A DNA stretch of 62,688 nucleotides, filler included, from Choristocarpus tenellus KU-1152 (taxonomy: Eukaryota; Protista; Phaeophyceae): NCBI GenBank assembly GCA_964200185.2. It is 10 parts of 10 records of this genome, joined end to end, with 100 filler letters (N's around TTAATTAATTAA, not from the genome) between each part and the next. Parts side by side here need not be neighbours in the genome. Positions count along the whole stretch, not along the records: positions 38,231 to 55,718 come from CAXNAD020000667.1; 9 more parts are not named here. One strand, written 5' to 3'. Below, piece after piece: positions 1-62,688 of the stretch. Positions within the stretch are counted from its first letter, which is position 1. Every line of letters begins with the position of its first letter. Under the pieces are notes generated by a model. It did not search any database. It had not been told where the DNA came from and saw only the letters and a program-made list of their open reading frames with translations. Both the position numbers and the translations under genes were made by a program.

Positions 1-13
1 CCAAGACCGCCTG

Positions 14-3000
14 TTGCCCGAAAACACCATGACAGTTGCTTCCACAGCAAGGGGGTGGCTTTTGTCGCCTGCGTCTCCCCCTGTGTTGCCCCCTCACCAG
101 CCCGCCAACAATGATGCGCTGGAGCTTTCTACCAATGACGCTTCGGTGACTGGCGCCAAGCTTCGCCGAGAATGGGCTCAACCCATCCCGGTCAATGAAC
201 AGGGTGACTGCTGCAAGCACTTAGCCTGTGTGAAGAAGTTCGCGGCAGATAGCGAGTCCTTCCTTGCACGCACCTTAACCAAAGAGCAGGACATCATCCG
301 GGCGTGTGAGAACCGCCGCGATTGCAAGCACTTCGTTGGCGACCGTGTACCTGTGATTAAGTTGGGGCCTGGAGGCGGATCTATGCTCGCGGCCGGCATT
401 CCCATCTGTACGCAGTTTTTCAAGGCATCGTTCAGAATATCCAATAATGTCATCGACGCTTGCAAAAACACACCTAACGCAAGAGCATCCACCAGCATGG
501 AGAGGGGGGTTTGATGTACGTACACAGTGTTATTTGTACCCGGTATAGATCAATGCCTTCTTGATGATTGAACACTAGTCCTATCTGAGAACAATGTAAT
601 CCGACCGTACTCACCACATTCACTTTGCAGTTACCACGCCTAGATGTCTGATATTCAAAGTTAGAGATCCCTCCAGTGTGGAGTTATGTGTTACTTATGT
701 GTGTATATACGCGTGCGATATGTTTTTTGTGCTTCAACAATATCGTCTCATCCGGCCGTCACCACACTGCTGCAACAGTTACTAAGCGTAAATATATGCA
801 GAATTAGAGATCCGCTGCTGGCACACGATACCTCTAGGATTCCATCCCTCGTCCCTTGTATCCACCTCCAACACATCTCTCATCCATTTATATACATACG
901 TGCGCTACTACAACGGGAACGGCACGAACAAAGATAAGGACATGACTCCGAAGCGAGACCTGGTGATGTCCTGGATAGACTACTGGGCTGATACATACGG
1001 GCAGTTCATGCCTCACAGGTCTACAATTGTGATCTACGCCGTGAACAAAGAGGTAGGTTTTGCCCTTGGTTGTGGAGAGGTTGGCCGCACCCTGTGTTGG
1101 AGTTAGTTGCAAACCGTGTGACCCAGCAGTGCGTAGAAGAGGTGGATTGAAGTTTTATTTCGAGTGGTGGATGTTTATTACTTTAACCAGTCTGATATTA
1201 TGGTTAAAAGAACATGTGAAGGTTCGTACCAAGGGCTATCTTTTTCGTTTGCTGTCGAGACTACAATGTTGATGATGATAATCTTTGTCGCTTTTTTACA
1301 ACTCTGAGCAGATTTATTTGATTTACGGACGTAATGTAGCTCTCCCCCATTCGCCAGATTATCCAAGCGGATCGGCTGGTCATCGCCAACAGTACCAGCA
1401 GCGCCATGCGGGCCAAAGCCGACGGCAAACCTCTCGACTTCGTAATCATATCCGTAGACGCCGCGAACCAGACAGCACACGCCCTCCCAGCACTTCGCCC
1501 ACCTACCCACGGCGGTGACAGGTAACCACACGCACGCATAGTCCATCCGACAACAACTTTGCAGCCGCACACGGAACAGAATAGACGACCATGTTTTATG
1601 CTACGAATGAGTGCAAAGTCCCAAGAAATAATCGCCAAAACAAACGCACATAATTCCACTACCTATTCCGTTCATCATGATGACCTCTCTTTACAAGTTC
1701 CTTTCGTTCATGTCCCCCCTATCAGGGGCTACTCCAAGCGCCAGAAGATCATGGCCGCACACGTCGAAGGCCAGTTCGTGGAGGTGTTCTTCACTCCTAC
1801 CAATCTTGGAGGAGGTACGTATTGTGGGTCGTGGCGAGCAAACACATGACCGAATAGATGCTGGTTGCGCACGCACCACTTGATTTACCGTCGCGGCGAG
1901 TGGACCTGCCGTAGGGTAAATCCGTAAGGACGAGTACATCCTTACACGATGTGCCTGCAGATACCGCAGGCCTAGTGAACAGTCGATTAACTGATGATGC
2001 GCTGTGCTCCCCTGCCCTCCTACGCCTCACCTTAGAGTTATAGGGCGAGAGGAGCGTAAGAGCTAATCAACGGGTGGTGGAGATCACAGACATGTACATC
2101 AGCCGTATGGGTGTATGTGCTCTACATTGCATAAACAAATAACATTACCCCTCTTTTTAGCTCCAAATAAACAATGCGTAAGTGAGCAGAGTACGTTTTG
2201 CCAACAGTTGTTGGACATCATTGTTCGCGCAGGTTGTAACCTTGTCTGCACAGCCACCCACCTTGCCCTCACAAGGCTTATCGACAAGTACCACAACAGC
2301 CTCGATCACGCGGGGAATTGCATCATCCAGCACGCGCATTGGCAGGTAAGAAGGTTTCATCTTGACACAACCTACTCAACACATACTCGCTGAATACCGG
2401 TCACCAAGTAACTAACTGCACGGTCTTTAGTTTTGGTTTGTGTGTTGCAACCCGCATGTATGATGGCGGTGATGTAGAGATTGAGTTAAAGTATCTTAGA
2501 GGGTACGATGTTTGCCCTGTTTGTCCATATGGGACTTGGCTTTCCACAGGTGTTTAATGACTTTTTCCAACTCCGATATGTTTCGGAGTAGATAAAATTT
2601 GCACGTGATGAAAAGGTGTGTCTGGAACAAGGATATTGACACTTCCTCAAAAACATGATAGTCAAAATTACATCAAAATCGGAACATTCGAATTTGACCC
2701 CGAAATGGATGCGGCTCTACCCTCTAAGATACTTTGGCTCGATTGCGATCTAGCAATACTGGAAACCTACCCTGTTCCTCCACGAAACGCGGCGAAATGG
2801 GCTGACATATCGGCCTCACACCTATCCCTCCCTCGCTCCCAACTCCCCAAACTGGCCAGGTCGACAACTGCGTCTCAGAGAACAAGAACAATTTCTTTCT
2901 CGGATATGCGGGGCTGTTGGTTACGGCGAGTGTCATTCGTGTGGTCGAGATACATTTTATGATGGTGGGGCACGCACATCAAGATCGATCAGATCTTCTC

Positions 3001-4386
3001 CAGGTAATTAGGCAAGATATATATGCAAGTTCGATAGCCACATAGTGTTTTTATATGTTCAGATACTGCCTTGAGGCTCTCAGCTCACGCTTGTTATATC
3101 CATGGAAGGTTTATGGTCATACGCTGTAATTGATAGATTGACTTTTGATTTCCCCACAACAAAATTGAACGATAAGAGCATCTGCCAAAACTGTTTCGTA
3201 ACCTACTCTCGAAACAAAACAACGAAAAAAAAAGTACGTATCACCCCTTTTCATATCTATACTTCCATATACATGCATCGGAGCATGTGCCTGCATATAT
3301 ATCTTGCTTCTCCACTTCGTTTCTTTCGCCGCCGCCTCGAAATTAACTTCCTTCCATTTCACCTTCAGGTTCTCACGTGGTATAAAAGGGAAGAACATAT
3401 TCACAAGAACACAGCTGGGTGAAGATCTGCAGGCCTCTTACACCGAGGTTCCAGTCTACTGCAAGACCCTACGGAACAAGGGAAACTTTAAGGGACTCCT
3501 TTGCCGTCACGTCAACCGTGTCCCCAACATCACGAGCTACAGGGCTTTTCACGTTGAAAAAGGCGGTGATGGGTGGGTTAAGGTTAGCATAAAGCAATAC
3601 ATGCACAGCACTGAATGGAGTGGGATAGGCGGAGACCTTGCTATGGACCCCAACGCCCCTCTGCACGACCTCTTTATCGGCCACCCACCTCGTATCCAAG
3701 ATGCACCACCCTACCAGCTCAAGAGCGTTCCCGAAGACATCATCCTGAAGGTGGAGCAGCTGTACCAGGCGTCGCATGAGTGCCTCGCTGCTGCGTACCC
3801 ACTGGGTAAGTCGATTTTTTCGTGAGGGGGGTTGATGGCTAATTTTTGTAGTCGGTGGCAGCCAACAAAATCAGGTGCAACTTCTGTACGAGGCAGCCGT
3901 TATAGCCTTTACAAAAACAATCTTGAAAAATATTGCACTCTCATGTGTAGTGATCATCACATGTTACAATAAAAAGTACCATAGATTACCCCCAAGAAAT
4001 GTTTTGAGGGTACCGGTCTTGTACTCAACAGACACGAATCCGACGAAATATACACTCTCCCTCTCACCGCATCCTCCCCGAGCGCATTCGTGAAACCTCA
4101 CGCCTCGTAACAAAGTAACATTCATGCTTCCATACCGTTGATGTTCTCGTGCTCATGGATTCCACCTTCGCAGACGATGAAATCGTTCAGAGAGTGAAAC
4201 ACGAGCAAAGCGAGTCTGTGCGGCTTCTCAAAAAGACAGGGGAACGAGATTTCGACCTTCCAGTCCATTGGCTTCCCACCGATGACGATGGCACTGGAAC
4301 TAGCACCAGCGACGTCGAAGACACCGACCAGGGAAAACGTTCGGGTGGAGGAGATAATCTCATCAGCGGTGACAATGATCTCGGCG
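14..4386 (+). pseudogene. Intron-containing Sola-like (DUF7869-type) DDD transposase, frameshifted
   Basis: Exon-borne motifs occur in the expected order: CCKHLAC and ICTQFFKASFRIS (14-514); WADTYGQFMP (900-1050); ISVDAANQ (~1450, first Asp); GCNLVCT..(~2232-2345); VDNCVSENKN..FMMVGH-[frameshift]-HIKIDQIFSR (2860-3003); RFSRGIKG.. (3370-3805). cacgcacatcaagatcgat at ~2971 lacks 2 nt relative to GHTHIKIDQ. Confidence 0.75.
2483..2740 (+). mobile_element. MITE family A (258 bp), complete, in a transposase intron
   Basis: TIRs GAGTTAAAGTATCTTAGAGGGTA / TACCCTCTAAGATACTTTGGCTC; flanked by GATT on both sides (4-bp TSD). Confidence 0.9.
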
Positions 4387-4486
4387 NNNNNNNNNNNNNN
4401 NNNNNNNNNNNNNNNNNNNNNNNNNNNNNNTTAATTAATTAANNNNNNNNNNNNNNNNNNNNNNNNNNNNNNNNNNNNNNNNNNNN
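4387..4486. other. Artificial contig linker (N44-TTAATTAATTAA-N44); also at 8177-8276, 23077-23176, 25726-25825, 30320-30419, 34514-34613, 38131-38230, 55719-55818, 58490-58589
   Basis: Identical 100-bp spacer with a six-frame stop cassette, nine times. Adjacency across these linkers is not biological evidence. Confidence 0.98.
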
Positions 4487-4646
4487 CGATTCCTCCCCCC
4501 GCGGCCCCAACTCCCCCCCCGGGGGTACCCCCCCCCCCCCCCCCCCAGATACTTTGAGCCTCAACCTCGTAACTCCTTCTTCTCCCTCTTATTCCCCCAT
4601 CTACATAGATTGCTGCCTGTCTCTAATCCTGGAAGGTGCGTCTCAC

Positions 4647-7600
4647 CAGCTAACACAAAATACCCGAGAAGTGTGGCCCCTTAGTACATACTGCGCCGGT
4701 GAGCCTGGGCTGGAGACTTCGAGCACACGAACGGTTGCGTCCTCTCAGAAGAGCATGGGTTGTTATTAAATCATAGGGAGAACAAGTTTATGCAGATTTT
4801 AGACTTTGTGTGTAAGGTAACACAGTTTCAAGACATTTTCGTGTATGCGTGTGTTGATGGTTTGTTTGTTAGACCATCCTATGTCATAGTCACCGACATA
4901 CAACTGCACTCATCTTCTTCGCCTCTTGGATACGATATACTCAGGAGTATATATTTATATGTGCTAGGGTTAGGGTAAGGCTTAGATGTGTACCCCAACT
5001 CTGTCAACAAACAAGAGTGAAGGAAAGTAGGGACACGAGACAGGCTGCAGAGTACCAATCACCTTGAAAGAAATACAAAGAGAGCGCAAACGGCTACACT
5101 AGGGTAGAAGTTAATATGTTAACATTTATTCAATTATTATGTTAACAACAAGTAGAATTGTTCAAACAAAATCAATGCTTAGATTCTGTGAGAGGATTCA
5201 CTGTTGATAGTACTGAAATTATATGTAGGCGTCAAGAACTGGTCCCCTCTTTGGGATGTCCGACATTGATAAGGGCAATGCTTGCAGTCATATGCGTTTG
5301 ACAAAGATCCAAAGTGTTTTAGAGGGTAGGAATTTTGCCCTGTTTGTCTGTTCGGGGCTTGATTTCCCACGGGTTTTGTATGCCCTTTTTCGGCTTTCTG
5401 TGTGAACACAGTTACCCAAAAAGTATACGACTACGAAAGGTGTGTCTGGAGCAGGGGTATGGACACTTGCTAACGAACGCGATAGCCAAAATTACATCAA
5501 AATCACAACATTGGATTTATGACCCCAAACGGACGCAGCCCTACCCTAACCCTAACCTTGTCCCCCATCATGCCTCGACCTGATGAATATGCTTGTACTA
5601 TTTATATATATTTTTGGCATAATTTGACACAGCTCAAAACAGGAAAAAACAAGTAGTAGTAGGGTTTGACGACGGAGTGCTTATCTCCCGCAAATAATTG
5701 TTACCACCACATTTAATTTGAAACATCGATAATTCTTGACATTTAATTTAGTACATGTGGAGATGAATAAAATCAATCAATCGATCGATCGTTCATAATC
5801 AAGGTTATATGTTTTGTGCATATGATTTGTACTACATGCTTACAACCTCACATGGCAAGAGACTGCAATGATACTGGGGTGTTGTGGGCACCACCTGCAC
5901 CCAGAAAGAGGGCATCGAAAGCCAAAGGTTCGGAGGACCTTTCCATCGTCCCTGAAGATAACCAGGCTGTGCATTGTGTAGCGCACACAGTCATTGTTCC
6001 GTGGCCGGCCCAAAGCAGACGTTGCCCAACAGTGGCCATGTATGTGGCCGTGGGTAGGAAATGTAAACATTGTGGATAGGGATGGTGCACAGGGGTAAGA
6101 CTTATTGGGGGGTTAGGGATATGAGGAATTCATGGTACATACAGCTAGGGGGCGAAACACTGTGTAAGAAAGTGTCAAGAAGTTTTCATTGGTGAGTTGA
6201 TGCAAGAAGAGGGTTGACATCGTTAGAAGCAAGACTGACTGTAAGCGCTGTGTCAGCTGCTAGGGGGACACGAGTGTATGTTGGCCAAAGTGGTACACAT
6301 GGTGCTATGTCTCCTGGGAGATACAAAATATATAATAAATATATGTATGTACCATTTTTTCCTTTGTTTCTTCTTTACTGCACTGCACATATTTCGTTGG
6401 TGTATACTTGGAAGGGCTTCTGATACAATAAACTGCTGCAAAGTATGAGCCTTTGGCAGTTTCTTGCTCTACCAGCACATGTCAATGCTAGATCTCCTCT
6501 GATTATTGGGTGGGGAAGGGATGCAGAAGTCCAGGTGGGGAAAAAATGGAAGGATGGCCTGTGTTTCATTCCGTTACACTGTCAATAGACTACAAGCATT
6601 AAAACAACAAACACCAGTTTTGACGCTTTCACTATATATAACAGGTTTCACAATACAAAATATCCTCCTCTTGTGACCCCTAATGTCTCAGTCAGTGTAA
6701 ATCAAACATTATGCACACCACCGGTGGTAAGAGTATCAGAGGGGAGCAATTGGGATAGCGCATCGGGGTCGCCAAAACCTACTGATGAACTGATGAGGTG
6801 AAATAGTTCCGTAGGGTCTATTGTACATCAGTGAGTCGCAACCTCTCAGGAGTTTTTTTCCCCCTAATATTTTGAAACAAATGATGTATGAGATGATTGC
6901 ATGGATGAAGACTAAGGGAAGAGCACTGCCATCGGGCGGTGGTTCAGCACACAGAACAGAGCATTGGTGCAAGGGTCATCTGAAGAAAAATAAAAATCGC
7001 GCATGGCAACATACCCTTGTGAGAAATCATCAGAATGTGAATCTGCAGCACCAACTTCTTTTTTTAAATTACTTTGGTTACACATAAAAAAAAAAACTGA
7101 GGCCCACCTGGTATTTGTTCCTATTAATTCCAAAGAGAAATATATTTTTCTCCGCGTCATATTATTGATGTGCTCATTCCTATTTCCAAGTGAAACTTGA
7201 AGTACAAAACTCTGTACTCAAGAGAGTGTATCATATATTACTGCTATCCATCTTCTATCTCTTAGCCATCCTATCTTGATGTGAATACATTTTGCGGCTT
7301 TGAGGTATTCAGCGATTGTTGAACTTTTTTTCCTGACACCCCATTCTCATGCCTGAGATACACTAACCCCCCCCATTAGGAGGCTATGTCTGTAGAATAG
7401 AAGATAAACATTAATTCACCTATGCACTCATTCGCCCTTCAGAGTACTACTATATAGAAGGACTATACCAGAAGGCAGTCGCAGGGGCCTTCAATACTCA
7501 ACGACATCCCCTTCTAAGTTACCAAAGATTACCCTTCCAGGAAAACATGCTTCTGGCCATGAGTCACATATGGGGCAAGATCGATCCTTTCATGGAACTC

Positions 7601-7774
7601 TTACAAATAAGTACAAGAATTGAGACCAACAATGTATATTCAATACCTTCCGTCTGCGCTGGCTGAGGCAAGTCTGTGGGAACGTCTGGGACCCCAGTCA
7701 ACTGCAAAAGCTGCCTTAGAGTGCAGGGTCAGCTTTTGGTATGCTTTCCCACTCTCAACATCCCAAATCCACAC
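4647..7774 (-). CDS. WDR17: WDR17-like WD40-repeat protein, internal fragment; exons 7774-7647, 5966-5852, 4741-4647
   Basis: Phase-compatible AG/GT exons splice to VWIWDVESGKAYQKLTLHSKAAFAVDWGPRRSHRLASASADGSLVIFRDDGKVLRTFGFRCPLSGCRWCPQHPSIIAVSCHDATVRVLEVSSPGSPAQYVLRGHTSRVFCVSW, colinear with the WDR17 segment ..DGKVLHKY..GHTAKVFHVKW as I recall it. Confidence 0.8.
5306..5548 (+). mobile_element. MITE family A, diverged, right TIR replaced by CCCTAA repeats
   Basis: Aligns by eye to 2483-2740 (..gatagccaaaattacatcaaaatc..gaccccaaa); ends taccct-aaccctaacc. Confidence 0.75.
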
Positions 7775-7911
7775 CTAAGTGCACATTTTGTGGGAGGTGA
7801 TGGATCAGAAGCTTTGTGCAGAGAGAGGAATGCAGGCGAATTCAAGCTGGTATAAAAATTCTTCAGGCAACAGAAAGACTCGAGAGAGGAGAAGACCTCG
7901 AAACACAAGAA

Positions 7912-8176
7912 GGCTCAAAGTATCTGGGGAGGGGTGGCAGCTGTACACTTTGGGCCCATTTTTCTACGTCGTGAGTTTTGGGTGATTTTGTGGGTGAGAG
8001 TATCTTAGAGGGTTCGAGTTTTGCCCTGTTTTGTCCATTTGGGGCTTGGCTTCCCATGTTTTTTTTTAATGACATTTTCCTACTCCAAAATGTTTAGGAG
8101 TAGGTAAAATGTTTACGTTATGAAAAGGTGTCTGGAACATGGATATTGACACTTCCTAACAAACACGATAGCCAAA
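7912..8176 (+). mobile_element. MITE family B (7912-7991) interrupted by nested family A (7992-contig end)
   Basis: GGCTCAAAGTATCTGGGG start and B body up to gggtgattttgt, then GGGTGAGAGTATCTTAGAGGGT and the A body. Confidence 0.85.
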
Positions 8177-8333
8177 NNNNNNNNNNNNNNNNNNNNNNNN
8201 NNNNNNNNNNNNNNNNNNNNTTAATTAATTAANNNNNNNNNNNNNNNNNNNNNNNNNNNNNNNNNNNNNNNNNNNNAAAAAAAGCCACCAAGACAAGGGG
8301 TTTGTGTAGATTTTTTCGATAGCTTTGGGCAAA

Positions 8334-8515
8334 AGGGGGTGGGGGGGGGGGGGGGGGTGGCAGCTGTCCACTTGGGGTCATTTTTTTCATGTCGCTACTT
8401 TTGTGTGATTTGGTTGGATACATCGGATGGATAATACAAGTGCCCTTTTCCTGGTTATGGACCAAATGGACACCCTGGTGCAGACCCTCCCCCCCCCCCG
8501 CAGATACTTTGGGTC
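8334..8515 (+). mobile_element. MITE family B at contig start
   Basis: B body, ends ccccgcagatactttgggtc. Confidence 0.8.
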
Positions 8516-8658
8516 ATTATGTGAACTACTTGTGCACGTGCACATGCACATACAGACAGACAGACATACCCACACACATACACACACACACACATACACA
8601 CATACACAAACAAACAAACAAACAAACATACCTGCATACACACATCTGCATCTTGCAG

Positions 8659-11600
8659 GACCCCTCTCGGGCTGGCAACTTCCGTTGCACTTCCCTGTGC
8701 CCCACCCTAGGGGGCAATGACTGCCCAGTCTTAACAGCAACCGCTCCAATCAGGACAATAGAGAATCTTTGGCAACGCCCAGCCATAGTGATCATGAGCA
8801 GGGTGCACCCAGGAGAGAGCAACGGAAGCTATGTTTGCCAGGGTTTCCTGCGATTTATCACCGGTCAGCACCCTGTGGCTCAAAAGCTACGCAGCTGGTT
8901 TGTCATAAAGGTAAGACAATGAAAACGGGGCGTGGTTGAAGAAAACTTGTGTGAGGCACACATGTGAAGATTACTGTGGTCCGTTTTTGCTTTGGTCTCA
9001 TTTCCTTAGAGTCCCAGCAAAGAAGGGTGCATTTTCGTGTTACTTTTTGAGGGTGTATTGTAGTGTGGAACACCATTATATCTTTGCAACAACAAACTAC
9101 AGGAAGTGTTGGAGTGAGTATTTGGTTGTAGAGATAGAGATACAAGGAGAGTGAAAGGGGAAGGACATAGGTTGTAGAGTGAGAATTGCGCCTTCAAGGA
9201 ATTAAAAAATAAAATGAGTACCAAATATGTCTGGAACACTCACTTTCTTGTTCATTTGGAAAGTGTGTTACCAGGATTACCCTATATGACTACAATAGTG
9301 ACTAATCATTGCAGGTACAGCGGTGTCCTATGAATGTACAGCACGGTGCACATGTTGCAAACAATGCTACCAGTAGTACCAGTGGATAACTTTCACCCCT
9401 ATGTTGAAGAGTACTTGTTCATTGACCTGTATGAATACTCTTCTCTATCCTCCATATTTTAGGATTCTTGTTTGGGAATATGAATAATCTCAACACAAAC
9501 TTAGTAAGCTCAGTATCCCTCACCCCCCTGTGTCCTTCTTGCTGTATGTCTTACCTCCACCCCTCCCGTATCCAAGGTCATACCCATGTTGAACCCTGAT
9601 GGTGTCATCAACGGAAACCATCGTTCATCCCTTGCAGGGTGTGACCTAAACAGGCAATGGTCAAGTCCAGATCCACACCTGCATCCTGTAATTTATGCAG
9701 CCAAGGCCATGGTGCGAAAGGCGGTGAAAGAGAGGGGTGTCCCAATCGTTGTGGATATCCATGCCCATAGGTGAGAACTGAATGAAGGTAAGTCCGTGCA
9801 AAAAGAGGATAGGTAGGTGATAGTACGTATCTCCCTTCGACATTGGTGGTTGGGGTGAAGGCTTGGAGACTGTTCTTCTGAGTCTTACTCTATGTGGAAT
9901 AATACGGTTCTGGGGACCAGTGTCTCTTGGGCATGGAATTTTCGTGTTTGTGTTCTTGTGAACTGCGAGCAGCGGGCATGAGAGGGTGATTGACAAACGG
10001 CTATTGATTTACAGGAGGTTGATACTTGCAAGAGAGCACTTTGTATGGCAGTGTTGTTCCCTAGACAAACTATATCTGTGTCTGGCTACAAAGAAAAGTT
10101 TCTTGGCATGTACTTATAAATCCCACTTCTTCTTATGCATCCACCCCTAATTCAATCCTACTGTCTTGACTGTGTGAAAGAGCAAAGAAATCAACATAAT
10201 TATAATTCACTGGCAGGAAGTTTTGTGTGTTGCCATCAAAGAAATAGGAGAAGGAACAGGCAAGAGCCAATTGCACTAGAGAATAGCAGAAAATTTTGTG
10301 GCTGGTTGACATGCAGCTCCTACGGGATAGGGTAAGAGCTAGAGTTGGAGATAGAGGAGTGGAAAATATTGTTCAAGCTGTTGGGTTTTGAAATTACTAT
10401 TACTTAGACACCAAAATAATTCAAACATAAAATTTGGTTATACCAATAGCTATGATATGAATACGTTTGCTTCTCTGAACCATGGAGGTCATGGCTCAAC
10501 CATGAAATCCAGCTCTATATTTCGACTGTGGTTTCTGTCTTTTGCTTAATCATATTTTGAAGTAAATGTGTTACTATTTTACCTCCCACCAAGTTGTGTC
10601 GAGGATCTGTGAGCCACAGACAGCAAGTCTGGAAGAAACACTTCAAACTATTTGAATTTACTCAGCTGATATATCCTGATCACTGTAACTGTGGACTGAC
10701 CCTCAAGCCGAGGTGATGCCAACAACTGTCCATCAATACCACTTTCTTCACGATAATAACTTTGAGGTTCAAACTCAGTCTAGTTTTCAAGAGATGCATC
10801 CAACAGCATGGCAACAAAATTCGTCTGGAAAAACTCTGATTTTTTGAAGAGGGTAGGCAACCATGAGTGCAAAGGGTTGGGGGTAGGGCAATTTGAAGCT
10901 AAGAGACATTCAGGCTAGTGAGGGTTCTTCGAAGAGGAGTTTGTCTTGCCTCTTTTGAGAGTGGTATCCCATTCTGTAAGACTACCCCGTACCAATTGGT
11001 TTACTTCAATAATTCCTGAAAAGCAGCATGTAGTACTACTTGTTGATGTTGAGACTATCTTATTGGCTGATAAGAATTTTCTCCTTGCAAGACTCTCTTG
11101 CTTACTGTGACCTACAGTGAGCATATGCAGTTTTAGTCATTTGGACACAGCATTATGATACTGATCACGTTTATTAGTAATGTTGCGTTCATTTTCATCA
11201 CACCATTTGAAGATTCACAGTTTGATTTGTGTATTGTGGTTCATGATATTTTGATTTCATGTTTTCGCCACAACCTCTTGTGATATCTCAAAATGAAAAA
11301 TATATCGTGTAAAAACTTACAGATCTTTTCACTGTATCCTACTGATGTCAATCCTCTGGTTTTCTTTACCAGCATCAAACCCTCTTCCCTGTGTACGCCT
11401 CCCCTGAATCCAATTACCACAACCTCCACCAACCCCACACCACCAAGCAAGCCTCCTGAAAAATCCCCTCTTGTGCTCTACAGTCGAAAGGAAGGCCTGT
11501 TCATGTATGGCTGTGCATCAGCTTCTGAGTACCTATCTGATCCTGTGGCGCCATTTCCCACACAGTCAACTGCCCTCCTGGACCCACCAGATGCCCCTTC

Positions 11601-14600
11601 GATGGATCTAGCCCCTATTACGGTCCAGGTGGTGCCTTTATTCACTGACATGTGCAATGCCAGGCCTGCGGACGGTGTACCCCCTGAAGGCTGGTCTACA
11701 GTCATGAGGAGTCCGTCAAGGGGAAAAAAGAAGCATCACATCTCGGGGACCATGGTGCAAGAAGATGAGAAACTATTGTTGGGGTGCGCCAAGGGTCGCG
11801 TAAGGGCAAGAAAGCAGGGAAGAGTGCAAAGGATGAGAAAGGACAAAGGGCAAAAGCAGGGAAAGGGAGCAGCACTTGGCCAGACTATCAAGCAGGGTCA
11901 GGTCCTAGGGGAGGGAGGGAATTGTGGATGCGGGAAAGGACAAGGGAAACACCTGAATGCTAGAGATGGAGATGGTCCTTGTCAGTGGGAAATCAGAGAT
12001 TGTACCACAGGTCAAAGGCAAAGGGGCAGGATGGTGCAAGGAGGTGGAGTTGGGGACATTAGAGGGATAGGAGGAGCTGAGTCTTCTCGCGTGAGACAGG
12101 CTCCTGCAAAGGGAGACATAGAAAAGGGAGGGACTATACTTCCTGAGGATTGGGGAGGCATTGGGGAGGCCAGAACATCAACATACCGAGCTTTGAAGGA
12201 ATGGAAGGTCGTTAGGGAAGAGTCTGAAGTAGTAACAAAACTTTCATTCCTGCAGTTGCTCAGGACTGTATCTTGAAGTGGATTTGAGCCAAAGTATCCT
12301 AGAGGGTAGAGCTGCGTCCATTTGGGGGCCAAAATCCAATGTTGCGATATTGACGTATTTTTGGCTATGGTGCTTTTTAGGAAGTGTCAATATCCTTGTT
12401 CCTGATACACCTTTTCGTAAAGTACACATTTTACCTACTCCGAAATATTTTGGAGTAGGAAAATGTCATAAAACCCTCGAGGGAAGCCAAGCCCCAAATA
12501 AACAAACAGTGCAGAACTTGTACCCTATAAGACACTTTTACTCTTGGTGATATTTAGAGACCTGAGAGACTACTTTTCAGTGGTCTTTGCTGCTGTATCG
12601 TTTTGCTTCCCATCTCAACAAGCACCACACATGCTCATTCCTCATCGTCGGATATCCTCCATCCTCCTCAGGTGAAGCTCCTGCCAAGGATATTGGGCTG
12701 TATCTGTCCCCACTTCCGACTGGATAACTGTACTTTCCAGATGAAAAGGACCAAGGCCAGCACTATGAGAGTGGTCATGCATCAGGAGATGGGCATAGCC
12801 AGTTCTTACACCATGGAGGTAGCAAATGTAGAGTCGTCTTGGACCGGGGGCAAAACTAGGAAGTCAACTTTGTACATATGATTAGAAGTGGCATGGGCCC
12901 CAAAGTATCTGGGGGAGGGGGAGGGTCTACACCAGAGTGTCCATTTTGACCAAAACCAGGAAAAGTGCACTTTTTATTATCCATCCAACGTATGCAACCA
13001 AATCACCCAAAAATCGCGACATGAGAAAATTGGTCCCAAATGGACAGCCGCCGCCCCTCCAGACACTTTGAGCCATGGAGCTCAGGCGTATGATTTGCCT
13101 TAGTCTGAGTAATTGCCTGGTACAATGAGAAGCGTATGACAGACCTACGGGCAGTTTTCATGTAGGTCTCGAATTAAGAATAGGATGCACAGTTTACTGT
13201 GGGTGAGGATGTTGAGGTTGTGATTGGATCAATATCGATTTTATCCAAGGAATTAAATAGTTAGTCAGTAGCAAGTCACGCTCAGTATTCCAGGAATTTC
13301 CAGCTTTTTGCCAATGAAGAAATTAGCAGTTGGTGAAGTGGTACGACCTTACATCGTTTACAGTGAACAATTTAAGTAAATCGACATACACTATCAACTG
13401 CTTCTTTCTTAGTCATATTGTACTGCCAACCATACCGAAAAAAAATTGTAAACATTTTTAATGTCTGAGATATTGTTGAGTGTGGAGGATCTTGTCACCT
13501 GATAAGCAAGGAAAGGCAAGTGAGAAGGATATGGCAGGAGGTGAGTGATGAAGGTGAACGCTGAAAGCTTTTCAAAACTTAATTTTATTGCAGGATTGGC
13601 ACCGTCTTGAATGAACAATTGATGAAGAAAGGGGTAGAGATGGCTGTAAGCAATGTAAAATATGCATAGGTTGATGTCACTCTCAACTTCTCGACTCAAA
13701 ACATTTTCTCACTTCAATATACCCTTTCGTATTCATTTTGAAATTTACCAATGCTCAGGCCTCTTTCTCGGGAGCCAATCAAACCCATTTCACCATCAAA
13801 GATCTTGAAAGTATGGGAGAAGATTTTGGCCTTGCTCTTCTACATTATGCTGCATGCTTGAACCTGGCACATAAGCCAATAAATGAACTGCTGGAAGTGG
13901 AACCGCCTCTCCCGTCCACCTTGCTTGGAGGTGGGGTAGGGAATGTAGGAGGAGCAAGGCAGTTGACCCCTGAAGACGAGGAGGATGAGGAGAAAGAGGG
14001 GGAGAACGAGAGGGGAAATGGTCAATGCGAAAATGATACTGGGGACAAGCACATGGAAAGTATGTGTGCTCAGGAAGCAGGGCCATGGGGGTGTGAGAGT
14101 GGAGTGGAACATGATTTGCATGGGGAAGAGGAGAAAGTGGAGGGGGTGGTCGGAGTAGATGAGCAGGAGCTGCAACGAGCAGCAGAGGAGAGATGTGTGG
14201 ATAAGGAGCTCGTGTTGGAGAACAAAGGTAGCAAGGAACTGGAGCGAGACTGGGGTGGGAAGAAGGGAGGGAAAGGTCATGGACAAGGGCTCGAAACTGT
14301 TGCAAAGGTGCATGAGGGGGGAAGGGCTGGGGAGGGGATGCCAGGATCTGTAGGGAAGCACAGCCTGGGGCCAGTATCAGATCATGGGAGGAGTAATGAT
14401 GACACATGCCTTCAAGTTCCCCCCAAAACACCACAAATTTATAGGCCCTGCTCTCTTTCCACCTCGGTTGTTCATGGGGGAGGTGAATGGAAGGATGGTG
14501 GGACTGAGCAACAATTGGTGATCTCAGGGGTTCAGGTGCAGCGGTATCTGCAGTCACAGCCACCACCCTCACACCCACCTGGATCTGGAGTTCCTGGGCT

Positions 14601-14736
14601 GCTCCCACGCCCAATCAGTTCATTGCAGACACCAGAAGGAGGGAGACAACAAGTTCGCGATGCTATGAAGAGGAGGCTGTGGTCAAGGGGAATGCCCCCC
14701 TGGGTTGGGTTTCCTGGTGTGGAAGAGCAAGACTGA
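8659..14736 (+). CDS. Cytosolic carboxypeptidase (M14 CCP/Nna1/AGBL family), 5' part missing; exons 8659-8910, 9577-9770, 11484-12207, 12672-12818, 13759-14736
   Basis: Zinc ligands SRVHPGESN and [36 protein letters not shown], FMYGC and catalytic YTMEASF; all junctions GT-AG and in phase. Confidence 0.93.
12286..12543 (-). mobile_element. MITE family A, complete, intronic
   Basis: GAGCCAAAGTATCCTAGAGGGTA ... TACCCTATAAGACACTTTTACTC; no clean TSD. Confidence 0.88.
12897..13074 (-). mobile_element. MITE family B (178 bp), complete, intronic
   Basis: GCCCCAAAGTATCTGGGG ... CCAGACACTTTGAGCC; ATGG on both flanks. Confidence 0.9.
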
Positions 14737-15915
14737 GATGGTAGTGAGTCGATGGTCTTATCCTTACTCTTTGAGCCGTCAGTCAATGTGTGTTAAAAAG
14801 GTTGCTGGACTACGGAGCTCATTGTGACTGATTAGCAGGCACTCTTACTTCCAGTGAAATATTCAGAATTAATTTTCTGTCAACTTCCACGCTCATCTCT
14901 AGTTGCCCTGACCATTGCCATTCTCTTGCTCCCTTCGCCCTGACATATCACCCCTCCTAGCCTTCCCAGTTGTTGCGCTTAATAATCACTAATCCTCCCC
15001 CAAACCATGCACAGGAGATGCATGCAGGCCCTCTCCTCTAGACTGAGGATCCTGACAATTTAGACTACACTATAGAGAGGATCACCAACTCTGATGAAAT
15101 CGCACAAACACACACGGAGGGGCAGGTGCATGGGAAGGATAGGGGATGTAGGAAAGGCAGGGAAGGGTTTGAGGCAGGTCCTCACACTCAGTGAGGTGAG
15201 GTAGGGGCAGGAGAAAGGGTAGGATGAGAAGCTGATATCAGGTAGTACATTGAAGTGGTGTGTAGGCATTGCGGTCATACTTGGGCCTTGATCGTGTCCA
15301 GTATGCCTTGGAGCTGATTATTTTACTTGTTGTATCATAGGAATTGGTGGAGTGGGAGGTGGAACTTGAATATTCATCTGAACAGGCCAGAAGAGGCTTT
15401 GGATCTACAAACGAGAGAGGGAAAAAAAACACTATATGAGTACTGTTGCGATATCAGTTGCAGAGTAGCTGATCAAAGGAAAATCGCAAACCTTGATCAA
15501 CCCTACAGTGTGGACATGACAACTGCGGTGCCACTCTGCTCTTGGCCCTCTCTTCCTTCAGGTTGGGGAGGTAAAAACGTAGAGAATGTAGAATGTTTTC
15601 TCCTGCCTCATATTTTATTCTCAGTCTAGAAGGTCTTGTGATTCTGCTACCATTGTTACATCCTGGGCAAGAAAGTAGAGGAGACTAATGCCAGTCTTCC
15701 ATTTATATGCTTGAAAGGCAATCTCATGGAGGCCACATCAAATAGAGAAACTTATCCCCACAAGCAACCATCTCCAATAAAAGATTCTCATGCTGCAGTT
15801 GACCGCATGGTTCTCGCCATGTGTTTTTTATCGGAAAGGACAAATTGCTGTAGTCATCACCAATACTCCTCCTCCTCCATAATGTTAAGTAGAAGCCATG
15901 TCCAAGCTCTAATGC

Positions 15916-17445
15916 CTACAGGCCAGCAGGCCAGCCCATTTCTATCATACATAAACTGGTTGAGCCGATTGTCAACTCCTTGAGCCCTGGTGGCCACCCC
16001 ACAGTTAATGCTTTCTGCTTAAATCCTTGTCCAAATGACACATACAGGAGACCCACAGGCCACACTACTCTGTCCAGTGGTTGGTTAAATGCAGCCCCGA
16101 AGGTAAGGCTCTCCATCCTCGATGGCCACACCATCCCATTTAAGCTTTGGTTAAAGCGATCACCAAACGTAAGTTGCACCAGCCCTGGCGGCCAGGAGAT
16201 TCCATGCACCTCTTGGTTGAAGCAGTGTCCAAATTTGATCTCCTTTAGACCTGAGGGCCATTCCACCCTCTTTATGGTCTGGTTGAAGACGTACCCAAAT
16301 GTCAGCTGCTTCAGGTGGGCCGGCCACTTTGTTTTATGCACTGGCTGATTGAACTGAAATCCAAACGCCAGCACCTCCATCCCTGGCGGCCATACCACCT
16401 CATGTATGGGTTGGTTAAAGCAAGGCCCAAACGTCATCTGTGTCAGCCCTAACGGCCAAGTCATCCCTTCCAAGGTCTGGTTGAAATCATCTCCGAAATG
16501 TAGTCTCTCAAGTGTCTCTGGCCATATGACATTATCCACGGCTTGGTTGAAGCCGTCCCCGAAAGCAAGGCGCTTCAACCTAACAGGCCACTCCACATCT
16601 GCTAATGCCTGATCGAAAAAGTTTCCAAGTTGGAGTTCCTCCAGTTGTGGGGGCCACTGAGCTCCAACAATGGTCTTGTTGAAATCATGACCAAGCACCA
16701 GTCGCTTCAGGCCTTCTGGCCACACCACCTTGCACACCGATTTGTTAAACATGTATTTAAAGGCAAGGTCGACAAGTCCAGCCGGCCACATCACATCCTC
16801 CAATCCTTGGTTAAAGCACTCCCCAAAGGCCAGCCTCTTCAGTCCTGCAGGCCACACCACCTCATCTATTGGCTGGTCGAAGCGAAACCCGAAATCAAGC
16901 TGCTCAAGCTCCGTCGGCCACACCATCGTACGAACCGGCTGGTTGAAGCTATACCCAAACGTCAACTGCCGTAGTCCTGTTGGCCAAGTCAGTTCGGTCA
17001 CAGGCTGATTGAAATGGTCACCCAGCTCCACCTCCACTAGACCTGCTGGCCATACCACGCGGTCCAGCGTCGAGCCGAATAAAGATCCAAACACCACCTC
17101 CCTAAGTTCTGATGGAAGGACTATACGGTCGACCCCTCCCTTGAAGGGGGCATCGATTGCCATGCTTATCACCAATGGCCTTGCCACTCGTGCGGACTCT
17201 ACCTCGATCATCGACTTTGTATCCTCCTGTGAATTGACCGACCAAAGGTGGAGGGGGGTATCTTCCAATACTTGGACATACATTGGCAATGTCTCTCGGC
17301 ACAAATTGCACATTTTTATCGAGCCGAGCTGGAGTTGCCTTAACTCCCGCAGTGAAAAGCATCCTATCTGTAGGGCAAACCTCAGAGCTGTCAAATCAAG
17401 TTGGCCCACGCATTTGGTTGTGTTCCATTCGGACAGATCTTTCAT
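15916..17445 (-). CDS. FNIP-repeat protein (509 aa, ~18 22-aa repeats), no introns within the ORF
   Basis: Repeating FNQPxxxxxWPxGLxxLxFGxx units through the C-terminal ~400 aa. Confidence 0.93.
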   Translation of the reverse strand: MKDLSEWNTTKCVGQLDLTALRFALQIGCFSLRELRQLQLGSIKMCNLCRETLPMYVQVLEDTPLHLWSVNSQEDTKSMIEVESARVARPLVISMAIDAPFKGGVDRIVLPSELREVVFGSLFGSTLDRVVWPAGLVEVELGDHFNQPVTELTWPTGLRQLTFGYSFNQPVRTMVWPTELEQLDFGFRFDQPIDEVVWPAGLKRLAFGECFNQGLEDVMWPAGLVDLAFKYMFNKSVCKVVWPEGLKRLVLGHDFNKTIVGAQWPPQLEELQLGNFFDQALADVEWPVRLKRLAFGDGFNQAVDNVIWPETLERLHFGDDFNQTLEGMTWPLGLTQMTFGPCFNQPIHEVVWPPGMEVLAFGFQFNQPVHKTKWPAHLKQLTFGYVFNQTIKRVEWPSGLKEIKFGHCFNQEVHGISWPPGLVQLTFGDRFNQSLNGMVWPSRMESLTFGAAFNQPLDRVVWPVGLLYVSFGQGFKQKALTVGWPPGLKELTIGSTSLCMIEMGWPAGL

Positions 17446-18227
17446 CTTGTCTATGGGGCAGATAGAACCTACCCCTTCGGTATTAAAATGCCAAGTTAGG
17501 GGTGTTGGACCTCTGGAGAAAATCGTTGTCTATGGTTCCTTGTTAATTGTTCATGGTGTGATGATGTAAATTTTGGATAAAGGGTTAGGGAGTCAAATTC
17601 TCCCTAATATTGTGAAACCGTTTTGAGTGGGAAGGAGAATTGTTTCGGAGGATTACAGGATTACACGGATTTTGGTGGCATGCTGAAGTTTCGGTGAAGA
17701 GTAGGGGAGTATGCTTTATTGGGGTGGGCTCATGATGCTCTTCTTCGTGCTCCGTGTGGTATTGTTGTTGACTGGTAGTACAGTTGTGGTTGGCATGCAT
17801 GGAGCTAGACCGTGGACCGACAAACCATGGTGCGAATCGATTGTCGATCCAGAGTGGCCGTTGGCGTACAGCAAATATAGTGGGCAACAGGTGGGAAGAT
17901 CTGTCACGTCTTCTCCTGCAACCCATCCATAGTTTTGAGCGTTGTAGATCATACACGATCGCAATGTGGTCGATCGAGGCAGGGGAACCGTGACGCGAGG
18001 ATTGTCATGGAACTCACATCAACAAACATGCACCAGCATAGCGCATCGCAACCCACATGTACTAAGAACTACTTCGTAAACAATACTTGACTGGTTATCC
18101 GAACTCATACCCACGAAATCGCACGAGGGATCTCATGTAGGAGAAAGGATTGGGCCTTTTAGTTCTGGGCAGTATTGTTATCTTTGAAGGTCTCAAAGGA
18201 GTCGTGGACCAGTCTTGGTGATCATGA

Positions 18228-18403
18228 AACCCAATGTATCTGGGGGGGGAGGGAGTCTACACCAGGGTGCCTATTTGGACCATATCCAAGAAAAGTACAC
18301 TTACATTATCCATCCGATGTATGCAACTAAATCACCAAAATTCGCGACATGAAAAAATTGGCTCCAAATAGACAGCCGCCACCCTCGTCTGATACTTTGA
18401 GTC
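18228..18403 (-). mobile_element. MITE family B, complete
   Basis: AACCCAATGTATCTGGGG ... GATACTTTGAGTC; ATGA on both flanks. Confidence 0.88.
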
Positions 18404-20733
18404 ATGAAAGTGGTGAAGAGTGCTACGTTGCGGACACCCTTCCTCCTACAGAACTCATGCTAAAGCAAGCCTGTTAATTACACCCGTATTCTGGACTTGT
18501 CCCTCCCACTCACTCCCTGTGAACATCTATCCCTATTATGTTGGACTTGTCTATATATTGCCAATTGGAGTGAACTCTCCTGTTCACACACCGCTTTGAG
18601 ATATTGTTCCAACATCAAACAATCCAGGCCTACAGTCCCCTAACCAGGAATAAGTGGTTATAATGCACCTCTAGCCAATGAATCAGCAACAATTCTTAGA
18701 AGATGTCCAATACTATTTCAAAATGTTGACTTCTTGGTGACCTTGTCACAAGCCCTGTTGAACAAAAACACACACACACTCTCTCTCTCTCTCTCACACA
18801 CACACATAAATGTGCCCAATGGTTGCTACCTCTCTGTTACTCAATGACTCCTTAGTCAAGTATGGTTGCGACATTTTAGAGTCCATTCAATCCATGAAAG
18901 CTACGATCCCCGTACTTCAATTCACTATCACAAGCACAAAAAAATAACAGGTGGAATCAAAAGGCAGAACAAACTCAAATACTCAAGATGAGAGGCACAG
19001 TTGCGACAGACGAGGAGTGCGTAGCAAATGTCACATATGCGAAGAAATTGCTTGTGGATCGGAGCTTAGCTCCAAGTGCAACTACCAGCTCCAGGGGGTG
19101 AGACCTCTCCCTACACTCAGCTAAACTCCTTCCGTGGTCAGAGTGTGTTGAAGTTGCGCTTTGTGCATCAGGTTGGATACGCAATCTCAGAAAAAAAAAT
19201 TGGGATCAAACGTGGGCAAGCATTTCCTGTTTGGGCAGCTGTTCCGCCATTTGGGATCAAGAATGGGGTATATACTGAGTTAAAGTAAACGAGACGTACT
19301 CAGAGTTGCATTTTAAGGATGTGGGCAAATATATCCAAAACCTGATTTTTTTTTCAAATGCGTACAGGATATTTTCCAAACAGTGTCGAAAAGTTTCAAA
19401 AATAGAGAAATCAACCCTCTCAAGCCCAAGTTAGCATTTCATCCATAGAGATATAGGTGAATTGCAAAAGATTGAAAAACTGGCTTACAATGCAATAAGG
19501 CCGAAAACTGGTTACCTCTCGTTTACTTAGGCTCACTTTCCTAGTTAGGGAGCTGCTCCCTGACCTACTGTTAACCCTCTATATGCTCTGCCAAAGACTC
19601 CTGCAGATTATGTAGAGAAACTGGGGTTGTGTCTTAGAGTTGGGACACCCATTGTCCCATAGAGCCTGAACAGGCCAACGCACACTTTGTCAGGGTTGGG
19701 GAAGGAGTTGGATTTATCTCCATGTGAAGAAGCTGTAGAGTCTCCGATCCCAACTACCTACTGGCTACGGCTTCTGTCTACGTTCTGTAGCAATTTCTTC
19801 CCTGCATGTGTACGCTCGCTTCTGCATGTGATTGTGCTCACAATGATAGCACACACCTACCCTTTGAAAAAGCAGTGAGTGGGGTCTATTTGACCGACTT
19901 CAATCTTCCCCCTCCCCAGTCCCCAACTTTCCCCTTGCCCCTTTCCTATCCACCGTGCCACCAATTAGGTCAATGCCTCCCTCCTTGCCACAAATGTCCC
20001 CACTGTGAGCGACACCCCTTGGGCAGTTGGAGGTGCACATCGTAACGACTTTGGCAACTCATCCACATCCCGTGTGTGTGTTATACTTACTGGGGGGCAC
20101 TGCATCAGGCCTTTCGGTGAGACCGTAAGAAAATACTCCTCTTTATATATTGATGGCTTCAACAATGCTCATGATGAAAATGTGCTCTAACATGCCCAAA
20201 ATGTTGACCAACGATAGCATTTCCTCTGCAAAAGTACTGCTGGCGTGGGAGTGTATGCCCTTTTGAGCAACCCCAATAAGCAGCAAGCGTGTGCAGGCAT
20301 CATTTCCTGCCCCAAAGAATCCACTCTGGATTTCTTGCATTTACTAATTGGTTGAATGACTGATTTATGCATTTTAGTAATACGCTCTGTGTGGTGACAC
20401 TCGAAAATATTGTGCAGACACTAGTCATGGAGGAAGCAACATACAACATGCTCAGACCCGTGATCAATGAGACACTACAAGAATGAGACCAAAAAATGGA
20501 CATACTATGTGTGGAGTATCTTGCAAAAAAGCATAAATTAATTCAGAAGTGCAACAGAGAATGCAGACGAGATGCAGAACTGTAAAGACTGCACAGGCAT
20601 AGTGATAAAGACGTATAAACCACAGAGAGTTGCACCATGTTTATTCAAGACCTTTGGCTTTTCTCTTTCAAGTAGGTTGGCAGAAATAGGAGTGCGCGAT
20701 TCAAAGTCTTTCAAGTAGGTTGAACTATGCAAT

Positions 20734-20908
20734 GGCTCAAAGTATCTCGGGGGGGGTGGCGGCTATCCATTTGGGGCCATTTTTCCTTGTCGCGATTTTT
20801 GAGTGATTTGGTTGCATGCGTTGGATGGATAACGTAAGTGCACTTTTCCTGGTCAGGGCCCAAATGGACACCATAGTGTAGACCCCCCCCCCCCAGATAC
20901 TTTGAGTG
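20734..20908 (+). mobile_element. MITE family B, complete
   Basis: GGCTCAAAGTATCTCGGGG ... CCCCAGATACTTTGAGTG; TSD not evident. Confidence 0.88.
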
Positions 20909-21102
20909 AAAACGTTGCATAAAAGATCCGAAAACCCTTGAAACCTCGTTTGTTCATCAAGCAATGAGGATTTTTTTGTTGTTGCCTTTGGTGCTTTTGT
21001 AGCGTTTCAAACAGTGCCATACTTCCAATTTCAGATCACACTCTCCGGTTCTCTAGACCTACTCAAAAGAGGATTGATCGCCTCGAAAGAGGAGCACCAA
21101 AT

Positions 21103-21105
<3 letters not shown>

Positions 21106-21171
<66 letters not shown>
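21106..21171. repeat. (GT)n microsatellite; others at ~8570-8645, 18768-18806, 31016-31033, 31670-31715, 43813-43850, 56480-56522
   Basis: Directly visible dinucleotide tracts. Confidence 0.95.
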
Positions 21172-21175
<4 letters not shown>

Positions 21176-23289
21176 ACACTTCACTGCTACCGATGCTTAT
21201 TAAACCTTCTCTTCTTCTTCTTCTTGCTCTGCAAGGTAATGACTTCTCAAACTGCACAGTGCGGTGTTGGGGAGACGGTTTTAGTGGTGCACGGAACTCA
21301 CCGGTCAAGCACCTCAAGTCTTCCAGGTTCGAAAAATTCTGCATGCCTTTGCCAAACTGGACTCCACATTTGGGGAGAGTTCGTCTTCGCCTTGGACCGA
21401 CTATCATTGAAGTTCCATATTTGAGCAGATCTGACATTGGATGGGATAACACCTTCCCTTCTGAGCCGTAGATGGTTCAGAACCAGGAAGAAAGGCAGCA
21501 TGTATTGTTGCAGTAGATTCGGTCGAATTGCTTGTGTTCAAGAGCTTCCAAGCAAGGGGTTCAAGCAAGGGGTTCGCTATTCAGGGCATAAAATAGTAGG
21601 AGGGATTATTTGCATATATTTTCCAAGGGCGGCGATTAAAAAGTGACAATGAGACAAACTAACCAGCAATATCTACTGAAAACTGCAGCAGTTAATGCTA
21701 GGGGTCAGTGTCCACGATTGTGAGGTTTGTATGTCATGATTCTTCACCCTCTAATCGACCCTCCCCTCTATGGTGATACGATACCACCCCCACTGGTGCC
21801 TAGCAGTTACAGACAAGGTAAAGACAACGATCAGCATGCAGATGGGGACTTATGGGACTACAAAGCCACTGATGTATGGGAGTATCCAAAGGTTAGGAAT
21901 GCACGACCTCTCTTGGGGATTTGTACTCTGGAGTACAATGCAATCGCCTTAGGTTGAAAGATGTGAAAGGTTGATTGATTGTGGAACAGACGATACCTGA
22001 AGGAGAGCAAGGAATCTCTGGATGCATTACATTGAACTGAGACTTGTCCAGCACGCCCTAGGTCAAAGCCATACGACTTATGCATCAACATATACTGGTT
22101 CTGGTTCAGTTGCAAGTACTGCTTGTAGAAGCAGGTTAGTGGTATCGGAAGAATGGTCCCAATAGGATCAATTCTCCTCTGCAGAGAAAAAACATCCTCC
22201 TCAAGACCTCTCGCAACAGAGAGGGAGTGGAGCATCAGGCAAAGAGAAAACACTCTATGATATGATGTTGTGTCACTGATCACTGATAGAGATATGCTAC
22301 TACATTTTGCGCATCATGAAAGATATATTAGAGGGTAGACCAACTTGTCCTCGGGATTGGAGCTTCCTTTGTGACTGCTGAGTAACAGGCAGTCTGTTTT
22401 TCCAATCCCAATTTTGAGAAACCCTAGACACAACAACAAGTTGATCTACTTCAATAGGGTCACCTTTTTGGTCCTTCCAACCTTGATTTTCTACTGCCAA
22501 ATTGTATTAAATGGGGTTTGGTAGAAAGGCTGGACGAAATCCCTGCCAAAAAATTCGTTCCTGGACCCTCATTGATCACTAGGTGCAGGCTTAGAGAACC
22601 TTAATCCTGGCGTTCTATTAATACACTGCATTTGCTAAGCAACAAATGCAGTCCATGGATTACATTTCCGATCCTTTCATGCACATCTTCGCCATCCCTG
22701 CAATCACTTGAAAGATTTCACAACATTCTGACGCAACCCCCCCGGTAATTCACCGTCCACCAGTGTTGCAAGTAGAAGGCATCCGTCAATCACCTTGTTG
22801 CCTTTCCCAACACCCTTGAGCCAATGTGAACTTGAGGCATCCAGGTTGTGGCCGTTTTGCACATTAAGTTTTTTTTTTTTTTTTTTTTTTTTTTTTCAGT
22901 TCGCCCATGTTCCTGTAGTTGAAGTCCTAAGTTTGACTTGAGAGCATTATTTCTCCGTTGTTCGAAACTTTCCCGACACAATTAAGAAAATATGCTATTT
23001 ACACTCTATACATATGTGCGGTATACACATTTGAAAAACAAACAAACGAATTTTGACCCAAAGTATCTGGGAGGGGNNNNNNNNNNNNNNNNNNNNNNNN
23101 NNNNNNNNNNNNNNNNNNNNTTAATTAATTAANNNNNNNNNNNNNNNNNNNNNNNNNNNNNNNNNNNNNNNNNNNNCCCCCCTCCCAGATACTTTGGGTC
23201 AATTCAAGGTCACAGAGGGAACGAGGACCATAGGAAACTGTGTAGTGTACAACATAAGGAAATTTAGAGTTTATATCCATTGACACTGC

Positions 23290-24423
23290 ACATGGGAGGG
23301 AAATTGATGGAGAGCAGTTCCCAGCAAAGTCACTTGTTGTCAGAGTTGTAATACCCTCACTGCTGCATGGTAGAGTGACAAGGACCACAGCAATGATAGA
23401 GAGGATATTCTTTTTATTTAAGGTGGACCCTTGTGAGCTAGAGTCCCTTTTCTTTTACACTTGCATATAGACTGAATTGGTTGTATTCCAAAATACCTCC
23501 CAACAATTGTCCAGACCGGCGCAATCTCGTTTTTGATGGAAAGGAATCAATGCAGATCAGTTCCACAGATGGAGAAGTTGTTCACCAATCAACTCTCAGA
23601 AATTTCGTCAACAACAAATGTCACAATCCACAACTTCTCTATCTTGTTGTGTCATGTTCGAAGAGTTGGTTGAACTGGTTGATGAAACACGTCACCATAA
23701 GAAGGGTTAACCACACGGGGCGTAGATTGAGGGGAGGAATTGCGGCTCTTTAAGAGTAATCCAACAGACCCCCATCTTCGACACCTTTCCCGTGGGGCAT
23801 ACCTTTGCAAGGATCCGAGTGGCATGGTTCCAGTGCAGCAGATGGTAGACACAACTTGGCGTCTCAACGTCTAGGGTCAAAAAGATACGGCAGAGTGGAG
23901 AAGCAAAGAAATGAAAGAATAATGGAGAAAGGAAATACTTAATAATACACTCGAAAATGATATGAAATGCCACCTAGCAGTAACAAGAGGGAGTCAAGAG
24001 AGAGAGGTTAAGTCACTAGTATCTAGCAGAACAAAACCCTTCCACACCTCCAGATGTAATTTATATTTACACAAGTGTTCAAGATGGGCATGATGGACTA
24101 TTGGCAATGCATGGCAATGTAAAGAACGGCCCATGCTCGGAAGACCAGGGGATCAGCTGGAAGCTGCCCCAAACCAAACCAATGTGCATACTGCTTGAAG
24201 ACGAACAATCAATGGCGGAAGTGCCGATCATATTTGGATGGAGAGCCACCCTGGTGTGAGCTGGGGGATAGAGCGGCGGATGTTGACTTCACTTCAATTA
24301 TTGCTTTTCACAGATACTTTCACAGCAATACTGCCATATCCAGCCATCGTCCTAGTAGGGAGGATGCCGCCACAGAGAAAATTAGCACCGCTTTGCAGTA
24401 TCTTCATTCCAGCCTTAACTGAC
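23290..24423 (-). CDS. Possible exons of an unidentified gene
   Basis: Three AG/GT-bounded segments can be joined in phase (SVKAGMKILQSGANFLCGGILPTRTMAGYGSIAVK / TLRRQVVSTICCTGTMPLGSLQ / SEGITTLTTSDFAGNC); no family recognised. Confidence 0.2.
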
Positions 24424-25544
24424 CTGGATGAAAGCTGTGTGTGTGCGCAATCCGGTTTTGGTTCACTGACCTGGGGATCAAATTTGAGCTATGGATATGT
24501 CTATGGGCTTGTATTTTTTTTTGTTTTCCATTAGGGGGGTGATTGGTAGTAGAGGAGAACTGGATTCCAATGCACTTAAAATTGGACAGCTTGTTGTTGT
24601 CAATGTATCAAAATAAATTTGAGGCACTCGGGATTTGGATGTTTTGCAGTTGAAGTCTGTTTTTCTATATTTGACAATGTACTCATAATATCTATGGACT
24701 AAGTACTAAGTTTGAGTTGAGGCCGTTGATTTCACCATTACTTGAAAATTTCGACAGATTCAGAAAATGTCCTTCAATTCTTTGTAAAAAAATCCGAATT
24801 TCGCATATTTTTCAGCATCCTCAAAGTGCAACTCTAGGTACTTCTTGTTTATGTTGACTCAGTAGTAGTATGAGAGGGAAAGATTCACTTGTTGGATAGA
24901 TCGAAATGGCCCGTGCAAACGCATGTAGCAAGCACAACGGAAGATATCATTGACAGCAAATCGGAGGATCTCTACAAACATGTTCTCGCCTTGCCAAATC
25001 CTCAAGACACCAAAAGTCAATCAGCATTACCACACCCTCATAAAAACGCCTGGTAACAATCACATTCCACAACACATAGGCCACTCCCCACATTAGCAGA
25101 GCACACAAACGTGTAGTTATAAACCAGAAAATGCCAACACATGAAATTAGACGCGCATCATTGTAATTTCGCATCTGTCTTTTGTCTCATCCCAATCAAG
25201 AAGAGTTGAAGACAAGTAGGTGTGCCACGATCATAAGTGGGTATTTCATCGCCTTCCGACTCTGGGACTAGTGAGGTCAACACTAGTGGAGGGAAAGGAC
25301 CAAAAAAGGGTTAATTAACGTGTGTATGAAGGGTGCCTTGCTATTTAGCATCTTAGCTTCCGCTGCCGGTAGTGCTATATGTGAGCACTCAATCTCCTGC
25401 AACTAAGTGCCGCTCCTTGCCAGGAATGAGACTAACTTCTAGTTCATGAACCAACAGTACAATCTTCTGCTAAGGGGACATCACCACTACCATCATCGGC
25501 TCTCCAAAAAACAGCGGATCATGATAATGGCGGATGGATCATTT

Positions 25545-25590
25545 GATGGAGGATGGGTTTGACCGAAATGGTGCGCGGAAAGTGCCCATA
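25545..25590. repeat. Dispersed repeat (family D); reverse-complement copy at 38231-38270
   Basis: atggaggatgggtttgaccgaaatggtgcgcggaaagtg vs cactttctgcgcaccattttgggtcaaacccatcctccat; both near contig ends. Confidence 0.7.
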
Positions 25591-25840
25591 TGTTTTTTTG
25601 TAAATGTCCTAAAACTTTTTTAGGGCCCCTTTTTGAATGAGAATCCATGACAAGCCCCACAAATGGATATATTTTACCTACGACGAAACTTTTTGTAGTT
25701 GGAAAATAAAAAAAAAAAAAACATGNNNNNNNNNNNNNNNNNNNNNNNNNNNNNNNNNNNNNNNNNNNNTTAATTAATTAANNNNNNNNNNNNNNNNNNN
25801 NNNNNNNNNNNNNNNNNNNNNNNNNGTGGTATGGCCGTAC

Positions 25841-27853
25841 CTCATTGCCAAAGCAGGCATGTCGCTGGCAGTTGCTGAAGTTGCAATTTGTCTTCTTCTT
25901 GGCATAGACCATGTCTTTGTCCTTATGTTTTCCGCAGGACAAGCCCTTACCTCCAGGAGACCATGCAAAGCTTGGGAAGCGTTCACACCTTGGACAATCG
26001 CAATGGAGGGAAGGCGGGGAGAGGGGTTGCTGGAGCGCTGGGGGTGGGAAGGGCACGAAAGAGGTGTCTTCAAATGGCAACATAATGCTACTGGGGCCCC
26101 TCATACAAAATCTGCAGCAGAGGGAAAGAGAGTCCACTGGTATTAAAAAATAAAAATAAAAACGAGCGAAAGGCAACAGGAAATTTCACGGTCGCCTCTT
26201 TGATAGTACCGCATCTTCTCTAATCTTCTCTCAAGTAGTCGGTGCCATCCACTCCCGAGACCTCTACAACTACAAAGTTAACATGCCAAGACTCTTACTA
26301 CAAGTGATTTGTTACCAGATGACGCAATTGCTACATTCGAAAGGACGAATATGCAGTACACAGTCTCGAAGGTGTCACGGCTCACCCTTCCTCCTTACAC
26401 CTCTTCGAAGCATCATTGACCATGCCCTCCTCCTTGTGTGTCATACAGAACCGGCTAACTCCTGATCCTGCCACACCCCATTTGGCCACTCTGCGACACC
26501 CTTCTCTCTCACACTTCGCCGACATCTTCCTAGAAGGGGTCTTAGCCCGCCCCGCATCTGTCTCCGTTGCCAACACTGCCCCCCCAACATCCCCTGAAGT
26601 CGTTACGACAGCACCACCACCCCTTCCCCATCCGACATTCTCAGCCGACCCCCGAACACCACCCGAGCTTATCGCGCTATCAGACACTGATACTGCCCCA
26701 GTCATGTTTGTACTGGCAACTCCGCCCTGGTAGGCTACCGACATTAGCGGGAGGGTGGGGTTGTGAGACAGCCCTGAGGTGGCCAGGGAGCGCACAGGAA
26801 CAGGGGGGGGCAGGAGAGGGAGAGGGAGGACGGGAAGGGGCAGGCTGGTTGTCGGAGTAAGTGGCTGTAGGGGCTGGAGTTGTTGTGACTGGGGAGCAGC
26901 AGCACCTTCGGACAAGAGGAGAAAGAAGAGGGAAGGAGTGGAGGGGTGGGTAAATACAGAGATTGGAAGTTCAAGGAGGTCAAATTGTTATCCAAGGGAG
27001 GGGTGGGGGAGGAGAGGAAACGGTCTACATCACTGATAAAAATTACTTGTGAAAGATGTGACAAAAAAATGCACCTCCAGGCAAAGGTTAGATAGAACAG
27101 CAAAGACGGGTGATGTAACCATATTCCGAAATGCTGACATTCATGCCTTGTGTTGAAACATTGAGCTGGCGAAACATCCCTAACGATGTTGATAAATTTG
27201 TGTTGCATTTGTGACTCACAGAGTGGAATAAGGGCGAAAAAATTGTCTCTCATCCCTCCACCTTGGAAAAAAGGCGTCTGCATACGTTGGCTGCACCATT
27301 TGGCGTTTCTCACCTGCCCCTTGTTGAGGGGTTATGGCCTGCATGACATGTGCGGCGTTTGTGGAGTGTTGACGGAGGGCCATCATTTGAAGTTCTCTGA
27401 GCTGAACCTCTTGTTGCCGTAGTGATGTAAGCTCTGCTAGGAGCACACGCTGTTGTGATCATCATCACAGAACAAATAAGGTCCAGCAGCGAGTCAAGGA
27501 TTGGTAGTTTGAGTTACGCACTATCGTGGTAACACACCCTAGATACTATTATGGATCACCAAACACAACTTGAAGAATCTGCTGCGGTAACAGATGATCA
27601 CAACCCCCTCACCATTCATTCAGATATCTAAGTAATCAAATACCAACGCCTTAGATACGGCGCCGAGACGGGTTCAACAATGTCGATTATGTAGGATACG
27701 ATCACTTTGCCCGATTTCCAATCCAAATGTCACATGACTGAAAGTTGGTAAACAGCGGCAGAAGGGCGATATCCGCGAAGACAAGAAAACGTTCTAGCAA
27801 AATCAACTCACCTGGCCCCTCATTACTCCCAGATAACTTCCTCCACTCTCCAT
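25841..27853 (-). CDS. EsV-1-7 cysteine-repeat protein, 3' end off-contig; exons 27853-27812, 27449-27314, 26905-26386, 25988-25841
   Basis: KCEREGCRRVAKWG..FCMTHKEEGMVND, KRCKEEGCERFPSFA..SCGKHKDKDMVY and NCNFSNCQRHACFG match the C-x4-C..C-x2-H-x4-M EsV-1-7 pattern. ATG and all splice phases are consistent. Confidence 0.88.
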
Positions 27854-28281
27854 GGCGGCCTCGACTTTGTTGATTTTGACCTGAAGTTGCCTTATCTGTG
27901 TGAGCGAATCGGAGAGTACGAGCCCGACCTGCTCGATTGCATTCGCCATCTGGTTGACCAAACGCCCTTAATGAGTTAGTCTATAGTTACACCCCGCAGT
28001 TCTACTTTTGCCCAAGGTAGGAAAAGGTGTAAGCTCCGCTGTTGTACCCTCCTTCGGTCGCGAAGTATAAGGTTCTTGTCCACCCTCCAATTCCTCGTCC
28101 TGTATACAACCTCCCAAATTAATTATGACTTGCACAAAGGCATTTCCCTCCAATTTCTATATGTTGACATAACCGTCGAAGGCGTGTATATGCTGTTCAT
28201 TGAAACAAGGTTAGGGGGTTTTGTTTGATTGTTGTTCCCTTTATTGATTTGAAATCTTAGTAGACTTCAGATGTGTCAAAC

Positions 28282-30144
28282 ATGAGTTCTTGCTACACAC
28301 CAACCCCCAACCCCTGCCGAAGCAAGAGGTGCCTCCGAAGAAAGAGACTATACGCAAGCTTCAGCTTGGGTTTGGTTTCTTTTTTTCAAATCCAAGGAGT
28401 ATGGGGATCTTCCAGCAAAGGGTGAGCATGTAACCTCCACAACACTCTCCCCATACTTCCTTGATTATTGTGCAATCTCGGCACCTCAAGACCGTCTATG
28501 AAAATGTTTCAGCTCATATGATTGTATCCAGTTTTTCACCTTCCCCCAGTTATTGTTTAACCTCGTATCTCCTCGCTTCCATTGCCCAGGTACGACCAAG
28601 ACATCACCCTCTTCAACCCTGAGGAGAGACTGTTCCAGATCGAGTATGCGCAACGGGCTGTTGATCTTTACGGGTCTCCTTGTGTAGGAATCCAGGGAAA
28701 GGAATGCTGTGTTGTTGCTACAAAAAAGACCCTCCCGGTGTGCATCATGAGCCATGGTCCGACCACCCTGGTCTAAACTTTCCATGAAATTCACTATAGC
28801 AACTGCAATTTATATCTGTGTTGTACTCTGTTGCACTCGACGACTTGATAGTGGACCAAACCAACTGGTTAGCTCTATATTAACTGAATATGCCTGATAT
28901 TAACTGCTTTTTGACCCTTGATCCACTTGTGACACTATAGATCCAGGAAGTTGACACAGGAGTCTGTACAATTGACCTTTTCGCTCTTCTTGCTCATGAT
29001 CCGCAACAGCAATCCAGAGCCCCCACTCCCTTACACTACCTCTTCGCCTTCAAATTCCAGGACAAACTTGTGTATCCAGAATATGTGACAAATATCTACC
29101 GCATCACGGATGACATCTATTGTGCTGGGAGTGGCATTGGGGGGGACCTGCGTTATCAGGTTAGATCCCATGCAGCGAAACAAGTAGTGGACGTTGCTAT
29201 GCCTCTTTGTTGGTGGCTATTTCGTAACGTTTTAACTGTGGGTATAATAAGAATCTCCTGTACACCGATGTGTTGATTTTTTCTTCTACCCACCCTCGCT
29301 TCGCCCGAACTCATGGTAGACCGCAATGTCTTGTTTCTGTGAGGTTACTCTTCTGGAAGAAATTTAGTGGCATGTGTACCCGTGGGTGGTGGTAGTATCA
29401 TACGTTGCACTACATCTATATGCATGTTTTACCACATTCAATTACTAATTCACGAGTGCACCAGCCCCACAAGCCTATTTGACGTCAGAGACATGCCTGA
29501 GCCATAGAGTCCATGGCATTTTGCTCCTGTGTCATCCTGATCCTATGGCAGCAAAAAAAACTTGCTCTTTTGGTGGTTAAGTCTTGTTGTGTTCTCGTAG
29601 ACCTCAACTTGGCTCCTACAGTTAGACATATGCAACCCAATATATCCATCACCCTTCATATGCACACATGTGCCCATAAACAAACACATTCAAGTATCTA
29701 CTCCTCTCCCATGCCTACCAGCCCCTTTCTCAATTCTGCATGTCACTACTGTACATGCAACTCCCAATCCCTTCCTCCCCACCGGCTACTAATCGTTTCT
29801 ACCGCAGTACCTTTTCCCAACTATTCCACGATGCTCAGTAGCAACCTCAAGAGGTAGACAGGCTGTAAGTACGACAGTTACATTCTGATCGCCGTGGTGC
29901 GTGAGCCACTCCGTCGCCATGCATCCAACTGCCGCGTATGCCGTGCAGACACGAATATATCATTGATTCCTTCTTAATGACACCGATAGGAGTAGTCCAA
30001 AGTGTGATATATCAGTGACGCCTCAACAACCTCCTTCGATAGGTCAAAAGGACAACAAGGCTGCAGGTGATGGAGTACGAAAGGAAGTACTCGTGCCCAA
30101 TGCCGTCATCTTTGCTGGCCGTGAAAATGGCTGACGTTGCTCAG
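28282..30144 (+). CDS. Divergent 20S proteasome alpha subunit (alpha1/PSMA6-like) with N-terminal extension, 3' end off-contig; exons 28282-28421, 28590-28737, 29061-29159, 30043-30144
   Basis: GYDQDITLFNPEERLFQIEYA, KKTLPDKLV, NIYRITDDI, DLRYQVKR, KMADVAQ; junction phases are consistent. First exon inferred from phase (GG|G). Confidence 0.85.
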
Positions 30145-30950
30145 GTGCCCCAGGCCCTCCTTCATGTGGTGGTTAATTGCACTTTATCTGTGTTGTGTCC
30201 ATTTCTTTTTTTGGTGGATGCACAAGAAGTGCTTTTGAGTTGGGGGGGGGGGGGGGGGGGGGGGGCAAGGAGTCGCCGTTGTTTTCCTTTTTTCCTTTTT
30301 TTTTTTTTTTTTTTTTTTTNNNNNNNNNNNNNNNNNNNNNNNNNNNNNNNNNNNNNNNNNNNNTTAATTAATTAANNNNNNNNNNNNNNNNNNNNNNNNN
30401 NNNNNNNNNNNNNNNNNNNCACAAACCACCACCCCCCCCCCAGAGAATTTGACCCAGTAGGAAGGAGGCGTATTTCATCACATTTTGGCTGGGGGCGTAG
30501 TGTCGTAGTGTATTTACTGGGTAGTATCCAAAATGTGACACACATGGTCTTGTCGATGTTGTTAATTACCTGTCCCTCTTTGTATTTCCAACTGATTCCC
30601 TAACCCTAGTGATGTTGACGTGTTCTGTATGTGTGTGTTGTGTGAAGTATATGAAAATCACATGCCCGCATGGAAGGCGTATGTATGCACGTTCAAGTAC
30701 TCTCTAGCGTTGTAGCAGTTGCGATGACATCTTGCTAGATGGGGGTTAGGGTTAGCGTTAGGATTAGGGTTAGGGTTAGAGTTGAGAGTTATTTTTTGTT
30801 GTGATAATGTTTTGCCCTAGCTGATACTCGCCGAGATGTGTTACCTGCATACATACATCCCCAAACACCCCAACATGTTGCCAATTTTTTAAGATTTGTT
30901 GGTTTCTTTCATTTATATTTATTTTTATATTTATTTTTACTTTTTTCACG

Positions 30951-31440
30951 CTATGAGGCATGTATGTCATGACCCACCCTATTTCTCCATTTCTTTAATT
31001 AAAAAATAAATAAATATATATATATATATATATTGGTCGAGGAGGAAGGTGTGTTACGTATTTCTCCATTTTTTATTTTTGTTTTTATTTTTGTTTACAT
31101 TTTTTTTCCTCGATGAGGCGGGTTATCATGATCTACCCTATTTCTCCATTTTTTAACATTTGTTTACATTTTTTATTTTTTTCCTTGATGAGGCAGGTGT
31201 ATCATGGTCCACCCTATTTCTCCATTTTTTAATATTTGTTTACATTTCTTTTTTTTCCTTGATGAGGCAGGTGTATCATGATCTACCCTATTTCTCCATT
31301 TTTTTACATTTGTTTACATTTTTTATTTTTTCCTTGATGAGGCAGGTGTATCATGGTCCACCCTATTTCTCCTTTTTTAAAATATTTGTTTACATTTTTT
31401 ATTTTTTTCCTTGATGAGGCAGGTGTATCATGGTCCACCC
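30951..31440 (+). repeat. ~75-bp tandem repeat, ~7 units, each carrying a copy (partly degenerate in the upstream units) of the downstream splice acceptor and exon start
   Basis: Unit core TTTTTCCTTGATGAGGCAG-GTGTATCATGGTCCACCC-TATTTCTCCATTTTT at ~30952, 31038, 31111, 31186, 31260, 31335, 31412. Confidence 0.92.
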
Positions 31441-31667
31441 AATGACCTTCCTGGGTACTGTACAAGGCTGGACAAGAGTCCTCCTGCATTTTCAAACATC
31501 GCAGAGTTCTTCCTTGAGGTGGTGGATGAATATGAGTCCAGCAACAATGTGGAGGTTAGTTAAAGTTTTGTTAGTTACATGAGAAATGATGCGCGGAAGA
31601 GGTATGGCAGGATGAGAAGCACCCTTTCTTTGAAAGACTTCTCTTGCTGTGATCTTGTGGGTAGAAG

Positions 31668-31718
<51 letters not shown>

Positions 31719-32987
31719 CATTGGAGTTGTGAAAGTCTTTTTTTTTTTAAAGAAAATTTAAACGCTTTAAAGAGGGTGTTTTCTTACAATCTCTTATTGG
31801 AATAGGTGTATGCAAGTTGTGGTAGTTTTGGTGAGTTAGAAGGGAACGATACTTTAAAGATTTGATGTATTTATTATTTATTATTTTATAATTCTAGGAG
31901 TACTTCGTGTATGAGATTTAGGGTTAGGGTTAGGGTTAGGTTAGTCTTGATTTTCCGTTTTTTGCCAGAAGTATGTTGCCAGAATGTCATTGACTAATAA
32001 TGCATTAGGTGACAGTTGCTTTTGTCTAGTACACTAGAAGGAGGAGGAAAGGGGTCCAAGAAAAGGGACTTGAGATTTGGCAATCAAACTGTCAAATTGG
32101 ATATATAGCAGACCAATCTAAACAATACCTGAGGGAGAAAGTAGTAGGAATACCCATCAGGCATCAGGGACTGAGTGTGAACCTTGATCTGCTTGATTTT
32201 CCAATGCCTGCTACTTTATATGAACGCGTATCTCCAATGGTACTTATCCCTCTGTGATGCCATTCATCCATTGGCTACTTGGCATCATCAACCACATAGT
32301 GCTTACTAGCACTCATCATGACGATTGACTCCTATGGTCCTCCAATTGGTCAGTGGCCACCCCAAACTTCTGGAGACTGTCTTGCATGCACACCTGCTAT
32401 TGCTTCTCCTGTCCACCTGGCTTCCTTTTTCCACCCTCTCTCTTATCTTCTTTTTTCTCCTTCAACGACCAATGTTTGGGGTTAGGGTTAGGGTTAGGGA
32501 GGGAAATGGAAGACAGGTAGGTAGGCAGGAGAAGCAATAGTGTGTGTGCATGCAAGATTGTCTCCAGAAGTTTGGGGTGACCACTGACCAAATGGAGGAT
32601 CATGGCAGTCGATCATCATGATGAATGCTAGTAGGCTCTATGTGGTTGATGGGCGAATGGCATTACAGAGGGATAAGTACCATTGGAGATACGCCTTCAT
32701 ATAAAGTAGCAGGTAAGGCAAATCAAGCAGATCAAGGTTAAGTCTCAGTCCCTGCTGCCTGATAGATTATAAATTGATTTTTTGTTTTTGTTTTACTTAA
32801 ACTCATCCCTCCCCCCGCCCCGGTGTGTTGACTACCTCCCTTGTTGGATGCATCTGGTGATTAGTGGACTATGTGTCGTGTACCTGACAATTTTCCTTTG
32901 TTTCATATTGTGGTGGTTTCGCTATTGTTATTGCAGGCATTGGCTATATTCTACCAGGGGACAGCGCGTCTGCGGGAGCCTTCGGAG
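31423..32987 (+). CDS. ABCG (White-family) transporter, internal exons 31423-31554 and 32937-32987
   Basis: VYHGPPNDLPGYCTRLDKSPPAFSNIAEFFLEVVD matches the ABCG post-H-loop VYxGP..Y..P...N.AEF.L motif; phase-0 AG/GT exons. Confidence 0.8.
32156..32763. repeat. Long imperfect inverted repeat (arms ~32156-32430 and ~32501-32763) in the ABCG intron
   Basis: For example gcgtatctccaatggtacttatccctctgt pairs with acagagggataagtaccattggagatacgc, and caccccaaacttctggagac with gtctccagaagtttggggtg. Confidence 0.95.
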
Positions 32988-34970
32988 GTTAGTCCTGTGT
33001 TGGTCCACTTTTCTTCACTTCCCCAGTGGTATTGACTAGAATGTATTAGTAGTGACTTTCATTGAAATGTAGGAAAGTTCATAGGTGTGGCTGGATTCGT
33101 TGAGAGTTGACTAATGTTGGTTCATCTCAAAGGCGCAATTTTGTCACCTAATTCACCAACTGTTGGTGGTATGACGGGTATTATGCTTCCGAGAACGACT
33201 CCCGTACTTTTTTTTTTTCCACTGGAGTTTTTTTAGTGTTAGGGTTAGGGCTCATGTTTTACGACATGATGGAGATATGGGAACCTGAGATACGATGTAC
33301 GTTTGATGTGTGACTGTTAGATTTTTTTTGTTGGGAAGAATCTGAGTGTCTTGAAACAGTAATTGAGCTGCTTGGATTGGATGTATTGTAGTGCGTGTGA
33401 AGTGTATAGTGGTAAGTTTGTAGCTAATATATGCAATCAATGCGGTGATATATTAACTATTTTTTGATGTAGATGTTGTAATTATTGCGAGCAGTAGTGA
33501 TATTTGAAGGGTTAGGGCTTCTTTTTGTATTTGTTCACCCCCTCCGTGGTGAATCAGAAGGCGTTTCCCTTTGTCAATGTAACATAATATAAATAGATCT
33601 GTACCTTTTTTTCGTGCACTTTTAAAATATTTTTAATTTTGTCCATGTGGAAGGCTTACTTTTACTTGGGCATGTTGGTTGAAGTGAATAATGCACTGAT
33701 AAGGGCAGTAGGTATGGCAAGACACTCTTTTGCCAAATCACTCTCGTGGTTGTTATTGTGATATGTACAAGACTGTCACAGAATACTGACAGGTGATAGG
33801 GCAGTGATGCAGGTGTGATGTAGTTTGTGTACAAGAAGTGACGACAAGAATAATTAATTTAAATATTTAATTTAAGAATAATTAATTCAAACAACTAATT
33901 TAAGGGTAGTGATGGCGTAGTGTGATGTTGATTGGAATTGAGAGGTAGGGTTAGGGTTAGGGTTAGTACCTTCGATAGGTGTTTGTTTGTTGGGTTAGGG
34001 TTAGGGTTAGTGTGAAAGAGTTGGAGGATTGGTAGTAGATTGCTATGATTGGTAGTGAGAGGTGGTAGGTGAGAGGTGTCCGTTGGTATATCTATTGTAC
34101 TTCGGGTTAGGGTTAGGGTTAAGGGTTAAGGTGTGGGGGTGACTTGTTTAGAATGTGTGTACTATTGTGTATATATTTTAGTGTTAGGGTTAGTGTTGGA
34201 GGGTATCAGCAGTGGGTTAGGGATAGGGTTAGGGTTTCATGCGATGACTCTGGAGTTTGTTGTCTTAGAGAACACGAAGGCGATTGGAGATGATTTTAAT
34301 TCAAGGAACAGGGTCAGGGATGATTTTAATTCAAACCCGAGGAGCTGATGGTTTGAATCGCAATCAGTCGGAGGTACCACGATGTGTTTGATTTGAGTAG
34401 AATGGATTGTCGTGCAATTGTAGGTAGGTGCGACAAAGAGCCTCCCTAGTATTTGTAGCCCCCCCCCCCCCCCCTTCCCTTGAACCAAAATTTAACCAAA
34501 AGAAAGGGAGGGTNNNNNNNNNNNNNNNNNNNNNNNNNNNNNNNNNNNNNNNNNNNNTTAATTAATTAANNNNNNNNNNNNNNNNNNNNNNNNNNNNNNN
34601 NNNNNNNNNNNNNAAAAGGAAACAACCAAAAATTAACTTCCTTACAAGATAGAGTAGAATGTTTTTCTTCACAAAAAGCTTTTTTTTTTTTTTCACAGGT
34701 TGAAAAAATGTGTTGCTTGAAAGAAAAGCACCGTGGTGGGTTTTTTCATTCAAATTGATTCTTGTTCATGTGCGGGGGTTGTGATGTGATGTGATATGAT
34801 ACGATACATTGCTGTAACTGATGATGCAAAAAAGTACAATTAGGGTTTGCCACAAGAAAAAGGTACTCACAAGTTCAAGCAGTATATAGAGGGACAATTA
34901 TTTTTTTTCTCAAAACGGTACAGGCGTGTATGTCTACTACTTGTATTGTACTCCTGAAGAGGTGTTCAAC

Positions 34971-36005
34971 CTTCATGAGCAGGTTGAACAGCTTGCTTTC
35001 CTCAAGAGTGGGTACAATGACATTGTCTCGCTCATGGCCTGTCAAGCTCCTTCCAGGAAGAGGTGCTTGATCAGTTGGTAGTTGGCTGGAACAGGCAGGG
35101 GAAGACATTGGGAAATACCAGTGGGCAGTATTGGGAAACAGAATGGAAAGGGGAGGTAGGCCATGTTACCTTATCGCCCTTGTTACCCAAGAGGTTCTTA
35201 CAGAGGTTACAAATTATTTTTGTTAAAATAAAGACAGGGAGGGAGGGGGACAGGGGGTTGAGACTGGAGGGGAGACACTATCGCATTTCTCCATACAGTG
35301 GTTCAAACACTGATCGTGAACAGATCAATTGGATGGAAAAAATGTGTTACAGATGATAGTAACAGTCCTATTCTACTCCGGCAGTATTTTCAATAGTATC
35401 AGCAATTGGCAGTGTAGCCCTCACAATGCAGTCCCATATTTCTCATCTCCAGCGGGTTTCAAGAACAATCTAGTGCCCACACGAAATATTTTAACAGAGA
35501 GTCTTAAGGGTAAGGGCTAGAGCAGGGAGGCGATGGGGTTGAGATGTAAGATTTAAACAGCGGTTGTCGAAACGGACATCACTGAGTTCCCAAGCACAGA
35601 GAACTTAGAAATATCCTTAAATTCACCGCAGCAGTTGGAGATGTTGAGCCCAAACCTTCACCTTATACACAACATCGAGCAATACGAGAGGGTTCGCTGA
35701 GTGGGGGGGCTACCTGAATGATGAATTCTCTCTCCTTGAAGTTGCCAAAGGCCCCAGCCCTCGTCCAGTCCCTGCTAAGAAATCTTCACCCAACTGCGCC
35801 CTCGGCAGTGGCAGTGCGGGAGGCAACGGGCACCCCGTACTTATCATAGACGTTGGGCCTGCCGTTGCACAACTCGGAAGCTCTTGCGACGACATGGCAG
35901 GAAGCGATCGTCGGCCTGTTCCCCTCGGCCATCCCTGAGGTGGCGGCAGCACAAATGCTGTCTCCGTGCTGTTGGGAAGAGGATTGTCAACGAAGGAACA
36001 CACGG
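34971..36005 (-). CDS. Unidentified gene, exons 36005-35714 and 35085-34971 (possible upstream exons to ~36410)
   Basis: Open GC-rich AG/GT-bounded segments join in phase (..ENSSFS|QLPTDQAP..EESKLFNLLMK); no domain recognised. Confidence 0.45.
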
Positions 36006-39000
36006 CTGAATCGATAAAGTGGATCCTCTAACTCAACCACAGAGGGCGAGGAAGGCAAAAAAGTGGAGCGTGCAGCGATTGCTTGTGCGATTTCAATCAA
36101 TCTCGATATCTACAGAAGCAAGAAGGGAGAAAATAGATAACACTGCCGGGTTCTAGCCCCCAACTCCGTTCCAGACTTGAGTATCCAACTAGAACGAGAG
36201 CGTTCGCCGAAACTTCAACAATCTGCGTGACATGGTCCACATCCCAACTCCTGCACAACCGGACGATTCGTATGGACATATGCTATGCTATCTTATAATG
36301 AAATGGAGAGATGCATGGCGGTGAATGAAGTATTACCCAACAAGTCTCACCGAGAAAAGTGGCGTCGCATCGCCTTGCCCACCCCGATGTATGCCGTGGC
36401 TAGACCCATTGTCAATAGATTTGGTATTTTCATACCCCAATGAAGGCACCAATAGCGGCACCACAGTTATTTCCACTAAGTCCGTTACCGAAAATGCTGC
36501 GGTCGTGTGACCAGTCTATCCTACAGATTCGTAATATGACCCTCTACGATTGAGTACCAGGAGTACTACACTACTCCTCTCCACTCTCTCGATTGTCGTA
36601 AGATACTCTGACCACAAGTCGGTAGTGGGGTGCGAAGGTAGGTGACAAGTAGCTCGTTCTTAGCATCTAGCACTCTTGAGATATACCCCTACTGTAGGCC
36701 ACCAGGTCAACTACACCTTTTTGGTCTTTCATCTATATAGATGGACTTGAGTTTCCATCAACCATATTCAGGTGGTTTGGGTACTACAACGGACAGACGG
36801 ACGGACGGATCTATGTTGTACGGTTTTCACTCTCGCGTATTCTCGCGCACAATCGAACCTTCCGTTTTTGACTCTGAATCTACAGTCGTGTTTTGGTTGT
36901 GAGTCAGTAGTAGTTAAGACGCAGATAGCCTTGTCAATTTTGCGGGTTGGAAACCCCTATAACATTAGACTTCTCTTCGCGAAAATCTGGTTTACGATTA
37001 TCCGAGGATTGTACATCTACACTACTGCTGCTAACACTACTCTTCTTGTTGTCTTGTGTTGTTTGTTGTGGATGCACCACAACAAAACATAGGAGCAAGG
37101 TGGAGGCCTTAGGACAGCTCCACCTGCAGATTCGACAGCAAAGAATGGTGGGAGTGCTGAATCCAACGTGCGAGAATCAATCTAGGGAGGAAATCAACAA
37201 AGGCAGTTTTAGTCAATATGCAATAATAGTTTGTCGTAGTCATTATGGCAAGTAGTACTAACAATACATAATAGGTCCTTGTGGTGTCTAGTCCACTAAC
37301 CTTAGCTCAGGATAATCCCCACACAATAATGTGCACAAATAAAAATGATACATTTTTGTAACTGTTGTTGCCACGCTCTAGTAAAGGCCAGTCCAATAGG
37401 AGAAGGAGACCTACAACAATAATAGTATTACTAGTACTTTAATACCTACTGTTGTTGTTGTACTAAAAAAATAGTAGTAGTAGTAATAGTGATGGTCCTT
37501 GTACCCTATAATATATAGAGAAGAGAGAGAATTAACAACGAGTGCTCATTCGTGTCTCCTGGATATCGCACATTTACGACATTGATATGCCATTCTGCAC
37601 CCCAATAATAATGAACATAATTATATACCTCTAAATTATACAAACGCGAATGCATACCTGCAAACAACTTCATCCCCTCACATTCCCTAGTGCTTAGAAC
37701 GCACAACCACTCACCCTTCACACCCTCACACATTGCCGAGGCCCCCAGGTCAATTCATCGACAGATATTGCTTTCGCTGCATATGACATGCTCTCCCATA
37801 CTTCAATAACCTTAATCCAACTCGATCGAGGCGATAAACCTACAAGAGATTAACCTCTATAATCCACACTTCGTCACAAAGCAACACCCAAGAAACCCGA
37901 CTCTAGAAAAATACCTACAAACAGGCTAATTTTGCAACATCATCGCACAGTCCCATGTATATCTATACACTAAGTACATACACTACGTGCAGAATATGCA
38001 ATATTTCATTGAAACAAGGCCAACCCTCGACGACAAAAGACACTCCAATATGCCATTTTTCCAACACTTCCATACCATTTTTCCAACACTTGGTAAGGGC
38101 CCAAATGGACGCCCCGGTGCAGACCCCCCCNNNNNNNNNNNNNNNNNNNNNNNNNNNNNNNNNNNNNNNNNNNNTTAATTAATTAANNNNNNNNNNNNNN
38201 NNNNNNNNNNNNNNNNNNNNNNNNNNNNNNCACTTTCTGCGCACCATTTTGGGTCAAACCCATCCTCCATAGTATGCTCCATCCTCCATTTTGGTGAGAG
38301 GCTGTTACAGGAAGAAAACCTGTTTCAATTTGAATATGCGCGCACACATCCTATATTACAAAGACACAATGATGACATCGCATCCTGAGCTACCTCTCTA
38401 CAACCTAGAGAGAACATGAGGACCTTAGAAACAGTTCTTCATTGAAAGTTTACTTGGGATGCACTGATGGCTCTAATCAACAATGCAACGCCTTGTTCCC
38501 AGCAGCCAGGAACTACCTACATGTTCAACATCAATCCAAATTGGAGAAAATAAAAAACTGTCACACATTTAGTCACACTAGCCCGATAATGGAAATTGCT
38601 TTTGCATCTGACACGTTCACACATATGGCATGGAATCACTATAGGGTCACACAGGCCCCAAATGAACGCTTGACCCCCTCTTTTGGATACTATGGGCCTA
38701 TACCGTATAGCAAGTCATGTTCGCCTACCAGATTACTGGATGGAAGTCCTCTCCGTTTTGACCCAGAGCAGGGTTGGTTTGTCTCCGTTTGTGCTCCTCT
38801 CGAACCTTTTGCTGGACGTGCCTCAGCACATTTTCTTCTTCTGTCTCAGGTTGTGCCTTCCTTGCTTCTCATACAATGGATCAGTCATCCCACTGCTCAA
38901 CGCTCTGCTTCCATCCTTGAATCTTGTTCTGGATACATTCCTTGGCATCACTTGGGATAGAAGCCTCATCACCTTGTTTTTGCTCTAGTGTTTTAGCGTG

Positions 39001-40325
39001 TTATAGGAACAGATAGGACAATACAGAAGATGTACAAACCCGATAGTGCTTGTTTGTATAATCGAAACCAGTTACGCGACTGGCCTTGCAGAACACGATT
39101 GTCTTTCTTAATACTACTACCATGAAATAAAGTCTGACGTCGATGGGATTCGAACCTGCAAAACATACACTGGAAAAATCTCGTTCAATTATACGAAATC
39201 GTTCCCAGGTATTTTTTAATTTTATAATACAACAAGAGTCCTTTCACCACACAAGGGTTTTTGATGATGTAATTGAAGTCAGATTTCGATGTAACGAACT
39301 CTTTGGTGACGATGGGGTACGAACACACGAGATTCATCCAGGGAATAAACCTCCTTTTAACCACATTTGCTACCAAGGCGTCTTTTCGACCCACAATGTT
39401 ATTTCTCCCTCACTGTCTTACTGGAATACTACAATAATTTCCTATGCAATGAACGTTCAAGCCTTGCACAGGAGGAGATGCACATTTCAGATTGATTAAT
39501 AAGAAAGGCGTATTCTCTCAATGCGCAACATTTGATAACAATGGAGAGTTAATTCACCAATTTGTTTTTGCTTTTGTAGGTAGTTCTGTTTCCAACCTTC
39601 TTACCATCATTTGATCAGTGTCCACATGGCAAGTGCGACTGATTGTACAACTGTACTATCCTGTCAGTTGCTGTGGTACTCACAAAAACGCGGAAAAAAG
39701 GAAATGAGCTGACAAGGCTTCATTGCAGAGCAATGCTGACAAGCAATGCTGAGGTGAGTATTGCCCAAGATTCAAGGAAGGAGATCGAGCAACAACAGTT
39801 GATAGGGGTGATCCTAATCGTGAGGAGCAATGCATGAATAGAGGTTGTGTAATTAGTCACAGTGAAATATCTTTGGGTGGCGCGAGGAATAGTACAGTGT
39901 ACAGTACCTCTGACCATGTAGGGCTAGTCCCCAGACTAAAGTGAAGACATCAATAAAAACAATATCAATAATAGGTCCTGTAGTGCCCAGGGCTATTATT
40001 CATTGCCCTCCATCATACTCTAACAAGAAGCAAGAAGAAGGTGGTAAACCTTTTGCTACTATAGGGCAATCATTCAGATGCCCTCCATAATCTTGGTTGC
40101 TCTGTTGCTGGACTACTGGAAGCAAGGCTCATCCTCAAATGGGTCAAGGAGTAGATAACAAAACAGAATGGCACTTAGTTTTAATTTCCCATTGATTATT
40201 ATTTCCACTGAGGCACCTCAGCGATACACAGAGCTGAAAGCACGAGGGTTTTTTCATCTTGTGCTTGCCCTCCATGCCCATGTTGAAGTGTGACATATAC
40301 GACTTGACCTGGAGCATTCTTAGGT

Positions 40326-43300
40326 TCAGCTAGCTTGTATTGTGAGCATTGTGTTATCAACATCCTGAGGGTTCTCCATATCTACCACAGTGCACCCAAC
40401 CCCTGGCTGATGCACCAACCACCGTAGGGCATAATGCTGTAACGTCTCATCATCCGGGATTACATGTGCTCCACTGGGACAACCTTCACCTGATACGACC
40501 ATGTCCCTGGTTCGCTGGGCACAACTGTAGCGAACCATAGCTCCATACCTCTCGAAGAATGCCTGTTGGCCCAGATATTGTGGGTGGTGAAAGGGAGTTG
40601 AAAGAGGTGACATTGTTTTTAGACTATACAACGGAAACTCTTCATATGACTGATGCTGTGAGGAGGACACAAAAAACAGACAGCTACTAGATTGACTGGC
40701 TACAACAACCTATTTTCGAAACATGTGCTACTTTATAGGTACTATTTAGTTGGAGTGGTATGCAGGTTTACATAGTAGGGATACAAATTCACTGGACTAC
40801 AACATTGGGTATACACCACAACCTCGCCAACAAAAAAAGGGAATATATATATATATATTCCAGTCATTCAAACACAAGCGAGACTTGTGACTGCATAGGA
40901 GCAGAGGAATCAGATATTCCACTTTTAGGAGGACAGTGTAGTCCACAATTCTATCACAACCAGACCAGTATATACAGCATTGCCACACTGACTAAGAAAC
41001 ATTTCAACCACCACCACTTCACACCCATGTATCATATGACAACATGGAACATCCACACCCAATGACATTACCATCTAGATTTCTGCTCACACTGCAAAAA
41101 AACAATACTGGAGAGATCTAAAGTGTGTCCTCCACCTAGAATACCCCTAAGATACTACCAATCCTCTTGCCATAATGCCCACTTACTCTGAAGATATTTT
41201 CTCTGCCCTTCCAGAAGATACAGACCTTACATATTACCCATTTATCCACTACCTGTCTCAACAGAAGAAGACCTGTCAAAATGATCACAACAAATCCATC
41301 CGCCCATCCATCCACCCATCCACCCAATCCAACCAATGCAGTAGTAACAATATCATGGCGTTTTCATGCACTCACTTGGAGTATATCTGCAGATGTTGCA
41401 TCTAGCCCCTCAAACTTATTGTTTATCATGGGTGTGATGCTTCCCGCCAGCTCAACCTCATAATGCTCAAAGGATGTGAAGCTCACAAGTTGACTGTTCA
41501 TGTCCTTCACCAGCTGCTGGAGAAACCGGCAACCCTATGCCATAACAGTCAAAGCGGTGGTTGGGAATGTGTGTGGTGCCATAGGCACTACCAAAGAAGA
41601 CATACAGTGCACTGAAGTTGAAGTCAAGTCCTCCCCTGAATATATAAGCGGCAATTCAGAACATGAACACCACAGATGCCCCGCTTGAGGGATCTCATCA
41701 TGTCTGTAAACTGTTTGTCCTGTCAAGCCTTGCATCTGCACCTGTATGATGTCACTTTCCTCCTCTGTGAGCTCCCTTCCTTCAGGAAGATCCATTGTAA
41801 AATGCTCCAGAACCTGTCTGCGGAAATGCCCCCACCAGATTATCATCAAAGCCAAAGTCAAGGTCAAAATCCAGTGTTAGAATGTTACACCTTGCCCACA
41901 ATGCCAAGACATGGCAGTTGTAAAGTATTGGCACTCAAGATGCACTATACAGATGTAGGAGCTGTACCTGCATACATCCATGTAATCATGAGGTAGGTCT
42001 CCCCTAAGAGCATCATCCACCAGCTGGAATGTGCCATTTGGCATTGATGCAGTCAATGGGTGACATGCCATTACCTTCACTTATTTACATTGAGCAGTGG
42101 AAAGCAATTGGGTGAGAGTCATGACTGTCGGGGAAGCTGGTGCAAATGAAGGGTCACCTGTAGCAGTTTTGTGTATTGAGGCAGAGGTACAGGAAGGAAA
42201 AACAGGCATTCACCCTATTTCCTGACATGGTTGCGTCAGCCAAATGCATTTGCAATTTCTACCTCGGGTATAGTGCGGAGTGTTCAAAACACTACAACAT
42301 GCCTATTCTTGATCGTTGCCAAGGAAACATTGTTAAAGGGCTTCTAGTAAGGGAGGGCTCACTCTTATGCCTGCTGCTTCCATAGATGGTGCTTCCTTCA
42401 ACCCGGTAGTTTCCAAGAGATTTGCTGGCATCTGCACAATCTTGAATGAATGCCTTGACGCAAGCGAGATAAGGTCAGGAGAGGTTGAGAGGTCAGAGAA
42501 CACAAGCTTGGTATAAATCTGTGTACTGTTTGGAGCAGCATACATAGAAAGAGCACTGTCCTAAGTCCAAGAGAAGGCACACAGGCAATGCAAGATGATG
42601 ACATTGAAAGGTATCAGATGTCAATTTGAACATTTAGTTTCAATAGTGAATTCGTTGTACATGCATAAGATGGTAGATTGCCATAATGCTGCATATACAC
42701 AGTACTGTATTGTTTTTGATATGTTTCGATTCCTGATGAGGACAAGAGTACAGAGCATTTCAGACTAATGTATAAAAAACATATTCGTTTTACATGCTGA
42801 AGATTGTAGATTGGAGTGAAAGTATCTTAGAGGGTACGGATTTTTCCCTGTTTGTCCATTTGGGGCTTGGCTTCCCATGGGGTTTTTTATTACATTTTCC
42901 TACTCCAAAATGTTTTGGAATAGGTCAAATGTCTACATTATGAAAAGGTCTGTCCGGAACAAGGATACTGACACTTCCTAACAAACACGATAGCCAAAAT
43001 TACATCAAAGTCGCAACGTTGGATTTTGGCCCCAAATGGACGTGGCCCTGCCCTCTAAGATACTTTGGCTCTTGCCATACATACTGCATATACACAGTAC
43101 TGTATTGTTCTTGATATGTTTCGATTCCTGATGAGGACAAGAGTACAGGGTATTTCAGACCAACATATAAAAAACAGAAGCAGACTGCTGGAAGGGCGAC
43201 AGAGTAATCGGAATTTTCTTTCCCATTACACTTACGTGACCTTCCCTCGCCTCTTGGCTGCCTCTCTGGCACACTGAACAAGTGCTTCCCAGGAGATGTG

Positions 43301-44690
43301 CAATGGTTCTTTGTCTGGAAGCGACAACCCTGTGCTGCTTACACCATAGGCTCTGACTTGACCCTCATCCACTCTCTCCTCCATTGCCTCAAACAATGAA
43401 GTCATGTCTCCATAGAACGCCTCCCTGACCTCATTCAACTGTATCCTGGTAAAGGGTGCCACCACTCCAATTCCCTCTCCATCATTGCCACTTGCCATGG
43501 CGCCTGCACTTTGAAGTCTGTGAGTCAGGTGGTGCTCAGGGTTTTCCACCAGGAAACCTTCGACAGTCTTTGTTTGTAGTCGCTGGAGAGAGCGTTCCAA
43601 CTCTTTGCACATAAAATCTGGGTGCATTGAGTGGGATAAGCCAGTCGCTGCAGTCACCATCCCTGGGTGCCTGCCTGAACTTGACTTTGAGTAAACAGTG
43701 GATTGTTGGGTGGGGGTATTAGAAAAATGCAATTAAGGCTGGAATGAACGGGAAATAGACTGCAGAGTGTCGTTGATTAGTTTGTACCCCGTGATTTGAA
43801 ACAGATAAATGCATATACACATATATACATATATATATATATATATATATTGGATACCACTTCCAAAGTGAAGCTGATACCAGTGGTGGGTAGGTGAGGG
43901 GGAAAGGGTGCGGTTAAGATACACGGGAGTGCAGTCAGAGTTCCGTCTACTCCACCAATCATGGTGACATGGGTCCCTACCTCGACAATTGGAGGATGTC
44001 TTACTACACAATGCTGCCAGAGGCTCTGCAGGTCTAGAATCACATAAAAAACATGCATGGTATGGGAAGAGGAAATGTGTTGCTCTCTGCGCCTCGGTAT
44101 CTTACCACACGCATTCTGCAAGTCTGTCGAGCAAAACAATAAAATAAGTAAGTATGGAAGGCGTAAAAATTCTCACCGATGCATACCCGAACTTCGTCAG
44201 GATTTTCGCTTTCTCATTTCCCTCATCCCCAAACACTTTCCTCACTACTTTTCCGACCAATTCCTCGCTCTTTCCTCCCATATAGTTTGCGTTCGTATCC
44301 ACAACTGCATGTATTAAGGGATAATCGATTGAGGGTGATATGTGTGAAACAATTACTCCAGTCGTAGTCGTACATAGGGCAGTACTTCCCGTGGGTCAGT
44401 GTATTGCACGTAGCACAAACCAATGGAGGCCATGCACTATTTTCTGAAATCAGAGTATCTAGGAAGAGAGTCTTGTGCAGGCACGACGAGTGGGGATGCC
44501 ATTTCAGGACAACTTCAAAACCTACATCATGTTTCCTAACCTACACTACACGGACCTGTAACTCCGCCTTGGAGAGCCCTCACAAGTGCAGCTTCATGCT
44601 CGGCAACACCAAGAGCACATCTTGCTGCTCCAAATCCAACCCTGGACCACACCATTACCTTCCTGGTGTCAAGAGCGCAGTAGTTCTTGC
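40326..44690 (-). CDS. Aldo-keto reductase-family protein; exons 44690-44556, 44304-44177, ~43670-43236, 42453-42363, 42074-41968, 41817-41742, 41534-41376, 40562-40326 (first exon and one junction unresolved)
   Basis: SRVGFGAAR, VDTNANYMGGKSEELVG, LTKFGY, SLQRLQT, AYGVSS, IVQMPANLLE, ALRWLVHQPGV. Confidence 0.88.
42814..43071 (+). mobile_element. MITE family A, complete, in an AKR intron
   Basis: GAGTGAAAGTATCTTAGAGGGTA ... CCCTCTAAGATACTTTGGCTC; TTG duplicated on the flanks. Confidence 0.9.
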
Positions 44691-45130
44691 CTGATGTGCA
44701 GGAGTTTACAAGTTCCCTGCGGCGTTGGCGACCTTCCTTATCCTCAATCTTTTACCGATGGTATGTGCTGTCAGTTGTTGTGCATGTAGTATGTAGATTC
44801 TAACGTCAACTATTATAAACGTATTTCACATTGACCTCTATCATCGCAGTCGTTATATTGTTTCCTACCCTCTTCAGTTCCGGATGATTGCACAGTAGGA
44901 TGAGACGGAAGTGATTGACAAGTGGACAACATTGAGATGATCGGAAAGGAAATTGAGGGTCAACCTTTGGGATAGTTTATGTTCCTATGAAATCGTTGAC
45001 TGCTTGGTATCTCGTGAGCATCTCGTGAGCATCTGGTAGACTCAGCTTCACCCCTAAGCAAGTATTAAGATGTGTGTGTTTAGTTTGCGCCGTATAGTAA
45101 ATGTTTTCTTGTCTTCTTCAGGCCTGTGGT

Positions 45131-48100
45131 TCATGCATCAACTCCTAAAAATACTCGTGCGATCAAACGGATCTGTTGAGTAAGATCCTACATTGTATAT
45201 GTGGTACTACAACTTCCGAGTGATGCACATCATATCTATTAGCATGCAACCACTTCAAGTTGGGGTTAAGAGAGAAGTAGTATTGCTTGTGTACGCCATT
45301 CAGCATGTGCGTGACTGCACTTTCCACCTGTGCGTGCCTACATACAACACCGGCACACATGCATGTTGACTTGACACTTGCTGTAACTGAGCAAAGCTGA
45401 CTCAGTATAGGGGTTTTGACGTGGTCGGATGCACTTCACCTTAGCCATCCATTCTACCTAGTCAGTCTCAGGGATGAACAAGTGGTAGCTCATGTCACCG
45501 AGATTGTCACCCTCACCTACCTATGATCTGCCTATGCTTATTATAGTTCTTCCTTACCCGCTGTGCTGGAGGGTACCTGTGTTTCTTTGCATAAGGACTG
45601 TGGGCAACTGTCCCTCCTTATTTTAGTCATCTGCAACAAAGATTTGCCCTTCAAAAATAAATCTGTCTTCAGGATGGATAAGTCCTATTTCTGATAATCA
45701 AACTTGTGTGACTTGAGGATACTACAAAATCTCCCCCTTTTTTAATGGTGTCTTTTTTTGCTAGCGAATACTACGATGAACAGCAGGAAATCACTACATA
45801 TTATCGATATAAATGATGCCCTTGCGCCTATCTCTCTACACAGGATGGCTAAAGCCTGTAATGAGCAGCGACAGGGCTCATTACCAAATGCAGTAAAACA
45901 TGTGGAGCAACAGGAAAATCCTTACTGAGGATGTACACAAAATATGGTGTTTTGCTTGTGACAAAATATGTGGGCAAACACCTTCAAATGAGTATCCTTG
46001 TCCAATTAGATTATGCCACAAACCCTTGGATGGTATCAAGCGTTCCCTCAAGCCAAGCAAACGAGGACATGTCACACACAAACACATTTTTGATGAGAAA
46101 TTTGTGTCAAAAGCACATGGAACACATTGATTACCAACACATGATGCGGTTGCTGAAACATCTACTTGCCTCGCTACATCCTTTAAACTCTGGAGGTACT
46201 TAGTTAAAACAAGTCAGTACCAATCTTTCAAGAGATGCCATCATCCTGTGAGGATTTACTCGAATCAGGGGACTGTGGATTAGAGGTATACCATCATATC
46301 ATTCAGTATGCAGGTACAAGCAGGTACCATTGATACAGCAAGAGTTTTTTCAACTTCTATTTACTGTTTGCCTCAAATGATAGCATAAAGGTATTGCGTT
46401 CAAACAGGCAGCAAGATCAACAAATAGTGAGTACAAGTAGTGTGTCAGGATGAGGTATCCAGGGGTAAACTGTGGGGAAAGAACTGACGTATCTAGCAAC
46501 TGAAGCAAATTATCCTACTATTTATTAGCAAATAATGTATACCAAAAACACTATAAACTATATTCTACAACTACACTTCAATGTCACAAATATAACCCAC
46601 ACAAGACCACTTACACATTTGAAGAGATTACTATTCCAGGTTTCATCTAAAAATTAAGCCCCCAATCACAAAACACAAATGAACTTTTGTCATTCTTACC
46701 AACCCTCCCCCATTATCAAAATCTTCACAACCCTTCCACCTCTTTGGTACTCTAGTCATATTCCTGTTTTCCTCTAGCTTCCCGAATAAAAAACCCCTGA
46801 GTAAAAGGCCTAATCTCCGACAATACTATCAACGCAGAAGGGTGTTCAACATCTTGGGGAGGCAACAAAGAAAGCTGACCTGAATTTGAGCAAAGAGGTG
46901 TGGGGTGTCCTACATCACATACGATATTGCCCAACTCCAGATGATTGTCATCAAAGTGGAGATGTGAGCCATCTGAAATGATGATGTAATGCTTCAACAT
47001 GAAAGAGCACATGCTTGTACCTGTACAACCCATCGTCAGCAGTAAATTGCAGTACTTTGGAAGGGACTAAAAGCATCACGAGGGCTTCCCAAAAAGATTT
47101 TCCAAGACATGTGCCCAACAAAAAGCTATGCAACATCAAAAGCAAACTATTTTGCTGGTCATTCAAATGGTTTGACGAGAACATATTTTATTGACACTCA
47201 CATGAAATGAACTCTACAAGTAAACAAGAAGCACGTTCACTTGAGATTTAGGCAACCCTGTTCATCAAAAGGTAGCCAGTTTGTGCACCTACCAAAAAGA
47301 GATCCAGTCATCTTCTCAACACCAGAATTATCGATTGACCCCCCACCTCAATGAGATCACACAATTTTCCACTCTTTTCATTTCTTGCCCACCAAGGATG
47401 TGGGGGGCACACGCACAAGGTATAAATTGATACCTATCTCCCACTTTGTACAGTCATACTTTTAGCGACCCATACCCTCAGTTGCAGGAACATATAATAC
47501 TCGTGCCCTGTGGGGGAGTTCCTGCTCAGGAGTACTTTTCTCCTCCCCTCCTGCGAGGTGGTTCCTTCCCCATTATCTGGTCTTTGAATGCATAAAGTCC
47601 CAAAAATGCCAAGAAGATTGCAATAACTTTTGCCATCCATCTCACCACAGTCCCATTTTCCCAAATGTCGTCCTTGTTTATCTCCTGTGGTCAATCAAAG
47701 TTTACATGGTGAGACGGGGACTGAGTTAGGTTGAGAGCACACTCTTAACAACCAACTGTACTGTTTACCAACTCACCACACTGTTCTATTTTTGTTGTTG
47801 CAAAGAGCACTCATTGAGGGCGAGTTGCATCTCTCTACAGTTGATGAGGAAAGGGTGTGCCAAGAGGAGAAAACCAAGCAACCCACATGTATTACATTGG
47901 AAAAAAACACAGTCACACCTACAGCATTCACAGTACTCTTCGGTGGGAAGCAGTAGTGAACTCAGGAAAAAATATTGATGAACACCTACTCTAAAGATAG
48001 GTGGCTTGTGGAATTATAATCTGTACTCCATCATGCTGGAAACAACTCATCTTCACACACAGGCTAAAAAGTCGTTCTTGCAATAGGCAACAAACGGCAC

Positions 48101-49725
48101 ACCAAGCTACAGGGCAGAGTGATAAAATACATTCAAGAAATTCATCGGATTGCCTGCACAGTGCACAAAAAACATTTTTGCAACTCTGCAGTGAGGTATA
48201 CAGTCAATCACAATTCTGAAATAGTTATATTTCCCCTTTAAAAGATCGGTACTTAATCTCCAGTACCATTTCCTCAACAAGAATGTGCCATCTGCATCCT
48301 GATACTTTGCGACTCACCACATACTGCTTGGCCTTTGGTATATATGCCTTTGGGAAGAGTTCATCCATCCGTTCCTTCTTTAACTCTTCAACTCGCCTGA
48401 GTAACTCATCCTCATTTTCATCCTGCACAAGATGGTTTGGGTATTAGGCCTATATTGACAAGGTTAAGCCAACAACAAATTATGAAAAAAAAACACATGC
48501 AGATTTGAGTGGAGGGGGAGCTGCGGTGATTTAGAAGGTGGCAGGTTGCATTGAAATTTCAGAATGGAAGTGGGAATACACTGCCAAACTATACATTTGC
48601 AAAATGTATAGTAAATACCCTCAACAGCCGTTTCAAGGTGTCATTGTTGATGTGATACCACATGGAAGTAATGAATTCAGATGTACAGGAAGAATGTTGG
48701 TCACAGGATGATACCTCCTACCTGTGCAAAGTTCAACTTGTTCAGAATCCAGGAATATGTAACCAAAACTCAACGAAAAAAGGTGGAACAACAAGTCAGT
48801 TCAAAATCCTACTTGCAAACTCAAGACATTTGTTTACTCTAGCCAGTAAAATATTTTAATCTCAGCAAGAAGACCAACCGCGGGAACAATCCACCTTCAG
48901 GCCCATGGCTGAATTCTCATACTTGGAGCACCCTACAACATACTACTTTTCCACCTGGTTCTCAAAAACTCTACGTTGTCGAAGTCTTGTATTTTTTTTA
49001 TTGGAACCGTATGCAACACATAAGACACTGGAAGAAAGTACATGCAATTTTTCAACCTCGAATTTCAGTCATTTCTCTTTATGAATGACAGTCCAAACCA
49101 TGGTCTCGCTCTCCATCCTAGCGTATCACTCACCCCCATCTCCGAGAGAGCTGCCTTCCAAGCACTAGCCTCCATACTCTTGAGATCTTTGTCCGATGGG
49201 TTATTAAGAGCATCTTCCCGGCCTCTTTTACCCCTAGATCCACCCTGTCCATACCTGGTGTAAAACAATCAGCAGTGGAACTTAATGCCCAGGCTTGTAA
49301 GGTTGCGGTGCACAGTTGTTGATGTGTCCTGAAGGTTCATGGCGAAAATATACTTAAAACCTGTCCACACGCCTATTCCTCGAACTTGACACCTTCCTTT
49401 CTATTTCAATGTGTAGATGATAAAAATGCAGTGATTTCTCCCCTCGTTCACCGTTATTGCAAACATTAAGAGGTGTAAAGAGATTAGGACGAACAAGGGA
49501 TGGGGATCTCATTCTATGGCGAGGTCCCATCCATGGGATCGTATTATGGACTTTCTATCAGAGATACTAAGAATCATAGTTTGTCGTCTTCAACATCTGG
49601 CTTAAACAATGCAATTAGAATAGAAATGGTATGGTTACTCCCTTCAGCCAATCTCACCTTGCATAAGAGGGATATACGATGAACAGACACATCAGCAATA
49701 CTAGGGAATTGGAATATCTCTTCAT
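45131..49725 (-). CDS. Multi-exon gene of unknown function with predicted signal peptide; clear exons 49725-49658, 49254-49134, ~48422-48318, later exons tentative
   Basis: MKRYSNSLVLLMCLFIVYPSYA|RYGQGGSRGKRGRED..; coiled DENEDELLRRVEELKKERMDELFPK; canonical GTGAG donors. 3' structure uncertain. Confidence 0.55.
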
Positions 49726-50211
49726 CCTGCTGAGGTCTCCCTATGGAGGTTTTAGCCGAAACACAAAACCTGAAGAGAATGGTGGGGAAGTTACGAAATT
49801 GGACTGATGGCTACCAATCGTGGATAACTCTCCAGTCTTTGCGATAGAAACCAATGTAAGTGCTATCAGAGGGCAAGGGGCTTCCAGAAGCCTTCGTTGT
49901 CGTAGTAAACGTTGATGTACGATGTACCTTATGAGCGTAGTGTCCTAGGGCGCTCCAAGTGTATAGTTTTGTTGTGTCATCATCGTATCAGGTAGATTAA
50001 TAATATTAGTTGGTTTTCAACATAATTGCGAAGCAGTCCCAGTATCCAAGTTAAGACCCATACACATCCATTACTATAAATAGTCCCTATCATTCCCCCC
50101 AACTAACCAAGTTGACAGCGAGCGCAGGAGATAATCTATCGACTGAAGGCAATGCGTAGTGATATCAGTTAGAACATATTGGTAGTGGAAGGCCATTGGA
50201 GGTGGTGCTAC

Positions 50212-53200
50212 ATGCAGAAGAGAAAGCATGCCGACGATCCATACAATCCTGAAGATGTCATATGTCATGCTGGTAGAAATAGTCAATATCCTGCTGGTGG
50301 GAGTGATGTATACCCGGATAGTCGCATGAGATGGGGAGGATATTTAGATAAGGGTAGAGAGTCCAAGCTGTCCTTGGCGCTGAGTGATCTTCGATGGCTG
50401 CCGGGTGGAAAGCAGGTGGGAGGATACTATCTACCATCTGGAATTTGCCTTCACAAAAAAGAGTAAAAAGACGGACAAATTGAGTGGTGGTACCCGCTAA
50501 TGCGCTATGGATTTTTCGGTACAGTGCCTCCCACCGAGTATCGCCCACTTTTCACGATCCGGCATTACATGTTTGCTGTTCGATCTAACTCGACCAATCC
50601 TTCCATGTAGACTCTCCCTCGAGGGGTACACCTGCAACCAAAGGTACTGGCTCATTTCCTGTGGAGCATGGTTGAAAGACAGCTGATTTGGGAACGACGG
50701 GTGAGGTATGTCGATGAAAAGGGCTCCTCCATAAAGAGCCTGTTTTTCGGGCATTTGTTTTGACATTTTCAATACTGACATGAAGAAATGTCAGCACTTG
50801 TATGGATGCTGCCCCATACGGCCGCCTGAACGACTAATAGCCGAGGAATGCGATGGTATAGGCATGGCTGCAGCCCTCCCTGGACGGATGATGTCATCAT
50901 GCAGAGCAACTTCTTTACCAACGTCTACCGGGAGCTAGATAAGGGTACCATCTACTTTCGATGCAAGCTTCGGGGCATGATGAAAGGGGCTCAGGTTTGT
51001 CACTGTGAAATCAGGTCGTCGCACCAGTTGAACCCCTTGCTTTAGACCTCTATTTCTAGTATTAGTTTGAAGGTGGGATGCTTTTCTTCTCATGCACTTC
51101 AGTAGGGTTGAAGGGCTTTCTTACTCATGCTTGCAGGCACCTACCTGTGTGTACTTGAAGAGCTGGTCTGTTGGTGAACATTCCTCCTCAATGTGCACTG
51201 TCTTGTCTACTGGTGAGGGACAGTGGCACAATAGGGGTGCTCTGCTCTGCAATCTCCTGCTTGATTTTTTTGTACTTTTTGATATTGAGGATGAAGTGAG
51301 ACTTTGTATCCAAGAGCCTAGCACAGGATGACCAGATTTGGCGTCCCTTTACCTGATTCGATTTTGCATCAAATGCTCTCTAATTTGCCTGTTGTGCACT
51401 GTACACTATATGAACATAATTGCTTGCTCTTGGTTTTTCGAAGAAAGCATTCTCCTTTACATATCCTTTCAGTCATGTTACTGGTGTTTTGTGGCATAAA
51501 GGGTTGATTGATGAATGAACACTGGGATTATTGTGTTTACTCTCCTAGACCTGTCCTATTCCCTTGTGGCAACACAAAACAGACCCAACAGGATAGGTGC
51601 CGCCGGTGCCTATGGGCATCTGTGAGCTACCGCCTCATCAACCGGCTGGAAACATTTCGACAATGGAAAGACCGCCTTCCAAGGGAGGAAGAGGTGAGGA
51701 TCAAACATAATGGCAACTCGGAGCAGTTACGGGTTGAAGACAGTCACCTCATTGGTGGTGACAATTTTTTGAGGAGAATAATATGGGTATACCTCATGCA
51801 GAGAACTCTGCACATCACATACTTTATGTTGTGAGGGCATTGAGTGGAGCCTCTTTGCATATGCTGTACCTATCCTTCATTAAGTCATCTTTGTAGTGGA
51901 ATGCTCAGTTGCACCATTGTACTCTGAGTACATAAGAATCTGTGATAGATTTATCAATTGTATGGAGACAGCAATTTTAATGCTAATGGACAGGTGCAAA
52001 TTTCAGTCCCTGACGGACCAGAAATACAATGCCATCTGCGTCCAAGCACATGAGAAGCACACCAACCTGCACCAAAGGTTGCCAATGGTCATGAGGTCAT
52101 GTTAATGTAGCCTCTTGTCATTTAGTAATCTCCTGGATTTATGGTGACCAAACTCTCCCCTACCCATCTCCCCCTGACCTCTTGCATGCTGTAAGCGAGA
52201 AGAGTTTGTGAGGCACTTGTCGTCAGTGAAGAAGCAAGGAGTGCCAGTCTTCACCTGTGCCCACCAGCCTGTTTCTCTGTCAGATTATCGCAAGTGAGAA
52301 GACTCAGCAACTGCCGTGATCATTGTGGCAAAGTTGCACAGTACTTTCCCCCCTTGAAACACGCCTTCATTGACACCATAGGGGAGTTAGAGTAGCAGTG
52401 TCAAGGACGGCCTGTAGTAGACAGCCACCAAACAATGGGTTGTGTTAGAGAAGCTACCCCACAATGGGTGCTCTGTGTGTTCAGGGGGTGGAATGGATTG
52501 AGAGCGGGGCAAGAGATGGCAGTTGTTACAAGCAGGGGAAGAGTGTACTCTATGATTTAGGTATACCTGCCTTGTAATCCAATGTATCCTTGTAAGTGGA
52601 TACACTGGCCTGTTCTATTGTAATCTCAAAGTAAACCGCGTTGTTAAGAGTTTGAGGATATCCCACTGCATACCAGATTTGCAATGGAGTCCCCTCCCCC
52701 TGACCCCTTCCATGGCTGTATCTTTAAACAGCAGTCCCTATCCCTTATTTTCCGCGATCAGAGCCCTCAAAGAGCTTACAGGGGAGGGTAGAGCAGGGTT
52801 GGGGGCCTTGTCAAGCTGCCTCTTTGAGGCAAAGGATCTGGAGGCGTGCCATGCAGCCCTCAGGCTGCTCCCAGGGGTTGGAAAATTCAATGGTTGGCAG
52901 GTGAAGAAGGTCGCTACCATAGCTAGAGATAACCCCACTTGCAGCATTTCCTGCCTTTCACCTTTTTAGAGCAGCATCTGAGAAGGTAGAAGTTTGATAT
53001 CAAGTGTACTTCTTCCAGTCATTTTGGTAGAGTCTTTCAAGGCAAATGACCACCAAGACCTTTTGCTGTTTTATCTTTGACATGTTGGGTCATTGCTGAG
53101 GTTCACCACCAATTTCAGTGCTATCCTGACCCTACTTCTGTTTGTCCTTCTGCCCCTGCCTGATGCAGGTGCTTGCGGATCTGCTAGAGGCAGATGCGCT

Positions 53201-54975
53201 GCCAGCTCGCTTCAATGAGACACAGTGGGTAGCACTAGGTCCAGGAGCAGTAAAGGGTCTCCACAAGGTGTTCAAGGTATGGATAGGCGTGATCCTCCCT
53301 TGTCCACCTTGCTTCTGTTGAGCAGTCGAGTGCGAATATTGCTATCCTCTTCCAATTGGGAGATATCCTATATATTAGTTTAATACAATCGTCAGGAACT
53401 AATCCAACCAGGATGTTTAGACCAATGCGGGCAGTCTGCACTTCTTATAAACCTATCTTAGCCTGAATATTCTTGTGTAGTCACATTGTGAATATCGTGA
53501 ATAGAGGTGAATTACAGTGAATTTATGTCTGTGTGTGTGTGTGCTGTGCCTTTGCGGGGCGGTCAAGGGGATACTGAAAGGTTGAGAAACGACTAAGTTG
53601 ATGTCTTCCATAGTCAATTTATCCTGCTCCTCTTGGTGGCAGATACCACGCCGGTTGGATGATCCACTTCTCCTCCTCTCTCTGGCAAAGATCATTGCAG
53701 ACAACTTGCCAACAATGCTCTCCACTGCAGGGTTGAAGTTCCCCTTATTCCACGGACTCCCCGTGACCCTGAAGGTGCGACCCCTCCCCCCCCCCTCACT
53801 ATTGGGTATGCTGCAAGGACCATGAGGAGAGCTGCTGCATACATAGCCAAGGCACCCTCTGAAGCTGAAGTATGGGCTTGTGGATAGTTTCAATATTCGC
53901 TAGAAGGCAGGTCTCAAATTGTCAAAGCACCCCTTCCTCATACTGAAATATTTTTGTTGCGTATGTGATGAATTGAGACTCCTTTTGAATGGTACTCAAT
54001 GATTTTTTCTTGTCAGTCTGCACTGTCCTTTCTTGTTAGCACCAATCAGCCCTGGCCACTGTTTCCCAATTTCTGCAAGATTTCTCAGTATAGGCAGCAT
54101 GCGAGTCTGCTGCACCTTTTGGACTTCTATCACAACAGATATATATATATATATAGCTATTGAATTTGTTGCGTGATTTGTTGTTGGTGATATTTTTGTC
54201 AGGATAGTTTGCTTCTGGTGGTGTCTATTGATGTTGCCCACCTGTAGTAGTTGCTATGACATGTACAACCCGGCATCGATTAGTTTGTTGGGAATCATGC
54301 TCCCCCCAGCCCCATTCTTTTAGTGGTAAAAGGCTTCTTTGATACGAAAAAATGCTCATGTGAGACATTGTGAGCTAGGCACCCCTTCCATGCACAAAGA
54401 CCTGCACAACAAGTGCAGCAAGTCACAATGCAACCCCTTATTCTGGAGCACTGCCGGGCTTCAAAGGGCTTAAGGTTACTGAGTGTAGCCCTTTCCCACC
54501 CAAACACCAACTAATGCAAATACAGCTCTGTGTCGTAGATCTTCCACATGCATGCTTTATGGCACCCTCTGCTCCTTCCATTCCTACCGCACAGAACGTG
54601 GAGCACTGGCTGTGTGAATTTCACAAGAGGTGTGAGCTGACCTCAAAGTCATGCGGAGGGGTAGGGCGCCGTTTTGAGCATGGTGTAGCCCATTCGTTGG
54701 CCCATGTAGAGCCCATCCTTCTCAACTGGTGCCCTGGCTGCAGTGGGGTAGCTGAGGGTTCTCATCTGACCCCAGCTTGTGATTTATGCCAAGAAATTCG
54801 CCACCACCGTTGCTGTAATATTCTATATTCTGACATTGATGCGTGTGTAGAGGAAGTCTCAGCGGCAGTGTCCGTTAAGAGGAAGCAGAAGCACAAAGGG
54901 CAATGGGAAAAGGAGGGTGGGGGGGGGTGGCTTTGCCCAGAATGCATCAGTTGGGTGGAGGCTCGGCAATGTTAA
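50212..54975 (+). CDS. aGPT-Pplase1 (5hmdU-DNA-kinase-associated helical / amino acid:DNA transferase-like) domain fused to a C-terminal PHD finger, ~463 aa; exons 50212-50415, 50611-50705, 50862-50994, 51592-51693, 52196-52293, 52762-52900, 53169-53276, 53643-53774, 54595-54975
   Basis: All eight introns are GT-AG and phase-compatible (1392 nt, no internal stop). Ordered motifs: ERQLIWERR, PWTDDVIMQSNFFTNVYRELDKGT, YRLINRLETF, FTCAHQ, PGVGKFNGWQVLADL, LGPGAVKGL, NVEHWLCEFHK. PHD: CPGC..CDLC-x4-H-x2-C..WLCPEC. Confidence 0.88.
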
Positions 54976-56484
54976 GCTGTCTGAGAAGGTAGCCTCAGTT
55001 TCTGGAGTAGCAAGCCTTTGCATTGCCCAGGTTGCATCTAGAAGTAGACTAAAGTCCCTATGTCCAGGGTGGAAGTTATCTTTGTTCATTTAGCTTACCT
55101 TGTCTATGGGCCAGCCATTGTATGTTGCCAACTGAAGTATAGGTTGTGGTTGTGACACACAGCACTGCCTCTGGGCCAAGGCAAGTAGAGCCTCTTGTGT
55201 TTGAACACATCATATTTAGATAATTTTGTTATGGTGCCTGTTGAGTGCAGAGCATTGCAGGGCAAAATCTCCCCTCTGAATATACTGTGCTTTTTTTCCT
55301 TTAAAGCACCAGAGACGGGCACCAGCCGGTAGACACACATCATGAGAAGGGGGAGGCAAAGAGGCATGATCTGGACAAAGGGACGTGGGTCAAACCAATT
55401 GAGAGGTGATCGACCTGTGGAGATACCAACACCCTGCCAAACAATATGGCTGCTGACTGAAACCCACCATGACACAAACTGTACATGGATGCCTTCTCTT
55501 CTTCTCAGATTTTGAATGACTATTTTGACTGCAAGAAGGCTTGTGTTGGTCAAGGTTCGGCAGGGCCTTGCATATTCAAACATCTCCTTGCATTAAGAGG
55601 ATAACAACACCCCAGAAAGGGTTGTAGCACTTATGACTGGATGGAATGGGTGGAGAAGGGACTGGGGGGGGGTGTCGGCGTCCGTTTTTCACCCTTTTTT
55701 CGATTTTCACTTTTTTGGNNNNNNNNNNNNNNNNNNNNNNNNNNNNNNNNNNNNNNNNNNNNTTAATTAATTAANNNNNNNNNNNNNNNNNNNNNNNNNN
55801 NNNNNNNNNNNNNNNNNNCCCCCTCCCAGATACTTTGGGTCTTAAGCCAATATGATGTACCTCCCTCAGAAGATTCCCAACCCCTCTCAATACTGTAAGC
55901 GCTGTAATAAGTATATGTCCATATGATTGCTGCCATCATTTCCGCCGCTAATCTTGTAAATCTGTGCAGCAATATGTAACTACAGAAGAAGCCTCAAAGA
56001 AGTTTCCACACCACACAGCACGCTCAAGGACAAGTATATCAAATTACACCCACCCACCCACCCCCCACACACACAAACCAGGAACTAGTCAGAATAGGAG
56101 CTACTATCAGATATAGCCATGGCATTGCTCATTTTGGTCCTCATGTCCAAGCATAAGCGTACACCACAGTTGTCCAAACAAGATTGATACATCGCTTCGC
56201 CTTCCCTTTCAACTCTTGTAGTTATCAAGTTTTTGAGTTGTCTTATTTTCATCCCGACGTTTAACACTTCGGAAACAACCTCTGATAGTTGAGAACCTAA
56301 ATATATAAGCCTGCTAATGGAGCAAAGGGGACAAGGAGTATTGTTTTTCCTTTCTACTGCTGCCATGCTTCTTAGTCGGAACAAGAGGATCCTTTTGCAT
56401 GTGCCGCACTCCTACCTATGTGTGTGCCCACGCTAACACATCCTTAGAACTTGAACCAAATCTGTGAACTCGAATTGCCGCACG

Positions 56485-56522
<38 letters not shown>

Positions 56523-56531
56523 TCAAAATAG

Positions 56532-58172
56532 GTGATGGAACAGCTTAGCGAGGGAGGGGGTGCCCAGACTATTACAATTGAAACAATTGGTGAAGAGGTA
56601 GAGGAGCTGGCCCGAAACTATCCGATATGCATACCAGCATACTTTGGACTGATCATCCGCTGCTTCGGGAGCCTCGAGGTGATAATGTGGGGAAGGAGTG
56701 GTGGTGTGGAAGCTTACAGTAAACCCTTTCTAGTAGACATTCTGTGTGTTTTGGGATCCCTAATGTGTTTCTTGTTCCCCTCAGTTGCACAAGAGGCAAA
56801 TTGTTGTAATAGCTGGGTATTTGATAGTGGTTCATTCAATAGAATTGCTACAAGACAGAAAGGAGGGATCGGAAATCAACAAAGTACAAGGAATGTGGTG
56901 TCCTATTTCAGACAGTATAGGGACATAGCAATGGAAGCAATAATATGGTCACAAGGAAGAAAGACATGTATGTCCATGTGTAGCCGTGGTATATGTGTAC
57001 TGATGGAAATCTCAACGAATAGTAATAGTTTCACCATGTCTACCATATCACCTCAGAGTGGTGGAGCTGCCTAGCTCTGCCATCGCCACCACTTCCATTC
57101 AATCACTCCTGGGGTACATCTCCTTTGACTGCTCTCTGGCTGTCGGAGTGTGCTGAATCGCAGGAAAATATTATACTTGTCTCTCAAAGGGGGGTGTTGT
57201 TGGGGGCTTTGCATAGAGAGGTGGTAGTTCAACAGGGAATGAAAGAACATTCCTTGCCCAAAGTTAGGCTAATTTTTAACAAAGTAGGCCCTTGAGTACA
57301 CCAAATATGTTCCGTCATATCATTGACTATCTCAACTGCAGCTGGGTGGAACTAGGATAGAGCTCAATGGCTCAGAGTGAAAGTATCTTAGAGGGTACAA
57401 GTTTTTCCCTGTTTGTCCATTTGGGGCTTGGTTTCCCTCGGGTTTTTAATGACATTGTACCTACTCCAAAATGTTTAGGAGTAGGTACAATATATATGTT
57501 ACGAGAAGGTGTGTCCGGAACAAGGATATTGACATTTCCTAACAAACATGATAGCCAAAATTTTGTCTAAATAGCAACATTGGGTTTTGACCCCAAATGG
57601 ACGCGGCTCTACCATCTAAGATACTTTGACTCTCACATAAACAGTGTTTTCCTTGTCTATAATGCAATCCATCCCCTGCTCCTTACCTCCCAGATTGAGG
57701 TCCTGGCATGGCGAAATGGTATACACGTTTTGTGAAGTCTGTTGGCGGAAGAAATAGATTCTTCCTTCCCCCTACTCCCACCAAAATATGTTGTCATTTC
57801 TGGTAGTAATGCTTGCTTGTGTTTACTGACCATCGCTCTTGTGAGCAACCCTTCTCCATTCTAACCACAACCCCTGCAACCAAAGTCGTCCCTTCCTCAC
57901 CCTAAGATCTTCCCCTCCTCAGAACTAGTTTTTAACCTTATTATTTGATCTGTCACTGTCCTCGTCCTCTCTCCCTTCCCTCTAACCCCTCTACCTGCAT
58001 ATTGCATTCTGTTCTTGTCGGTCAGGGTTTGGGCCTTTCAATCGACCCCGGCTATTCCATTGTAAAGGAGTGCTTCCCATATTTGTGCCGGAGGCTTCTC
58101 ACAGAGGACTCACCACGGATGCGCCGCATGCTCAAGAGCTTTTTATATGGCAAGGAAGGGGACTTTCTGCAG
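56532..58172 (+). CDS. ABC1/UbiB atypical kinase (plastid ABC1K-like), internal exons 56532-56678 and 58026-58172
   Basis: YPICIPAYFGLIIRCFGSLE|GLGLSIDPGYSIVKECFPYLCRRLLTEDSPRMRRMLKSFLYG. Confidence 0.9.
57375..57632 (+). mobile_element. MITE family A, complete, intronic
   Basis: GAGTGAAAGTATCTTAGAGGGTA ... TACCATCTAAGATACTTTGACTC; TCA duplicated on the flanks. Confidence 0.9.
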
Positions 58173-58268
58173 GTGACATACCACACCAACGGCATTATTT
58201 CAGGAAACACGGTATCTGTCCACTGGCCATACTCACACAAATGATAAGAATGGATTGTCTAATTGTTA

Positions 58269-58489
58269 GGGTCAAAGTATCTGGGAGGGGGGTTCCGTCT
58301 TCCGTTTTTGACCCTGGCTCAAAGTATCTGAGGGAGTGGCGACTGTCCATTTGGTGCCAATTTTTTCATGTCGCGATTTTTGGGTGATTTGGTTCCATAC
58401 GTTGGATGGATAATGAAAGTGCACTTTTCCTGGTTTTCGTCCAAATGGACAACCTGGTGTAGACCCCCCCCCACCCCACCCCCCCCCCC
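58269..58489 (+). mobile_element. Related MITE end (family C, 58269-58315) with nested family B (58316-contig end)
   Basis: GGGTCAAAGTATCTGGGAGGGG..tccgtttttgaccct followed by GGCTCAAAGTATCTGAGGG and the full B body. A C-like sequence is also at ~55663-55718. Confidence 0.8.
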
Positions 58490-60307
58490 NNNNNNNNNNN
58501 NNNNNNNNNNNNNNNNNNNNNNNNNNNNNNNNNTTAATTAATTAANNNNNNNNNNNNNNNNNNNNNNNNNNNNNNNNNNNNNNNNNNNNCCCCCCCCCCC
58601 CCCCCCCAGACACTTAGACCCATGGTACTCTCGGCAAGGAAGCCCATAGCACAGATTCAACACATGCATCCCAGTGCTCGACCTCACCAACATTCAATAT
58701 CCACATAACCTTGAGTGGGGTAATACACCCAAATTCAGAGCGAGCACATTCCAAAGCAAAGCACACCATTAAGTCGACAGAGCAACCTCCATACAACTAA
58801 GGTCATTGTTAGGAAGAAAAAACATAATATTTAGGAACACATGGTTATAGCATTGCCAATCTATTGACTTGCCCTTTCAAATTGTATGCTCAAACACAGT
58901 TGTTTTATGGGTGTATGTGGGGAACAAGCTTGGGGAACCGAAATGAGTGTATCACTGAAAATCAACTTGAATATTGCTCATATACATGAGAAAAAACGTT
59001 TGAGGAATAGACAACCTAGTATAGTTCGTGTGTCAGGGGGAAAGCTCGTGTAGAGCCATTTGTCAGAAAGCTGCGAAATGTGTTAGCACCCTAAACGGTT
59101 AACAAGAAGCACACATTTCGCCAGGCACGATCAGAGTCTCCAAAGCCAACAGCCCTGATACATCAAACATGAAAAGCTCTAGCACCTTGCTTTCTAACAA
59201 GATATGTCAACCTTGTCAAGAATATGCTTTCTATTCTTCTATAAAAGTACATTACGCAAGAAACAATCTGGTGATGGATGAGAACATGCTGATATTCTGA
59301 AGAACAGGAGATATAGGCATGGATCAATGGACTAGAGTATAGAAGAGTTCAGGCCTAGGAAACATCATAGCAGGTAATCTGCGATCAGTGATTAGTGATC
59401 CACAGAACAGGATTGATATGGTGGCAAGGACCCTTTCCCCTTGGGCTTGAAGACCCACTCCTCCTTTCTCCCACCTCACTACATCTACAACCTGTACAAC
59501 CCAATTAGGAACTAATCAAGTCAATTATACACACAAGTCTTTGGAAACAACAGCTTCTTTTAACAGACACGAAATCTCCCATCATTCCATCACCACCCAG
59601 AAAAAAAAGGGTCCCGGCGACAATGTGTGGGCATCCTCTAATTGACCATCAGTCATTGTTCTCAACAAGAAATATTTTCACAGAGTAAAATCTTGATAGG
59701 GTTGACTACACAGGGGCATGGCATGCCCAACCACAGGAAGCACTCCTGTACTTGAAAACAACAAAGGGTTAGCTTGCACATGTCAAGCCCTTTAGCAGTG
59801 ATAATATCGAAGCAGTGAAGTTTACAATCTAAGAAAGTACATCACAAAAACGAGATGATAATACATGGGAACAAATAGTTCTAATTGACAAGCAATGAAA
59901 GCCATAAATCAAGCACAACATAAAACAGACAGTAGTGAATGAGCACTACCTCAATCACAACCGTTGTTCTAACAGTAATATTTCAAAGCAACCATAGCTG
60001 AAGAGGATGTTTATGATGCAAAATAACCACAAAAATCCCGATCAGAGGGCGTTGTTAATCTGTCTGCACTACTATATCGCACTCGAGGCTCCAACTATGG
60101 ATAGAGGGTGGAGAAAGATAACTTACAAAAACAAAACACAATGCTGAAAAACGTCCTCCTCAACTTTCTTAAAGTGACTACATGATCATAGCTTTAGCTT
60201 ACCTCACCTTTGCGGTTGATGATAATGTCACCAACACCCTAGGACTAATTGTGACAAAAATGATACTATCTTCTTGTGCCAAGCTTTGGAGTACTATTGT
60301 TTTAAAT

Positions 60308-62668
60308 CTACGCATGGCCCCCTCCTCCCCCAGCCCCACTCACCTCTACCCGTTGGCGCTGCTCCATGGTTTCCCTCACGAGGGCAGATCGGTCTGCCTC
60401 AGAAAGAGATCTTTTCAATGCCACAGGACGTTTTTTTCCTTCCTGAGCCAACACCTTCATCCTACCAAATTCTCTTCCTCCATCTCCCTGGTTGTTTACT
60501 CCCTTACCTCCTCCTCCCCCTACTCCCTCCCCCACACTGGCGTCTTTTACTTTGTCCCTGTCCGTATTCCCAATCTCAACCATTGAAATGTCTGATTCAT
60601 GATCCGAATGACCCATAGTAAATGCACCCACAGGTACTGTTTGAGTCCTTCTGCCTTCACCCAGTCTGAGTACCATGGAACCTGGTTTGGGGGGAACAGC
60701 AATTTCCACAGCAGATGCATCCATTGACGCTTTTGCAGTTGATAACATAGGAGGGGGATGGGCATCACGAAGAATTGTTGACCTTGACTGGCATTCCTCC
60801 CCGACAAGACCAATGCGTTGATACTTTCTCGGCTGTTTCCTCTCAGAGGGATTCTTTCTGTCTTTGTTGTCATCACTGCCCCAGTCCTCAACTTCTTCTA
60901 CCTCTTCCTGTGGTGCTGGTATTGGTTTTGCTTCCATTCTTACCAGGGCATCAGACGCACATGAGGGGGACAAAGTGGAGGCTGAGGTCAACACTGAGGA
61001 AGGAGTGGGGGGATCCATTTGAAGATGAATCTTGTCCCCTCGGATCACACGCCTCCTTTTACCCAAGCATATAGCCTTCACAAGTCCATCCTTACCAGGG
61101 CCAACTTGCGTTCTTTCGCCTACGTTTTTCTGACCAGCTCTGTTCCCCACGCCTTTCTTTTCCCCCTTTCCATTGGCATCAACCATCTTCTCCATCTTGA
61201 GGTTCTTGCACTTGCCCCTGACAAGAACCGGGGGTGAGAGTGCAAGCAGTGACAATGTCTCCCCTGGACTAGTTGGGGGGGTCACTGAGGCTTCAACCCC
61301 AAGGACATTACTAGCATTGAACTGCCCTTGATCCCTTGCATCGCCTTCCACCTCTGAAGGCCCCTCAGGACCCCCTGATCCCTCTACATTTCCCTCCCTA
61401 CTACAAAACCCTTGTTTGTTCTCCTCTTTCTCCAAGCAGTTTCCCTCTCTGGTTGCCGGAGCCATATCCTCCTGCAGAGGCTCTAGTTCCTCCCCCCCTG
61501 CCCCATCTCTCTCAACCCTGTGCCCAGGGTTTGATGAAGGTGCCACTGAAGTGGTGACTGAGGGATTTGCAACTGAGATGGCTGTTGCCATCCTCAGAGC
61601 TCCAGTCGCAGTATACTGTTCACCCATTATAGTCCCATTTTGTTCATGTTCCTTTACACTACACCTCCCCACCCCAACCTCGCTTTTGGTCCCAGTCTCC
61701 ACTCCCACCACCCCCTCTTCCCCCTCCCCCAGCAGCATTGTGTTTGCTGAGGGAGTCTCAACACTGAAACTTTCAACCTTGGAAGAAATACTGGGGTTGG
61801 TTCTCCCAAGCCAATGCCCAGGCATTTGATGGGCTAGTTGGGGATGTGGCACAGTCTCAGTTCCTACTTTATGCATGGAAAACCGGTCACTAAAATTCTT
61901 GACACCCTCAACTGATGGTGCACATAGTCCACTCTGGCTCCTGGATGAGGGGGAGGAACCTTTAGCAACAAGACCCTTGTTCCTTGTCACTCCTGGTTCC
62001 TGCCCAGATCTATGTGGTTCCTGCCTAGAGTCGACGAACCTCAAGGGACCACAGACTGCTGAGGCTTTGCATTCCTCTGTCTGCTCAGCCTTCAAGCCTC
62101 TGCACAGCAATTGCTGACATTCCTTCCAGGCCCCACTAGCTGCAGCAGTCCCCCAGTACGTCTGGCCTTCGTCCGCGAGTAATTTCCCACCCAAGAAGAA
62201 CCCATTCCCGCCCTTGGTACCTTTGCTGTTCCTCTTCTGTGCTCCTGCAGAGTCAATGAACGTCGTGTCCAACAACAGGTTTGTCTCATCTGCATGTTGA
62301 TTTGAAATCAGACCTTGGGAGGTACCGACACCTGGTGCAGTCACTGCTGACACAACAGCAGAGGTAGCCTCACCCTTTAGCCCACCCCTGTTCGCCTCCC
62401 CCTCCTGCGATGCCTCGGACATAAAGACCAATGGGGGTACAGGAAGCATTATATTGTGTGCACCTGAGCATGTAGGCTGGGACTTTGCTGTCAGTGAGGG
62501 CAGACTATCATCAGCAGAGCTGGCCTTGACAGGCTCCAGGTTGGCCCTGTTGTTCTCTGTCTCCAAAATACTTGCATCTTTACATGGCACTATTGGTGGT
62601 GACTGTTGCTGGTGCTGGTGCTGCTCCAATACATGGCATTGGCCCTGTGTAGGTAGGCCGGATTTCAT
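60308..62668 (-). CDS. Large low-complexity exon of an unidentified protein (probably spliced at a GTAAGG donor near 60505)
   Basis: 2.36-kb stop-free frame, G/S/E/A-rich and probably disordered; no recognisable domain. Confidence 0.65.
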   Translation of the reverse strand: MKSGLPTQGQCHVLEQHQHQQQSPPIVPCKDASILETENNRANLEPVKASSADDSLPSLTAKSQPTCSGAHNIMLPVPPLVFMSEASQEGEANRGGLKGEATSAVVSAVTAPGVGTSQGLISNQHADETNLLLDTTFIDSAGAQKRNSKGTKGGNGFFLGGKLLADEGQTYWGTAAASGAWKECQQLLCRGLKAEQTEECKASAVCGPLRFVDSRQEPHRSGQEPGVTRNKGLVAKGSSPSSRSQSGLCAPSVEGVKNFSDRFSMHKVGTETVPHPQLAHQMPGHWLGRTNPSISSKVESFSVETPSANTMLLGEGEEGVVGVETGTKSEVGVGRCSVKEHEQNGTIMGEQYTATGALRMATAISVANPSVTTSVAPSSNPGHRVERDGAGGEELEPLQEDMAPATREGNCLEKEENKQGFCSREGNVEGSGGPEGPSEVEGDARDQGQFNASNVLGVEASVTPPTSPGETLSLLALSPPVLVRGKCKNLKMEKMVDANGKGEKKGVGNRAGQKNVGERTQVGPGKDGLVKAICLGKRRRVIRGDKIHLQMDPPTPSSVLTSASTLSPSCASDALVRMEAKPIPAPQEEVEEVEDWGSDDNKDRKNPSERKQPRKYQRIGLVGEECQSRSTILRDAHPPPMLSTAKASMDASAVEIAVPPKPGSMVLRLGEGRRTQTVPVGAFTMGHSDHESDISMVEIGNTDRDKVKDASVGEGVGGGGGKGVNNQGDGGREFGRMKVLAQEGKKRPVALKRSLSEADRSALVRETMEQRQRVEVSGAGGGGGHA

Positions 62669-62688
62669 TCTATCATTGTCAAGGGACC

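What the first reader, a model, noticed from the sequence alone, without database searches (positions are those of the whole stretch)
50212..54975. Domesticated phage-type DNA hypermodification enzyme (aGPT-Pplase1) fused to a PHD finger
Seen: nine short exons, invisible as one ORF, splice cleanly into an intact ~463-aa protein. It carries the ordered aGPT-Pplase1 motifs (ERQxIWxRR, PWTxD..FTNVYRELDxGT, HhH-like GVGxF..Q..DL, GPGA, EHxLCE), then a C4HC3 PHD finger with a basic KRKQKHK insert; KRKH near the N-terminus is NLS-like. Known: in phages this family acts on phosphorylated 5-hydroxymethyl-dU in DNA to install amino acid/amine adducts (hypermodified thymidines), and PHD fingers typically read histone H3 tails. 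Eukaryotic homologues have been noted computationally, but I know of no characterised one. Inference: eight introns and an intact frame imply a long-resident host gene, and the architecture suggests a histone-guided writer or eraser of an undescribed DNA base modification. This is notable because brown algae are reported to have little or no canonical 5mC.
Basis: partly seen in the sequence, partly recalled or inferred. Interest (0 to 1): 0.9.

Follow-up and report, generated by a model that had tools for sequence, protein, structure and literature searches.

The report
Intron-rich PHD-fused DNA hypermodification homologue
This is a real, spliced and transcribed nine-exon eukaryotic gene that joins a relative of phage thymine-hypermodification proteins to a histone-reader-type PHD finger; the family is uncharacterised but already visible in diatoms and pelagophytes, so the gene is a good candidate for an unknown DNA base chemistry, not proof of one.

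Summary
Nine GT-AG exons (50212-54975, + strand) give an open 1401-nt frame of 466 aa. All eight junctions appear as spliced contigs in public run X3. That run also corrects exon 3, which starts at 50862.

Exons 2-7 and 9 match a family profile in collinear order. Exon 3 alone passes Pfam's cutoff for PF18723. This family is now named HMUDK_hel and was formerly aGPT-Pplase clade 1. All 13 invariant family columns are kept, including the Cys and Glu of EHxLCE.

The C-terminus has C4HC3 spacing and folds like BPTF/TAF3 PHD fingers. It fails Pfam's PHD cutoff and carries a 23-residue basic insert.

Every characterised transferase belongs to the sister clade 2 (PF18724), and no clade 1 activity has been shown. 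The architecture is not unique either. At least 74 proteins from diatoms, pelagophytes, marine transcriptomes and one copepod record share the EHxLCE-plus-finger tail, and others carry Chromo, BAH or Tudor domains.

No partner kinase or dioxygenase lies in the piece. "Brown alga" could not be verified.

Verdict: a new, expressed member of a known but uncharacterised eukaryotic family.

The parts
50212..50415 (+). Exon 1: start codon and a 68-aa N-terminal region with no detectable homology; KRKH at 50218-50229
   Evidence: First in-frame ATG after a stop; donor GT; joint 50415|50611 seen in X3; no Pfam hit
50611..50705 (+). Exon 2: first family helix, ERQLIWERR at 50674-50700
   Evidence: Family profile positions 5-30, E 7e-4; both conserved Arg kept; joints in X3
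50862..50994 (+). Exon 3: PPWTDD...FFTNVYRELDKGT (50875-50949), the most conserved block of the domain
   Evidence: Pfam PF18723 36.3 bits, E 5e-9, above the 25-bit cutoff; own profile E 2e-22; 11 of 11 conserved columns kept; the acceptor at 50862 comes from X3
51583..51693 (+). Exon 4: YRLINRLETF block
   Evidence: Profile positions 71-98; R and N kept; joints 50994|51583 and 51693|52196 in X3
52196..52293 (+). Exon 5: VPVFTCAHQ block; ends in a split codon (AA|A)
   Evidence: Profile positions 107-135; tblastn with P0002; joint 52293|52762 in X3
52762..52900 (+). Exon 6: helix-hairpin-helix-like LPGVGKFNGWQ (52868-52900)
   Evidence: Profile positions 159-192; G and F kept; joint in X3
53169..53276 (+). 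Exon 7: VLADL..., W..LGPGA (GPGA at 53238-53249)
   Evidence: Pfam PF18723 positions 183-217, E 3.7e-5; D, G, P, G, G kept; joints in X3
53643..53774 (+). Exon 8: variable helical segment that ends in the ...LPVTLK lead-in to the catalytic helix
   Evidence: tblastn with P0203 and P0200 at 53682-53774; joints 53276|53643 and 53774|54595 in X3
54595..54975 (+). Exon 9: NVEHWLCEFHK (EHWLCE at 54601-54618), a linker, the PHD-type finger and stop TAA (54973-54975)
   Evidence: Profile positions 267-306; E3, H4, L6, C7, E8, K11 invariant across 43 sequences; C, E, K kept and Y changed to R
54730..54945 (+). PHD-type C4HC3 zinc finger (C46, C49, C62, C65, H70, C73, C114, C117 of exon 9)
54844..54915 (+). 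Lineage-specific insert between Cys6 and Cys7 of the finger; includes basic KRKQKHK (54877-54897) and a Gly run
   Evidence: Gap in all 42 homologues of alignment A1; pLDDT below 50
54976..55691 (+). Probable 3' UTR; the end is extrapolated
   Evidence: X3 contig 16 (1099 nt, depth 119) starts at the exon 9 acceptor and runs 641 nt beyond 55050 if it stays collinear

Best explanation
Shown: a transcribed, correctly spliced nine-exon nuclear gene encodes a 466-aa protein with three parts. These are an unstructured basic N-terminus, a complete PF18723 domain (aGPT-Pplase clade 1, now 'HMUDK_hel'), and a PHD-type zinc finger following directly after the domain's last conserved helix. This layout is the family-typical architecture of a eukaryotic branch found mainly in ochrophyte algae.

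Inferred: the branch descends from a phage or bacterial thymidine-hypermodification gene that became a chromatin protein. The domain is probably still an enzyme. By analogy with the sister clade 2 amino acid:DNA transferases, it would flip a 5-substituted uracil out of duplex DNA. The invariant Cys of EHxLCE would attack C6, an activated C5-methyl substituent (such as phosphate on 5hmU) would leave, and a nucleophile would be added or the base resolved.

The PHD finger would tether this chemistry to histone H3 tails, so the modification would be written or reversed in particular chromatin. The substrate, the donor and the direction (writer or eraser) are unknown.
For: Gene and splicing:
- Gene reality and splicing.
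- Higher GC in exons than introns (0.534 against 0.449).

Family membership:
-.
- 28 of 30 columns conserved at 85% or more are identical, and all 13 invariant columns are kept.
- Phage relatives sit in hypermodification clusters. In Ab18 the order is ADDT, FAD enzyme, GNAT, P-loop kinase, PF18723, ThyA-like. SP10 gp186 is kinase PF18748 fused to PF18723, next to a ThyA-like gene. SP10 has no other Pplase paralogue listed (PMC5889632), which argues that clade 1 can be the transferase there.

Link to the clade 2 mechanism:
- The only hhalign match is IEHxLCE to VETxLC, over the Glu and Cys that are essential in M6 gp51 and PUGT.
- With PF18723 excluded, the nearest language-model clusters are PF18724 and PF18746.

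Chromatin role:
- PHD fold.
- Relatives carry PHD, Chromo, BAH or Tudor domains.
- 74 homologues share the EHxLCE-plus-finger tail.
- Complete MMETSP transcripts exist.
Against: - No clade 1 protein has a demonstrated activity. M6 gp55, the cluster's other aGPT-Pplase paralogue, was dispensable for the in vitro reaction.
- The clade 1 profile finds no solved structure by sequence. The hhalign match to clade 2 is statistically weak (E 0.048, probability 1%).
- No kinase, TET/JBP or dUMP hydroxymethylase lies in the 17.5 kb piece, nor beside the Fragilaria gene; for Chrysophaeum the look-up returned no called neighbours, so that locus is uninformative.
- The near-invariant Tyr after the catalytic motif is Arg here.
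- The finger fails Pfam's PHD cutoff and has a long insert.
- X3's library type is not on record, so the 'RNA' reading rests on its exon-biased depth and spliced contigs.
- No modified base is known in these algae in the literature I could search.
Confidence: 0.6

Rival explanations
1. Non-catalytic chromatin protein. The helical HhH-like domain would have been kept only as a DNA-binding or modified-base-binding 'reader' module or scaffold, with the PHD finger bridging DNA and histones. No new base would be made.
For: Clade 1 has no demonstrated enzymology, and Pfam treats it as an accessory helical domain of the kinase. M6 gp55, the cluster's other aGPT-Pplase paralogue, was dispensable in vitro. 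No partner enzymes are in view. Reader domains (PHD, Chromo, BAH, Tudor) dominate the fusions, and no catalytic partner domain is ever fused in the eukaryotic set.
Against: All 13 invariant columns survive at 20-55% overall identity, including the Cys-Glu pair that matches the essential clade 2 residues and the acidic residues of RELD and PWTxD. Conservation that strict is unusual for a mere binding module.
Confidence: 0.2
2. Eraser or repair enzyme. The protein would act on 5hmU or another oxidised or substituted pyrimidine that arises by damage or by TET/JBP-type oxidation. It would remove the substituent or revert the base to T or U, as a chromatin-targeted maintenance activity rather than a writer of a hypermodification.
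Against: No HhH-GPD or other glycosylase Pfam family hits any exon even at E up to 10. No such activity has been reported for any member. In phages the gene sits in modification-building clusters.
Confidence: 0.15
3. Not a long-resident functional host gene. It would be a recent viral or bacterial insertion, a contaminant contig, or a decaying pseudogene that merely looks spliceable.
For: The family is of phage or bacterial origin. No near-orthologue was found in the searches that the exon-by-exon and length limits allowed. Intron positions are not shared with Fragilaria, and the Chrysophaeum gene is intronless.
Against: There are eight GT-AG introns with all junctions observed in spliced contigs at 5-20 times the intron depth. 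The frame is intact and every invariant residue is kept. A neighbouring intron-bearing aldo-keto reductase gene lies on the same piece. The eukaryote-specific finger tail is shared with 74 relatives.
Confidence: 0.03

Closest known systems
Eukaryotic PF18723 proteins with chromatin-reader domains, for example Chrysophaeum taylorii CTAYLR_004073 (P0180; PHD_2 + PF18723 + PHD), Pelagophyceae sp. CCMP2097 KAJ1452598.1, Fragilaria crotonensis MHU86_17604 (BAH + PF18723), Cyclotella and Amphora proteins (Tudor + PF18723), and MMETSP transcripts
   Same: They share the same domain, the same invariant residues, and the same EHxLCE helix followed after 25-40 residues by a C4(H/C)C3 finger ending in W-x-C-x2-C. 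All are uncharacterised.
   Different: Only about 30-55% identical per exon. The window protein has a unique 23-residue basic insert in the finger, a Tyr-to-Arg change after the catalytic motif, eight introns at positions not shared with Fragilaria, and no N-terminal reader domain.
Phage clade 1 aGPT-Pplase / HMUDK_hel (SP10 gp186 C-terminal half; Ab18 ORF13, PaMx11-like)
   Same: Same Pfam family and motifs; about 50% identity over exon 3.
   Different: The phage proteins are about 290 aa stand-alone, or fused to the 5-hmdU DNA kinase. They are encoded next to the kinase and a dUMP hydroxymethylase and have no zinc finger. Their own activity is undetermined.
Clade 2 amino acid:DNA transferases (PF18724 ADDT: M6 gp51, ViI gp247, PaMx11 gp46/PUGT, YuA and 15599 Pplase2, PhiW-14 gp109)
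   Same: Probably the same superfamily and HhH-containing helical fold. They share the E-x-x-L-C catalytic motif (PMC8989533, PMC11472151, PMC13458397).
   Different: A different Pfam family. There is no significant sequence match to the solved structures. Thr of the metal-binding E-T pair is His here. The biochemistry (glycine, serine or diamine transfer to 5-PmdU) is proven only for clade 2.
PHD fingers of BPTF, TAF3, Pygo and BHC80
   Different: Below Pfam's PHD threshold, with a 23-residue insert. From memory of the BPTF sequence, the cage Trp two residues before the His is absent here (Ile), so H3K4me3 reading is not implied.
Kinetoplastid base J system (JBP1/2 with a glucosyltransferase)
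   Same: A conceptual analogue: a eukaryotic pathway that builds a hypermodified thymine through 5hmU with chromatin-level consequences (background in PMC13229309).
   Different: Unrelated folds and chemistry. No dioxygenase partner is shown here.

Membership tests
PF18723 (HMUDK_hel; former aGPT-Pplase clade 1) | Match to the Pfam model above the gathering score | tested here: met
   Exon 3 alone scores 36.3 bits against a cutoff of 25, E 5e-9. Exon 7 scores 23.7-24 bits. JGI names PF18723 proteins 'alpha-glutamyl/putrescinyl thymine pyrophosphorylase clade 1'. The joined protein was not scanned.
PF18723 (HMUDK_hel; former aGPT-Pplase clade 1) | Full-length, collinear coverage of the domain | tested here: met
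   Seven exons hit profile positions 5-306 of 331 in order. Exon 8 fills the variable 227-267 stretch.
PF18723 (HMUDK_hel; former aGPT-Pplase clade 1) | Invariant residues (R, PWT.D, F.N.YRE.D..T, R..N, G.F, D, GPG...G, E..LCE..K) | tested here: met
   28 of 30 columns conserved at 85% or more are identical. All 13 invariant columns are kept. Y changes to R at one near-invariant column, and one column is unaligned.
Amino acid:DNA transferase (PF18724 ADDT, clade 2) | Match to the PF18724 model or to solved clade 2 structures by sequence | tested here: not met
   No PF18724 hit on any exon at E up to 10. The clade 1 profile finds no PDB chain. hhalign to Ab18 ADDT gives only 21 columns, E 0.048.
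Amino acid:DNA transferase (PF18724 ADDT, clade 2) | Catalytic Cys with a proximal essential Glu | tested here: inconclusive
   EHWLCE aligns to VETILC of clade 2, and the Cys and Glu are invariant. The alignment is short and weak, and the Thr partner is His.
Amino acid:DNA transferase (PF18724 ADDT, clade 2) | Transfer of an amino acid or amine to 5-phosphomethyl-dU in DNA | not testable with these tools
   Needs biochemistry. It has been shown only for clade 2 enzymes (PMC8989533, PMC13458397).
PHD finger (PF00628) | C4HC3 ligand pattern and spacing with W-x-C-x2-C | tested here: met
   C-x2-C-x12-C-x2-C-x4-H-x2-C-x40-C-x2-C. All seven Cys columns are invariant in 43 sequences.
PHD finger (PF00628) | Pfam model above the gathering score | tested here: not met
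   11.2 bits against a cutoff of 24, E 0.38, covering profile positions 1-31 only. Homologues without the insert do carry PF00628: P0038 scores 20.4 bits over the full model length, and several have precomputed hits.
PHD finger (PF00628) | PHD fold | tested here: met
PHD finger (PF00628) | Binding of a histone H3 tail | not testable with these tools
   Needs peptide arrays or ITC.
HhH-GPD DNA glycosylases | Match to a glycosylase family model with the catalytic Asp or Lys | tested here: not met
   No glycosylase Pfam family on any exon at E up to 10. The fold resemblance comes from the literature only.
Spliceosomal nuclear gene | Canonical introns removed in transcripts | tested here: met
   Eight GT..AG joints in X3 contigs at depth 79-122, and none in X1 or X2. 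Caveat: X3's library type is not on record.

The most novel reading that the evidence does not exclude
Ochrophyte algae, including this organism, would carry a so far undetected hypermodified thymine or uracil in nuclear DNA. It would be installed or removed after replication by this PHD-tethered clade 1 enzyme at histone-marked chromatin. That would be a new eukaryotic epigenetic base whose writer was domesticated from phage anti-restriction chemistry.
Probability: 0.22. Interest if true: 0.92.

Novelty: new member of a known kind. Interest (0 to 1): 0.58.

Why it matters
Thymidine hypermodification is established chemistry in phages, where it defeats restriction enzymes. This gene belongs to a eukaryotic branch of the same enzyme superfamily, and that branch carries chromatin-reader domains. 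It is conserved, intron-bearing and transcribed, which is what one expects of a chromatin-directed DNA base-modifying activity.

None of the members has been studied experimentally in the literature I could search. The biochemical role of the whole clade 1, including the phage members, is also open. A verified, expressed gene model with its catalytic Cys identified gives a concrete handle for recombinant assays on 5hmdU DNA, nucleoside mass spectrometry, and knockouts in tractable diatoms.

The finding is not a first sighting. Similar proteins are already in public databases. From memory, Iyer et al. 2013 (Nucleic Acids Res 41:7635) predicted eukaryotic versions in stramenopile and green algae and basidiomycetes.

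Tried and rejected
- All searches used single exons by reference. Exon letters were pooled once inside a script, only to compute GC content.
- Single-sequence AF2 of exon 9 failed (pLDDT 41). The alignment-based run was used instead. That left no fold job for the catalytic domain.
- No run is on record as RNA. X3 nevertheless proved to hold spliced contigs.
- The clade 1 profile and P0038 find nothing in the PDB by sequence.
- P0001, P0003 and P0060 from the 41-residue search are false positives (fn3, SLH).
- Organism identity: the aldo-keto reductase exon and exon 9 found no close relatives. The Atlas gave only 'Aldo/keto reductase'. There are no tRNA or Rfam genes in the piece. 'Brown alga' therefore stays unverified.
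- Synteny for partner enzymes: ordinary housekeeping genes flank the Fragilaria gene, and no neighbours were returned for the Chrysophaeum locus.
- Per-exon identity does not cleanly place the gene with finger-bearing rather than finger-less relatives.
- The three runs show no sequence variants, so no exon-versus-intron constraint test was possible.
- Iyer et al. 2013 is not held. Literature searches for eukaryotic Pplase homologues, or for 5hmU in stramenopiles, gave nothing relevant.


Full report

I derived a nine-exon model from GT/AG sites, reading phase and homology. I then corrected it with read data.

The final exons are 50212-50415, 50611-50705, 50862-50994, 51583-51693, 52196-52293, 52762-52900, 53169-53276, 53643-53774 and 54595-54975. 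All eight introns are GT..AG. Two codons are split (AG|G = Arg, AA|A = Lys). No exon has an internal stop. The sum is 1401 nt, which is 466 aa plus TAA. An in-frame stop precedes the ATG. Exons are more GC-rich than introns (0.534 against 0.449).

Two independent lines show this is not a chance arrangement.

- Homology: a profile built from 73 homologues hits seven window segments in strictly collinear order. Profile positions are 5-30, 30-70, 71-98, 107-135, 159-192, 189-227 and 267-306. Single homologues such as P0002, P0203 and P0176 give five to eight collinear tblastn segments, including exon 8.
- Reads: three public runs of one study hold the locus. X1 and X2 have flat depth and unspliced contigs, so they behave as DNA. 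X3 has contigs with eight joints, each GT..AG, at exactly the predicted places (skips of 195, 156, 588, 502, 468, 268, 366 and 820 nt). Their depth is 79-122, against 5-30 over introns.

X3's library type is not on record, so calling it RNA is my reading of that pattern. X3 moved the exon 3 acceptor from my 50874 to 50862. This adds four residues and fits the profile alignment "HGCSPPWTDD".

Everything below is exon by exon.

**2. What is the catalytic-looking domain?**

Exon 3 alone passes Pfam's gathering score for PF18723 (36.3 bits, E 5e-9). Exon 7 scores 24 bits against the same model.

Pfam now calls PF18723 "HMUDK_hel, 5-hmdU DNA kinase helical domain". The new name is explained by Bacillus phage SP10 gp186, which fuses the kinase domain PF18748 (residues 35-193) to PF18723 (residues 313-598) (PMC5889632 Table 3).

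tblastn of exon 3 finds SP10-like Bacillus phages and PaMx11/Ab18-like Pseudomonas phages. In Ab18 the gene order is PF18724 ADDT, FAD oxidoreductase, GNAT, P-loop kinase, PF18723, ThyA-like. That is the published 5-AcNmdU cluster plus the clade 1 paralogue.

I aligned each exon separately to a 37-sequence family profile. Of 30 columns conserved at 85% or more, 28 carry the identical residue, and all 13 invariant columns are kept. The exceptions are one unaligned Leu and a Tyr-to-Arg change right after the EHxLCE..K motif.

**3. What is actually known about this family?**

Every enzyme shown to transfer glycine, serine, putrescine or diaminopropane onto 5-phosphomethyl-dU is a clade 2 protein (PF18724, "ADDT"). 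These are M6 gp51, ViI gp247, PaMx11 gp46 (PUGT), YuA Pplase2, phage 15599 Pplase2 and PhiW-14 gp109 (PMC8989533; PMC11472151; PMC13458397).

In the M6 reconstitution, gp55 (the cluster's other aGPT-Pplase paralogue) could be left out. I found no reported activity for any clade 1 protein.

Clade 1 and clade 2 are too far apart for ordinary sequence methods. P0038 and the clade 1 profile find no PDB chain. The only hhalign match to the Ab18 clade 2 protein is 21 columns (E 0.048), and it aligns IEHxLCE with VETxLC.

Those columns are nevertheless the residues that matter in clade 2. The Cys is the C6 nucleophile, and the neighbouring Glu (with Thr) binds the metal and is essential. A language-model search with PF18723 excluded puts PF18724 and PF18746 clusters nearest (0.92-0.93).

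SP10 has no second Pplase paralogue listed yet makes alpha-glutamylthymidine. This suggests clade 1 can be the transferase there. That is inference, not data.

**4. The C-terminal finger**

Exon 9 reads EHWLCEFHK, then a 37-residue linker, then C-x2-C-x12-C-x2-C-x4-H-x2-C-x40-C-x2-C with W-L-C-P-E-C at the end. Pfam's PHD model gives only 11.2 bits (E 0.38), because a 23-residue insert splits the finger.

In an alignment with the tails of 42 homologues, the seven Cys columns and E3, H4, L6, C7, E8 and K11 are invariant. The insert (residues 84-107, containing KRKQKHK and a Gly run) is unique to the window.

I accept it as a PHD-type finger. Whether it reads histone H3, and in which state, is untested. 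From memory of BPTF-type cages, the Trp two residues before the His is absent here (Ile), so H3K4me3 reading should not be assumed.

**5. The fusion is a family trait, not a peculiarity**

A search with P0038 (PF18723 + PHD) returns 150 proteins at E of 1e-5 or better. Named sources are:

- the diatoms Fragilaria, Cyclotella, Fistulifera and Amphora;
- the pelagophytes Chrysophaeum taylorii, Pelagophyceae sp. CCMP2097 and CCMP2135;
- MMETSP complete transcripts;
- one copepod record (Eurytemora).

Besides PHD, members carry Chromo, BAH or a PTM/DIR17-type Tudor domain. At least 74 of the 227 proteins then held have the EHxLCE helix followed by a C4(H/C)C3 finger.

The window protein is a divergent member. 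It is 30-55% identical per exon, with no near-orthologue in the searches that the exon-by-exon and length limits allowed. Its introns are not shared with Fragilaria, which has one intron in the domain at a different place. The Chrysophaeum gene is intronless. The introns therefore argue for residence in this lineage but say little about antiquity.

**6. Surroundings**

Upstream on the minus strand lies an intron-bearing aldo-keto reductase gene (43235-43732, PF00248, E 3.8e-7). Nothing between 44 and 50 kb, or after 55.1 kb, matches Pfam. There are no tRNA or Rfam genes.

No kinase, dioxygenase or hydroxymethylase is present in the piece or next to the Fragilaria gene, and no called neighbours were returned for the Chrysophaeum locus. 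The rest of the genome was not available to me.

**7. Mechanism, with what is shown and what is inferred**

Shown: an expressed nuclear gene, a complete clade 1 domain with every invariant residue, a PHD-type finger, and a eukaryotic family with chromatin-reader fusions.

Inferred (about 0.4-0.5 given the above): the domain is an active DNA pyrimidine-C5 enzyme that works like clade 2, through base flipping, Cys attack at C6, loss of an activated C5-methyl substituent, and capture by a nucleophile. The PHD finger would direct it to particular chromatin.

Rivals are a catalytically silent reader or scaffold (0.2) and an eraser or repair activity on 5hmU-type bases (0.15). A recent insertion or pseudogene is essentially excluded (0.03).

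**8. Novelty and verdict**

This is a new, experimentally untouched member of a known kind. The eukaryotic family is already in public databases, for example under the UniRef names "PHD-type domain-containing protein" and "5-hmdU DNA kinase helical domain...". From memory, Iyer et al. 2013 predicted such systems in stramenopile and green algae and basidiomycetes; the paper is not held here.

- a junction-verified gene model;
- the correction that the proven chemistry belongs to the sister clade;
- the demonstration that the finger is part of a conserved tail.

Interest is moderate to high, because the function of clade 1 and the existence of a hypermodified base in these algae remain open and testable.

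Noticed in passing
window 40329-43732, minus strand: An intron-bearing aldo-keto reductase gene lies upstream and is divergently oriented. Exon 43235-43732 matches PF00248 (E 3.8e-7), and a likely C-terminal exon sits at 40329-40670. The roughly 6 kb between the two genes has no recognisable coding sequence.
   Followed up: partly
window 51583 and 51592: Two in-phase CAG acceptors lie 9 nt apart at the start of exon 4. The X3 contig uses the upstream one. Alternative use of the downstream site, which would remove three residues, was not testable from contigs.
   Followed up: partly
window about 53527-53545 and about 54128-54168: Simple (GT)n and (TA)n repeats lie in introns 7 and 8. The reads tool skipped 54128-54168 as repeat.
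   Followed up: no
P0182 (Eurytemora carolleeae LOC111713446, 741 aa): A copepod record carries PF18723 with the same C-terminal finger. This could be horizontal transfer into an animal or algal contamination of the assembly.
   Followed up: no
L005 3020-4933 (Bacillus phage SP10 gp186): RefSeq annotates this kinase + PF18723 fusion as 'terminase small subunit', which looks like a mis-annotation. The same label appears on the PF18723 gene of Pseudomonas phage PAKlein3.
   Followed up: partly
P0001, P0003, P0060: The top-ranked multi-stretch hits of the 41-residue exon 3 search are fibronectin-III or SLH repeat proteins. They are chance repeats, not relatives.
   Followed up: yes
L002 (JGI metagenome 3300045138 contig, 4.3 kb): The closest single relative by exon identity (P0002) is a 248-aa ORF that stops right after the GPGA block, next to a WD40 gene. 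It is probably a eukaryotic gene cut at an intron by prokaryotic gene calling.
   Followed up: no
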